Assembly (NCBI GenBank): GCA_046290225.1
Contig: JBKAGE010000062.1
Span: forward strand, 1 to 51,400
Length of the DNA: 51,400 nt
Origin: Bradymonadia bacterium
GTDB lineage: Bacteria > Myxococcota_A > Bradymonadia > UBA7976 > UBA1532
Reading direction: 5' to 3'
In this document: positions 1 through 51,400 of the stretch, one piece after another
Numbering within the stretch: the stretch's first letter is position 1
Layout of the letters: every line of letters begins with the position of its first letter
Program-made: the position numbers and the translations under genes
The notes under the pieces: model-generated
What the model saw: the letters and a program-made list of their open reading frames with translations, nothing else
Databases searched by the model: none
What the model was told of the DNA's origin: nothing

Positions 1-434
1 ACTGATGCAGGAGCGCCGGATGCGGGAGATCCGCACGTCCGGTGCGATGGGGGGCGGGCAACGCGGTACTACGCCGCGACCCGCCTACCCTACCGGGGCA
101 CGTGCATGACATTTCTCCGACTTATAAGATGACAGAATCGAGGACGCCCATTGTGTATAAGGCATCAGTCCACGTGGGTGTGGGCCATTCGCTACAGATA
201 TCACAAACTCATCATCTATCGAGTCATCACTCAATGAGATGAAAAGCCTCTAACAAAGCTGGAGCGGACGCATGCACGTGCCTCGCGGAGGCGCGGAGGT
301 GGCGACAGTCGTCGTGAGGTCGGTGAGGTCGTGTGCAGGCGCGGGTTTTCACCCGCAGGCGCAGCGAAGGCTTTTGCCAGCGCTGCGCCGAGGACGGAAA
401 AATCGTGCCTGTGCGCGAAATCGCCGGCGTCACG

Positions 435-496
435 GCGGCTGGCGCCGCCGCAGCGCCGTAGCAAAGAGCGGCTGGCGCCGCCGCAGCGCCGGAGCA
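435..496. repeat. Tandem 29-bp GC-rich direct repeat (2 copies, 33-bp period) immediately downstream of the glnA stop codon
   Basis: gcggctggcgccgccgcagcgccg(t/g)agca at 435-463 and 468-496, one mismatch. Confidence 0.8.
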
Positions 497-1924
<1,428 letters not shown>

Positions 1925-2031
1925 GTTCGTGTTCCCTTGGATTGCCCGGTGAGCCCTGAGCGGCGTCTGCAGGTGTCTTCACCGGCGAGTTTGGCGTGGG
2001 CCCCGTGTGGCGCCCACGGGTGTTGAACTGT

Positions 2032-2466
<435 letters not shown>

Positions 2467-2687
2467 CTAAAGCCTTTTTTGAGGGGAAACAGGACCTTCG
2501 GGCGTTTCGAGGGGATTGTGCGGCGAGCCCGAAAATGCGATTGAGCGGCCCCACCTCAGACCGCTGAACAGCTCATCAGGCGGCACCTTTTGAGAATCGC
2601 TGGGGTGTTTACATGCAGTCACGCCGCCTGTTGACAGTTATGACATGTGTGACACGGTCCCGAGACCGTGATCAGGGACGAGACGAG

Positions 2688-4532
2688 ATGCGCATTGCCA
2701 GTCCTCGATGCCTCTCCTGGGCATCACTCCTCACCGTCACTCTGACCGGCGCGTTGATCGGTTGTGGCGGCTCCACCGGCGCCCCGAAGGCCGAGAAGAT
2801 CACCCCCAAGTCGGCCAAGGCCTTCGCCGAGCGGGTGCACGCTGATCTCAAGCAGTTGTGGGCCGACGCCGCCCGCGCCGAGTGGGTCGCGGAGACCTAC
2901 ATCACCGACGACACCGGCCAGCTCGCCGCCGCCGCTCACGAGAAGGTGCTCGCCTACAACACCAAGGCCATCCAGGAGGCTGCGCGGTACAACGGGCTCA
3001 AGCTCGACCAGTTCACCGCCCGCACCCTCTACCTGCTCAAGATCTCGTCTGCGGCCCCTGCGCCGAGCGATCCCGAGCAGCGGGGCGCCCTCGCTCAGAC
3101 GCTGTCCCAGATGGGTGCGACTTATGGCAAGGGGAAGTGGTGCCCGGAGGGCAAGACCGACGAGGGCTGCCTCGATCTCGGCCAGCTCTCGAAGACCATG
3201 GCCCGCAGTCGCGACTACGACGAGCAGCTCCAGGCGTGGCTGCGATGGCGGACCGTGTCTCCGGCCATCAAGCCTCTCTATGAGCAGTTCGTGCGTCTCG
3301 CCAACGCCGGGGCCAAGGAGATCGGGTTCACCGATCTCGGCGATCTGTGGCGCTCGGGCTACGACATGCCTGCCCCGCAGTTCGAGGCCGAGGCCGAGCG
3401 GCTGTGGCAGCAGGTGCGTCCGCTCTACGAGTCACTGCACTGCCACGTGCGGGCCAAGCTCGCCGAGCAGTACCCCGACAAGGTGAAGGCCGACGGTACC
3501 CTGCCGGCCCACCTCATGGGCAACATGTGGGCTCAAGAATGGTCCAACCTCTACGCCAGCATGGAGCCGTTCCCCGGCAAGGTCAGCCTCGACGTCACCG
3601 GCGCCCTTGAGTCCCAGAAGTGGGGGGCGAAGAAGATGGTGAAGGTGGGCGAAGACTTCTTCACCGGCCTCGGCATGAAAGATCTGCCCGAGAGCTTCTA
3701 TCAGCGCTCGATGCTCACCCAGCCCCGAGATCGAGACGTGGTGTGTCACGCCAGCGCCTGGGACGTCACCTACGACAACGACGTGCGCATCAAGATGTGC
3801 ATCAAGCCCACTGAAGAAGACCTCATCACGATCCACCACGAGCTGGGGCACATCTATTACTACCAGTACTACCACCAGCTGCCCGTGCTCTTTCAGAACG
3901 GCGCCCATGACGGGTTCCACGAGGCCATCGGCGATGCGCTCGCGCTGTCGGTCACCCCGAGCTACCTGAAAGATCTCGGCCTGCTCACCGAGGTGCCCAG
4001 CGACGAAGAGGGCCTGCTCAACGTGCAGTTCAAGACCGCCCTCGACAAGATCGCCTTCCTGCCCTTCGGCCGCATGATCGATCAGTGGCGGTGGGATGTG
4101 TTCAGCGGCAAGGTGAAGCCCGGCGACTGGAACGCTCACTGGTGGACGCTGCGGGCCAAGTACCAGGGCCTGCACGCCCCTGTGGAGCGCCCCGCCGACG
4201 CCTTCGACCCGGGGGCGAAGTACCACATTCCTGCGAACACGCCCTATGTGCGGTACTTCCTGTCGTTCATCATCCAGTTCCAGTTCTACAAGGCCCTGTG
4301 CGAGGCCTCGGGGCACACCGGCCCGCTGCACACCTGCAACTTCGCCGGGAGCAAGGCTGCCGGCGACAAGCTGTCCGCCATGTTGAAGATGGGGGCCAGC
4401 AAGCCCTGGCCCGAGGCCATGAAGGCCCTCACCGGTCAGGAGAAGATGAGCGCCGAGGCGTTGCTGGAGTACTTCCAGCCGCTGAAGGGCTGGCTCGACG
4501 AGCAGAACAAGGGCAGGACCTGCGGCTGGTGA
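2688..4532 (+). CDS. M2 family metallopeptidase (angiotensin-converting-enzyme-like peptidyl-dipeptidase), probable lipoprotein
   Basis: HHELGH zinc motif with downstream EAIGD; ACE signatures PAHLMGNMWAQEW, VVCHASAWD, RIKMC, IAFLPFG, FDPGAKYHIP..TPYVRYF; N-terminal hydrophobic stretch and lipobox LIGC. Start ATG 2688 preferred over 2613. Confidence 0.93.
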   Translation: MRIASPRCLSWASLLTVTLTGALIGCGGSTGAPKAEKITPKSAKAFAERVHADLKQLWADAARAEWVAETYITDDTGQLAAAAHEKVLAYNTKAIQEAARYNGLKLDQFTARTLYLLKISSAAPAPSDPEQRGALAQTLSQMGATYGKGKWCPEGKTDEGCLDLGQLSKTMARSRDYDEQLQAWLRWRTVSPAIKPLYEQFVRLANAGAKEIGFTDLGDLWRSGYDMPAPQFEAEAERLWQQVRPLYESLHCHVRAKLAEQYPDKVKADGTLPAHLMGNMWAQEWSNLYASMEPFPGKVSLDVTGALESQKWGAKKMVKVGEDFFTGLGMKDLPESFYQRSMLTQPRDRDVVCHASAWDVTYDNDVRIKMCIKPTEEDLITIHHELGHIYYYQYYHQLPVLFQNGAHDGFHEAIGDALALSVTPSYLKDLGLLTEVPSDEEGLLNVQFKTALDKIAFLPFGRMIDQWRWDVFSGKVKPGDWNAHWWTLRAKYQGLHAPVERPADAFDPGAKYHIPANTPYVRYFLSFIIQFQFYKALCEASGHTGPLHTCNFAGSKAAGDKLSAMLKMGASKPWPEAMKALTGQEKMSAEALLEYFQPLKGWLDEQNKGRTCGW

Positions 4533-4569
4533 GCCGCAGAGAGTAGGGGCAGGGCACCAGGGGGGTGGC

Positions 4570-7500
4570 TTACTCGTCCGCAGCAGGGTCCAACGGGCCC
4601 ATGCGCTGATACACCACACGCTCGTAGTTGCTGCCAGAGCTTCGGGTGCTGCCGCAGCGATAACCATCGTTCATGCGTCGACCGCCAGTGTGCCAGCAGA
4701 TACGATCGTCATCGTCGAGATTGTTGGTGTCGCAGCTGTTCCGGTTCACCGCGCCGCCTTCTGGTGCAAAGCCCCAGGAGCGATCGTCGCTGAAGTACCA
4801 GTTTACGCCGTTGTGCTCATTGATCGGGCTGCGGATGTCGGCTGTGTCGAGCAGCACGAACTCGCGCTCCCCCATTGCGCCGACGCGGAAATCCGGCTCG
4901 CCCACCTCGCGACAGCCCATGAAGAGTACATCACCGTCACAGGCGGCGACGATGTCGGCGATGAAGCTCTCTTCGTCGTCGTAGTCGTTCACGTAGCAGG
5001 GCACGAAACCCCCATCGAGCAGCTCGAGGTCGGGGATCCCGTTGCCCACCCCGGAGATGAAGTAGGGCGGCTGGGGCATATCGTCGCCGGCGGCGAGGGG
5101 ATCAGTGCCATCTTCGTCCACCTCCTGGCCATCACGGGCGCCGCCGCCGTCGGTGTCGCGGTTGTTCGGATCGGTGCCCAGGGCGACCTCGCGGTCGTCG
5201 TTGAGCAAGTCTCCGTCGGTGTCGGCGCTCAGCGGTGAGCTGCCGGCCTCGAACTCCTGCAGGTTGGTCAGGTTGTCGCCGTCGAGATCGTCGGCGCTGT
5301 CGTCGTTGTTGATGGCGTCGAGCTCATACTGAAGCTCGAAGGCATCGCTGAGGCCGTCGCTGTCGGTGTCGGCGAGGATCGGGCTGGTGCCGAAGTTGTT
5401 CACCTCGGCGCCGTCGGTGAGGCCGTCGTCGTCGGTGTCGGGCGCCGTGGGGTCCGAGCCGAGGTTGGCCTCTTCGCCGTCTTCAAGGCCGTCGTCGTCG
5501 GTGTCGGCATCGAGGGGGTCCGTTGCCGGATCGCCATCGATCTCGGCGCCGTCGAGCACGCCGTCTCGATCGGTGTCGTCGCGGTCAGGGCGGGTGCCCT
5601 CGGCCTGCTCCTCGAGGTTGGTGAGGCCGTCCATATCGGGATCGAGGCCCTCTTCACCGGCGGTGAGGGGGTCGAAGCCGTAGCGGGCCTCGAAGCCGTC
5701 GAGCAGACCATCGTCATCGGAGTCAGGATCTGCCGGATCGGTGCCCAGGGCAGCCTCGTCGGCGTCGCTCAGGCCATCTTCGTCAGCGTCGATGGACACA
5801 TTGAAGTTGATGATGTCGTCGAGCACGTCCACCGGGATGCCGAAGAGGGCCACGTCGGCGCTGAGCATCTCGAGAGTCTCGATGTTCTCCAGGGCCGCCG
5901 CAAGACTGCCGTTCTGGGCGGCGAAGTGCATGATGGCCACCCGCTCGCCGGGCCGAACCGTCGTGGTGTAGCGCCAGAGCAGATCATCTTCGTCCTGTCG
6001 CACGAAGTCCGGGGGCACGATGGCCCCAGGGCCGTAGTAGTAGTGCAACATCGTGGGATCCTCGGTGATGTCTTCGTCATCAGTGATGAACCACATGTCT
6101 TCGATGCCCGCAGTGCCATCGCCGCTGTCGTCGGCGGCGATGTACGTGTCGCTGTCGGAGCCCAGATTGGTGTCGAGCTCCACGGTGATGTCGATGGCCT
6201 CTTCCGTGGGGTTCTCGATCAGCTCGATGTAGCGCAGGAAGCCCACCCCCTCAGCGTCAGGCACATAGAGGTGCCGGCTCACTTGCAGGCCATCCATGTC
6301 GACGGGACCGATGAGCATGATCCGGCCGTCGAAGCCCCCAGGGCCCCGAGCGAAGTCCTGGCTGGGGAAGTCGGTGTCGTTGATGATGAGATCGAGGCCG
6401 CCGTCGTAGGCGTCGCTGGTGCCATCGTCCACCTGGCCGTCATCCTCGATGTCCCAGAGGAAGCCCAGCCCATCAACGAAGTCGAAGTCGAACTCGAAGT
6501 AGGGAATGTCATCGGTGGCATCAGTGCCATCGGTGCCATCTTCGATCTCAAGGCCGTCGGGGGTGCCGCCGCCGTCGGTGTCGGCGAGTGCGGGGTTCAG
6601 GGGCGGATCGAGGGCCAGTTCTGCGGCGTCTTCGATGCCATCATCATCGCTGTCGTTGCTGTTGGGATCAGTGCCCAGCTCGAACTCGCGCACGTTGGTC
6701 AGGCCGTCTTCGTCCGCGTCCAGCTCGGCGTCGGCAGGATCGAGCGGATCGAGATCGCCGTCACGCTCGAAGCCATCGGACATGCCATCTTCGTCGGTGT
6801 CAGCCACATTGGGATCAGTGCCCAGCGCTTCGAGCTCTTCCCTGTCGTCCACTCCATCACCATCGGTGTCGGCCCGAGCGGCGTCGATGCCGATCCACTG
6901 CTCGTCGATGTCGGAGATGCCGTCACCATCAGTGTCGGGGTTGCCGGCGTTGGTGCCGAGGAGCTCTTCGATGAAGTTGCTCAGGCCATCTTCATCAGAG
7001 TCCAGATCGCCGTCCGCCATGTTCGGGTCCGTACCCAGGAGGAGCTCTGTACGATCGTTCACGCCGTCGCCGTCGGTGTCCGGGTTGGCGGGATCCATAC
7101 CGAGGGCCATCTCGCGCTCATCCGAGACGCCGTCACCGTCCGTGTCAACGCCGGCCTGCCAGTTCACCACGGTGGCGCGGGTGTCTTCGTCGAGATCGGC
7201 CATGTAGGCGAAAGGATCAGCGGCGATGGCAGAGATTTGCTCGGTGGCGGCTGCGACATTGCTTTGCTGGGTGAGGAACCAGACCACCCGGCGAGTCTCC
7301 CCGGGGAGCACCGTCACAGTGCGGGACCATTCGAAGGTGTCATTCGAACGACGGTTGAAGAACTCGATGAAGGCCTCTGCGCCGGGATCACCATATGCAT
7401 GACCGATGGTGGGATCTCCACCACGGCCGTCATCGGTGACGAACCAGGTGTCGGCGGCACTCGGTGACTCGGCGCCGGTGCTGGTGCCTTCGATTTGAGT

Positions 7501-9672
7501 GTTGCTGTCGGAGCCGAGATTGCCGTCGTGATAGACCTCCACCGTGATGGGGGCCTCAGTGTTGTTGGTCAGCTCCTCGATGACCCGGCCGTAGCTGTCC
7601 TCAGCGGGCACGAAGTAGCGACGCACCACTTCGAGGTCTGCGAGGGTGGCAGGGCCCATGGTGAAGTGGCGACCGTCATCGGAGAGGATGCCTTCACCGA
7701 GGCGGGGGAAGTCTTCTCCGCCCACTCGGATCTCGGCGTAGCCGTCGAAGGCGTCGTTGGTGCCATCGCTCCACTCGCCATCGCTGTCGATGTCCCACTC
7801 GAAGTTGAGTCCATCGAAGAGCTCGTAGTTTGTGCCCTGCACGTTGAGCCTCGATTCGCGATCGAGGGGGTCAGTGCCTTCGTTGCGGACCTCTTGGAAG
7901 TCGGTGCGGCCGTCACCGTCAGAGTCGACGAGCGCAGGATCAGTGCCGAGTTCCATCTCCTCATCGTCGGTGAGGCCGTCGTTGTCGAGGTCTACATCAC
8001 AGGCGTCGCCCTCGCCGTCACCGTCAGCATCTTCCTGAGCGGGATCAGACACGCCGGGGCACACATCTGCGTTGTCGCAGACGCCATCTGCGTCCTCGTC
8101 GAGGGTGAAGCTCTCGGGATCGAGGGGGTCGGTGTTGCAGGCGGCTTCGCCGGCGTTGCTCACACCATCGCCATCGGCGTCGGCGTCGCAGGCGTCACCT
8201 GCGCCGTCACCATCAGTGTCGATTTGACCTTCGTTGGTGACGGCGGGGCAGTTGTCGCAGGCATCACCATAGGCGTCGCCGGGGGCTTCGCAGATGAAGG
8301 GCAGGTTGCCACAGGGGGTGTCGTTCCAGGTGCCATCGGTCCGCAGCTCGGCGCAGTCCTCGCCGGCGTTTCCGGCATCATTGGGCTCTCCACCTCGCCA
8401 GCGATCATAGGTCACCGAACTACCGTCCACCCAGAGGAAGTTGCCTTCGATCAGGGCGTCGGTGAGGCCGATCCGGTACGTGCGATCTATGCTCGTTCGG
8501 AGGAACTCATTCTCGGTGTCGTCGTTGATGATGACCAGATCGCCACCGTACTGCTGGCAGAACGCGCGGCCATCCTCGTACGAGCGCTGCTCGGCGCAGA
8601 TCAGGTAGGGCTTGCCCGCTGGGCTCGACACATAGACGCAGCTCGTCGCGGCCTGACAGGCCTCTGCGTCGCCGCAGTTGAAGGCGTTGCTGCCATCGGA
8701 GTTGAGCTGGTCGTTGTTGGCGACGGTGGGGCAGTTGTCGACGTCATCGGCGAAGTCGTCGTTGTCGTCGTTGTCGTCGCAGACATCGCCCATACCGTCT
8801 TCGTCGGTGTCGAGCTGGTCGGCGTTGCTGTCGGCAGGGCAGTTGTCGCAGACGTCTCCCAGGCCGTCGCCATCGGCGTCGGCCTGATCGGCGTTGCTGT
8901 CGGCAGGGCAGTTGTCGTAGGCGTCGCAGAAGCCATCTTCGTCGGTGTCGCTCGGCAGGCTCTCGGCATCGAACGAATCGCTGCCACAGGCGTACTCGAT
9001 GCGGTTGAGCACGCTGTCGCCGTCGCGATCGTCGTCACAGAGATCGCCGTCGCCGTCGATGTCGGTGTCGGCCTGATCAGGGTTGGCCACGTTCACGCAG
9101 TTGTCGATGGGGTCGCACACGTCGTCGCCGTCTGCGTCCGGGGGGATGCTCTCGGCGCTCGCCGGATCGGTCCGGCAGATGCCCTCGGTGGAGTTGTCGA
9201 AGCCGTCGCCGTCGATGTCTTCGTCGCAGGCGTCGCCGAGGTTGTCGCCGTCGAGATCGCTCTGATCTGGGGTCGGGAGCTCGGGGCAGTTGTCACAGGC
9301 GTCGCCGATGCCGTCCTCGTCCCCGTCGTCCTGATCGGGGTTGGCGTCGTTGACGCAGTTGTCCACGTCATCGCAGATCTCGTCGCCGTCGGTGTCGCCA
9401 GGGCCCTCGCACGGATCTGGGGGCATGCCCCCCATTCCACCCACGCCACCGACGTCGCCGCCAGCGCCACCGACGTCGCCGCCAGCGCCACCGACGTCGC
9501 CGCCCATGCCGCCGGTCTCGCCCCCTGCACCGCCGGCTTCTCCTCCCATACCGCCGGTGACCTGGGCATCAGGATCGCCTTCATTGCCGCCGCTATCATC
9601 GTCATCACAGCCAGCGCCCCAGAGTGCCAGGGCCAGCACCAGGGCTGCGTGGATCGAGTGGGTGTGCTTCAC
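4570..9672 (-). CDS. Giant Ca-binding TSP3-repeat / C-type lectin surface lipoprotein, paralog 1 (~1700 aa)
   Basis: Lipobox LWGAGC; Gly-rich linker; thrombospondin type-3 repeats (DxDxDGxGDxCDNCP); C-type lectin domain (IGLTD..EGNFLW, EPN, EDC, WND); bacterial TSP3-type DxDxDG..GTDP repeats; two FxWDIxxDG..DA(F/Y)DG domains; Cys-rich C-terminal domain. GTG start at 9672 or 9678. Confidence 0.9.
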   Translation of the reverse strand: MKHTHSIHAALVLALALWGAGCDDDDSGGNEGDPDAQVTGGMGGEAGGAGGETGGMGGDVGGAGGDVGGAGGDVGGVGGMGGMPPDPCEGPGDTDGDEICDDVDNCVNDANPDQDDGDEDGIGDACDNCPELPTPDQSDLDGDNLGDACDEDIDGDGFDNSTEGICRTDPASAESIPPDADGDDVCDPIDNCVNVANPDQADTDIDGDGDLCDDDRDGDSVLNRIEYACGSDSFDAESLPSDTDEDGFCDAYDNCPADSNADQADADGDGLGDVCDNCPADSNADQLDTDEDGMGDVCDDNDDNDDFADDVDNCPTVANNDQLNSDGSNAFNCGDAEACQAATSCVYVSSPAGKPYLICAEQRSYEDGRAFCQQYGGDLVIINDDTENEFLRTSIDRTYRIGLTDALIEGNFLWVDGSSVTYDRWRGGEPNDAGNAGEDCAELRTDGTWNDTPCGNLPFICEAPGDAYGDACDNCPAVTNEGQIDTDGDGAGDACDADADGDGVSNAGEAACNTDPLDPESFTLDEDADGVCDNADVCPGVSDPAQEDADGDGEGDACDVDLDNDGLTDDEEMELGTDPALVDSDGDGRTDFQEVRNEGTDPLDRESRLNVQGTNYELFDGLNFEWDIDSDGEWSDGTNDAFDGYAEIRVGGEDFPRLGEGILSDDGRHFTMGPATLADLEVVRRYFVPAEDSYGRVIEELTNNTEAPITVEVYHDGNLGSDSNTQIEGTSTGAESPSAADTWFVTDDGRGGDPTIGHAYGDPGAEAFIEFFNRRSNDTFEWSRTVTVLPGETRRVVWFLTQQSNVAAATEQISAIAADPFAYMADLDEDTRATVVNWQAGVDTDGDGVSDEREMALGMDPANPDTDGDGVNDRTELLLGTDPNMADGDLDSDEDGLSNFIEELLGTNAGNPDTDGDGISDIDEQWIGIDAARADTDGDGVDDREELEALGTDPNVADTDEDGMSDGFERDGDLDPLDPADAELDADEDGLTNVREFELGTDPNSNDSDDDGIEDAAELALDPPLNPALADTDGGGTPDGLEIEDGTDGTDATDDIPYFEFDFDFVDGLGFLWDIEDDGQVDDGTSDAYDGGLDLIINDTDFPSQDFARGPGGFDGRIMLIGPVDMDGLQVSRHLYVPDAEGVGFLRYIELIENPTEEAIDITVELDTNLGSDSDTYIAADDSGDGTAGIEDMWFITDDEDITEDPTMLHYYYGPGAIVPPDFVRQDEDDLLWRYTTTVRPGERVAIMHFAAQNGSLAAALENIETLEMLSADVALFGIPVDVLDDIINFNVSIDADEDGLSDADEAALGTDPADPDSDDDGLLDGFEARYGFDPLTAGEEGLDPDMDGLTNLEEQAEGTRPDRDDTDRDGVLDGAEIDGDPATDPLDADTDDDGLEDGEEANLGSDPTAPDTDDDGLTDGAEVNNFGTSPILADTDSDGLSDAFELQYELDAINNDDSADDLDGDNLTNLQEFEAGSSPLSADTDGDLLNDDREVALGTDPNNRDTDGGGARDGQEVDEDGTDPLAAGDDMPQPPYFISGVGNGIPDLELLDGGFVPCYVNDYDDEESFIADIVAACDGDVLFMGCREVGEPDFRVGAMGEREFVLLDTADIRSPINEHNGVNWYFSDDRSWGFAPEGGAVNRNSCDTNNLDDDDRICWHTGGRRMNDGYRCGSTRSSGSNYERVVYQRMGPLDPAADE

Positions 9673-9712
9673 GTGCACCTCTCCCTCTTCAATGGACAGA
9701 TCGTGTGTGAGT

Positions 9713-9746
9713 ACCCCTAACGGAGATCGGGGGTGGCTCGCAAACT
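9713..9746 (-). promoter_or_regulatory. Conserved 34-bp upstream element of lectin paralog 1 (putative promoter or operator)
   Basis: 30/34 identical to 14995-15028 upstream of paralog 2 while flanks diverge; coding strand AGTTTGCGAGCCACCCCCGATCTCCGTTAGGGGT. Confidence 0.5.
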
Positions 9747-9805
9747 GAGTGGTGTGAGGGGTCGGTGGAAGCAGGTGGGGGGCTTGAGGTGAGTCTCGAG
9801 GCGGA

Positions 9806-12800
9806 TCAGGGCTCGGGGTTCACCACGAGAGGCAAGGGGCGCTGGAAGATGACGCGCTCGAAGCCGTTGTTGCCGTTGAGACCTGTGTTGGAGCCACAAC
9901 GCCAGCCGCCATTGAAGTTACCACCGCTCGTGTGCCAGCACAGGCGGTCATTGCGATCACGGTTGTTGGTGTCGCAGGAGTTGCGGCTCAGCGCCTCACC
10001 GGCAGGACCGAAGCCCCAGGAGTAGGTGTTGCTGAAGTACCAGTTGAGTCCGTTGTGCTCGTTCGTCGGGTTGTTCTCACGGCCCGAGTCCTGGAGGATC
10101 ACCTCGCGCTCACCCATGGCGGCCACCTGGAAGGTCTCTGCCCCTACAGGCCGACATGCAAGCATCAGCACCGGGCTGCTGCACTCCTCGAGCACGCTGG
10201 CGACCGACGTGCCCCCTTGGCCATAGAGGCCTGAGAAGCACTGCTCGAAGCCACCATTGATGATGTCGATCTCATCCACATCGTTGGCGGCGCCCTCGAA
10301 GTAGAGGAAGGGGGGCACGATGTCGTCGGCGGGGTTGAGCGGGTCGGTGCCGTCCTCGTTCACCTCCCAGCCGTCGATGGTGCCGCCGTTGTCCGTGTCG
10401 CTGTCGAAAGGATCAGTACCGTGCACGTTCACCTCGGCGCCGTCGTTGAGACGGTCGTTATCCGTGTCGGCGTCCGCTGGATCCGTGCCGAGGTTGAACT
10501 CCGCCAGGTTGGTGAGGCCATCGTCGTCGAGGTCACCTGCTGCGTCGTCCACCGTGGGGTCGAGGCCTGCGTCGACCTCGAAGAGGTCACCCATGCCATC
10601 ATCATCGGTGTCAGCGAGGGCAGGGTTTGTGCCCAGGACGAGGACCTCGACGTCGTCGGTGATGCCGTCATCATCGGTGTCGGCCACGGTGGGATCGCTG
10701 CCTGCTTCGATCTCGGCACCATCCCGGAGGCCGTCACCATCAGTGTCGACGGTGAGGGGGTTCGAGGCGGGATCACCGTTGATTTCGGCGCCGTCGTTGA
10801 GGCCGTCGCCATCGGTGTCGGCGTTGTTGGGGTCGGTGCCGTTGGCCTGCTCTTCGAGGTTGGTGAGATCGTCGGCGTCGGGATCCTGGCCTTGCTCACC
10901 GCCTACGAGGGGGTCGAAGCCGTTGCGGACCTCGAAGCCATCGAGCAAGCCGTCATTGTCGGTGTCCTGATCGTTGGCGTCAGTGCCCGCGATGGCCTCG
11001 TCCTGATCGCTCAGGCCGTCGCCATCAGCGTCGTCGAAGGCGTTGAAGTTCACGATGTCGGCCCGAATGTCGTCAGACAACGCCACGAGGGCGTAATCAC
11101 TCGACAGCTCTTCGAGCATGGCGATTTGAGCTTGAGCGTCGGCGTTGTTGGCGTTCTGGCTGGCAAAGTGCATCAGCACCACCCGGCTGTTCGCCGGCAC
11201 CAGCACCGTGTAGGTCCAGTCGAGATCGTCTTCGTTCTGCGTCAGCACGCTCGGTTGTACTGCGGCGTCAGCCCCCCAGACGTAGTGCAGCATCGAAGGC
11301 TCGCCTTCGCCATCCTGACCATCGTCAGTGATGAGCCACTGGTCTGCGATGTCCACAGCGCTGCTGCCATCGCTGTCGGCGATGAGCGTGGCGTTCGAGC
11401 CCAGGTTCGTGTCCAGGGCCACGTCCACCTCGATGGGGGCCTCAGTGGGGTTCTCGATGATCTCGGTGAAGCGGGCGAAAGCTGCGCCTTCGAGCTCAGG
11501 GATGTAGATCTGGCGCGTCACCACCAGCTCGTCGATGGTGACGGGGCCCAGGCGTACCAGTCGACCGTCGAAGCCCGGCTCCAGGATGCCATTGCCCTGA
11601 CTGGGGTAGCGGGTACCATCCACGACGAGGTCCAGGCCGCCGTCATATGCGTTGTTCGAGCCGTCTCGGATGCGGCCGTCGTTACGGATGTCCCACTCGA
11701 AGCCCGCGCCGTCGAAGAGCACGTAATCGAAGTTCACCCGGACGATGTCGTCCGACGGATCCAACGGATCGGTGAGGTCGGTCTCGAACTCCAGGCCATC
11801 AGGGGTGCCGCCACCATCTGTGTCGGCGTTGGCCGGGTCGAGAGGCGGATCGAGGTTGAGCTCGACGTTGTCGTCGAGGCCGTCACCATCCGAGTCGGTG
11901 TTTCGAGGGTTGGTGCCCAGCTCCGCCTCGCGCACGTTGCTCAGGCCGTCCTCGTCGGCGTCGAGCTCTGCGTCGGCGGGATCGAGGGGGTTGAGGTCGT
12001 ACTGCGCCTCGAAGCCGTCGGGCATACCATCGTCGTCGGAGTCAGGGTTCAGCGGGTCGGTGCCCAGGTTGTCGATCTCGTCGTTGTCGTCAGCGCCATC
12101 GCCATCCGTGTCGGCGAGGGCCGGGTTGAGGCCCAGCTCCAGCTCGACGCCGTCTTCGATGCCATCACCGTCGGAATCTGAGCTCAGCGGATCAGTGCCC
12201 AGCATCGATTCCTGGGCGGCGCCGAGGCCATCGTTGTCTACGTCGACGTCAGGGTCGGCCACGTTGGGATCGCTGCCAGCGAGGAACTCGGCGCCATCAT
12301 CGACACCGTCTTCGTCGGTGTCGGCTACGGCGGGGTCGGAGCCGAAGATGGCTTCGAGGTCGTCGTTGAGGCCATCACCGTCAGTGTCAGGGCGCAGGGG
12401 CCAGTTCAGAATGGTGGCCTGCGTCGCCTCGTCCAGGCCTCCCAAGTAAGCCGAAGGATCTTCAGCGATGGCGGAGATGCGGGCCGTGGCGGAGGCCACA
12501 TCGCCCTGCTGGGTCACGAACCAGAGCAAGCGCACCGTCTGACCACCACCGATGACGAAACGTCGGGTCGCCCACTCCACCTCATCTTCGTCAGAGGCAT
12601 CCTGGTTCGACAGGCGCAGCAAGGCCTCGGGGGAGCCATATGCGTGGCCGATCGTGGGATCATCGTTGGGGCCGTCGTCGGTGACAAACCACGCATCGTC
12701 GACGTTGACGATGAGGTCGCCCGTGCTGCTGGCCTCGATGCGGGTGTCCTCATCGGAGCCGAGATCACCGTCGTAGTCGATGGTGGCGATGTAGGCTTCG

Positions 12801-14926
12801 TCAGAGGGATTCTCGAAGGTCTCCAGCACCCGCACATAGCCCGAGTCGTCGGGGACGAAGTGCTGCCGAGTGACGATGAGCCCCTGGTGTACGTCGGGGC
12901 CGAAGACGAACTCGCGATCGTTGTTGATCAGCACCGCGTTGTTCTGGCTCGGGAACCGCCTGTCGTTGACGTTGAGGTTGTTGATGCCGTCGAAGGCGTC
13001 GCTGGTGCCCTCGTCGAGATCACCATCGCTGTCGAAGTACCATTCGAAGTTGTCACCGTCGGTGATGAAGTACTCGTCCACGAAGGCCGCCACATCTGCG
13101 ACGTCTGCGGGATCGGTGTTGTCGAGGCGCAACTCCTGCAAGTCGGAGCGCTCGTCGCTGTCGGAGTCCGAGTCGAAGTCGCTGGTGCCAGCGAGGGCCT
13201 CTTCGTCCGCAGGCACGCCGTCACCATCTGCGTCGTCGTCGCAGAGGTCGCCCAGGCCATCGCCGTCGAAGTCCGCCTGATCGGGATCGGGGATGCCGGG
13301 GCAGGTGTCGCTGAACTCGCAGACGCCGTCTTCATCCTCATCAGCGCTGAAGCTCTCCGCATCCAGAGGATCAGTGCCGCACTCGCGCTCGAAGGCGTCG
13401 GAGAAGGTGTCGTTGTCGTCGTCGTCGTCGCAGACATCGCCGAAGCCGTCACCATCAGTGTTCAGCTGATCTTCGTTGCCCAGCTCGGGGCAGTTGTCAC
13501 AGGCGTCACCGACGGTGTCACCAGAGGCCACACACAAGAAGGGGCGGGTGTTTTCGCAGCGGTTGTCGTTCCACAAGCCGCTGTTCAAGATCTCGGCGCA
13601 GTCTTCGGCGCCGCCAGAGTCATTGGGCTCGTTGTTGTTCCAGTTGGTGTACTCGCGAACGACACCATCCACCCAGAGGAACGTGCCCTCAGTCTCAGCA
13701 TCGGTGAAGCCGATCCAGGTGCTCTGGTTGGTGATACCTTCGAGGAAGGTGTTCTCATCGGCATTTTCGATGACCGCGATGTCGCCGCCGTAGGTCTGGC
13801 AGCGCTCACGGGCAGTGTTCCAGGCGACGCTCTCACCACAGTAGAGGTAGGCGATGCCTGCAGGGCTCACCTGATAGCTGCAGCCCGTCTCTGCGAGGCA
13901 GGTCTCCTCGGAGTTGCAGACAAAGACGTTGCCAGCGTCGGTGTTGGCCTGGTCGTTGTTGGCGACGGTGGGGCAGTTGTCATCTGCGTCGACGAAATCA
14001 TCGTTGTCGTCATTGTTGTCGCAGGCGTCACCCTCAGCGTCGTCGTCTGAGTTGAGCTGATCGGGGTTGGCGTCCTCGAGGCAGTTGTCGCAGGCGTCAC
14101 CTACGCCATCTTCATCGCCATCGGTCTGGGCCGGGTTGGCGTCTCCGGGGCAGTTGTCCAATACATCACATTGCCCATCTTCGTCGCCATCGACAGGCAG
14201 ACTTGCGGCGTCGAGCGGATCGCTCTCGCACGCCACCTCAAGGGCATCAGCGACGCCGTCGCCGTCATCGTCGTCGTCACAGAGGTCGCCGGCTTCGTCG
14301 CCGTCGGTGTTGGTCTGCTCGGGGTTGGCGTCACCTGGGCAGTTGTCGATGGGGTCACATACGCCATCTTCGTCTTCGTCAGCAGGCAGGCTCTCGGCGT
14401 CGAGTGGATCGCTGTTGCATTCACCCTCGACGATGTCGCTCACGCCATCGTTGTCGTCATCGTCGTCGCAGGCGTCGCCGGCTTCATCGCCGTCTGTGTT
14501 GATCTGATCGGGGTTGGCATCGCTCGGGCAGTTGTCACAGGCATCGCCCAGGCCATCCTCATCGCCGTCTGCCTGGTCGGCGTTGGCGGCGTCGACGCAG
14601 TTGTCAGCGTCGTCGCAGATGCCGTCTTCGTCGGCGTCGCCGATGCCTTCGCACGGGTCGACCACCATGCCTCCGGCACCACCGGGCTCACCACCTGCCC
14701 CGCCAACGTCGCCCCCAGCGCCGCCGACGTCACCGCCCATGCCACCGGCGCCACCGGGCTCACCCCCAGCCCCGCCAGGGTCACCACCCATGCCAGCTGC
14801 ACCGCCCATGCCGCCGGTGACTTGGGCGTCCGGGGTGTCTTCGTTTGTCTCTTCGTCATCACAACCGGCGCCCCAGAGGGCTAAGGCCAGCACCAGGGCT
14901 GTGTGGATCGAATGGGTGTGCTTCAC
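9806..14926 (-). CDS. Giant Ca-binding TSP3-repeat / C-type lectin surface lipoprotein, paralog 2 (~1706 aa)
   Basis: Same architecture as paralog 1; signal VKHTHSIHTALVLALALWGAGC nearly identical to paralog 1; lectin WIGFTD..EPND..EDC..WND. Start placed at GTG 14926 (or 14932) by homology and AAGGGAG RBS; the ORF track extends to 14968. Confidence 0.9.
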   Translation of the reverse strand: MKHTHSIHTALVLALALWGAGCDDEETNEDTPDAQVTGGMGGAAGMGGDPGGAGGEPGGAGGMGGDVGGAGGDVGGAGGEPGGAGGMVVDPCEGIGDADEDGICDDADNCVDAANADQADGDEDGLGDACDNCPSDANPDQINTDGDEAGDACDDDDDNDGVSDIVEGECNSDPLDAESLPADEDEDGVCDPIDNCPGDANPEQTNTDGDEAGDLCDDDDDGDGVADALEVACESDPLDAASLPVDGDEDGQCDVLDNCPGDANPAQTDGDEDGVGDACDNCLEDANPDQLNSDDDAEGDACDNNDDNDDFVDADDNCPTVANNDQANTDAGNVFVCNSEETCLAETGCSYQVSPAGIAYLYCGESVAWNTARERCQTYGGDIAVIENADENTFLEGITNQSTWIGFTDAETEGTFLWVDGVVREYTNWNNNEPNDSGGAEDCAEILNSGLWNDNRCENTRPFLCVASGDTVGDACDNCPELGNEDQLNTDGDGFGDVCDDDDDNDTFSDAFERECGTDPLDAESFSADEDEDGVCEFSDTCPGIPDPDQADFDGDGLGDLCDDDADGDGVPADEEALAGTSDFDSDSDSDERSDLQELRLDNTDPADVADVAAFVDEYFITDGDNFEWYFDSDGDLDEGTSDAFDGINNLNVNDRRFPSQNNAVLINNDREFVFGPDVHQGLIVTRQHFVPDDSGYVRVLETFENPSDEAYIATIDYDGDLGSDEDTRIEASSTGDLIVNVDDAWFVTDDGPNDDPTIGHAYGSPEALLRLSNQDASDEDEVEWATRRFVIGGGQTVRLLWFVTQQGDVASATARISAIAEDPSAYLGGLDEATQATILNWPLRPDTDGDGLNDDLEAIFGSDPAVADTDEDGVDDGAEFLAGSDPNVADPDVDVDNDGLGAAQESMLGTDPLSSDSDGDGIEDGVELELGLNPALADTDGDGADDNDEIDNLGTDPLNPDSDDDGMPDGFEAQYDLNPLDPADAELDADEDGLSNVREAELGTNPRNTDSDGDGLDDNVELNLDPPLDPANADTDGGGTPDGLEFETDLTDPLDPSDDIVRVNFDYVLFDGAGFEWDIRNDGRIRDGSNNAYDGGLDLVVDGTRYPSQGNGILEPGFDGRLVRLGPVTIDELVVTRQIYIPELEGAAFARFTEIIENPTEAPIEVDVALDTNLGSNATLIADSDGSSAVDIADQWLITDDGQDGEGEPSMLHYVWGADAAVQPSVLTQNEDDLDWTYTVLVPANSRVVLMHFASQNANNADAQAQIAMLEELSSDYALVALSDDIRADIVNFNAFDDADGDGLSDQDEAIAGTDANDQDTDNDGLLDGFEVRNGFDPLVGGEQGQDPDADDLTNLEEQANGTDPNNADTDGDGLNDGAEINGDPASNPLTVDTDGDGLRDGAEIEAGSDPTVADTDDDGITDDVEVLVLGTNPALADTDDDGMGDLFEVDAGLDPTVDDAAGDLDDDGLTNLAEFNLGTDPADADTDNDRLNDGAEVNVHGTDPFDSDTDNGGTIDGWEVNEDGTDPLNPADDIVPPFLYFEGAANDVDEIDIINGGFEQCFSGLYGQGGTSVASVLEECSSPVLMLACRPVGAETFQVAAMGEREVILQDSGRENNPTNEHNGLNWYFSNTYSWGFGPAGEALSRNSCDTNNRDRNDRLCWHTSGGNFNGGWRCGSNTGLNGNNGFERVIFQRPLPLVVNPEP

Positions 14927-14994
14927 GGGCACGGCTCCCTTCAGTGTGGACAGGACAGATGCGCTCATCGGAATTGAGCAGTCATAACTGAAGC

Positions 14995-15028
14995 ACCCCT
15001 AGCGGAGGTCGGGGGTGGGCCGCAAACT
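14995..15028 (-). promoter_or_regulatory. Conserved 34-bp upstream element of lectin paralog 2
   Basis: Coding strand AGTTTGCGGCCCACCCCCGACCTCCGCTAGGGGT; 30/34 match to 9713-9746. Confidence 0.5.
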
Positions 15029-15077
15029 TAGGTGTGCGTGCAGGCGGTGAGGTGGGCTGGAAATCGAGGGGGGTGGA

Positions 15078-18000
15078 TCAGGGCTGAGGGGCGACCACGA
15101 GGGGCAGGGGACGCTGGAAGATAAAGCGCTCCCAGCTGGCGTTGTTGTTGAGGCCCGTGTTGGCGCCGCAGCGCCAGCCGTCGTTCATGTTGCCGCCACC
15201 GGTGTGCCAGCAGAGGCGCTGCTCGGGGAGAGTATCCGCCGTGTCGCACGAGTTACGGCTCAGGTCTTCACCGAGGGGGCCGAAGCCCCAGGAGTAGCTG
15301 TCGCTGAAGTACCAGTTGAGCCCGTTGTGCTCGTTCACCGGGTTCCCTGCGCTGCCCGAGTTCTGGAGGATCACCTCGCGCTCACCCATGCCAGCCACCT
15401 GGAACGTGTCGGTGCCCACCTGGCGGCAGGCCATCATCAGCACCGGGCTGCTGCACGCTTCGAGGATGTCTGCGATGGCGGGTGAGTTCTCGCTGTAGAG
15501 ACCCGCATAGCACTGCTCGAAGCCGCCGTTGATCACATCGAACTCAGTGATGTCGGTGGCAGCGCCTTCGAAGTAGAGGAAGGGGGGTACGATGTCGTCG
15601 GCGGGGTTGAGCGGATCAGTGCCGTCTTCGCTCACCTCCCAGCCGTCGATGGTGCCGCCGCCGTCCGTGTCGTTGTCGAGCGGGTTGGTGCCGTGGATGT
15701 TCACCTCGTCGCCATCAGTGAGGCGGTCATCGTCGCTGTCCGAGTCCGCCGGATCAGTGCCAGCCTCGAACTCCTGCAGGTTGCTCAAGCCGTCTTCGTC
15801 GAGGTCTCCAGCGGCGTCATCCACGAGAGGGTCGAGACCGGCGTCCACCTCGAAGCCGTCCGTCATGACGTCGTTGTCGGTGTCGGCGCGGGTGGGATCA
15901 GTGCCCAGGCTCTGCACCTCCACAGCATCGGAGAGACCATCGTCATCGGTGTCCACCAGGTTGGGATCGCTGCCTGCTGCGAGCTCCTCGGCGTCTTCGA
16001 GGCCGTCGCCGTCGGTGTCGGCGGTGAGGGGGCTCGATGAAGGATCTCCATTCACCTCGGCGCCATCGTTGAGGCCGTCACCGTCAGTGTCGGCCACTGC
16101 GGGATCGGTGCCGTTGGCCTGCTCTTCGAGGTTGGTGAGATCGTCGGCGTCGGGGTCCTGGCCCTGCTCGCCGCCCACGAGGGGGTTGAAGCCGTTGCGG
16201 ACCTCGAAGCCATCGAGCAGGCCGTCATTGTCGGTGTCCTGGTCGTTGGCGTCAGTGCCTGCGATGGCCTCGTCCTGATCGCTCAGGCCGTCGCCATCAG
16301 CGTCGTCGAAGGCGTTGAAGTTCACGATGTCGGCCCGAATGTCGTCAGACAACGCCACGAGGGCGTAATCACTCGACAGCTCTTCGAGCATGGCGAGTTG
16401 AGCTTGGGCGTCGGCGTTGTTGGCGTTCTGGCTGGCGAAGTGCATCAGCACCACCCGCCCACCAGCGGGCACCAGCACCGGGTAGGTCCAGTCGAGGTCA
16501 TCTTCGTTTTGAGTCAGCGCGCTCGGTTGCACCTCGGCGCCAGCACCCCAGACATAGTGCAGCATCGAGGAGTCGCCTCCGCCGTCATTGTTGTCGTCGG
16601 TGATGAACCAGTTGTCGGCGGTGTCTACGAAGTTGCTGCCATCACTGTCGGCGATGAGCACCGTGTCACCATCGGAGCCCAGGCTCGTGTCCAGGGCCAC
16701 ATCCACCTCGATGGGGGCCTCGGTGGGGTTCTCGATGATCTCGAGGAAGCGGGCAAAGGCCGCGCCCTCGATTTCGGGCACGTAGATGTGACGGGTGACC
16801 ACAAGATCGCCGATGGTGGCAGGGCCAAGGCGCAACAGGCGGCTGTTGAAGCCCGGCTCCAGAATGCCCTGAGGCTGGCTGGGGTAGCGGGTGCCGCCGA
16901 CGATGAGATCGAGGCCATTGTCGTAGGCATCGTTGGTGCCGTTGCTGATGCGGCCGTCGTTGCGGATGTCCCACTCGAAGCCTGCGCCGTCTATGATGTC
17001 GTGGTTGAAGCTCACCCGCACGATGTCGTCATCGGGGTTGAGCGGATCAGTGAAGTCGATGTCGAGCTCAGTGCCGTCATCGGTACCGCCGCCGTCGGTG
17101 TCGCGGTTCGTGGGATCGAGGGGCGGATCGAGGTTGAGTTCTACGTTGTCTTCGAGGCCGTCATTGTCTGAGTCGGTGTCTCGGGGACTGGTGCCCAGCT
17201 CCGCCTCGCGCAGGTTGCTCAGGCCATCTTCGTCGGCGTCCAGCTCCGCGTCGGCGGGGTCGAGGGGGTCGAGGGCGTACTGCGCCTCGAAGCCGTCAAT
17301 CATGCCGTCCGCGTCAGAGTCAGGGTTGAGTGGATCAGTACCCAGATCGAGCTCTTCGTTGTCTTCGACGCCATCTGCGTCAGTGTCGATCAGCGTCGGA
17401 TCGGTGCCCAGCTCCAGCTCGGCGCCGTCATTGAGGCCATCACCGTCGGTGTCAGGGTCGAGGGGATCTGTACCGAGCATGGCTTCTTGGGCCGCACCGA
17501 GGCCGTCCTCGTCCACATCGACTTCAGGATCAGCCACGTTGGGATCGCTGCCGGCGAGGAACTCAGCGCCGTCGTCGACACCGTCGTCATCGGTGTCGGC
17601 CACAACAGGGTCAGAGCCGAAGATGGCCTCGAGTGCGTCGTTGAGACCGTCGCCATCGGCGTCGGGGCGCAGAGGCCAGTTCAAGATGGTGGCCTGTGTC
17701 GCCTCGTCCAGGCCCCCCAGGTAAGAGGCCGGCTCTGCGGCGATGGCGGAGATGCGATCCTGAGCTGCGTCCAGGTCATCTTGTTGGGTGACGAACCACA
17801 TCAAACGCACCGTCTGCCCCGCGCCGATGACGAATCGGCGGGGCGCCCACTCGATCTCGCCAAAGCGTTGATTGATCTGGGACAAGGGCAGCAACGCTTC
17901 GGGCGAGGCGTAAGCGTGGCCGACGGCAGGGGCCTGGCCGGGGCCTGGGCCGAAGCCGCCCTTGGCGCCGAAGCCGCCCTCGTCGAACTCGCCGTTGTCG

Positions 18001-20306
18001 TCGGTGACGAACCATTCGTCGTCAATGCCTACGTCGAGATCACCAGAGCTCGTGGCCTCCACGGTGGTGAGGTCGTAGGTGCCAAGGTCACCGTCGAAGT
18101 TCAGGACGGCGATGTAGGGTGCCTCCGAGGGGTTCTCGAAGGTCTCGAGCACCCGAATGTAGCCCGAGTCGTCGGGGACGAAGTGCTGCCGAGTGACGAT
18201 GAGCCCCTCGTGCACGTCGGGCCCGAAGACGAACTCACGGCCGTTGTTGATCAGCACCGCGTTGTTCTGACTCGGGAAGCGCTGATCGTTGACGTTGAGA
18301 TCGTTGAAATTGGCAAAGGCGAAGTCGCCGCCTTCGTCGAGGGCGCCGTCGCTGTCCATGTACCACCCGAAGTCTTCGCCATCGATGAGGAAGTACTCGT
18401 CTACGAAGGCCGCGACGTCTTCGGCGTCGTTGGGATCAGTCTCGTCGAGGCGGAGCTCCTGCAAGTCGGAGCGCTCGTCGCTGTCGGAGTCCGAATCGAA
18501 GTCGCTGGTGCCAGCGATGGCTTCTTCGTCTGCAGGCACGCCGTCACCGTCTGCATCGCCGTCACAGAGATCGCCCAGGCCGTCGCCGTCGAAGTCCGCC
18601 TGATCGGGATCGGGGATGCCGGGGCAGGTGTCGCTGAACTCGCAGACGCCGTCTTCGTCCTCGTCGGCGCTGAAGCTCTCCGCGTCCAGAGGATCGGTGC
18701 CACAAATCTCTTCGAAGGCATCAGAGAAGGTGTCGTTGTCGTCGTCGTCGTCGCAGGCGTTGCCAAAGGCATCGCCGTCAGTGTTCAGCTGATCCGGGTT
18801 GCCGAGGTTGACGCAGTTGTCGCACGCGTCACCGAGCGCGTCGCCGCCGGCAGAGCAGAGGAAGGGTCGTGTGTTCTCGCAGCGGTTGTCGTTCCAGAGA
18901 CCATCTGCCCGCATCTCAGTGCAGTCTTCGAGGCCGCGAGAGTTGTTGGGCTCATTGTTGTTCCAGTTGGTGTACTCGCGCTCGATGCCGTCCACCCAGA
19001 GGAACGTGCCCTCAGTCTCAGCATCGGTGAACCCGAACCACGTGCTCTGGTTGGTGATGCTGTCGAGGAAGGTGTTCTCGTCGTCATTTTCGATGACCGC
19101 GAGATCACCACCGTAGCTCTGACAGCGTTGTTGGGCCGTGGGCCAGTCGACGCTCTCGCTGCAGTAGAGATAAGCCACCCCTGCGGGGCTCACCTGGTAG
19201 TTGCAGCCGGTCTCCGCGAGGCAGGTCTCGTCGTCGTTGCAGACAAAAACGTTGCCGACGTCAGCGTTGGCCTGATCGTTGTTGGCGACGGTGGGGCAGT
19301 TGTCTTCTGCGTCGACGAAATCGTCGTTGTCATCGTTGTTGTCGCAGGCGTCACCCTCAGCATCGTCATCGGAGTTGAGCTGGTCGGGGTTGGCGTCGGC
19401 GAGGCAGTTGTCGCAGGCATCGCCTACGCCGTCTTCGTCGCCGTCGGTCTGCGCGGGGTTGGCATCGGCTACACAGTTGTCGAGGGGGTCACACACGCCG
19501 TCCTCGTCACCGTCCGCAGGCAAGCTGCCGACGTCGAGAGGATCACTCCCACAGGCCACCTCGAGCTCATCTGCGGCGCCATCATCATCATCGTCGGCGT
19601 CGCAGAGGTCACCAGTGCCGTCCCCTTCAGTGTCTAGCTGGTCGGGGTTGGCGTCACCAGGGCAGTTGTCGAGGGTGTCACACACACCATCTGCGTCTTC
19701 GTCGGTGGGCAAGATCTCAGCATTGAAGGGATCGCTGCCACACTCGGCCTCTACGAGATCGCTCACGCCGTCGCCGTCATCATCATCGTCGCAGGCGTCA
19801 CCCGCTTCGTCCTCATCGGCATTGGCCTGATCGGGGTTGGCGTCATCGGGGCAGTTGTCACAGGCGTCGCCTGCACCGTCTTCGTCGCCATCGGTCTGAT
19901 CGGGGTTGGCATCGCCGGGACAGTTGTCCACGTCGTTGCAGATGCCGTCTTCGTCGGCGTCGCCAGTGCCTTCGCACGGGTCGACCACCATGCCGCCCAT
20001 CCCGCCAACTTCGCCGCCAGCGCCAGCCTCGCCTCCTGCGCCGCCGACGTCACCGCCAGCACCACCGGCCTCGCCACCAGCTCCAGCTTCACCACCAGCA
20101 CCACCGACGTCACCGCCAGCGCCGCCGACCTCGCCGCCAGTACCGGCTTCACCGCCAGCACCGCCGGCTTCGCCGCCGACACCACCTGTGACCGAGCCAC
20201 CCATGCCGCCCTCACCGGAGACTTCTTCGCCGGTGTCGTCACAGCCGGCGCCCCACAACGCCAGACTCAGGGCCAGAGCGGCCTGTAAGTGTCTGTCTCT
20301 ACGCAT
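15078..20306 (-). CDS. Giant Ca-binding TSP3-repeat / C-type lectin surface lipoprotein, paralog 3 (~1742 aa)
   Basis: MRRDRHLQAALALSLALWGAGC lipoprotein signal from ATG 20306 (GAGAGG upstream); same domain order; lectin EPNN..EDC..WND; body closely similar to paralog 2. Confidence 0.9.
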   Translation of the reverse strand: MRRDRHLQAALALSLALWGAGCDDTGEEVSGEGGMGGSVTGGVGGEAGGAGGEAGTGGEVGGAGGDVGGAGGEAGAGGEAGGAGGDVGGAGGEAGAGGEVGGMGGMVVDPCEGTGDADEDGICNDVDNCPGDANPDQTDGDEDGAGDACDNCPDDANPDQANADEDEAGDACDDDDDGDGVSDLVEAECGSDPFNAEILPTDEDADGVCDTLDNCPGDANPDQLDTEGDGTGDLCDADDDDDGAADELEVACGSDPLDVGSLPADGDEDGVCDPLDNCVADANPAQTDGDEDGVGDACDNCLADANPDQLNSDDDAEGDACDNNDDNDDFVDAEDNCPTVANNDQANADVGNVFVCNDDETCLAETGCNYQVSPAGVAYLYCSESVDWPTAQQRCQSYGGDLAVIENDDENTFLDSITNQSTWFGFTDAETEGTFLWVDGIEREYTNWNNNEPNNSRGLEDCTEMRADGLWNDNRCENTRPFLCSAGGDALGDACDNCVNLGNPDQLNTDGDAFGNACDDDDDNDTFSDAFEEICGTDPLDAESFSADEDEDGVCEFSDTCPGIPDPDQADFDGDGLGDLCDGDADGDGVPADEEAIAGTSDFDSDSDSDERSDLQELRLDETDPNDAEDVAAFVDEYFLIDGEDFGWYMDSDGALDEGGDFAFANFNDLNVNDQRFPSQNNAVLINNGREFVFGPDVHEGLIVTRQHFVPDDSGYIRVLETFENPSEAPYIAVLNFDGDLGTYDLTTVEATSSGDLDVGIDDEWFVTDDNGEFDEGGFGAKGGFGPGPGQAPAVGHAYASPEALLPLSQINQRFGEIEWAPRRFVIGAGQTVRLMWFVTQQDDLDAAQDRISAIAAEPASYLGGLDEATQATILNWPLRPDADGDGLNDALEAIFGSDPVVADTDDDGVDDGAEFLAGSDPNVADPEVDVDEDGLGAAQEAMLGTDPLDPDTDGDGLNDGAELELGTDPTLIDTDADGVEDNEELDLGTDPLNPDSDADGMIDGFEAQYALDPLDPADAELDADEDGLSNLREAELGTSPRDTDSDNDGLEDNVELNLDPPLDPTNRDTDGGGTDDGTELDIDFTDPLNPDDDIVRVSFNHDIIDGAGFEWDIRNDGRISNGTNDAYDNGLDLIVGGTRYPSQPQGILEPGFNSRLLRLGPATIGDLVVTRHIYVPEIEGAAFARFLEIIENPTEAPIEVDVALDTSLGSDGDTVLIADSDGSNFVDTADNWFITDDNNDGGGDSSMLHYVWGAGAEVQPSALTQNEDDLDWTYPVLVPAGGRVVLMHFASQNANNADAQAQLAMLEELSSDYALVALSDDIRADIVNFNAFDDADGDGLSDQDEAIAGTDANDQDTDNDGLLDGFEVRNGFNPLVGGEQGQDPDADDLTNLEEQANGTDPAVADTDGDGLNDGAEVNGDPSSSPLTADTDGDGLEDAEELAAGSDPNLVDTDDDGLSDAVEVQSLGTDPTRADTDNDVMTDGFEVDAGLDPLVDDAAGDLDEDGLSNLQEFEAGTDPADSDSDDDRLTDGDEVNIHGTNPLDNDTDGGGTIDGWEVSEDGTDPLNPADDIVPPFLYFEGAATDITEFDVINGGFEQCYAGLYSENSPAIADILEACSSPVLMMACRQVGTDTFQVAGMGEREVILQNSGSAGNPVNEHNGLNWYFSDSYSWGFGPLGEDLSRNSCDTADTLPEQRLCWHTGGGNMNDGWRCGANTGLNNNASWERFIFQRPLPLVVAPQP

Positions 20307-20442
20307 CGGGCAAAACCCTCTCTTTGAATGTGCACGGCTGTATGCGCGAAATCTGCCTATAACCCGCAAAAGCGTTGGGCAGACAAGTAAATCGGGCGGG
20401 TGGGCAAAATCAGTGAGGTGGGTTTGCGGCGGGTAGGGGGGC

Positions 20443-23400
20443 TCAGTCCTGAGCGGGGATGAGGGGGGCTGCGCGCTGGTAGATGACGCGCTCGTACGTC
20501 AGCGAACCGTTGAGGCTACGGTTGGCGCCACAACGGTAGCCGTTGTCGAGGAGGCCGTTCTGCGTGTGCCAGCACAAGCGGCCCTCGTCGTCGGCGCCGT
20601 TGGTGTCGCACGAGCCGCGGCTGAGCTCACCGCCCACAGGACCGAAGCCCCACGAATGATCCGTGCTGTAGTACCAGTTCACGTCGTTGTGCTCGTTGAC
20701 CGGGTTCCGCTCGTTGCCTTGATCAGCGAGCACGAACTCGCGCTCGCCCATGGCGGCCACGCGGAAGGCCGGCTGGCCGATCTCGCGACAGGCCATCAGC
20801 AGGATCTCACCACCACAGTTGGCGAGGATGTCATCCAGGCTGTTGAAGTCGTTGTCGTACAGATCGCGGTGACACTGTACGAACCCGCCAGCGACCACGT
20901 TGACCTCGGCGATATCGTTGCTCGGCCCCGAGAAGTACAGGGTGGGTACGGGCTCGTCATCCCCAGCGACGAGGGGATCTGTGCCCGCCTGCACTTCGAG
21001 GCCGTCGGGGGTACCACCGCCGTCAGTGTCCCGGTTGTTGGGATCAGTGCCTGCTGCGATCTCCTCAGCGTCAGAGAGCAGGTCATAGTCGCTGTCGGTG
21101 ACGTCGGCCCGGGTGCCGAGGTTGAACTCCTCGAGGTTGGTGAGCGTGTCCTCATCGCGATCGCCTGCGGCGTCGTCGACGAGGGGGTCGAGCCTGTTCT
21201 CCACCTCGTAGTCGTCGCTCATCCCGTCGCTGTCGGTGTCGACGAGGGTGGGGTTGGAGCCGTGCACGTTCACCTCGTCGCCATCGCTGAGGTTGTCACC
21301 ATCGCTGTCGATGTCGTTGGGATCCGTGCCTGTCTCCAGCTCAGCGCCGTCCCGCAGGCCGTCATTGTCGGTGTCGGCGTTGATCGGGTCAGTGAAGGGC
21401 TCGACATTGAGCTCGTCGCCGTCAGTGCGGCCGTCGTTGTCCGAATCTGCGCGGCGGGCGAGAGAGCCTGCGGCGAACTCCTCGAGGGTGGTGAGGCCGT
21501 CATTGTCGAAGTCGATCTCCTGCTCGCCTGCGGTGAGCGGATCGAGATCGTTCTCCACCTCGTAGCCATCACTGAGGCCATCGCCGTCGGTGTCGGCGTT
21601 GGCTGGGTCCGTGCCCAAAGCGGCTTCGTCGCCATCGTCGAGGTCGTCGCCGTCGGCGTCAGTGAAGATCGAGAAGTTCACCACATCGGCTCGAAGGTTG
21701 CCGGGGATGCCCAACAGCTCGACGTCAGGCTCGAGCTCGGTGAGCGACTCCACCCGGGCGAGGGCCTCGGCACGGTTGCGGTTCTGGCTGGCGAAGTGCA
21801 TCAGCACCACCCGACCCCCAGCAGGTACCGTGAGCGTGTAACCCCAGGAGAACTCCTCGCCGTTCAGCGCCACCGTGGAGGGGGTCACCGGGGCCTCCGG
21901 GTCAGCGAGGAAGTGCACCATGGAGGGATCGTCGTCGTTGTCCACGTCATCGCTGATGAACCAGGTGTCATTGCCATCGAGCACGTTGTCGCCGCTGCTC
22001 TCGGCCACGAGGACCGTCTCGTCGTCAGAGCCCAGGTCGCCGATCAGCTGCACCGACACCTCGATGTCGGCGTCGGTGGGGTTGGCGATGACCTCGAGGA
22101 ACCGCGCAAAGGCGGAGCCGTTGGCGCTGGGGATGTACACGCGGCGGGTCACTGAGAGATCGCCCATGGCCGCAGGGCCGAAGACCACCTCGCGGCCGAA
22201 GCCTGGTGTGGTCTCTGCGGTGTCGAAGTCGGGGAACTCGATGCCGCCGACGAGCAGCTCCACGCCGTCGTCGTAGGCGTCGTCGGAGCCGTTGTCGATG
22301 CCGCCGTTGCGCTGGATGTCCCACTCGAAGCCCTCGCCGTCGAAGAGCGAGAAGTCGAAGCGATCTACCACCAGGGTCTCATCGAAGCGGTTGAGCGGAT
22401 CAGTGCCATCGGCGATCTCCTGCCCGTCATCGATGCCGCCGTTGTCGGTGTCGGGGTTGCCCGGATCGAGGGGCGGCTCGAGTTGAAGCTCCTCGTTGTC
22501 GCCGAGGCCGTCGCCGTCAGTGTCGGGGTTGTTCGGGTTGAGGCCGAGGTTGAACTCTTCGAGGTTTGTAAGGCCGTCTTCATCGGCGTCGATGGCTGAA
22601 TCGTCGGCGAGCGGATCAAGGCCGAACTCGGCTTCGAACCCATCGGACATCGTGTCACCATCGGTGTCCTCGATGGTGGGATCGGTGAGAAGGATGTACA
22701 GCTCGTCGAAGTCGTTGAGGCCGTCACCATCGGAGTCGCCCTGGGTGGGATCGGTGCCCAAAGCGAGCTCGACGTCGTCATTGATGCGATCGCCATCGGA
22801 GTCGGCGAGGTTGGGGTCGGTGCCCAGCTCAAGTTCTTCGGCCTCGGTGAGGCCGTCGCCGTCGAGGTCGAGATTGGCGTTGGGCATCGTGGGATCAAGG
22901 CCCAGGACGATCTCGCGGAGATCGTTCAGGCCGTCGCCGTCGGTGTCGGCGAGGTTGGGATCAGTGCCGAAGGCGGGCTCGCGATCGTCGTCGATGCCGT
23001 CGCCGTCGGCGTCTTCACCAAACTGCCAGTTCACCACGGTGGCATTTTCCCCGAGATCGACCAGATAGGCCGCGGGGTCCGCGGCGATGGCCGACATGAG
23101 GTCGACGGCCAGCTGTGTGCCGGTTTGCTGAGTGAGGAACCATGCCACGATGCGGGTCTCTCCAGCAGGCACCGTGAAGTTGTAGGTCCAGTCAGGGTTG
23201 TCGTCGTCGAGGAACTGGTTGCGCACGCCGCCCACCGCAGCAAACTCGCCATAGGCATGGCCTACGGTGGGATCACCCCCGGTGGGGCTGTCATCGGTGA
23301 CGAACCAGCTGTCGTCCGAGGATACGATGAGATCGCCGCTTCCAGTGCCATACACCCCAGTGCCGTCATCCGAGCCGAGGTTGCCGCGGTAGTGGAGCTC

Positions 23401-25518
23401 GACCGACTCGGGGACCTGACCGGCGTTCTCGACGCGCTCCACGATGCGGGCGTAGCTGTTGTCCGCCGGTACGGTGATTTCGCGGTACACGCGCAGGTTG
23501 CCGAAGGGCACTGGCCCAAGGATCACCGTGCGGCCGTCTTCGCTCAGCACCGCGTTGCTCTGACCGGGGAAGCCCACCCCATTGACGTCCGGATCTTCGT
23601 GGCCGTCGAAGGCGTCGTCGCCGCCGTCGCTGATCTCACCATCGCTGCGGATGTCCCAGAGCTCGTCGTTGACGTCTCGGAGCTCGATGTTGAACTCGTT
23701 GATGAAGGGAGCCACCGACTCGGGGTCGAGGGGATCGGTGAGATCGAGAACGACCTCCTGGAGGTCGGTACGGCCGTCGTCGTCGGAGTCGGTGAGCTCG
23801 GGGTTGGTGCCCAGCATCGCTTCATCGGCGTCGCTCAGACCGTCGTTGTCCAGATCGAGCACCTCGCACGCGTCGCCCGTGCCGTCACCGTCTTCGTCGA
23901 GCTGCTCGACGTTGGCGATGGAGAAGCAGTTGTCCACGGCGTCACATACGCCGTCTTCATCTTCGTCGGTGAAGACGCTCAGAGCCGAGAAGGTGTTGGT
24001 GCCGCACTGCCGCTCGGCCTCATTGGAGAGACCATCGTCGTCGATGTCGTCATCACAGGTGTCACCGAGGCCGTCGCCGTCGGTGTCGAGCTGGTCGACG
24101 TTGGCCGTCTCGGGGCAGATGTCGCAGGCGTCGCCGAGCGGATCGCCGATGGGCTCGCAGAAGAACGCATAGGTCTGGTCACAGGGGCGATCGTTCCAGC
24201 CGTCCGGCTCGGTGATGACGCAATCGTCGTCGCCATAGTCCGGCTCGTTGCTGTCCCAGGCCTGAGCCACGCCGAGGGGGCGGCCGTCGATCCAGGCGTA
24301 GACCTGCTCGAAGCGCTCGCTGCGCAGGCCGAGCCAGATGTTCTGGCCGTCGGCGGTCTCGATGATGAAGGCCTGCTCCTCGAGGTCGTCCACCACCACG
24401 AGATCGCCGCCGAAGCCCTGGCAGCGGGCCCGTGCTGCGTCGAAGGTGAGCTCTTCTTCGGCACACCGCAGATAAGGTCGACCTGTAGGGCTCTCCAAGA
24501 AGTTGCAGCCTGGGGCGAGCTCAGCACAGGTCTCGACGCTGTCGCACACGAGAGAGGCGCTGAAGTCAGAGTTGAGCTGGTCGTTGTTGGCGATGGTGGG
24601 GCAGTTGTCTTCTGCGTCGACGAAGTCGTCGTTGTCGTCGTTGTCATCGCAGGCATCGCCCATGCCATCGCCGTCCGTATCGAGCTGATCGGCGTTGGCG
24701 ATGGCGGGGCAGTTGTCGCAGACGTCGCCCAGGCCGTCACCGTCACCATCCAACTGCTCCGGATCTGCATCGGCGGGACAGATGTCGAGGGTGTCGCAGA
24801 CGCCATCTTCGTCACCGTCGGCAGGCAGGCTCTCCACCGCCAGCGGATCGCTCCCACAGGCGGTCTCGAGATCGTTGTCGACGCCATCGCCGTCGATGTC
24901 GTCGTCACAGACGTCACCAAAATCATCTTCATCCAGGTTCGCCTGGTCGGCGTTGGCCAGCTCGGCGCAGTTGTCGAGGGCATCGCACGTGCCGTCTTCG
25001 TCGCCGTCGACGGGCACGCTCTGCGGGTCGAACGGATCGCTCCCACACTGGCCTTCGAGGGTGTCGTCGGCGCCATCACCGTCATCATCGTCGTCACAGA
25101 CATCGCCGATGCCGTTCCCGTCGGTGTCCACCTGGCGTGGGTTGTCGTCGGCGGGGCAGTTGTCGCAGGCATCGCCGAAGGCGTCCTGATCGCCGTTGGC
25201 CTGATCCGGGTTTGCTGCGTCGACGCAGTTGTCCACATCGTCACAGATGCCATCTTCATCGGCGTCGCCGGTGCCCTCGCAGGGGTCCACCACCACGCCA
25301 CCCATACCGCCGACTTCACCACCAGCACCGCCGACTTCGCCGCCAGCGCCGCCAACCTCGCCGCCGGCACCACCCATCGAGCCGCCAGCGCCGCCAGTCA
25401 CGCCACCGGCGCCCCCGGTGCCGTCACCACCGTCACTGCCATCGCCGTCGTCACAGGCCGCACCGCCGAGGGCGATGGCCAGGGCCAGTGCGAGGCGCAT
25501 TCGTCGTTCCAGGTACAT
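20443..25518 (-). CDS. Giant Ca-binding TSP3-repeat / C-type lectin surface lipoprotein, paralog 4 (1691 aa)
   Basis: Lipobox LGGAAC; same domain order; lectin domain IWLGL..EPD..DDC..WND; appears the most divergent copy. Confidence 0.9.
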   Translation of the reverse strand: MYLERRMRLALALAIALGGAACDDGDGSDGGDGTGGAGGVTGGAGGSMGGAGGEVGGAGGEVGGAGGEVGGMGGVVVDPCEGTGDADEDGICDDVDNCVDAANPDQANGDQDAFGDACDNCPADDNPRQVDTDGNGIGDVCDDDDDGDGADDTLEGQCGSDPFDPQSVPVDGDEDGTCDALDNCAELANADQANLDEDDFGDVCDDDIDGDGVDNDLETACGSDPLAVESLPADGDEDGVCDTLDICPADADPEQLDGDGDGLGDVCDNCPAIANADQLDTDGDGMGDACDDNDDNDDFVDAEDNCPTIANNDQLNSDFSASLVCDSVETCAELAPGCNFLESPTGRPYLRCAEEELTFDAARARCQGFGGDLVVVDDLEEQAFIIETADGQNIWLGLRSERFEQVYAWIDGRPLGVAQAWDSNEPDYGDDDCVITEPDGWNDRPCDQTYAFFCEPIGDPLGDACDICPETANVDQLDTDGDGLGDTCDDDIDDDGLSNEAERQCGTNTFSALSVFTDEDEDGVCDAVDNCFSIANVEQLDEDGDGTGDACEVLDLDNDGLSDADEAMLGTNPELTDSDDDGRTDLQEVVLDLTDPLDPESVAPFINEFNIELRDVNDELWDIRSDGEISDGGDDAFDGHEDPDVNGVGFPGQSNAVLSEDGRTVILGPVPFGNLRVYREITVPADNSYARIVERVENAGQVPESVELHYRGNLGSDDGTGVYGTGSGDLIVSSDDSWFVTDDSPTGGDPTVGHAYGEFAAVGGVRNQFLDDDNPDWTYNFTVPAGETRIVAWFLTQQTGTQLAVDLMSAIAADPAAYLVDLGENATVVNWQFGEDADGDGIDDDREPAFGTDPNLADTDGDGLNDLREIVLGLDPTMPNANLDLDGDGLTEAEELELGTDPNLADSDGDRINDDVELALGTDPTQGDSDGDGLNDFDELYILLTDPTIEDTDGDTMSDGFEAEFGLDPLADDSAIDADEDGLTNLEEFNLGLNPNNPDTDGDGLGDNEELQLEPPLDPGNPDTDNGGIDDGQEIADGTDPLNRFDETLVVDRFDFSLFDGEGFEWDIQRNGGIDNGSDDAYDDGVELLVGGIEFPDFDTAETTPGFGREVVFGPAAMGDLSVTRRVYIPSANGSAFARFLEVIANPTDADIEVSVQLIGDLGSDDETVLVAESSGDNVLDGNDTWFISDDVDNDDDPSMVHFLADPEAPVTPSTVALNGEEFSWGYTLTVPAGGRVVLMHFASQNRNRAEALARVESLTELEPDVELLGIPGNLRADVVNFSIFTDADGDDLDDGDEAALGTDPANADTDGDGLSDGYEVENDLDPLTAGEQEIDFDNDGLTTLEEFAAGSLARRADSDNDGRTDGDELNVEPFTDPINADTDNDGLRDGAELETGTDPNDIDSDGDNLSDGDEVNVHGSNPTLVDTDSDGMSDDYEVENRLDPLVDDAAGDRDEDTLTNLEEFNLGTRADVTDSDYDLLSDAEEIAAGTDPNNRDTDGGGTPDGLEVQAGTDPLVAGDDEPVPTLYFSGPSNDIAEVNVVAGGFVQCHRDLYDNDFNSLDDILANCGGEILLMACREIGQPAFRVAAMGEREFVLADQGNERNPVNEHNDVNWYYSTDHSWGFGPVGGELSRGSCDTNGADDEGRLCWHTQNGLLDNGYRCGANRSLNGSLTYERVIYQRAAPLIPAQD

Positions 25519-25728
25519 GCGTTCAACCTCGTGAGTGCGTCGTGCAGGTGCACGCGCGCGTCAAGTGAAGGAGAAGTGTTCTTCGGATCACGACACCCGT
25601 ACCGTGAGCGCGCGGTTCATCACAACTTCACAACGGGTGGTACCAGGGCCGAGGGCATCGCCGGGCTTGCGATCTGTGACGGCCTGGGGTCAGTTGGACA
25701 CATCATCTGAAGTGAGGAGGCCTGCCCC

Positions 25729-26559
25729 ATGGCGGAGCGGTTCAAGGACAAAGTCGTCATCATCACCGGGGCGTCGGCGGGCATCGGCGAAGCTGCAGCG
25801 CATCTGTTCGCCGAAGAAGGCGCCAGGGTGGTGGTCTCCGCCCGGGGTCGGGAGCGGCTGGAGCAGGTTGCCGAAGAGCTGCGGGCCAAGGGGGCCGAGG
25901 TCTTCGTCCAGCCCGGTGACGTCGGCGACGATGGGGCCTGCAAGGCATTGATCGACGAGACTGTAGCCCACTTTGGCGGCGTTGACGTGCTGGTGAACAA
26001 TGCCGGCTTGCACCATCGGGGCCTCTTCGAAGAGGTCGAAGCTGAAGATCTCGCCCACATGGTCCACGTGAACCTGCGGGCACCGGTGCTGCTCACCCGA
26101 CTTGTGCTGCCCCACCTGCGTCAGCGCGGGGGTGGGGCCGTGGTGCAGGTGGCTTCTCTCGCAGGCCGGGCGCCTGTGCCCGGCTCGGCGGTGTATTCGG
26201 CGACGAAGTTCGGGCTGCGGGCGTTCAGCAGAGCCCTCGCCGAAGAGCTCCGGGGCACTGGCATTCACATGACCATCGTCTCACCGGGTCCTGTGGATAC
26301 GGGCTTCATCATGGACGACATCGACGCTGTGAGTGATTTGACCTTCTCCCAGCCCATCTCCACCTCCGAAGAGGTGGCGGCGGCCATCCTGGACTGCGCC
26401 GCCGATGGCAAAATGGAGCGGGCGCTCCCCGGACGCTCTGGTGTGCTCACCACGGCGGCATACCTCGCTCCGGGCCTCGGCCGGGCCCTGAGGCCCATGC
26501 TCGAGCGCAAGGGTCGCAAGACCAAGGACCGGCTGCGCAAGGCCGGGCGCAAGGCCTGA
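25729..26559 (+). CDS. Short-chain dehydrogenase/reductase (SDR) family oxidoreductase
   Basis: TGASAGIG Rossmann motif, DVLVNNAG, VAS, catalytic YSATK, SPGPVDT; GAGGAGG RBS upstream. Confidence 0.95.
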   Translation: MAERFKDKVVIITGASAGIGEAAAHLFAEEGARVVVSARGRERLEQVAEELRAKGAEVFVQPGDVGDDGACKALIDETVAHFGGVDVLVNNAGLHHRGLFEEVEAEDLAHMVHVNLRAPVLLTRLVLPHLRQRGGGAVVQVASLAGRAPVPGSAVYSATKFGLRAFSRALAEELRGTGIHMTIVSPGPVDTGFIMDDIDAVSDLTFSQPISTSEEVAAAILDCAADGKMERALPGRSGVLTTAAYLAPGLGRALRPMLERKGRKTKDRLRKAGRKA

Positions 26560-26562
26560 GGC

Positions 26563-28284
26563 ATGGGGCGACTCTGGCCTGCGAGCCTCTTCGGGCGGCT
26601 GAGCATCGCGTATTTGATCCCGGCGGTGGTGTTCATCGCCGGTCTCATCGTGCTTGCCGATCGGGCTGCCCGGGCCACCCTCGAAGAAGAGGTCGGCGGG
26701 CGCCTCGAGGCCACTGCCGCGTCCACCGCGGCGCTGCTCCCCACAGGCCTCGTGGCGCGGTTTCGCCCCGACAGCGCCCGGACCCACAGCAACCTGCTCA
26801 AACGCCTCAAGGCTGTTGCTGCAGAGGTGGGTGCCCGGCGGGTGTTTCTCGTGGGCCTCGACGGCCGATCCATGGCCGATACCGCCGACGACGCCCCAGC
26901 CCCTGGCGAAGAAGATCGCACCCTGGCGCAGGATCAATTCGAGCTGGCCCAGGTGGCCCTCGGGGAGCGGTCCAGCTCGATCCTCTACACCGGCCTCGAT
27001 GGGGTCCGGTACAAGCGCGGTTTTGCCCCTGTACGCCACGAGGGCGCGGTGGTGGCCGTCGTCGGCGTGGAGGCGAGCACCGGTGACTATGCTGATCTCG
27101 ACGCCTTGAGCAGCTACATGGTGGGCATCGGGCTCTTCGCCCTGGTGGCCATGGGCTTCATCGGCCTGGGGATCAGCAGGGCCCTGGCCACCCCCCTCGC
27201 GCGCCTCGCCGAGGCCGCCCGCAAGATCGGCGCTGGGGAGCTCGAGGTGCCCGTGCAGGTGCGCACCGGTGCCCAGGAGATCCAGATCCTCAGTGGCACC
27301 ATGGACGAGATGCGCGATGCGCTGCAGCGCCGGGAGCGCGAGCTGCAGTTGATGCTCGGCGGCATCGCCCACGAGATCCGGAACCCCCTCGGGGGCATGG
27401 AGCTCTTCGTGGGCCTGCTCAAAGAAGATCTCGTGGATCAGCCTGATCTGCACCAGATGGTGGCCCGGGTGGGCGACGAGCTCGACGGCCTCAAGCAGAT
27501 CGTCGAAGACTTCCTGGCATATGCCCGTCGAGCACCGATTCAGCGGGGGCCCGTGGCGCTCATCGAGCTGGCCATGGAGGTCCAGGGTCTCGTGTCACTC
27601 ACCCTCAACTGCGACCTGCCCACATCTGATTTCACGCTCGTAGCTGATCGACCCCGGTTGCGCCGGCTGTTGCTCAACCTCGTAGGCAACGCCGAGCAGG
27701 CCGGAGCGACTGAGGTGGTGCTGAAGGCCGCCCATCACGACACGCTCCCCGAAGGCACGGGCGCGGGTTGGGTGGTCACTCTCACCGATGACGGGCCAGG
27801 CATTCCCGAAGAGGCGGCGGCACGCATCTTCGACGCTTTTTATACGACCCGGGAGAAGGGGACGGGTCTGGGCCTGGCGCTGTGTCGCCGTATCGCAGAG
27901 GAGCACGGCGGGGCACTCACGCTCCTGAACCCCGGCGAGCCTGGCGCTCGCCTGCAGCTGGTGCTCCCCGAGGCGCTGTCGAGCCTGCGCGGGCCCATGG
28001 TCGATTCCGAGAGCGCTCAGAACGACCGGGTGCCCCTCGCAGAAACAGCGCCCGTGGTGCCACCCGTCGAGTCGGGGCCTGTCGAAGATACACCCGAGGG
28101 CTGGCTCGGAGATGGTCAGGCATCGACGCCAGAGGGTTGGCTTGGAGACGGTGAGCCGGCGATGTTGGGCGATGACATGCCCTCTGGCTGGCTCGGCGAT
28201 GGGGAGGGTGACAGCGAGGCGTGGCTCGGAGATGACGAGCCTGCGCTGCTCGGAGACGGCCCAATGCCAGACGACAAAGGGTGA
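26563..28284 (+). CDS. Membrane sensor histidine kinase (two TM helices, periplasmic sensor, HAMP, HisKA, HATPase) with acidic WLGD-repeat tail
   Basis: Two hydrophobic segments; HAMP (PLARLAEAARKIGAGEL); H-box IAHEIRNPL; N-box LLNLVGNA; G1 DDGPGI; F/G2 FYTTREKGTGLGL. Confidence 0.93.
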   Translation: MGRLWPASLFGRLSIAYLIPAVVFIAGLIVLADRAARATLEEEVGGRLEATAASTAALLPTGLVARFRPDSARTHSNLLKRLKAVAAEVGARRVFLVGLDGRSMADTADDAPAPGEEDRTLAQDQFELAQVALGERSSSILYTGLDGVRYKRGFAPVRHEGAVVAVVGVEASTGDYADLDALSSYMVGIGLFALVAMGFIGLGISRALATPLARLAEAARKIGAGELEVPVQVRTGAQEIQILSGTMDEMRDALQRRERELQLMLGGIAHEIRNPLGGMELFVGLLKEDLVDQPDLHQMVARVGDELDGLKQIVEDFLAYARRAPIQRGPVALIELAMEVQGLVSLTLNCDLPTSDFTLVADRPRLRRLLLNLVGNAEQAGATEVVLKAAHHDTLPEGTGAGWVVTLTDDGPGIPEEAAARIFDAFYTTREKGTGLGLALCRRIAEEHGGALTLLNPGEPGARLQLVLPEALSSLRGPMVDSESAQNDRVPLAETAPVVPPVESGPVEDTPEGWLGDGQASTPEGWLGDGEPAMLGDDMPSGWLGDGEGDSEAWLGDDEPALLGDGPMPDDKG

Positions 28285-28455
28285 GCACACACATTCCTGT
28301 GGTCTGCACCCTCAGATATCCAGTGATTCGACGACGGGCCCGACGGAAATTCGGGCTGCTGAGGCCTTCACGCCATGGCGTGAGGATTGCTTGACGCTTG
28401 TTCGACGGATGCGCTCAGTGGCGATACATCCGAGAGGCCCTCGCTGGAGAACACG

Positions 28456-29019
28456 ATGCCCCACCCGATGTTGACCCGGATTTTGACCGCCATGGCCGGT
28501 GGCGGCGTGATGCTCGCCGGCTGTATTGCCGACCCCCAAGGCCTCGAGGACGCAGAGGTGCCGTTGCCCGACGGCACGATGCGGTTTGCCGAAGACGCTG
28601 ATCTGACGCAGGACGCCCGGGTCGAGCCGCCGCCATTGCCCGACATGATGGTGCCCGATGGTGAGCCGCCAGTGTCCACCGTCGATGCCACCGTAGATGT
28701 GGACGCAGAGACACCCCCACCACCGCCTGTCATGGGTTCATATGTGTGCGAGTCGGACTGGGCAGAATGCTATGACCCGCCCCCCGGCGAGCCGTGCCCT
28801 GATCTGGCGAACGATCACAGCTACGAGACGATGGTCTCGGTGCTCGACGCCCTCGGCTACCAGGACGACGGCTGTCTTTGGGCCTGGGGGCCGTGCAATC
28901 CCGAGGGCATGCCTGCCCGCTGTTGTTACGAGGTGGACTTCGGATGTGAAGGTCGCCCCTTCCATGTAGAGGCCGAAATGCGCAAAGCTGCCCCGACACA
29001 CCGGACGGACTGGGTGTAG
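28456..29019 (+). CDS. Cys-rich putative lipoprotein with C-terminal GRPF...HRTDWV tail (partner 1 of ferritin-like protein)
   Basis: ATG 28456 after GGAGA; lipobox LAGC; Pro/acidic linker; 8-Cys domain ending CCYEVDFGCEGRPF; tail shared with next gene. Confidence 0.8.
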   Translation: MPHPMLTRILTAMAGGGVMLAGCIADPQGLEDAEVPLPDGTMRFAEDADLTQDARVEPPPLPDMMVPDGEPPVSTVDATVDVDAETPPPPPVMGSYVCESDWAECYDPPPGEPCPDLANDHSYETMVSVLDALGYQDDGCLWAWGPCNPEGMPARCCYEVDFGCEGRPFHVEAEMRKAAPTHRTDWV

Positions 29020-29036
29020 AGCAGAAAGGCGGCGCG

Positions 29037-29501
29037 ATGGCTTCTGAAGGGTTGAGCAGGCGGGTGATGCAGGCGATTCAGCTGGGGGCAGCCCTCGCCA
29101 TGGTGCCCGCTGTGGGGTGTGGTGGGGGCACGGCAGAGACAACACCTCCATCAGACGATACCGCCCTGAAGCCTGTGGAGACGCCCAAAGAAGCAGACAC
29201 ATCACAGGCGTGGGCATGGAGCAATGGTCAGGTGTGCACCCCTGGCCCGGTCTGTGTCGAGGTCGACGCTGGCACAGAATGCCCGACCCACCTCGAGGCC
29301 TGTGAGCAGCTGGTGAAGGCACAGGATCCTGCGAGTGAGCAATGTGCGCCGCGAATGACCGGTGCGTGTATGAGCGCCGGTGAGTCGAAGACTTCGTGCT
29401 GTTATGCCGAGGTAGAGCTCCGGGTGATCATCGGTCGCCCCTTCACGGTGTACGACCTTGCCCGTACTGCCCCTGCTGCCCATCGAACTGACTGGGTGTA
29501 A
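29037..29501 (+). CDS. Cys-rich putative lipoprotein with C-terminal GRPF...HRTDWV tail (partner 2)
   Basis: Signal-like N-terminus with lipobox AVGC; 8-Cys domain ending CCYAEV..IIGRPF; 22-aa tail of identical length ending HRTDWV. Confidence 0.82.
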   Translation: MASEGLSRRVMQAIQLGAALAMVPAVGCGGGTAETTPPSDDTALKPVETPKEADTSQAWAWSNGQVCTPGPVCVEVDAGTECPTHLEACEQLVKAQDPASEQCAPRMTGACMSAGESKTSCCYAEVELRVIIGRPFTVYDLARTAPAAHRTDWV

Positions 29502-29545
29502 GGCCCGGGCATCACGGCGTCTCGTGCACCGATAGAACGACTGAA

Positions 29546-30244
29546 ATGGAGCCTCTGATGCAGACCGAGACCGCCATGGAGCATATGCCCGAACACGTTC
29601 GCGCGCGCCTCGCCGAGGGCTGGCTGGAGACTGCCCTGGCAGAGCACGCCTCGGTGGCGTCGTTTGCGCGGTTCACCCTGCACCTGCTCGCTGCTGGCGC
29701 GCCCCCACACTTGCTCGAGGCGTCCCATCAGGCGGGCCTTGACGAGATCAAGCACGCCCGGGCCTGCTTCAAGCTCGCCGCACGCTACCGCGGTGAGGCC
29801 ATGGGTCCTGGCCCCTTGCCCATGAGTGGTGACGTGCTCGGGCCCACCGATTTGCCCAGCCTCACGGCGGCGGCGGTCATCGAGGGGTGCGTCGGCGAGA
29901 CTCTCTCGGCCCTCGAGGCCGCCGAGGCCGCTCAGATCGCCACGGACGCTGAGGTGAAGTCGGTGCTCGTGGACATCGCCGAGGAAGAAGGCCGTCACGC
30001 AGAGCTGGCCTGGGCCTTCGTCACCTGGGCGGTGCAGCAGGGAGGAGAGGCCACCCGCAGCGCGGTGACGCGGGCCTTTGCGGAGTGTGAGCAGAAGCAC
30101 AAGATGGCCATCTGCCCCGAGCAGGATCCAGATGCAGACTGGTTGCACGCCCATGGCCACGTCACTGATCGCATGCGCTTCGAGGTGCGGGTGAGAGGGT
30201 GGCGAGAGGTGGTTCAACCTGGCCGAGCGGCGCTGCTGGGTTGA
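29546..30244 (+). CDS. Stand-alone ferritin-like (four-helix di-iron carboxylate) domain protein
   Basis: EHASVASF ... DEIKHA ... EGCVGETL ... EEGRHAELAW gives the E/ExxH/E/ExxH di-metal ligand pattern; no signal peptide; start could be 29546, 29558 or later. Confidence 0.88.
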   Translation: MEPLMQTETAMEHMPEHVRARLAEGWLETALAEHASVASFARFTLHLLAAGAPPHLLEASHQAGLDEIKHARACFKLAARYRGEAMGPGPLPMSGDVLGPTDLPSLTAAAVIEGCVGETLSALEAAEAAQIATDAEVKSVLVDIAEEEGRHAELAWAFVTWAVQQGGEATRSAVTRAFAECEQKHKMAICPEQDPDADWLHAHGHVTDRMRFEVRVRGWREVVQPGRAALLG

Positions 30245-30355
30245 GCGACTGGGCTAGGCCTACACGACAAGGCGCTGTGAGCGCGCATCACAGGTGCACA
30301 TAAAGAATTGTGAAGCCTGCGCCACCTTGTGTGTCGTCTCGTTATCTTCCCCTCC

Positions 30356-31531
30356 ATGAAGCACCACACACTGGCCACGATGCTCTGCGCATTGGTGGCG
30401 TCCACCGGGGCTCGGGGTCAGACAGCGACAACGCAGGCTGCACCTCCAGCGCCGACGACCGAGCCATCACCCACACCTGCCGAGACGGCACCCTCCATCT
30501 CAGAGGAGGTGCCCCCAGCACCTGTCGAAGAGAGTCCGCTCTCTCCAGGGCCTCTCTCGGTGGGGGCAGCGATCATTCCCGGTGTGCTGATCCACGGCGC
30601 AGGTACGTATGTCGCTGGGGACACTGAGGGCGCCAAGACTCTGCTCTATGCCGAGGGCGTAGGCTTGGGCCTCTTGCTCATCGGGGCCAGTGGCCTTGCC
30701 CTTACTGGAGCCTCTCGTCGGGTCTCCGGCCCTCTGGGTTATATGACTGGGGGGGGCGCAGGTCTCTTCGTCGGATCGTGGATCGCCGACATCTATGGCG
30801 CGGCCACAGGGGGGCGAGAGGCCATCCCAGGTGGCAGCCTGCCGACGCTGCAGCTCGCCGCTGGCTGGCGCTATGTCTACGATCCGCAGTTCGAGTATCG
30901 ACAGTTTGCCCATCTCGATGGCCAGTGGCGCTTGGGTGAGACGGCCTTGGACGCCACGATCTGGCAGGCCGTGGATGATGGCAACCTGAGGGTATCTGGT
31001 GGTGTGTCTCACCGAATCCTCGGTGACCTCCACAATCGACAGAGCGGCAGCTTTTTCGACGCCCGTGGGGGTGTCATCTGGCACGACTATGACACTGAGG
31101 GCTTCTCGGTGCTCACCTTCGAGGGCAGCCTCGACGGGCGCTACGATTTGGGTGATATGGCACGATCTCTCAAAGGGGCCTTCGTCGAAGGCGGGATCGG
31201 CTGGGCCCTTGAGTTCTACGACTACGATATACCTGGCGTTGAGCTCGGCGAAGACACCTTCGATCAGCTGCTCATGCGCTTCGAACTCGGCACTTACCTC
31301 GCTTCAGATAACCCATATGGGGGCGAAGTGAGCGTGTACTACGATCATCGCAAAGACGACTTCGCCGCGGGCTACAGCTTCGACGGTATAGGCGTGGGCG
31401 CCGTGGGCTCTGTGGGCCTCGCCGGGGTGTTGCCCCTCACTGAGACTCTGGCCCTCGATCTCGACGCTCAATACGGATCGGCGGTCATCGTTGGCGCCAG
31501 CATCCGCTATCGCACGGGGGTGGCTCGATGA
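30356..31531 (+). CDS. Exported hypothetical protein, possible outer-membrane beta-barrel
   Basis: Signal peptide MKHHTLATMLCALVASTGARG; Pro/Thr linker; hydrophobic hairpin; C-terminal region of alternating beta-strand pattern ending VGASIRY; ATGA overlap with next gene. Confidence 0.65.
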   Translation: MKHHTLATMLCALVASTGARGQTATTQAAPPAPTTEPSPTPAETAPSISEEVPPAPVEESPLSPGPLSVGAAIIPGVLIHGAGTYVAGDTEGAKTLLYAEGVGLGLLLIGASGLALTGASRRVSGPLGYMTGGGAGLFVGSWIADIYGAATGGREAIPGGSLPTLQLAAGWRYVYDPQFEYRQFAHLDGQWRLGETALDATIWQAVDDGNLRVSGGVSHRILGDLHNRQSGSFFDARGGVIWHDYDTEGFSVLTFEGSLDGRYDLGDMARSLKGAFVEGGIGWALEFYDYDIPGVELGEDTFDQLLMRFELGTYLASDNPYGGEVSVYYDHRKDDFAAGYSFDGIGVGAVGSVGLAGVLPLTETLALDLDAQYGSAVIVGASIRYRTGVAR

Positions 31532-32619
31532 TGCTCAAGTACACCACGTTGATCGGTCTCGTGATCGCCCTTTCGGGGTGTCTGCGCCCCGGTGAAGATC
31601 GCGCCCGCCTCGACCTCACGATCGGCAAGGCCTCTGAAGAGGGGCTCACGATCGACGTAGACCAAGGCCACGCTGCGGTGCGTTCGCTCACCTCTGGCGA
31701 GGTGGAGTTGTGGGCCCAGGCGCCAGTGCTCACCATGGAGCTTCAGGCCGAGGTAGACGGCGAGTGGCGCATCACATTGCTCAACGGCATGGCTGCGTCG
31801 GTGCTCGAAGGCGCCGACGGGCAAGGCCCTGTGGAGGTCTCGCGCCTTGAGCAGCCCCGACCCACGGCGCAGGTCTGGTCAGTGACGCTGAGGGCTGGAG
31901 AAGTCACCACCTTGCGCTATGCACCCCCTGGGGCAGATGAGGAGATGCCCTTTCGATATGCTGTGCTCAGCGACATTCAGAGAGCCGTCGACGATGTCGG
32001 TGAGATCTTCACACGCATGAACGAAGACGAGACGTTGCTGTTCGTGGTCTCAGCTGGTGACCTCGTATCGCAAGGGCATGGCAGCGAGCTGCGGCGGTTC
32101 CAGCGAGAGATGGAAGCCCTCAACATTCCCCTCTACGCCACGCCAGGGAATCACGAGCGCGGTGTAGATGAGATCCCCTGGTCACAGATCTTCGGCCGGG
32201 GCAGCTTCAACTGGCAGTTCCAGGGGGCGTGTTTCACCTTCGCCGACTCGAGCGCCGCCACCATCGACCCCATGGTGTACGACTGGATGCAGGGCTGGCT
32301 CGACAGCTGCCGAGAGCGATCTCATGCGTTCTTGACCCATGTGCCGCCCATCGACCCCGTGGGTGCCCGCAGCGGTGGTTGGCGCAGCCGCAAAGAGGCG
32401 GCGAAGCTGTTCACCATGCTCGGTCGGGGCAAGGTCGACGTGGCGTATTATGGCCACGTGCACTCGTTCTACAGCTTCTCCAACGGCACTGTGGACGCCT
32501 TCATCAGCGGAGGTGGCGGGGCGATCCCCGAGCGCCTCGACGGCATCGGGCGTCACTACCTCGTGGTTGAGACCGATCACACCAGGGTTCGGCAGGTGGG
32601 TGTGGTGCGCGTAGACTGA
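31528..32619 (+). CDS. Calcineurin-like metallophosphoesterase, putative lipoprotein
   Basis: Lipobox LSGC; motifs SDIQ, AGDL, PGNHE, THVP, GHVH. Confidence 0.88.
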   Translation: MMLKYTTLIGLVIALSGCLRPGEDRARLDLTIGKASEEGLTIDVDQGHAAVRSLTSGEVELWAQAPVLTMELQAEVDGEWRITLLNGMAASVLEGADGQGPVEVSRLEQPRPTAQVWSVTLRAGEVTTLRYAPPGADEEMPFRYAVLSDIQRAVDDVGEIFTRMNEDETLLFVVSAGDLVSQGHGSELRRFQREMEALNIPLYATPGNHERGVDEIPWSQIFGRGSFNWQFQGACFTFADSSAATIDPMVYDWMQGWLDSCRERSHAFLTHVPPIDPVGARSGGWRSRKEAAKLFTMLGRGKVDVAYYGHVHSFYSFSNGTVDAFISGGGGAIPERLDGIGRHYLVVETDHTRVRQVGVVRVD

Positions 32620-32777
32620 TCCTGGAGTGCACTCATGTCGGCACCATGAGCCCCGTGCTGAGCGTCCTGTGAAGAGCTGTCATCGTCACCCGTCTGGGGG
32701 ATGACTTGCGGTGTCGTGTCATTCTCGACACAATGCTGCGATTTTTGACACGGGTCGCCCTCGACGGAGGCACCATC

Positions 32778-33983
32778 ATGGTCTCGAAAAACTTCAGAGT
32801 AATCAACGCGTTGGCTTTGGCCTCAGCGTTGGTGATCTCCGGTCAGTCCTCGGCCTGGTCCCTCGACCTGCCTGAGTCGGCGCCTCTCGACAGCCCCACC
32901 GCGCCCGTGAACATCATCGCTGCCTACGCGCAGATCGCTGATCAGCTTCAGGGCGCCGACGCCCTGTTCCAGCACCTCACGGCCCCGATCCCCAACGATG
33001 CCGAGTGGGATGTCGAGGTGAGTCGGCGAGTGGCTGACACACTGGCACCTGCTGCCCAGCACGACGCTGCATCGATTCACAAGCTCTATGCTGAAGATCC
33101 CGATGGCCCCTGTATCTCTGTCGGGGCTGCCCATGACGGCAGGCTGCTCAACGGGGTGCCGTTGCACACCCGCCCTGGTGTCATCACGCGCAAAGGCCGG
33201 AACTGGGGCACCGCTGAGACTGTCGCTGCCATCTATCGCGCTGTCGATCTGGTCAGGGCCAAATTCCCTGACACCCCAGATCTCGCCATCGGTGATTTGT
33301 CACGTAAGCACGGTGGAAAGCTTCGGCCCCACAAGTCTCACCAGTCGGGTCGAGATGCCGACATTGCCTACTATGTCACCCGGCGCCCTCACCCCAAGGG
33401 CCTGAGCCATGTGAGCGCAAGCCGCCTCGACGTGCCCCGCACCTTCGCCTTCATCGAGGCGTTGATGGAGGCGGGGGTCGAGTACATGTTCGTCGACTAT
33501 CGGCTGCAAAAGCCCCTCTACATCTACGCTCGAGACGAGCTCGGCCGTGACGAGGCCTGGCTCAAGAAGACCTTCGCCTGGCCTCGAGGGCGGAAGATTC
33601 GGGCCCGCATCAGGCACTTGCGGGGCCATGACACCCATCTGCACGTGCGATTTCACTCGCCTCAGGCCGTCGCCGCTTCGAAGAGTGAAGCCCACCGCGC
33701 GTACAAGAAGCAAAAGCTCGCCAAGGTCAAAGGCATACACTCCGAATCTCTCGACGGGCGCCACATCAAGGTCAGCCACAAGGTGCGGCGCGGGGACAGC
33801 TTGATCCGTATCGCCAAGCGCTATCGGGTCGATCTCGAGGACGTCTTGCGCTGGAATCGCATCAAGAAGCGGAAGATCATTCGCCCTGGTGATCGACTGA
33901 CGATCTACAAAAAGCGGGTCTCCAAGCGCAGCAAGCGGTGTCGGAAGAAGGGTAAGCGCAAGAAAGGTTGCCCACGCAGCTGA
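32778..33983 (+). CDS. Penicillin-insensitive murein endopeptidase (MepA-like, M74) with C-terminal LysM domain
   Basis: ATG 32778 after GGAGG; signal peptide; GRLLNG, RNWGT, IGDLS, HKSHQSGRDAD, GHDTHLHVR; LysM HKVRRGDSLIRIAKRYRV..WNRI...IRPGDRL; basic tail. Confidence 0.88.
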   Translation: MVSKNFRVINALALASALVISGQSSAWSLDLPESAPLDSPTAPVNIIAAYAQIADQLQGADALFQHLTAPIPNDAEWDVEVSRRVADTLAPAAQHDAASIHKLYAEDPDGPCISVGAAHDGRLLNGVPLHTRPGVITRKGRNWGTAETVAAIYRAVDLVRAKFPDTPDLAIGDLSRKHGGKLRPHKSHQSGRDADIAYYVTRRPHPKGLSHVSASRLDVPRTFAFIEALMEAGVEYMFVDYRLQKPLYIYARDELGRDEAWLKKTFAWPRGRKIRARIRHLRGHDTHLHVRFHSPQAVAASKSEAHRAYKKQKLAKVKGIHSESLDGRHIKVSHKVRRGDSLIRIAKRYRVDLEDVLRWNRIKKRKIIRPGDRLTIYKKRVSKRSKRCRKKGKRKKGCPRS

Positions 33984-34266
33984 GCCCGCCTCCCTGTCTC
34001 ACCACACTGTCTCAAGCTGATTATTCGAAACAACCGCTGTTGATGTCTTAGCCTTTCAAGGGTGGGCAATTCTTGAGAGATTTGTCTGTGATACCGCCAA
34101 CATCTTATGTGTGCAGATGGGTGGACTGCAGAGGAGACACGTACACATACACAACCTGATGGCAGGTTCAGGAGCGGGTTTCCTGAGGTAAATCCCCGAA
34201 TCGGGGGATGTGGTCGCGGGGAGCGTGGGTTAGAAAACCGATGATTTTCTGTGAAGTGGGACACAT

Positions 34267-35409
34267 ATGGGCGGCAGGCCAGAAGAGGAGGAGGGGGCTG
34301 CAACATTGCATGTGGGGGAGACAGGCAACTCAGATGGTGCCGGGGCGGGCCATCAAATCACGAACGGGTTGCCTGTAAATTCTGAGAGCGAGCGGCTCTC
34401 CAAGCAGTTGTTGGCGTTATATCGAGCGGTCGATGCGCAACAGCCGGAGCAGCAGCTCAGCGCGCACCTGCAGAGGTTCAGCGAGGCGGTACACGTGGCG
34501 ATCTGGTCGCCACTCGCCGAGCTGTGCTGGGGTGTTCATCTGGCGCCGTTGTCGTCGACGATGGTGCCTCAAATCAAGGCGCTGTTGGATCGACAGGGCA
34601 ACCTGGAGCCGCAGGCCGAGCCACATGGGCTCGGGGTCACCAGCATACCTGCGGTGTCAGGGCAGACGGGTGCTGACCACCCAGTGGTGGTCTCTCCGCT
34701 CAAACACTCCGCGGGGTTGAGCATCATCTGGATCGGCTCACCTGACGACGAGCACTTCGAGCGTCACGTGGCTGCATTGCTGGCGTTGCTGCGTCCTCAT
34801 CTCGAACACATCTTCGAAGAGCTCGCGCATCGATCTACACACCTCTCCAAGAGCCTCGATGCACTCCAAGTGGGGCTCTTCTCGTATGTTCGAGGCGTGA
34901 TGTCGCCGGCAAACGCGTCGGCCAACACGTTGCTTACATCCTCCGAGGTTCTGCGCCGTCGAGGTGATGAGGTACAGGTTGTCGACTCAGCGACTGCTCG
35001 TGCTCTTCTACAGTGCATCCAGGAGGTCTGTGCCCTCGAAGAAGCCGGCGCCGAAGTGGTGGTGTTGCCCCGAGGAGACGAGCGGCATGATCTGCTTGCT
35101 GTGGTGACTCGAGTCGGCATCGGTGATGTCACGGACGCCTGCTGGATCATGGTGCACGATCCAGAGCACGTGCGTGGGATCGAGCTGCCTCAGGGGCTCT
35201 ATGGTCTGAGCCCTGCCGAGCGGGCGGTGGCGAAGTGGATGCTGCAAGGCTGTACGGCACCAGAGGTGGGCAACATCTTGAAGGTGAGCCCCTGGACTGT
35301 GCGCACCCACCTCAAGAACATCTTCGTCAAGACGGGCACCAACCGTCAGTCGGAGCTGGTGGCGCTGCTGGCGCCCTTGCTGCTGCTCTTTCGGCAGAGC
35401 GCTGATTGA
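34267..35409 (+). CDS. LuxR-family helix-turn-helix transcriptional regulator, copy 1
   Basis: C-terminal HTH LSPAERAV...VSPWTVRTHLKNIFVKTGTNRQSELV. Start uncertain; TTG 34369 is plausible by alignment with copy 2. Confidence 0.85.
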   Translation: MGGRPEEEEGAATLHVGETGNSDGAGAGHQITNGLPVNSESERLSKQLLALYRAVDAQQPEQQLSAHLQRFSEAVHVAIWSPLAELCWGVHLAPLSSTMVPQIKALLDRQGNLEPQAEPHGLGVTSIPAVSGQTGADHPVVVSPLKHSAGLSIIWIGSPDDEHFERHVAALLALLRPHLEHIFEELAHRSTHLSKSLDALQVGLFSYVRGVMSPANASANTLLTSSEVLRRRGDEVQVVDSATARALLQCIQEVCALEEAGAEVVVLPRGDERHDLLAVVTRVGIGDVTDACWIMVHDPEHVRGIELPQGLYGLSPAERAVAKWMLQGCTAPEVGNILKVSPWTVRTHLKNIFVKTGTNRQSELVALLAPLLLLFRQSAD

Positions 35410-35466
35410 TAGGGCGCAGAAGAAGGCGCGGCGTTGAACCAATGGGCATGACAAGCCAGTCATGTC

Positions 35467-35886
35467 TCACTGAGAGAGCTTCACGCCCATCTTCCTGGCG
35501 ACATCTTTGAACCCGCCTCCGTTGACCAGTCCGGTGTAACCCTGCTTCTGCAGCGCTTTGATGGCTCTCGAGGCACGTCCGCCCACTGCGCAGAAGATGA
35601 TGGCGGGGGTGTCTTTCGACGGGAGGACCGAGGCGGCCTCCTGAATCTGGTTGAGCGGGACGTTGACGCTGCCGGGCACATGCCCTCTGGCATACTCGCC
35701 TGGCGTGCGCACGTCGATGAGCAGTGGCCGGTCTTGTTTCAGGATGTCGTCCACGGTGACCGATTTCGAGACGCTGCCTGAGGGCTGACCGGCTTCTGGG
35801 TTCACGGGCGTGGATTCACCTTTGCAGCCGAAACCGAGCAGGGCCATGGCTGAGGCGAGGAGGGATTTGCGTTGAGGGGGGTTCAT
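35467..35886 (-). CDS. Rhodanese-like domain protein, putative lipoprotein
   Basis: ATG 35886 after AGGAG; LLGFGC; LIDVRTPGEYARGHVPGSVNVPL; active-site loop CAVGGR. Confidence 0.9.
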   Translation of the reverse strand: MNPPQRKSLLASAMALLGFGCKGESTPVNPEAGQPSGSVSKSVTVDDILKQDRPLLIDVRTPGEYARGHVPGSVNVPLNQIQEAASVLPSKDTPAIIFCAVGGRASRAIKALQKQGYTGLVNGGGFKDVARKMGVKLSQ

Positions 35887-35975
35887 GGTGCTCCTGTATG
35901 CATTGTCAGTGTGCATATACGGCAAGAGTCGGGCCATTGTCGCTTTGAGCCTCGCTGGTATACCCAAATGGGTGA

Positions 35976-36006
35976 TTGACAGCCCAATCGAGTGATGTGC
36001 TATATC
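35976..36006 (+). promoter_or_regulatory. Possible sigma70-type promoter for the pentapeptide/caspase operon
   Basis: Perfect TTGACA at 35976-35981, then TG-C-TATATC about 19 bp later; spacing is non-optimal. Confidence 0.3.
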
Positions 36007-36116
36007 CGCGCCGCTGAGTATTTAGGTGTATGGGGCGGCGGTGAGATTTCTGCGGGAAAACCCAAATGAGATCCAGGTGACTTGCGCGCCCTCTCTCGAG
36101 CTGGAGTGCAAACGAG

Positions 36117-39100
36117 ATGAAGCAGTGTGTGTGGGCGTGGCTGTGCCTGAGTCTGGGCCTGATGCCGGCGTTGTGGGGCTGCGACAGCAGCGTAGATGCA
36201 GACAATCCGTGTGATCCGGAGTCTGCAGAGGCGGCGCAGGCTCGGGTCGTGGTTCGGGGTCGGCTCATTGCCCCAGAGGGTGATCCGCAAGCCCTGGTTG
36301 AGGGGATGGCGATCACGCTCACCGCTGTGGGTGAGGACGACGCCACACAGACTCAGATGGCGGATGCGGATGGCGCCTTCAGTTTCGACGCGGTGGTGTC
36401 CGGGGACTGGCTGCTCGAGGCCCAAGGCGGCGAGCTGTATCTGCCTCGTGTGCCCTTCAGCGTAAACGCGTGCCAGCCAGCAGATTTGGGTTTGATGCAG
36501 ACCGCGCGGCGTCCTATTGAGGGGGCGCTCTCTGGCACAGCGCAGCTGATGTCAGCAGGGGAGCAGAGCCACGGTGGAATCCTGGTTGCGGTGCGTGGCG
36601 GCCTGGCCCAGACCCGCACGCTCACTGATGGCAGCTTCACGTTGCAGCTGCCCCACGGACGCCACGACATCGAGTTCAGCTATCCTGGCTACGCCACTGA
36701 GGTGGTGGCTGGGGTGAACGTTGAAGCAGCCACCACGCTGGACGCCCCTGTGGTGCTCAACAGCCGCCCTGTCCGGATGGTGGGTCGAGTGACCCTTGAG
36801 GGGCTTGAGAGCGCGGAGCGCACGGCGACGACGGGTGTGCTGTTGATCCGCGATGGTGTCGAGCGCCAAGTGACAGTGGGTGATCAAGGCCGCGTCGCTG
36901 CTGACGACTTATCTCCAGGCGTATACACCCTCGTGGCCAGCCGCCCAGGTTATCGCTCGGTGGAGCGTAGCTTCCAGGGCGCACCTGGTGGGTTCGAAGA
37001 TGTGGGCCTGTTGGTGTTGCGCCATCACGCGCTCACGGGTGACGCGGTGCCTTTCCGCGGTCGTGTGCAATCGGTGGGCGCTGCAAGCCAGGCTGGTGTA
37101 GAGGTGACTGTACGCCTCGCAGGCTCGGAGCTGGTGCTGGGTCGCACGATCACCGATGCCAATGGTGACTTCACTGTGCTGGCGTCTCCTGATGAGTCAT
37201 ATGTATTCACCGCTGATCGCCCTGACTATGTGCCGTTCACCGCGCGGGAGCCCTTCGCCTGGGATGCAGAGCGTATGGCCTTCGTCGACGCTGCAGGACG
37301 CACGCCCAAGGCTGATCTGCTCGCAGAGGATCCGCGGGGGAGCGTGACCTTCGATGTGGCTGTAGGGCCTGAGTGGCTGCCTCTGGAGGCCCGCACGGCT
37401 CGGGTGTTGGTGCAGCGCGAGGGCGAGGTGCTGCCCGAGCTGGTGGGCGCCGATGGCCAGCGTATCCGTGTGGACAACCTGCAGCCGGGTAGCTACCGCC
37501 TAGTGGTGGGCCGCCCCGGGTTCACTGGCGCCGAGGCTGAGTTCGAGGTGGTGAACGCCCCTGATGGTCTGAACGTGGTTCTCGACGAGACGCTGTCGAT
37601 CCGACTGAGCAACCTGACAGCCTCGGGCATCGAGTTGGGGCAAGTGGTGCAGGCTGAGTGGTTCGAGGGGGTCGAGGTTGCAGGGGCGACACTCTCCCGC
37701 CGCACGCTGGTGGGTGACTTTGGTGGGTTGGATCTCACCGGGGTGCGCCTGCCCGACTCTGATCTGACGCAGGCGAGCTTCGACGGAGCGCTGATGTCCG
37801 AGGCTGATTTGAGCCGGGTGGTGGCCACGGGGTCGAGCTTTGTTGGGGCTGAGCTGACGGGCGCGCTCTTTGCCGGTGCTCGGCTCGAGGGGTCACGTTT
37901 TCATTGCGCTGAGCGTCTCGGGGACGGCCGCTGTGGGTGTCTTGAGGGCGCCGAAGCATGTGTGACTTCGCTCATGGGGGCGTCTTTCGACAACGCGTTG
38001 CTGCTCGGGGCCGATTTCTCAGGGGCGCTGCTGGATGAGGGGCAGTTCACAGGGGCGATCTTCGGGCTGTCGGGCGAGGGGGTGGCGCTGTCGCCGCCGT
38101 TGGGTTGCGATCTACCGCTGTCGTGCCGCTGGGATACGCTGGAGGCGTGTGAAGAAGAGCTTCCGGAGGGCTGTCGCGGAGTGCCTACACGCTTCACGGG
38201 GGCATCGATGGTCCGAGCGACGATGCCTGGGGCGGTGCTGGAGCACGTGGATTTCTCGGATGCTGATCTGCACCAAGCAAACCTGAACAACGCGACGATT
38301 ACGTTCAATACGCACTTGCGTCGGGCTGACTTGACCGGTGCGCAGCTGCGGGTGGCCCGGCTGAATGGTGCTGATCTGCGCGAGGCGACGCTGGTGGAGG
38401 CGGTGCTGAATGATGCGGATTTGACTGGGGCGGATTTGTCGGCGGTGGATGCGAAACGGGCTGTGTTGCAGGGGGCGGATCTGAGCCGCACGGTGTTGCG
38501 TCATACCTTGCTGCAGGGCGCTGACCTGCGCAGTATCGTGTTCGCGCCAGAGGCTGCAGCAGGTGCTGACCTGGCCGAGGCCGATATGCGGGAAGCGGTG
38601 TTGGTGAGCCGGGCAGAGATTGGGCCACTGGTGCTTGATGGCGCGCGACTCGAAGGCGCTCGCATGGAGGGTATCTTTTGGGGTTGGTCGTTCCGAGGCA
38701 TTCAGGGCCGTGGCCTTGAGACCCAGAATGGCACGATGCAGCTCGTGGCCTGCGACTTCAGCGACGCTGATCTGACCGAGGCGGTCTTCACATTGGGTGG
38801 CCAGGGCGATCGAGTGACCGCCATGGAGAGCACACGTTTTGATGGCGCCGATCTCACCGATGCAAGCATGTTGACGGTGGCAGGCATTCTTCAGCCGAGG
38901 CTCGGGTTTGAGCAACGTCATCGACGAGACAGTTGTATGCCCCTAGAGAGCCAGATTGCGAACCGTGGCACCTTACCGTGGATACGTTGGACGTCATTCA
39001 GCGGCGCCAACCTCGATCGGTTCACTTTCTCTGGCTTCGACTTTATGGGTGATATGAGCCAAGTTGCCTCTGCTGAGGACGCCACCCTGAACGGAAACTA

Positions 39101-41051
39101 TTTCCATAGAACCAACTTCGATGACAGCCGCTTCGACCGGGCACACATGGGCTTCAATCAGTGGGAGGCCTCCAGTGCCCGGCGTGCGAGCTTCGCCGGC
39201 GCTCACTTCGAGCACAGCAGCTGGATGGTGGTTGACGCTCGAGACGCCGGCTTCCAAGGCGCCGACATGAACACCTTCAGAATCCACCAGTCGATGTTCA
39301 TGGGGGCCAACCTAAACAACGCGCGTTGGGCGGGAACCTGCGTCAGTCTCAGCTCGTTCTACAACGCCAGCCTGCGCGGGGTAGGGCCTGGGGTTTGGAC
39401 TTCGCTGATCAGTACCGATGTCGTTGGTGCTGACTTTACTGGGGCCCGATTTGAATTCTTGACCAATCTGGCCACTGAGTTCAGTGAGGAGCAGCTTGGG
39501 CTGATCGAAGAGATGATCATCAACATCGATGAAGGTGATCACCGTATCTACAACCGCCAGGACATGAGAGAGAGCTTTGTGCCTAATCTGGGGCAACAGG
39601 CCCTCGACATCTGTGCCACTGGTGGCTCTTGCCACGAGATGGCGGCCTCGTGTGCGCCCTACGAAGACGAGGTGCACTTCTCGTGTCAGGACATGACTTG
39701 CCAGCTCTTGCTCAATGGAGGCTGCGACAACCCTGAGGCCTTCTTTGGCGAGGGGCTCAACCTCGACTTCTGCGACGTCATCCCCCAAGATCCGAGCTTG
39801 TTGGTGGACACCTGCGACATGTATGAGGGGGCGGTCTTCATCGGTGCCAACCTAGAGGGCGTAGATGCCATCGAGTCCGACTTTTTTCAGGTGAACTTCA
39901 ACCGCGCCAATTTGAGGGGCATGGTCTTTCCCTTTGACCAGAACTCAAGTTTGCAGACCTTTATCGGCGCGGATCTGACTGAGGCGAGGATCGTGCCTGA
40001 GGAAGGTATCGTAGGTTTTGACGCCTTCGGCCGTGACACCCACTTGCTGGTGGACACCGTGCTCGATGGCGTCGACCTCCAGCGGTTGGACGCAGGGCTT
40101 TGGTACCTGGACCCTGCCTCTATGGAGGGCATGGTGGCTGAGCACATCAGCTTCGTCAGCAGCTTCCTCACGGGGGTGGGGCTTGACGTCTTGCATACGA
40201 ACACTCGCCTGCTGAACACCTACGCTGTAGGCGCGGATCTGTCAGATCACGAGGGTCCAATTCAGCTAAGGGCTCACGAGAGCAATCTTGAAGCCCTCAA
40301 CGTGGCCGGCGCCCAGCTCAACGACAACACGAGCATCTCCCGCTCAAACCTAGCCGCTTTACGCGCTGATGGTGCCCGAGCGAATCGCTTTGCTGCGCCT
40401 TTCAGCAATCTCGACAGTGCCAGCCTCGTCGGGGCGCAGATGCCTGACATCAACATCGAGGCAGCTTCAGGCTGGGACATTAACCTCGCGGATGCTGATT
40501 GGTCGCGTGCCTACATTGATCGAGCCACCTTGGGTCGAGTGAGCGCTGTTGGGGCCAACCTGAGTGCGGTGGATTTTCATAGAGCGCAGATTACATTCAC
40601 CAGCCTCGAAGGGGCCAACCTTACCGGAGCAGATCTACGCGGTTTGGATCTCAGCAACATCACGATGGTGGGCGCAGAGATGATGGGCGTACAGGCGAGT
40701 GGCGCGTTGTTGAATGGTGCCGAGTTGAATGGCGCTGAGCTGTCTGAGGGCGACTTCGACAGTGCCATGCTCTCGGGGGCAGATCTCAGCGACACGGTGA
40801 TGTCGGGCGCTCGGTTCGACCGGGCCCGCCTCATGGGTGTTGATATGAGCAGAGCAGTCGTGGGTGATGCGTCTTTTACCTGGGCAGATCTCTCTGGTGC
40901 TGATCTCGCGGGTATCGATTTGCGTCAAGCCACCCTGAGTCACGCGCGTCTTGCCGACGCTGATCTCACCGGCGCCCAGATTTGCCGCTCTCAACTTGCC
41001 AGCGCCAATACTGGTGACTGGAGCGAGGCCACCATCGACGAGGGCTGTTGA
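36117..41051 (+). CDS. Giant pentapeptide-repeat lipoprotein with N-terminal carboxypeptidase-regulatory-like (beta-sandwich) domains, 1644 aa
   Basis: Lipobox LWGC, DNPCDP; repeated T..DGxFxF / PGxYxL..xRPGY beta-sandwich units; long A(D/N)LxG pentapeptide tracts (ADLTGADLSAVD, ANLTGADLRGLDLS) interrupted by Cys-rich inserts. Confidence 0.88.
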   Translation: MKQCVWAWLCLSLGLMPALWGCDSSVDADNPCDPESAEAAQARVVVRGRLIAPEGDPQALVEGMAITLTAVGEDDATQTQMADADGAFSFDAVVSGDWLLEAQGGELYLPRVPFSVNACQPADLGLMQTARRPIEGALSGTAQLMSAGEQSHGGILVAVRGGLAQTRTLTDGSFTLQLPHGRHDIEFSYPGYATEVVAGVNVEAATTLDAPVVLNSRPVRMVGRVTLEGLESAERTATTGVLLIRDGVERQVTVGDQGRVAADDLSPGVYTLVASRPGYRSVERSFQGAPGGFEDVGLLVLRHHALTGDAVPFRGRVQSVGAASQAGVEVTVRLAGSELVLGRTITDANGDFTVLASPDESYVFTADRPDYVPFTAREPFAWDAERMAFVDAAGRTPKADLLAEDPRGSVTFDVAVGPEWLPLEARTARVLVQREGEVLPELVGADGQRIRVDNLQPGSYRLVVGRPGFTGAEAEFEVVNAPDGLNVVLDETLSIRLSNLTASGIELGQVVQAEWFEGVEVAGATLSRRTLVGDFGGLDLTGVRLPDSDLTQASFDGALMSEADLSRVVATGSSFVGAELTGALFAGARLEGSRFHCAERLGDGRCGCLEGAEACVTSLMGASFDNALLLGADFSGALLDEGQFTGAIFGLSGEGVALSPPLGCDLPLSCRWDTLEACEEELPEGCRGVPTRFTGASMVRATMPGAVLEHVDFSDADLHQANLNNATITFNTHLRRADLTGAQLRVARLNGADLREATLVEAVLNDADLTGADLSAVDAKRAVLQGADLSRTVLRHTLLQGADLRSIVFAPEAAAGADLAEADMREAVLVSRAEIGPLVLDGARLEGARMEGIFWGWSFRGIQGRGLETQNGTMQLVACDFSDADLTEAVFTLGGQGDRVTAMESTRFDGADLTDASMLTVAGILQPRLGFEQRHRRDSCMPLESQIANRGTLPWIRWTSFSGANLDRFTFSGFDFMGDMSQVASAEDATLNGNYFHRTNFDDSRFDRAHMGFNQWEASSARRASFAGAHFEHSSWMVVDARDAGFQGADMNTFRIHQSMFMGANLNNARWAGTCVSLSSFYNASLRGVGPGVWTSLISTDVVGADFTGARFEFLTNLATEFSEEQLGLIEEMIINIDEGDHRIYNRQDMRESFVPNLGQQALDICATGGSCHEMAASCAPYEDEVHFSCQDMTCQLLLNGGCDNPEAFFGEGLNLDFCDVIPQDPSLLVDTCDMYEGAVFIGANLEGVDAIESDFFQVNFNRANLRGMVFPFDQNSSLQTFIGADLTEARIVPEEGIVGFDAFGRDTHLLVDTVLDGVDLQRLDAGLWYLDPASMEGMVAEHISFVSSFLTGVGLDVLHTNTRLLNTYAVGADLSDHEGPIQLRAHESNLEALNVAGAQLNDNTSISRSNLAALRADGARANRFAAPFSNLDSASLVGAQMPDINIEAASGWDINLADADWSRAYIDRATLGRVSAVGANLSAVDFHRAQITFTSLEGANLTGADLRGLDLSNITMVGAEMMGVQASGALLNGAELNGAELSEGDFDSAMLSGADLSDTVMSGARFDRARLMGVDMSRAVVGDASFTWADLSGADLAGIDLRQATLSHARLADADLTGAQICRSQLASANTGDWSEATIDEGC

Positions 41052-41056
41052 GTCTT

Positions 41057-41905
41057 ATGCGCCTTGGCCTGTGCATACTGTTGTGGGCTCTCTGTCCTCA
41101 GCTTGCCTGGGCGAGCCTGCCCACTGAGCAGGCACTGGATACGATGTGTGTGCAGCTGCACGCGGGCCTCAAGCGTGAGCCGGTGGTGCCTGTTGCAGTC
41201 TTGCCCGATGACATAGATCAAGGCCCCGCTCGCCTCGCCGCCGAGCACATCAGTCATTGCCTCAACAGCAAGGGGGTGTACCTCATTGAGCGCCAGCGTA
41301 TGTCAGCGCTGATTCAGCAGCTTAAGCTCGATCAAGCGGCAGGCGATCCCGAAGCGGTTGCGCGTTTGTCGAGTCTCAGTGGGGCTCGAAGTCTCGTGCA
41401 GATCGCTATGGATGAAATGGACACGCATTACACACTCACCGCGCGATTGGTTTTGGTTGACGGAGGTGTCATACAGACCATCACCCGGCCAGTGCGGGTC
41501 GTGCGAGCCGAGTGGCGGGCGTGGAGCACATCACAGATTGAGCGCAAAAGCCTTCTGGTTGGGTTGGGGGTGGGCGCCATCATGCCTGGCACAGGCCACC
41601 TGTACCATGACCAGCCGACCATCGGCTGGGCTGTAATCGCCCTGGAGGTGGGCCTCGCTGCAGGTGCTCTGGGGTTCCACTTGGAAGGTAGAGCGGAAGA
41701 GAAACACTACAGAGAGGACACTGTGGGCTCAGTGCCTCATCGCGAGCAGGCCGAGGAGGCATATGGCACGCGGAACACGCTCCTGTGGGCCTTTGGTGCG
41801 GTGTATCTCGCTCAGCTCGTGCATCTCGCGCTCATTACGCCCGAGGCGGTGAGCCCGACCGCATCGTCACCACAGACTACCCGAGGATGGGGGTGGTCAT
41901 TTTGA
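41057..41905 (+). CDS. Exported CsgG/FlgO-like domain protein with C-terminal hydrophobic helices
   Basis: Signal peptide ending AWA; VAVLP...LIERQRMSALIQQLKL...LSGARSLV...LTARLVLVDGGVI resembles the CsgG/TolB-N/FlgO fold; C-terminal MPGTGHLY plus TM-like helices. Confidence 0.6.
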   Translation: MRLGLCILLWALCPQLAWASLPTEQALDTMCVQLHAGLKREPVVPVAVLPDDIDQGPARLAAEHISHCLNSKGVYLIERQRMSALIQQLKLDQAAGDPEAVARLSSLSGARSLVQIAMDEMDTHYTLTARLVLVDGGVIQTITRPVRVVRAEWRAWSTSQIERKSLLVGLGVGAIMPGTGHLYHDQPTIGWAVIALEVGLAAGALGFHLEGRAEEKHYREDTVGSVPHREQAEEAYGTRNTLLWAFGAVYLAQLVHLALITPEAVSPTASSPQTTRGWGWSF

Positions 41906-43155
41906 ACCTTCTGTTTTGGTGTATGTGGGCTGTCTGGCCCCAACTTGGCAACTCACAGGGCACGTTGAGCCTTGTAGAGATGGTAGATGGGCAAAGTCTC
42001 AGCGCTCCAGGCCCAGGGGCGAGGGCGCTGTCGACAGCATTGCTCGCAGAGTACCCTGGAGGTGCTTTGCCTCAGGGCGTGCGCATCACAGGTGAAGCTG
42101 TGGCGCTCAAGTGGGCTGACTCACCCTTGGGCCCTGATGTGCACCAGTACACTGCAGAGGCCAGCCTCACACTCCACATGCCTGGTCGCCCTCAGCGCTA
42201 TGTCAGCGCTGCAGGCCAGGGCAGCCACTTTCAGGGGCCTTTTGCCGCGCGGCGCGCCCTCGCTGATGCCGGCACCAAGGCCGCGCAAAAAGTGCTCGCT
42301 CACCTCGACACCATAGATCTGCCTTCAGGTGTGCTGACGCGGGGCGTGCGGACCGTGCATGCTGACAAGGCCAGCGCGCAGATCCCCAAGGGTCCGCTCT
42401 ACGCGCGATCGATCGCGGTGGTCATCGGCATCAACCGCTACGCCAAGATGACTCGACATCTCGAAGCCGCTGAGGCCGACGCTCGGCGTGTGGCAACATT
42501 CTTCAAAGGCCAGGGCTTCGATGTGTATCCGCTGTTGGGAGCCGACGCCACTCGACAGAAGATCAGCACCCTCATCGGTGATACTCTGCGTCAGAGCACT
42601 CAAGCAAAAGATAGAGTGGTCATCTATTTCGCCGGTCACGGCCTCACTGAGGGCCAGGGTGACAGGGCCATGGGCTACCTCGCAGCCCAGGACACCGACG
42701 AGGGGGCGCTACGGTCCACGGGCGTCTCGATGCTGGCGCTGCAGCGCTGGTTAGGGCATTTGCCTGCGCGCCATGTGATGCTGCTTGCTGACGCATGCTA
42801 CTCCGGCTTGGCCATCAACAGCCGCGCAGGGCCCCCGTTGAGCGGTGTCGAGGCCCCACGCTGGCTGCGGTTGGCCTTGGAGGGGGACTCCAAGATCACG
42901 TTGGTAGCGGGCCGAAAGGGCGAGCTGGCTCATGAGATTGACGGGCAGGGTGTGTTCACTGCAGCCGTGCTCAATGGGCTGAGAGGGGCTGCAGATCTAG
43001 ATCTCAACGGCTTCATCACTGGTGATGAGCTCGCCGCCTTCATCAAACCTCAGGTCACGCGGCGCGTACTGCAGGCCGTCGACGCGCCACAGCGACCTCA
43101 GTATGCCCGCACGGGTGGAGGGGAGATGGTGTTTCGAGTGCCCTCTCTGAAGTGA
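41902..43155 (+). CDS. Caspase-family (peptidase C14) protease
   Basis: AVVIGINRY, L..AEADA, LLGADATRQKI, catalytic His YFAGHG, catalytic Cys LADACYSG, GVFT..VLNGLRGAADLDLNGFIT. Start likely TTG 41902 (TTGA overlap) or ATG 41887. Confidence 0.92.
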   Translation: MNLLFWCMWAVWPQLGNSQGTLSLVEMVDGQSLSAPGPGARALSTALLAEYPGGALPQGVRITGEAVALKWADSPLGPDVHQYTAEASLTLHMPGRPQRYVSAAGQGSHFQGPFAARRALADAGTKAAQKVLAHLDTIDLPSGVLTRGVRTVHADKASAQIPKGPLYARSIAVVIGINRYAKMTRHLEAAEADARRVATFFKGQGFDVYPLLGADATRQKISTLIGDTLRQSTQAKDRVVIYFAGHGLTEGQGDRAMGYLAAQDTDEGALRSTGVSMLALQRWLGHLPARHVMLLADACYSGLAINSRAGPPLSGVEAPRWLRLALEGDSKITLVAGRKGELAHEIDGQGVFTAAVLNGLRGAADLDLNGFITGDELAAFIKPQVTRRVLQAVDAPQRPQYARTGGGEMVFRVPSLK

Positions 43156-43167
43156 GGCGCTATGTGA

Positions 43168-43833
43168 TCAGGGCTTCGCCTTCACCGTAAACTTCATCCG
43201 ATAGATCGACAGCCCCTCAACGTGCTTCACGCTGCGCGTCTTGACCAGCGTCTGAAGCGGGTAGGGCAGCGGTGTAGGGCTGGTGACCATGGCCAGTGTC
43301 TCTTCGGCAGGTGTGTTGTCTGCAGTGAAGGTCATGGGTGACGCTTTAATCCGATGATGACCATCAGGGCTCGCTGGAGGCAGAGGTCCTTCATAGAGGA
43401 CCTTGCCACTATCGCCGGATTGATGCAGCAGGTACACATGGTGCGCTGTAGGTGAGGCCACGTCGAGCACGGCGACGAGTTGTTGCCCGTCAGTAAATGG
43501 AGGCTGCTGGCGCTCACCATCAGGGGATTCCAGCCACCAGGCATCCGCTGTGATGGCCTGGGCGGGTAGGGGGTGCTTAGACCACCACAGCCCCCCGAAG
43601 ATCATCAGCAGCACCCCCGCTGCGGCGGCGAGCCATATCACCGCAACACGGCGGGATTGTGTGGGCACATCGCTCGGTGGATCGACGAGATCTTGCCGCA
43701 AGCTCAGCAACGCCTCTGACTCCGAGGTTGCCTCTGGCACGCCGAGCGTCTTGGGTGCCCCTTGCGGCGGCGCCACCAGCTCTGCTCGCAGCGCCAACAA
43801 CGCGTCGAGCTCTTCTTCGACAGACGGGCTCAT
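43168..43833 (-). CDS. Single-pass membrane protein, putative anti-sigma factor (extracytoplasmic DUF4384-like beta domain)
   Basis: Overlaps the stop of the ECF sigma gene (ATGA); short cytoplasmic N-terminus, TM VIWLAAAAGVLLMIFGGLWW, then HVYLLHQ..G..KVLY..FTADNTPAEETLAMVTSPTPL pattern. Confidence 0.65.
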   Translation of the reverse strand: MSPSVEEELDALLALRAELVAPPQGAPKTLGVPEATSESEALLSLRQDLVDPPSDVPTQSRRVAVIWLAAAAGVLLMIFGGLWWSKHPLPAQAITADAWWLESPDGERQQPPFTDGQQLVAVLDVASPTAHHVYLLHQSGDSGKVLYEGPLPPASPDGHHRIKASPMTFTADNTPAEETLAMVTSPTPLPYPLQTLVKTRSVKHVEGLSIYRMKFTVKAKP

Positions 43834-44438
43834 TTGATCACCTTCAGCTGCGCGCGCTCGCGACGTTGGATGGCTTCGGCGAGGCGAGCCTTGATTCGGG
43901 TCACTCGCACCGAGACCGCCGAGGGGTTGAGGCCTACTGCGGGGCCGATGACATCAGGGTGTTGTTGCAGGGTGATACGGCGCTCGAAGATCTCGCGGTC
44001 CAGCTCGGGCAGCGCAGCGATGGCTTCGTTGAGCAGCGCGATCTTCTGACGTGCCGCCGTTCGAGCTTCTGGTGAGGGGAATCGTTCTCTGAAAAGGCTC
44101 TCTCGAGCGGCTTCTGCCTGCTCGTCGAGCAGAGAAGAGCGACGTTGAGTACGGCGGCGATCATTCTTGGCGCGATCTCGCAGCATGCGCCGCAGCCACT
44201 CATACACCGGCGGTTCGCCATCGTAAGCGGGCAGTTCGTGCACCACCCGCTCCATGACATCTTGCACTAGATCATCGCCGTCACCAGCCACTCTACGGGT
44301 AGCCATCGAGCCCAACCATCGCCGGAATCGGTGCCAGATGAGCTGAGTGGCGGCATTTACACTCTCATCTCGGGCGATGAGCAGCTCCCGCGTGAACGGG
44401 TCGAGCGCCTGCACGCTCTCGGTCATGTCGATCGACAT
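43830..44438 (-). CDS. ECF (sigma-70 group 4) RNA polymerase sigma factor
   Basis: Region 2 DDLVQDV...WLRRM.R.RA.N..R; region 4 AIAALPELDREIF....VGLNPSAVSVRVTRIKARL; ATG 44438 after GAGGGG. Confidence 0.9.
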   Translation of the reverse strand: MSIDMTESVQALDPFTRELLIARDESVNAATQLIWHRFRRWLGSMATRRVAGDGDDLVQDVMERVVHELPAYDGEPPVYEWLRRMLRDRAKNDRRRTQRRSSLLDEQAEAARESLFRERFPSPEARTAARQKIALLNEAIAALPELDREIFERRITLQQHPDVIGPAVGLNPSAVSVRVTRIKARLAEAIQRRERAQLKVIK

Positions 44439-44549
44439 CGGCCCCTCATATGGAAACAGCACGATCAGTCAGTTGCTCATCGCGCCCAATCAATGGGATG
44501 CATCACCAATTGGATACACCTCGCACTATATGATGGGGCGTCATCTTTC

Positions 44550-44573
44550 TGATCTTTTCACGAAAAAAGATCA
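44550..44573. promoter_or_regulatory. Perfect 9-bp inverted repeat (operator-like) between the divergent ECF sigma and LuxR genes
   Basis: TGATCTTTT-cacgaa-AAAAGATCA, an AT-rich island in GC-rich DNA. Confidence 0.5.
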
Positions 44574-44620
44574 TCGCTCAAGGGCCTTCCTCGATGTGAC
44601 TCGAACGTGGGAGAGATGAC

Positions 44621-45652
44621 GTGGGCAGGGCTCCAGGATCAACACATTGGCACACGCAGCCTGTGAGCACGACTGAAAGCTATGAAATAGAGCGAGAGGT
44701 ACTCGGGCGGTTGCTGTTTGATATGTACACAGCTCTTGACGCCGAGCGACCTCTAGAGACGCTCGTCGCAGCCCTGGCAAAGGCCGTCGAAGGCAGCGTG
44801 GTGTCGCTGTGGTCGCGGGATGTGTCGCTGTGTTGGGCCACCGAATATCTCCCAAGAGCTGTGGTGGAGACCATCCTTACACTCCCCCTGGGTGTGGTGA
44901 ATGCCTTCGACTCTCATGGGATATCCCGAGACAACGGGGCCTGGGTGGTGATGCCACTCACCGCTGAGGCACCCAGCGCTGTCGTATGGCACCGAGGACT
45001 GAAAGGGGTTGAGTGTATTGAGCAGCTGTACACGCTGTTCGGCGCCCACGTGGGCCGGATTCTTGATGGGATCGCGGCACGTCAACGACGAGCAGAGGTG
45101 ACACGCTATCTCGATACCCTACAAATACCCATGTTCAAGGGCTTCTCTGGTCGGCTGATGCCGTTCAATGACGCCGCCCAGGTCCTCATGGCCCAAGGTG
45201 AGGGCATCAAGGTCCAAGGGCAATGGGCCCAGGTGATCGACGTTGTGGCTGAGGTCACCCTTCGTCAGCAAATCGAGCGTGTGATGCATGCTCGTCAGCC
45301 CTCTGTGACAGCGGTAGAGATCCCCCGAGCTGGCCACTCACGCAGCCTCTGGGCTTTGGTGATGCGTGGGCGAGACCTCAAAGCTTGTTGGGTGCTGGTG
45401 CATGATCCGTCCCGGCCATGGTGGGGCGAGTTACCCCCCGGACTGTACGAGTTGAGTCCCGCGGAGCGCGCGGTGGTGCAATGGACTCTGAAGGGATACT
45501 CGGCCCCAGAGGTGGCTGAGGAGCTGAAGGTGAGCCCCTGGACGGTGCGTAGTCACCTGAAGCGGGCATTCGTCAAGACGGGTACACATAGACAATCTGA
45601 GTTGGTGGCGCTGTTGGCGCCAGTGATGATGTGGACATCAGCAAAGGGTTGA
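44621..45652 (+). CDS. LuxR-family helix-turn-helix transcriptional regulator, copy 2
   Basis: LSPAERAV...KVSPWTVRSHLKRAFVKTGTHRQSELV; clear paralog of 34267-35409; start may be GTG 44663. Confidence 0.87.
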   Translation: MGRAPGSTHWHTQPVSTTESYEIEREVLGRLLFDMYTALDAERPLETLVAALAKAVEGSVVSLWSRDVSLCWATEYLPRAVVETILTLPLGVVNAFDSHGISRDNGAWVVMPLTAEAPSAVVWHRGLKGVECIEQLYTLFGAHVGRILDGIAARQRRAEVTRYLDTLQIPMFKGFSGRLMPFNDAAQVLMAQGEGIKVQGQWAQVIDVVAEVTLRQQIERVMHARQPSVTAVEIPRAGHSRSLWALVMRGRDLKACWVLVHDPSRPWWGELPPGLYELSPAERAVVQWTLKGYSAPEVAEELKVSPWTVRSHLKRAFVKTGTHRQSELVALLAPVMMWTSAKG

Positions 45653-45691
45653 GCACACAGAGTGTTCACCGGGTGGTGATAGGTGTTGAAG

Positions 45692-45973
45692 ATGAAAGTG
45701 ATGTATTGCGCCATTATGGCGTTTGCAATGTGGGGTTGTGGCGGCGACGAACCTGCCGGCAACACAGGAACTCAAGATATGGGTGGTGTCGGCGGCATGG
45801 GTGGCATCGGCGGATTGGGCGGTACTGGTGGTATGGGAGGTGCCGGAGGCATGGGTGGCGACGGAGGCATGGGTGGCGACGGCGGTATGGCTGGGATAGG
45901 CGGCGAAGGTGGTCAGCCTGCCATTGGTGTATGGGGAGAGTCCAACTGGGGCGAGGCTGTCTTCGCAGAATAG
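45692..45973 (+). CDS. Small Gly/Met-rich lipoprotein with C-terminal WG-x3-WG motif
   Basis: MKVMYCAIMAFAMWGC lipoprotein-like signal; GGMGG repeats; ends GVWGESNWGEAVFAE. Confidence 0.75.
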   Translation: MKVMYCAIMAFAMWGCGGDEPAGNTGTQDMGGVGGMGGIGGLGGTGGMGGAGGMGGDGGMGGDGGMAGIGGEGGQPAIGVWGESNWGEAVFAE

Positions 45974-46057
45974 AACTCAATCTAAGCGTTTTATGTAACG
46001 CTGAATTATGAGCCGCTGGCCAGGTGCGCTTTCGGCTCACATCCTTAGGGAGAAGTC

Positions 46058-48211
46058 ATGAAAATTCGTTACCCATGGCTGGGGGGCATGATGCTGCTCG
46101 CCAGCACCTCTATGGCTCAGACCGTAGACAACCTTGTCGAGTTTCAGACGAGGGAACTCATCAGCGCCGATGTCATGAACAGTCAGTTTTCCAAAGTCAA
46201 GACGGCTGTTGATGCACACAACGACACGCTCGGTGAACACACGACTGATATCGCAGGGCATACCTCATCTCTCATGACGCTCAATGAGGATATGGACGCT
46301 GTGCAGATGCAGTTGATGCAGATGCAAGAGGCGCTCAATCAGCGGGATGAGACCATCAACGACCTCAGCGCCCAGGTCATGGCCATGTCTATGCGCCTGA
46401 ACGCGGTCGATGCTGAGGATGGCGGCGCCCTTGGGGCCATCGACACCCGCTTCAGCGGTGTCGAAGAGCGTTTGGACGCCATTGATGGTGAGGCAGATCC
46501 CGCAGACGAACAGAACGGCGCCCTCGCTGCGCTTGAAGAGCGTGTGGAAGCGCTCGACGGTGACGAAGGTCAAGTCAACGATATCGATGAGCGCCTCACG
46601 GGCGTCATCGATGATGTTGCTCTCCTCAACGGTGGGCAGGCTGATCTTATCGGCCAAATCAACAGCCGCCTCGACGCCCTAGACGGAGCGGACGGCGACG
46701 TGGAGCGCCTTGATGGCCTTGTGAGCAGCCTGAGCGAGCAAACTCAGGCCCATGGCGGAAGGCTCGATGGCCTCGATGGCCCCGATGGCACCATCGCCGC
46801 CATCACCAACCGTCTCAACGGTGTAGACAACAGCATCACCGCGGCGGTGGAGGTCTCCAACGGCTTCGCCGAACGCCTGAACGCCATTGACGGTGCCAAC
46901 GGCTCCGTAGCTCTGGCCAACTCCCGCATCGATGCCATCGTGGGTGAGAACGGCCAAATCGCCACCATTAACGGTCGTATTGATGGCGCCGAAGCAGCCA
47001 ACAACGCCCAGGATGGTCGCCTGAACAGCATTGATGGCCAGATCGCCACCATCAGTGATGACATCAGCGGCATCAACGGCAACATCGCTGGCCTCGGCAC
47101 CCGAGCGGGTAACATCGAAGCCAGCATCACCGCTGTAGATGATGCCTTCACGGCATTCCAGAGCTTGCTCAACATCGAGACGCGAGACACCATCATCGTG
47201 ACGCCCCAGCCCGGCGAGGGGGAGTATGCTCGCCTCGACCAAGCCATCACGGCTCTCGCAGATCGATTCATCCCCGCGGGGCAGCGGGTGACCATCCAAC
47301 TGCAACAGGGTGTCTACATCCATGACGGCCCTGTCATCGTGGATCACCCCCAGGCGAGCCAGATCGACATCATCGGCAACGAAGAAAGTCCCGGCTTAGT
47401 TCAGCTGTTGTTCGGCGGCCAGGGCCGCGGCGGCATCGTGCTCACCGAGAGCATGCCCGAGAGCGTGATCGCTGGCATGACGATCGAATACATCGGGGAA
47501 GGGCAAGGGAGTGCCGCCATCGAGTTGGGCAATGGGGTCTCAGTACAGGCGTTACGCAACCTCATCATCCGTGACTTCAATGGCGCAGCTGAAGGCACCA
47601 ACCGAGGCATCTATATTTCTCTTGAAGCGTCGGCGTTCGTCAGCGATGTCACGATCGAAAACTGTGGTGATGGGGTCCATGTAAATGGTGGGTTCGCCGA
47701 AGTGATTAATACTTCTGTTGTGAACAGTGAGGACTTCCGAGCTGCAGGTTATCGGGCAGTAAATTCTGGCACCATCAGGGTAACTGATTCGACATCTGAA
47801 GAGGGCTTCTATGGTGTTCTTGCCCAAAACGGAAGCTACGCACGAGTCATCAATGTGAGCTCTTCTGGAACAGAATATTATGGTATGAGTGCTTCTGGCA
47901 GCTCTGGGCTTAACTGTACGACATGTGTTGTTGAGTCTGACGCTCGAGCTGGATTCTATGTCTCAAGTGGGTCTTATCTTGGAGTGGGTGGTAACTCATC
48001 TGCATCTGGTGGGGATCATGGCTATCGAGCAACCTACGCCAGTAGGATGTTGGTGTCAGCAGGGAGTTCCGCCGACGGGCATACCACTGACTGCTTTGTT
48101 GCTGATCGGGGGGCCACGATCACTGTACCTGCTGGTAACCTGAATATTGGTAACTGTCCAAACCAGTTTCGGGCGATCTTTGAGGGCTCAATCGTCGAAA
48201 TCCCCAACTGA
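46058..48211 (+). CDS. Secreted fibre-like protein: coiled-coil stalk plus right-handed parallel beta-helix (pectin-lyase/tailspike-like) head
   Basis: Signal peptide ending SMA; about 330 aa of heptad-like RLDA(I/L)DG repeats; neck EYARLDQAITAL...VTIQLQQGVY...IDIIGN; then beta-helix coils (VTIENCGDGVHV, YGVLAQNGS). Confidence 0.78.
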   Translation: MKIRYPWLGGMMLLASTSMAQTVDNLVEFQTRELISADVMNSQFSKVKTAVDAHNDTLGEHTTDIAGHTSSLMTLNEDMDAVQMQLMQMQEALNQRDETINDLSAQVMAMSMRLNAVDAEDGGALGAIDTRFSGVEERLDAIDGEADPADEQNGALAALEERVEALDGDEGQVNDIDERLTGVIDDVALLNGGQADLIGQINSRLDALDGADGDVERLDGLVSSLSEQTQAHGGRLDGLDGPDGTIAAITNRLNGVDNSITAAVEVSNGFAERLNAIDGANGSVALANSRIDAIVGENGQIATINGRIDGAEAANNAQDGRLNSIDGQIATISDDISGINGNIAGLGTRAGNIEASITAVDDAFTAFQSLLNIETRDTIIVTPQPGEGEYARLDQAITALADRFIPAGQRVTIQLQQGVYIHDGPVIVDHPQASQIDIIGNEESPGLVQLLFGGQGRGGIVLTESMPESVIAGMTIEYIGEGQGSAAIELGNGVSVQALRNLIIRDFNGAAEGTNRGIYISLEASAFVSDVTIENCGDGVHVNGGFAEVINTSVVNSEDFRAAGYRAVNSGTIRVTDSTSEEGFYGVLAQNGSYARVINVSSSGTEYYGMSASGSSGLNCTTCVVESDARAGFYVSSGSYLGVGGNSSASGGDHGYRATYASRMLVSAGSSADGHTTDCFVADRGATITVPAGNLNIGNCPNQFRAIFEGSIVEIPN

Positions 48212-48369
48212 GTTTCTCTCTAGAGGGTGGTGTCTACACTACACTCGCACCTGAATTTCTCTGAAATGAAGGGCCAACTCATGCCCAGAACATCTTCAGA
48301 GTATCTGCTATAGCCCTCTCCATTCTGCTTGACACTGTCTTCACTCTATTCCATAGGAACAGTAAACGA

Positions 48370-49722
48370 ATGCCTCTGCGACTCCGCGCTCTATCAGCAA
48401 TCTCATACTGCATACTCCTCGCAGGCTGCTTCGAAGACGCCATCGACAAAGGCGTCTCGGGCGGCTGTGTCGAAGGGGAGCGAGAGCGTTTGCTCGACAT
48501 CTGCCTCTCTCGCGGTGGGAACTTCAGCTCCGACACCTTCACCAACGCATCACAGACATGTGGCGGCGGCGGTGGGCAGTCGCCACAAGGGTTTGAGGCC
48601 GAGGCGGACTGCCAGGCCATCGGCGAGGGGCGCTGTTACATCGAGTGCACCTTCCCCGAAGGCGGTCCGCAGGGTGGCAATGGTGGTGAGCCTGTAGGCG
48701 GCGAACCCATGGGGGGAGCGGGGAGCATGAGCCCACCTGTTGGCGGTGAGCCCGCAGGCGGCACAGGCGGTATGGGTGGCGAACCCATGGGTGGAGTGGG
48801 AGGAGAGAGCATGGGAGGCGTGGGCGGTGAGCCGATGGGGGGCATTGGTGGTGAGCCACAGCCGCTCGCCTGTGAAGACCACGACCGTGCCGAAGCCTGC
48901 GACGAGAATGCGTGTCACTGGTACAGCGGCGCGTGTCACCGTGTGCCTTACTCACCAGAGGAAGGCGTGGCGCTCGGGATAGAGTGGATCAGGATCGAAG
49001 GGGGCTCATTCTCGATGGGCTCCGAGCTCGGTGTCTTCCGTGACAATGAAGATGAGGGGCCTCCACGTGACGTTCAGGTCCCGACATTTCACATCGCCAA
49101 GACCGAGGTCACCGTCGCGCAGTATCGAAATTGTGTCTCGTCAGGCGCCTGTAGTGTGCCATCTTTGAACTCTGGTACAGATCTGGACTTGGAGTGTAAC
49201 TATGGCGAGCAAGGTGCAGATCAACACCCCATCAACTGTGTCACCTGGGAAGAGGCGTCTCAGTTTGCACAGTTCATCGGGGTGAGGCTTCCCACCGAGG
49301 CGGAGTGGGAGTTCACCGCCAAGAGCCGTGGCTCGACTGCTACGTATGCCTGGGGTATGGGCGCGGCGACGTGCAACCTTGCCTCGTTCAATGAGCCCGA
49401 CTCTGGGTATGGGTGTGGGATTGATGGCCCCATCTGGACAACCCAAGTGTGCAGTCGTCCTGCTGGTAACACCGAGCAGGGGCTCTGTGACATGAACGGT
49501 AACGTCGAAGAGTGGGTGCAGGACTACTATGGGCCCTATGCTACGGCGCCGAATGACGGCTCCGCAAATCAAGTCGTCGGTGATGATTTTAGGTGCCACC
49601 GTGGCGGCTCTTTTGCGAGCCCAGCCACTGACAACCTCCGCAACACCCATCGAGGTGCGCGGCCGCAGACCTACAAGAGTGGTCGCCTTGGCTTCCGAGT
49701 AGCCATCGACGACGCAGAGTAG
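48370..49722 (+). CDS. FGE-sulfatase (SUMF1/EgtB/PvdO-type) domain lipoprotein
   Basis: Lipobox LAGC; Cys-rich N-terminus; GGEPMGG repeats; GGSFSMGS, FHIAKTEVTVAQY, HPINCVTW, RLPTEAEWEF, GLCDMNGNVEEW, RGGSF, LGFRVA. Confidence 0.9.
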   Translation: MPLRLRALSAISYCILLAGCFEDAIDKGVSGGCVEGERERLLDICLSRGGNFSSDTFTNASQTCGGGGGQSPQGFEAEADCQAIGEGRCYIECTFPEGGPQGGNGGEPVGGEPMGGAGSMSPPVGGEPAGGTGGMGGEPMGGVGGESMGGVGGEPMGGIGGEPQPLACEDHDRAEACDENACHWYSGACHRVPYSPEEGVALGIEWIRIEGGSFSMGSELGVFRDNEDEGPPRDVQVPTFHIAKTEVTVAQYRNCVSSGACSVPSLNSGTDLDLECNYGEQGADQHPINCVTWEEASQFAQFIGVRLPTEAEWEFTAKSRGSTATYAWGMGAATCNLASFNEPDSGYGCGIDGPIWTTQVCSRPAGNTEQGLCDMNGNVEEWVQDYYGPYATAPNDGSANQVVGDDFRCHRGGSFASPATDNLRNTHRGARPQTYKSGRLGFRVAIDDAE

Positions 49723-49729
49723 GCAGCAC

Positions 49730-49984
49730 TCACGCCCACAAAACCTCCACCCTCGCCCCATCTGGCCCACGGTGCGACTCAAATCGCGTCTGCGGCACAT
49801 CCGCCAGGGCCACCTTCCGTTGGTCGAAAATCACCAGCCAGCCCGTGTCCAGCCCCAGCGCCGTGAGATAACGCTCCGTCTGGGCCAGCCCCTCCTCCAG
49901 CGGATTCCCTCGAGTCGCCCAGCGTTTGATCTCGATGACCTCCTCCTGCAGATCGTGCACATCCCCAGCGATGGGCCAGCGCAC
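49730..49984 (-). pseudogene. Detached C-terminal part (PD-(D/E)xK nuclease-like) of the upstream AAA ATPase gene
   Basis: In frame directly after TAA 49985-49987: VDL*VRWP...VIEIK...GLAQTERYL...GWLVIFD. Confidence 0.75.
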
Positions 49985-51301
49985 TTACAGATCCACCGCG
50001 CCCCGGTCGAGACCATACTCCCGGTCGATGAAGCCACCTCCGTTCACCACACGTTGCAGAAAAGCCATGAGCACAATGTGAGGGGTGGCCTCGGGGTAAG
50101 TCACCCCGCGTTGGGTCAGCCCGCGGCCGTGCCTGCGCCAGAACGCCGCAAAGTCCTCCAGGGCACCGCGCATGTCGAAGCGTCCATCCTCCAACGCGTA
50201 TTTTGTCGGATGCACCACGATCTGCGGCTCATAGTTCGCCGTGAGCCCGCGGATGATGACCTCGCGATAGATGGGGTTCGCCGGGCGGGCGGGGTAATCC
50301 CGGGCGATGAGGCCCAGATCTCGCACGTAGCTGAAGTCTTCGTTGTAAGTGAAATCCTGAGCCGCCTCGACGCTCTGCTCCGTAATCAGGGGCGCCAGCA
50401 CGCGCTGTACCTCGGGCTCGTGCAGGCGGGCGATGAGCGAATCGAGATGAGTGGCTCGGGCCAGAATCAAACGCTCCTTTGCGCGGTCGATGTGGGCCAC
50501 CGTCACAGTGTCGGCCACCTTCATCTTGTGCACCACCTCTGCCGCCAGCGCGTTGGCAAGCCACGGTTGGCCTTGGGTCAGCGCGAAGGCCCGCTCGATG
50601 GCCGCCTCTTCGAATGCTTGCCCCGTAACCTCAGTGTGTTGGCGATAGAGAGTGGCCACCTCGTTCAGCGTGAAGTCTCCCATGGTCAGCGACTCCACCT
50701 TGATATTGAACGGGCTCGACATACCCAATCGTGGGCCGACTCCACTGGCCATCTTGTAATCGCGCACGTCCCGCAGCCCACACAGTACCACCGACCACGG
50801 TGCGCGCGCCGGGCGCCTGGGATAGCCCGCGCGAAGCTGTCGCAGCACTGAGATCAAGCTCTGTCCTCTCAGGGCGTCGATCTCGTCGAAGAAGAGCACC
50901 AGGGGTCTGGGGCATGCCTGCACCCACATCGACAGGGCAGTTTGTAGTCTGGGCGCTCCTGCTTTCCGAAAGTTCTCTGGTGGGTGCATCTCTGGAGGAA
51001 GCTGCTCAGATGCCTCATCGAGGAGACTGCCGATCAGCTCGCTCTGAGCACGCTCGTAATCATCGCCCGCAGCTGCACCCGCTTCGCAGCTGAAGTAGAC
51101 CGCCGCAAATTCACCTTGAGCGGTGATGTCCTCAGCAACGGCTTTGAGGCTGGTGGTCTTGCCACATTGTCGCGGCGCGTGCACTACAATGTAGTCGCCG
51201 GCTTCGGCGTGATCGAAGACCGGAGCGAGGCGAGGGGCCGCCGGGAGCATATAGTGATACTTCGGGCTACAGGGCCCGGCGATGTTGAAGCGTTTCTTCA
51301 T
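49985..51301 (-). CDS. AAA-type P-loop ATPase (N-terminal part of an ATPase-nuclease fusion), truncated by an in-frame stop
   Basis: RFNIAGPC..HYMLP, Walker A APRQCGKTT, Walker B LFFDEID, SPFNIK, TQGQPWLAN, ANPIYREVI, FLQRVVNGGG.IDREY. Confidence 0.88.
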   Translation of the reverse strand: MKKRFNIAGPCSPKYHYMLPAAPRLAPVFDHAEAGDYIVVHAPRQCGKTTSLKAVAEDITAQGEFAAVYFSCEAGAAAGDDYERAQSELIGSLLDEASEQLPPEMHPPENFRKAGAPRLQTALSMWVQACPRPLVLFFDEIDALRGQSLISVLRQLRAGYPRRPARAPWSVVLCGLRDVRDYKMASGVGPRLGMSSPFNIKVESLTMGDFTLNEVATLYRQHTEVTGQAFEEAAIERAFALTQGQPWLANALAAEVVHKMKVADTVTVAHIDRAKERLILARATHLDSLIARLHEPEVQRVLAPLITEQSVEAAQDFTYNEDFSYVRDLGLIARDYPARPANPIYREVIIRGLTANYEPQIVVHPTKYALEDGRFDMRGALEDFAAFWRRHGRGLTQRGVTYPEATPHIVLMAFLQRVVNGGGFIDREYGLDRGAVDL

Positions 51302-51400
51302 GAGACTATCCCATTAACAGCTTCGTGAGCCAGAGCCAGGCAAACGCGACATAGACGAAGGCCTCAAAGTTGCGAGGATTCCTCTCCCAGCGTGTGCTGA

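Follow-up and report, generated by a model that had tools for sequence, protein, structure and literature searches.

A ferritin-like di-metal protein and lipoproteins with a shared C-terminal tag in a Bradymonadia bacterium: a candidate system for processing proteins before export

Three consecutive forward-strand genes were analyzed in the window, the whole 51,400-nucleotide stretch of DNA from a Bradymonadia bacterium. The three open reading frames (ORFs), the 22-aa tails shared by the first two products, the difference in frame and the absence of a signal from the third product, a ferritin-like protein, were as first described in an earlier note on this DNA. The features were located as follows.

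28456..29019, plus strand: tagged lipoprotein 1 (187 aa), with leader/signal, lipobox Cys23, Pro/Asp-rich linker, 8-Cys domain and tag
28456..28524, plus strand: signal peptide 1, with an LxxR[IL]L-type motif, up to lipobox Cys23 (leader-matrix rank 4 of 1048)
28951..29019, plus strand: C-terminal tag 1 (22 aa), GRPF-x13-RxDW-x, and TAG stop, the stop also being present in contigs of two independent runs
29037..29501, plus strand: tagged lipoprotein 2 (154 aa), with signal, lipobox Cys28, short linker, 8-Cys domain and tag
29037..29120, plus strand: signal peptide 2, with a degenerate leader motif, up to lipobox Cys28 (leader-matrix rank 84 of 1048)
29433..29501, plus strand: C-terminal tag 2 (22 aa) and TAA stop, from ORF and tail comparison
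29502..29545, no strand: 44-nt spacer between gene 2 and the enzyme gene (tag Trp to E33, 149 nt or 49.67 codons)
29546..30244, plus strand: ferritin-like di-metal protein without signal or tag (232-aa ORF; likely start at 29558)
29642..29998, plus strand: six metal-ligand codons (E33 at 29642, E67 at 29744, H70 at 29753, E118 at 29897, E148 at 29987 and H151 at 29996)
29888, plus strand: codon of conserved C115 (62 of 76 aligned domains)
29804..29818, plus strand: GPGPL loop after helix 2, kept in 13 of 14 split enzymes, the predicted dock for the C-terminal half of the tag

The enzyme ORF lies in another frame than gene 2 and probably starts at 29558, where there is an SD-like GGAG; the database call is 228 aa. 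None of the three window proteins matched a Pfam or NCBIfam family above cut-off. A promoter search at the locus found none, and the single terminator-like match was at chance level.

The two tails were identical at 13 of 22 residues and at 40 of 66 nucleotides, with 6 of the 13 shared residues specified by different codons. BLASTP similarity between the two lipoproteins was restricted to the last 46 aa. Each was confirmed to have a lipobox-like Cys (C23 and C28) plus eight further Cys residues, and the description of CCY as the end of the Cys domain failed for gene 1, whose eighth Cys (C164) follows CCY, two residues ahead of GRP, a place where gene 2 lacks a Cys. Scanned in six frames with the pattern CC[YF]..GRP[FLY], the 8.58-Mb host genome (83 contigs) gave exactly four matches, all with the same tail, which indicated that the tag is more than chance; all four stop one residue past the Trp. 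Further tagged lipoprotein-like ORFs were located on contigs C56 (9960-10625) and C77 (2006-2458), neither adjoined by an enzyme, and the tally for the host genome was four free tags versus one tag-less enzyme. The earlier idea of one enzyme with several tagged partners was thus extended to remote loci, here and in other genomes. An orthologue of gene 1 (P0142, 66% identical) ends at the same residue, and in this one orthologue the passenger domain was conserved at least as well as the tag. An Atlas structure search with lipoprotein 1 gave no score of 0.9 and no TM above 0.32. An exact DNA pattern of tag plus stop had 59 matches in JGI metagenomes, of which none was real (no upstream CCY and no enzyme), and a search for related loci in GTDB genomes returned a single irrelevant locus.

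An AF2 model of the window enzyme was a confident helical bundle (pLDDT 95.8). Structure comparison of this model ranked PaaC, a non-catalytic subunit, highest (Z 16.3, rmsd 3.2, 187 residues aligned), ahead of aldehyde-deformylating oxygenase (ADO; Z 15.5, rmsd 3.3, 182 aligned) and R2lox (Z 14.1, rmsd 3.6, 205 aligned), Z values of 14 to 16 being modest for helical bundles and a fold alone being no proof of function. Dps and bacterioferritin reached Z 12 or less, below all three, AurF and CmlI reached only Z 10 to 11, and there was no Pfam AurF match. The Atlas structure search added acyl-ACP desaturase and MiaE as matches; Foldseek with the enzyme model returned nothing at E ≤ 0.001 and a PDB sequence search nothing informative. 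The six ligands (E, ExxH, E, ExxH) were present in 76 of 76 aligned domains, an invariance that is partly circular because the set was gathered by a family profile, and the Cys at C115, one turn before E118, was found in 62 of them. In its accessible text, PMC13061610 lists the same ligand set for ferritin-like di-iron oxidases. Known oxidases and oxygenases of this kind act on small molecules, lipids or carrier-bound groups. Such enzymes (AurF, CmlI and Dob3, and by fold PaaC, ADO and R2lox) share the fold and six ligands with the window enzyme but are 13 to 16% identical to it, and none was found described with a tagged exported protein partner.

It is very improbable that the protein is an iron-storage or detoxifying ferritin or rubrerythrin with incidental neighbors. 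The matches pointing that way were weak: the Rubrerythrin profile gave 19.6 bits against a cut-off of 22.8, and encapsulin-cargo profiles fell far below theirs (TIGR04535, 15.8 versus 125; NF058679, 14.8 versus 90). The 232-aa domain has extra helices, its Z values favor PaaC, ADO and R2lox over Dps and bacterioferritin, and it is strictly paired with tagged exported proteins. The view that the fold is nearer to O2-activating di-iron enzymes than to storage ferritins was upheld. Pfam scans found no match to DUF692 (MNIO), NMT or BURP domains.

The earlier note had described relatives in which signal, variable passenger, GRP..RxDW and ferritin-like domain form one chain, and such single chains made up many of the 120 homologues listed for the enzyme; the named family members are Myxococcota. 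A profile search gave 11,533 clusters at 50% identity (E ≤ 0.001), 9,756 at 1e-10 and 3,932 at 1e-30, of which the distant matches may include other ferritin-like proteins. This large family, with 9,756 clusters at E ≤ 1e-10, lacks a model in both Pfam and NCBIfam, and its members are filed under 'ferritin-like' or hypothetical. Twenty relatives had no Pfam or NCBIfam name over cut-off, bar one fused homologue with Phenol_Hydrox at 26.1 bits (cut-off 24.4) and no single stretch passing.

The passengers were mutually unrelated, comprising small and large Cys-rich domains, beta-barrel-like domains, membrane helices and plain linkers, and all kinds joined the domain at G-R-P or R-R-P. This common junction counts in favor of a maturase, the reading developed below. 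The CCY motif, which had been thought to mark the site of modification, was absent from beta-barrel, membrane-helix and Cys-free passengers, and the invariant element was R-P. The host genome has a close ferritin-like domain of the fused type on contig C6, behind a predicted beta-barrel and with its own G-R-P junction. The number of Cys residues after the lipobox was even in 49 of 50 fused passengers, which suggests disulfide-bonded exported products and likewise counts for a maturase. Disordered, linker-only passengers with 0 to 2 Cys residues occurred in 12 of 46 fused members and resemble a tether rather than a product. Certain stand-alone enzymes, a subclade with 13 database entries, have their own tag behind 2 to 13 residues and no passenger, and two of their loci (L235 and L236) had no tagged neighbor; the tag may thus belong to the structure of the enzyme itself. 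Both observations count against a maturase.

Splitting of the enzyme from its passenger was examined in 41 relatives and in phylum samples of 301 and 401 genomes, with 6 to 150 candidates scored per genome. At least 22 distinct free tags were detected in at least 15 of the sampled genomes, from four families. The G-to-W length was 21 aa in every one of 22 free tags; the stop came one residue after the W in all 13 free tags of the host's family and 2 to 15 residues after it in other families. Database matches of the tag profile among longer proteins ended at DW plus one or two residues in 18 of 18 cases, three of these being from the host genome and some repeating split loci already counted. 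Free tags co-occurred with stand-alone enzymes, as had been anticipated, a tag-less enzyme being present in 14 of the 15 genomes. The exception (G241), which counts against a maturase, had two free tags without a close enzyme, in an assembly that is 91% complete with the genes near a contig end. All 14 split enzymes start 19 to 40 aa before the first ligand and have no hydrophobic signal.

The order of gene 2 and the enzyme is that of the fused form, and their junction is covered by no read or contig, being outside the reach of the marine contigs from two independent runs that confirmed the gene 1 stop. These points would suit an assembly frameshift or a decaying fusion with gene 1 as a broken duplicate. 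This account is nevertheless extremely unlikely. The distance from W to first ligand is 49.67 codons at the window locus versus 24 to 45 codons (median, 30) in 186 fused proteins, and in 11 split loci it ranged from 62 to 168 nt in all three frames. The passenger preceded the enzyme in 11 genomes, often with overlapping stop and start; in others the enzyme came first (G004), the genes were convergent (G014) or they lay inside different contigs (G134). Five remote passengers were counted, with examples in G004, G287 and G134. Moreover, all 13 free tags of the host's family stop at the same residue, and the intact P0142 disagrees with gene 1 being a decayed duplicate. In a FastTree phylogeny of 126 domains, which left out 42 of 168 (33 fused at random and 9 partial), all 12 split enzymes tested grouped together (clade support, 0.98) within a wider set of fused proteins; one fused protein and a group with its own tag also fell in this clade. 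As judged by this comparison, the arrangement is real, an assembly error is refuted, and the split is evolved rather than an indel, as the earlier note had proposed.

The signal peptides showed a further feature, overlooked in the first reading. At the level of sequence, the signal peptide is a conserved, family-specific motif, LxxR[IL]L, which is new here; the consensus in the tagged and fused family was L-R-x-R-[LI]-L-x-A-[LAI]-G. A leader matrix based on 52 fused proteins from other organisms scored above 6 for 62.5% of 96 non-seed family members versus 153 of 1048 lipoprotein-like N-termini of the host. The four tagged proteins of the host ranked 1, 2, 4 (gene 1) and 84 (gene 2) of 1048, and the placing of three of the four by a foreign matrix counts for a maturase. 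Scores below 4 were obtained for 6 of 15 free passengers, which indicated that the motif drifts and counts against that reading. Two other leader controls had been set aside, one because its lipobox pattern was biased (0 of 394, missing positives) and one because its pattern was tuned on the host's proteins (3 of 5 matches in 737). Position x of L-R-x-R was Arg in 17 of 112 sequences, and the leader is therefore not twin-arginine; RR was present in the signal peptides of gene 2 and the C56 protein and absent from those of gene 1 and the C77 protein.

Possible contacts of signal and tag with the enzyme were examined in a natural fused homologue, P0051. Its AF2 model (59 rows) had a pTM of 0.80 despite a disordered linker, with a pLDDT of about 86 for the first 20 residues, a hairpin for the tag and short strands at 149-150 and 238-239 that were absent from the stand-alone enzyme model. 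We infer that signal helix, tag hairpin and strands pair in this model. Rigid superpositions started at model residues 1 to 20 for 7 of 50 listed structures, judged from range end points only. Mean-field covariation linked tag to domain (D148-G240, R152-G238, D154-P205 and G135-A271) and leader to domain (Arg-E303, first Leu-I216 and fifth position-Q213); the signals were weak and uncorrected for phylogeny, from 191 and 112 sequences (170 and 101 effective), and G135-A271 is the change of one clade. In that clade, Arg replaces the Gly ahead of R-P in 32 proteins, and every one of these carries Gly at 271, a position one turn away from the third Glu ligand. E303 corresponds to E153 of the window enzyme; 12 of 14 split enzymes retain it, and 13 of 14 retain the GPGP loop. 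The model and this weak covariation suggest that signal helix and tag both dock on the enzyme. Model and covariation together count for a maturase, and the shallow depth of the covariation and the one-clade pair count against.

The reading that we favor is of a cytoplasmic maturase that would grip both ends of the precursor and oxidize or cleave it near G-R-P; for maturase action in general, we judge the chances to be evenly divided. By homology, the ancestor carried signal, passenger, tag and ferritin-like di-iron domain in one chain. One ancient fission, visible as a stop just after the Trp of the tag, left the tag on the passenger, and the freed enzyme, lacking a signal and hence cytoplasmic, would serve several lipoproteins, putatively all four in the host genome. 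The enzyme might hold the unexported precursor by its signal-peptide helix, with the Arg of LxxR[IL]L possibly set against E153 of helix 4, while the tag hairpin would sit on the GPGP loop and bring the G-R-P neighborhood beside helix 3 and the metal site, as model and covariation hint. O2 would then be used for oxidation at the G-R-P junction. Conjecturally, the likeliest single reaction would be oxidative cleavage of the backbone at the residue preceding R-P, with cross-linking or modification of a Cys nearly as likely. Once cut, the passenger would be rid of the tag, and of the folded enzyme where the two are fused, and could then be exported by Sec, lipidated and disulfide bonded.

Contact is most simply cytoplasmic and posttranslational, since the signal helix can be reached only before its cleavage and the split enzyme has no signal. 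The even Cys counts imply that passengers mature in an oxidizing compartment after export, and a folded fused domain blocks Sec export unless it is cut off or unfolded. Together these three points favor oxidation at G-R-P, most simply cleavage. The conserved split, with its free tags and accompanying enzymes, the varied gene order, the single clade and the absence of a twin-arginine leader also count for the maturase. Against it count the non-catalytic nature of PaaC, the best fold match, and a scan of 75 neighbors in which no reductase, protease or transporter was conserved. Neighbor genes at these loci were not conserved.

Several of these observations could be explained by a membrane-tethered oxidase rebuilt from two chains. 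Here the di-iron domain would work on a lipid or small molecule, the lipoprotein, beta-barrel and membrane-helix passengers would be anchors and the tag a structural piece of the enzyme; split systems would form a stable lipoprotein-enzyme heterodimer, the enzyme hitchhiking through Tat and its four anchors being interchangeable. We regard this as a serious though distinctly less probable reading. Every passenger type is envelope bound, linker-only passengers and own-tag stand-alone enzymes fit, and the nearest folds (ADO, R2lox and acyl-ACP desaturase) handle acyl chains. Stop/start overlaps in several genomes suggest 1:1 expression, and the lack of a conserved accessory gene is also in keeping. 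The host genome has TatC, and in the accessible text of PMC4273604 hitchhiker export is known for PaoABC, in which, as here, a signal-less subunit is encoded with a signal-bearing one. However, the tagged family has no twin-arginine consensus, its leader being RxR rather than RR, and a docked signal helix would be lost to signal peptidase before the enzyme acted outside. The gene 1 passenger, which in one orthologue is conserved no less than its tag, also argues against a mere anchor. A disulfide confined to fused enzyme domains was sought and was unsupported: the candidate, C74-C226, was found in 69 of 127 fused and 4 of 43 tag-less domains but ranked 17,718th by covariation and was dropped.

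The di-metal domain could be an export gate or chaperone that binds signal peptide and tag, retains the precursor in the cytoplasm and releases it according to iron, O2 or redox state with no covalent change. The predicted docking of the signal helix, the lack of a partner reductase nearby and the top match to PaaC would all fit, whereas the six invariant ligands in 76 of 76 domains and the conserved Cys one turn from E118 suit catalysis, and a folded gate in fused proteins would still need unfolding or cutting for Sec export. This explanation is rather unlikely.

Under the maturase reading, the closest precedents are DAG-RiPPs or RiPP-lipoprotein hybrids (DybH/DybA), which in the accessible text of PMC13056109 have a signal-less non-heme iron enzyme beside a lipoprotein, recognition of a C-terminal motif behind a variable N-terminal body, and modification in the cytoplasm before export, as is proposed here; that cytoplasmic iron enzymes modify C-terminal motifs of lipoproteins is a precedent that counts for a maturase. 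The DAG-RiPP enzyme is an MNIO (TIM barrel) with the motif CPACGMG, in contrast to the ferritin-like four-helix bundle, 21-aa GRP..W tag, fused ancestors and conserved signal-peptide motif of the present family, and the word 'ferritin' is absent from the main text of that source. A precursor with an SPII signal and lipobox Cys was present at pattern level, and the host genome has two copies of Lgt. Bufferins (PMC11626156, accessible text) are also small Cys-containing exported proteins with a Sec signal, modified by an iron enzyme, but they use an MNIO with a DUF2063 partner, their signal peptide is dispensable for modification and no such fused form is described there. Borosins (10.1101/2021.12.24.474128, accessible text) have enzyme-substrate fusions, split versions and a docking element on the precursor, but the enzyme is a SAM-dependent N-methyltransferase with a five-helix binding domain and another fold and tag. 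In BURP peptide cyclases (PMC12186524, accessible text), a metal-dependent oxidative enzyme and a secreted precursor bearing a recognition sequence occur either fused or split; these are plant dicopper enzymes of unrelated fold that act on multi-core peptides. By analogy, the proposed system works like DAG-RiPP biosynthesis and has the fused/split logic of borosins and BURP cyclases, and it is a member of none of these.

No description of the family was found in the open-access literature; the supplementary lipoprotein-precursor lists of PMC13056109 might bear on its novelty. Overall, the results point to chemical processing of proteins ahead of export by an undescribed route. If the partners are modified or cleaved, the system would represent a new enzyme fold for protein and peptide maturation with a portable 22-aa tag; proof that the di-iron domain cuts its own chain would make it categorically new. 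Even a two-chain tethered oxidase would amount to an envelope system not yet described, with an unusual signal for export. The natural split provides a clean experimental system, with one 232-aa enzyme, four small putative substrates in one genome and fused controls.

Distant paralogues of the enzyme were examined at 38 loci. At 13 of these, the enzyme lay beside a secreted protein bearing a Cys-Gly/Pro tag specific to its family (WGPP at 5, CAVPG at 3, CNPPP at 3 and CAPEG at 2), which counts for a maturase; the partners in distant families are still tagged, though with tags of a different kind, as expected of substrates, and this argues against the tethered oxidase. The other loci included one similar tag by eye, 4 GRRP fusions and about 5 GRP fusions, and about 15 had no recognizable partner, which counts against a maturase. 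The partners with WGPP, CAVPG and CAPEG tags had conserved signal motifs of their own. Tentatively, and with the balance of probability against it, thousands of Myxococcota ferritin-like domains might form a self-processing module for exported proteins, in which the signal peptide would act as leader and a C-terminal Cys-Gly/Pro tag as follower for an oxidative cut or modification at the di-iron centre before export, in cis (fused, self-cutting) or in trans (split), with family-specific leader/tag codes (GRP, WGPP, CAVPG, CNPPPP, CAPEG and GRRP). In that case the backbone of a ribosomally made protein would be the target of a ferritin-like enzyme. The host genome itself has three distant paralogues, on contigs C9, C10 and C82, and one pair each of the WGPP, CAVPG and CNPPP types.

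At three more loci, the source genome (G000) paired a tagged secreted protein with a distant ferritin-like enzyme, and the tags of the secreted partners were WGPP, CAVPG or repeated CNPPPP. The same genome encoded a fused homologue (L003), whose gene closely followed a suf operon for Fe-S assembly; the operon was identified by visual inspection of the translations.

L156, 2063-3345 (G000:C82): enzyme and tagged protein
L157, 1517-3141 (G000:C9): enzyme and tagged protein
L158, 1941-3194 (G000:C10): enzyme and tagged protein
L003, 2147-3349 (G000:C6:7146-8348): fusion, with G-R-P at the junction, of a beta-barrel-like passenger and the same ferritin-like domain as in the window enzyme

The neighbors of two split (tag-less, stand-alone) enzymes were as follows.

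L196, 4068-6273 (G002:C431): small protein with two AWGLGCG repeats, then a radical SAM gene
Window, 30329-32619, +: outer-membrane-like protein and lipoprotein metallophosphoesterase, downstream of the enzyme

The AWGLGCG-repeat gene was immediately 3' of the split enzyme and, together with the radical SAM gene, possibly represents a RiPP pair. No family match was obtained for the outer-membrane-like protein, and the window gene pair was not conserved at the other split loci.

Passenger-less enzymes bearing their own tag were also observed (L235, G146:C47; L236, G005:C103; P0006, P0009, P0011, P0013 and P0022-P0024). The L236 enzyme had a leader-like stretch 12-13 residues ahead of GRP, without a lipobox. 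Two tandem free-tag genes with almost identical 3' ends had no close enzyme in the G241 assembly.

L189, 728-1755 (G241:C76): two free-tag proteins, larger Cys-rich type

Two large lipoproteins were read by eye elsewhere in the window.

20443-25518, -: 1691 aa; lectin-like segment and numerous Asp-rich Ca-binding-like repeats
36117-41051, +: 1644 aa; several beta-sandwich-like domains, then long pentapeptide-like repeats
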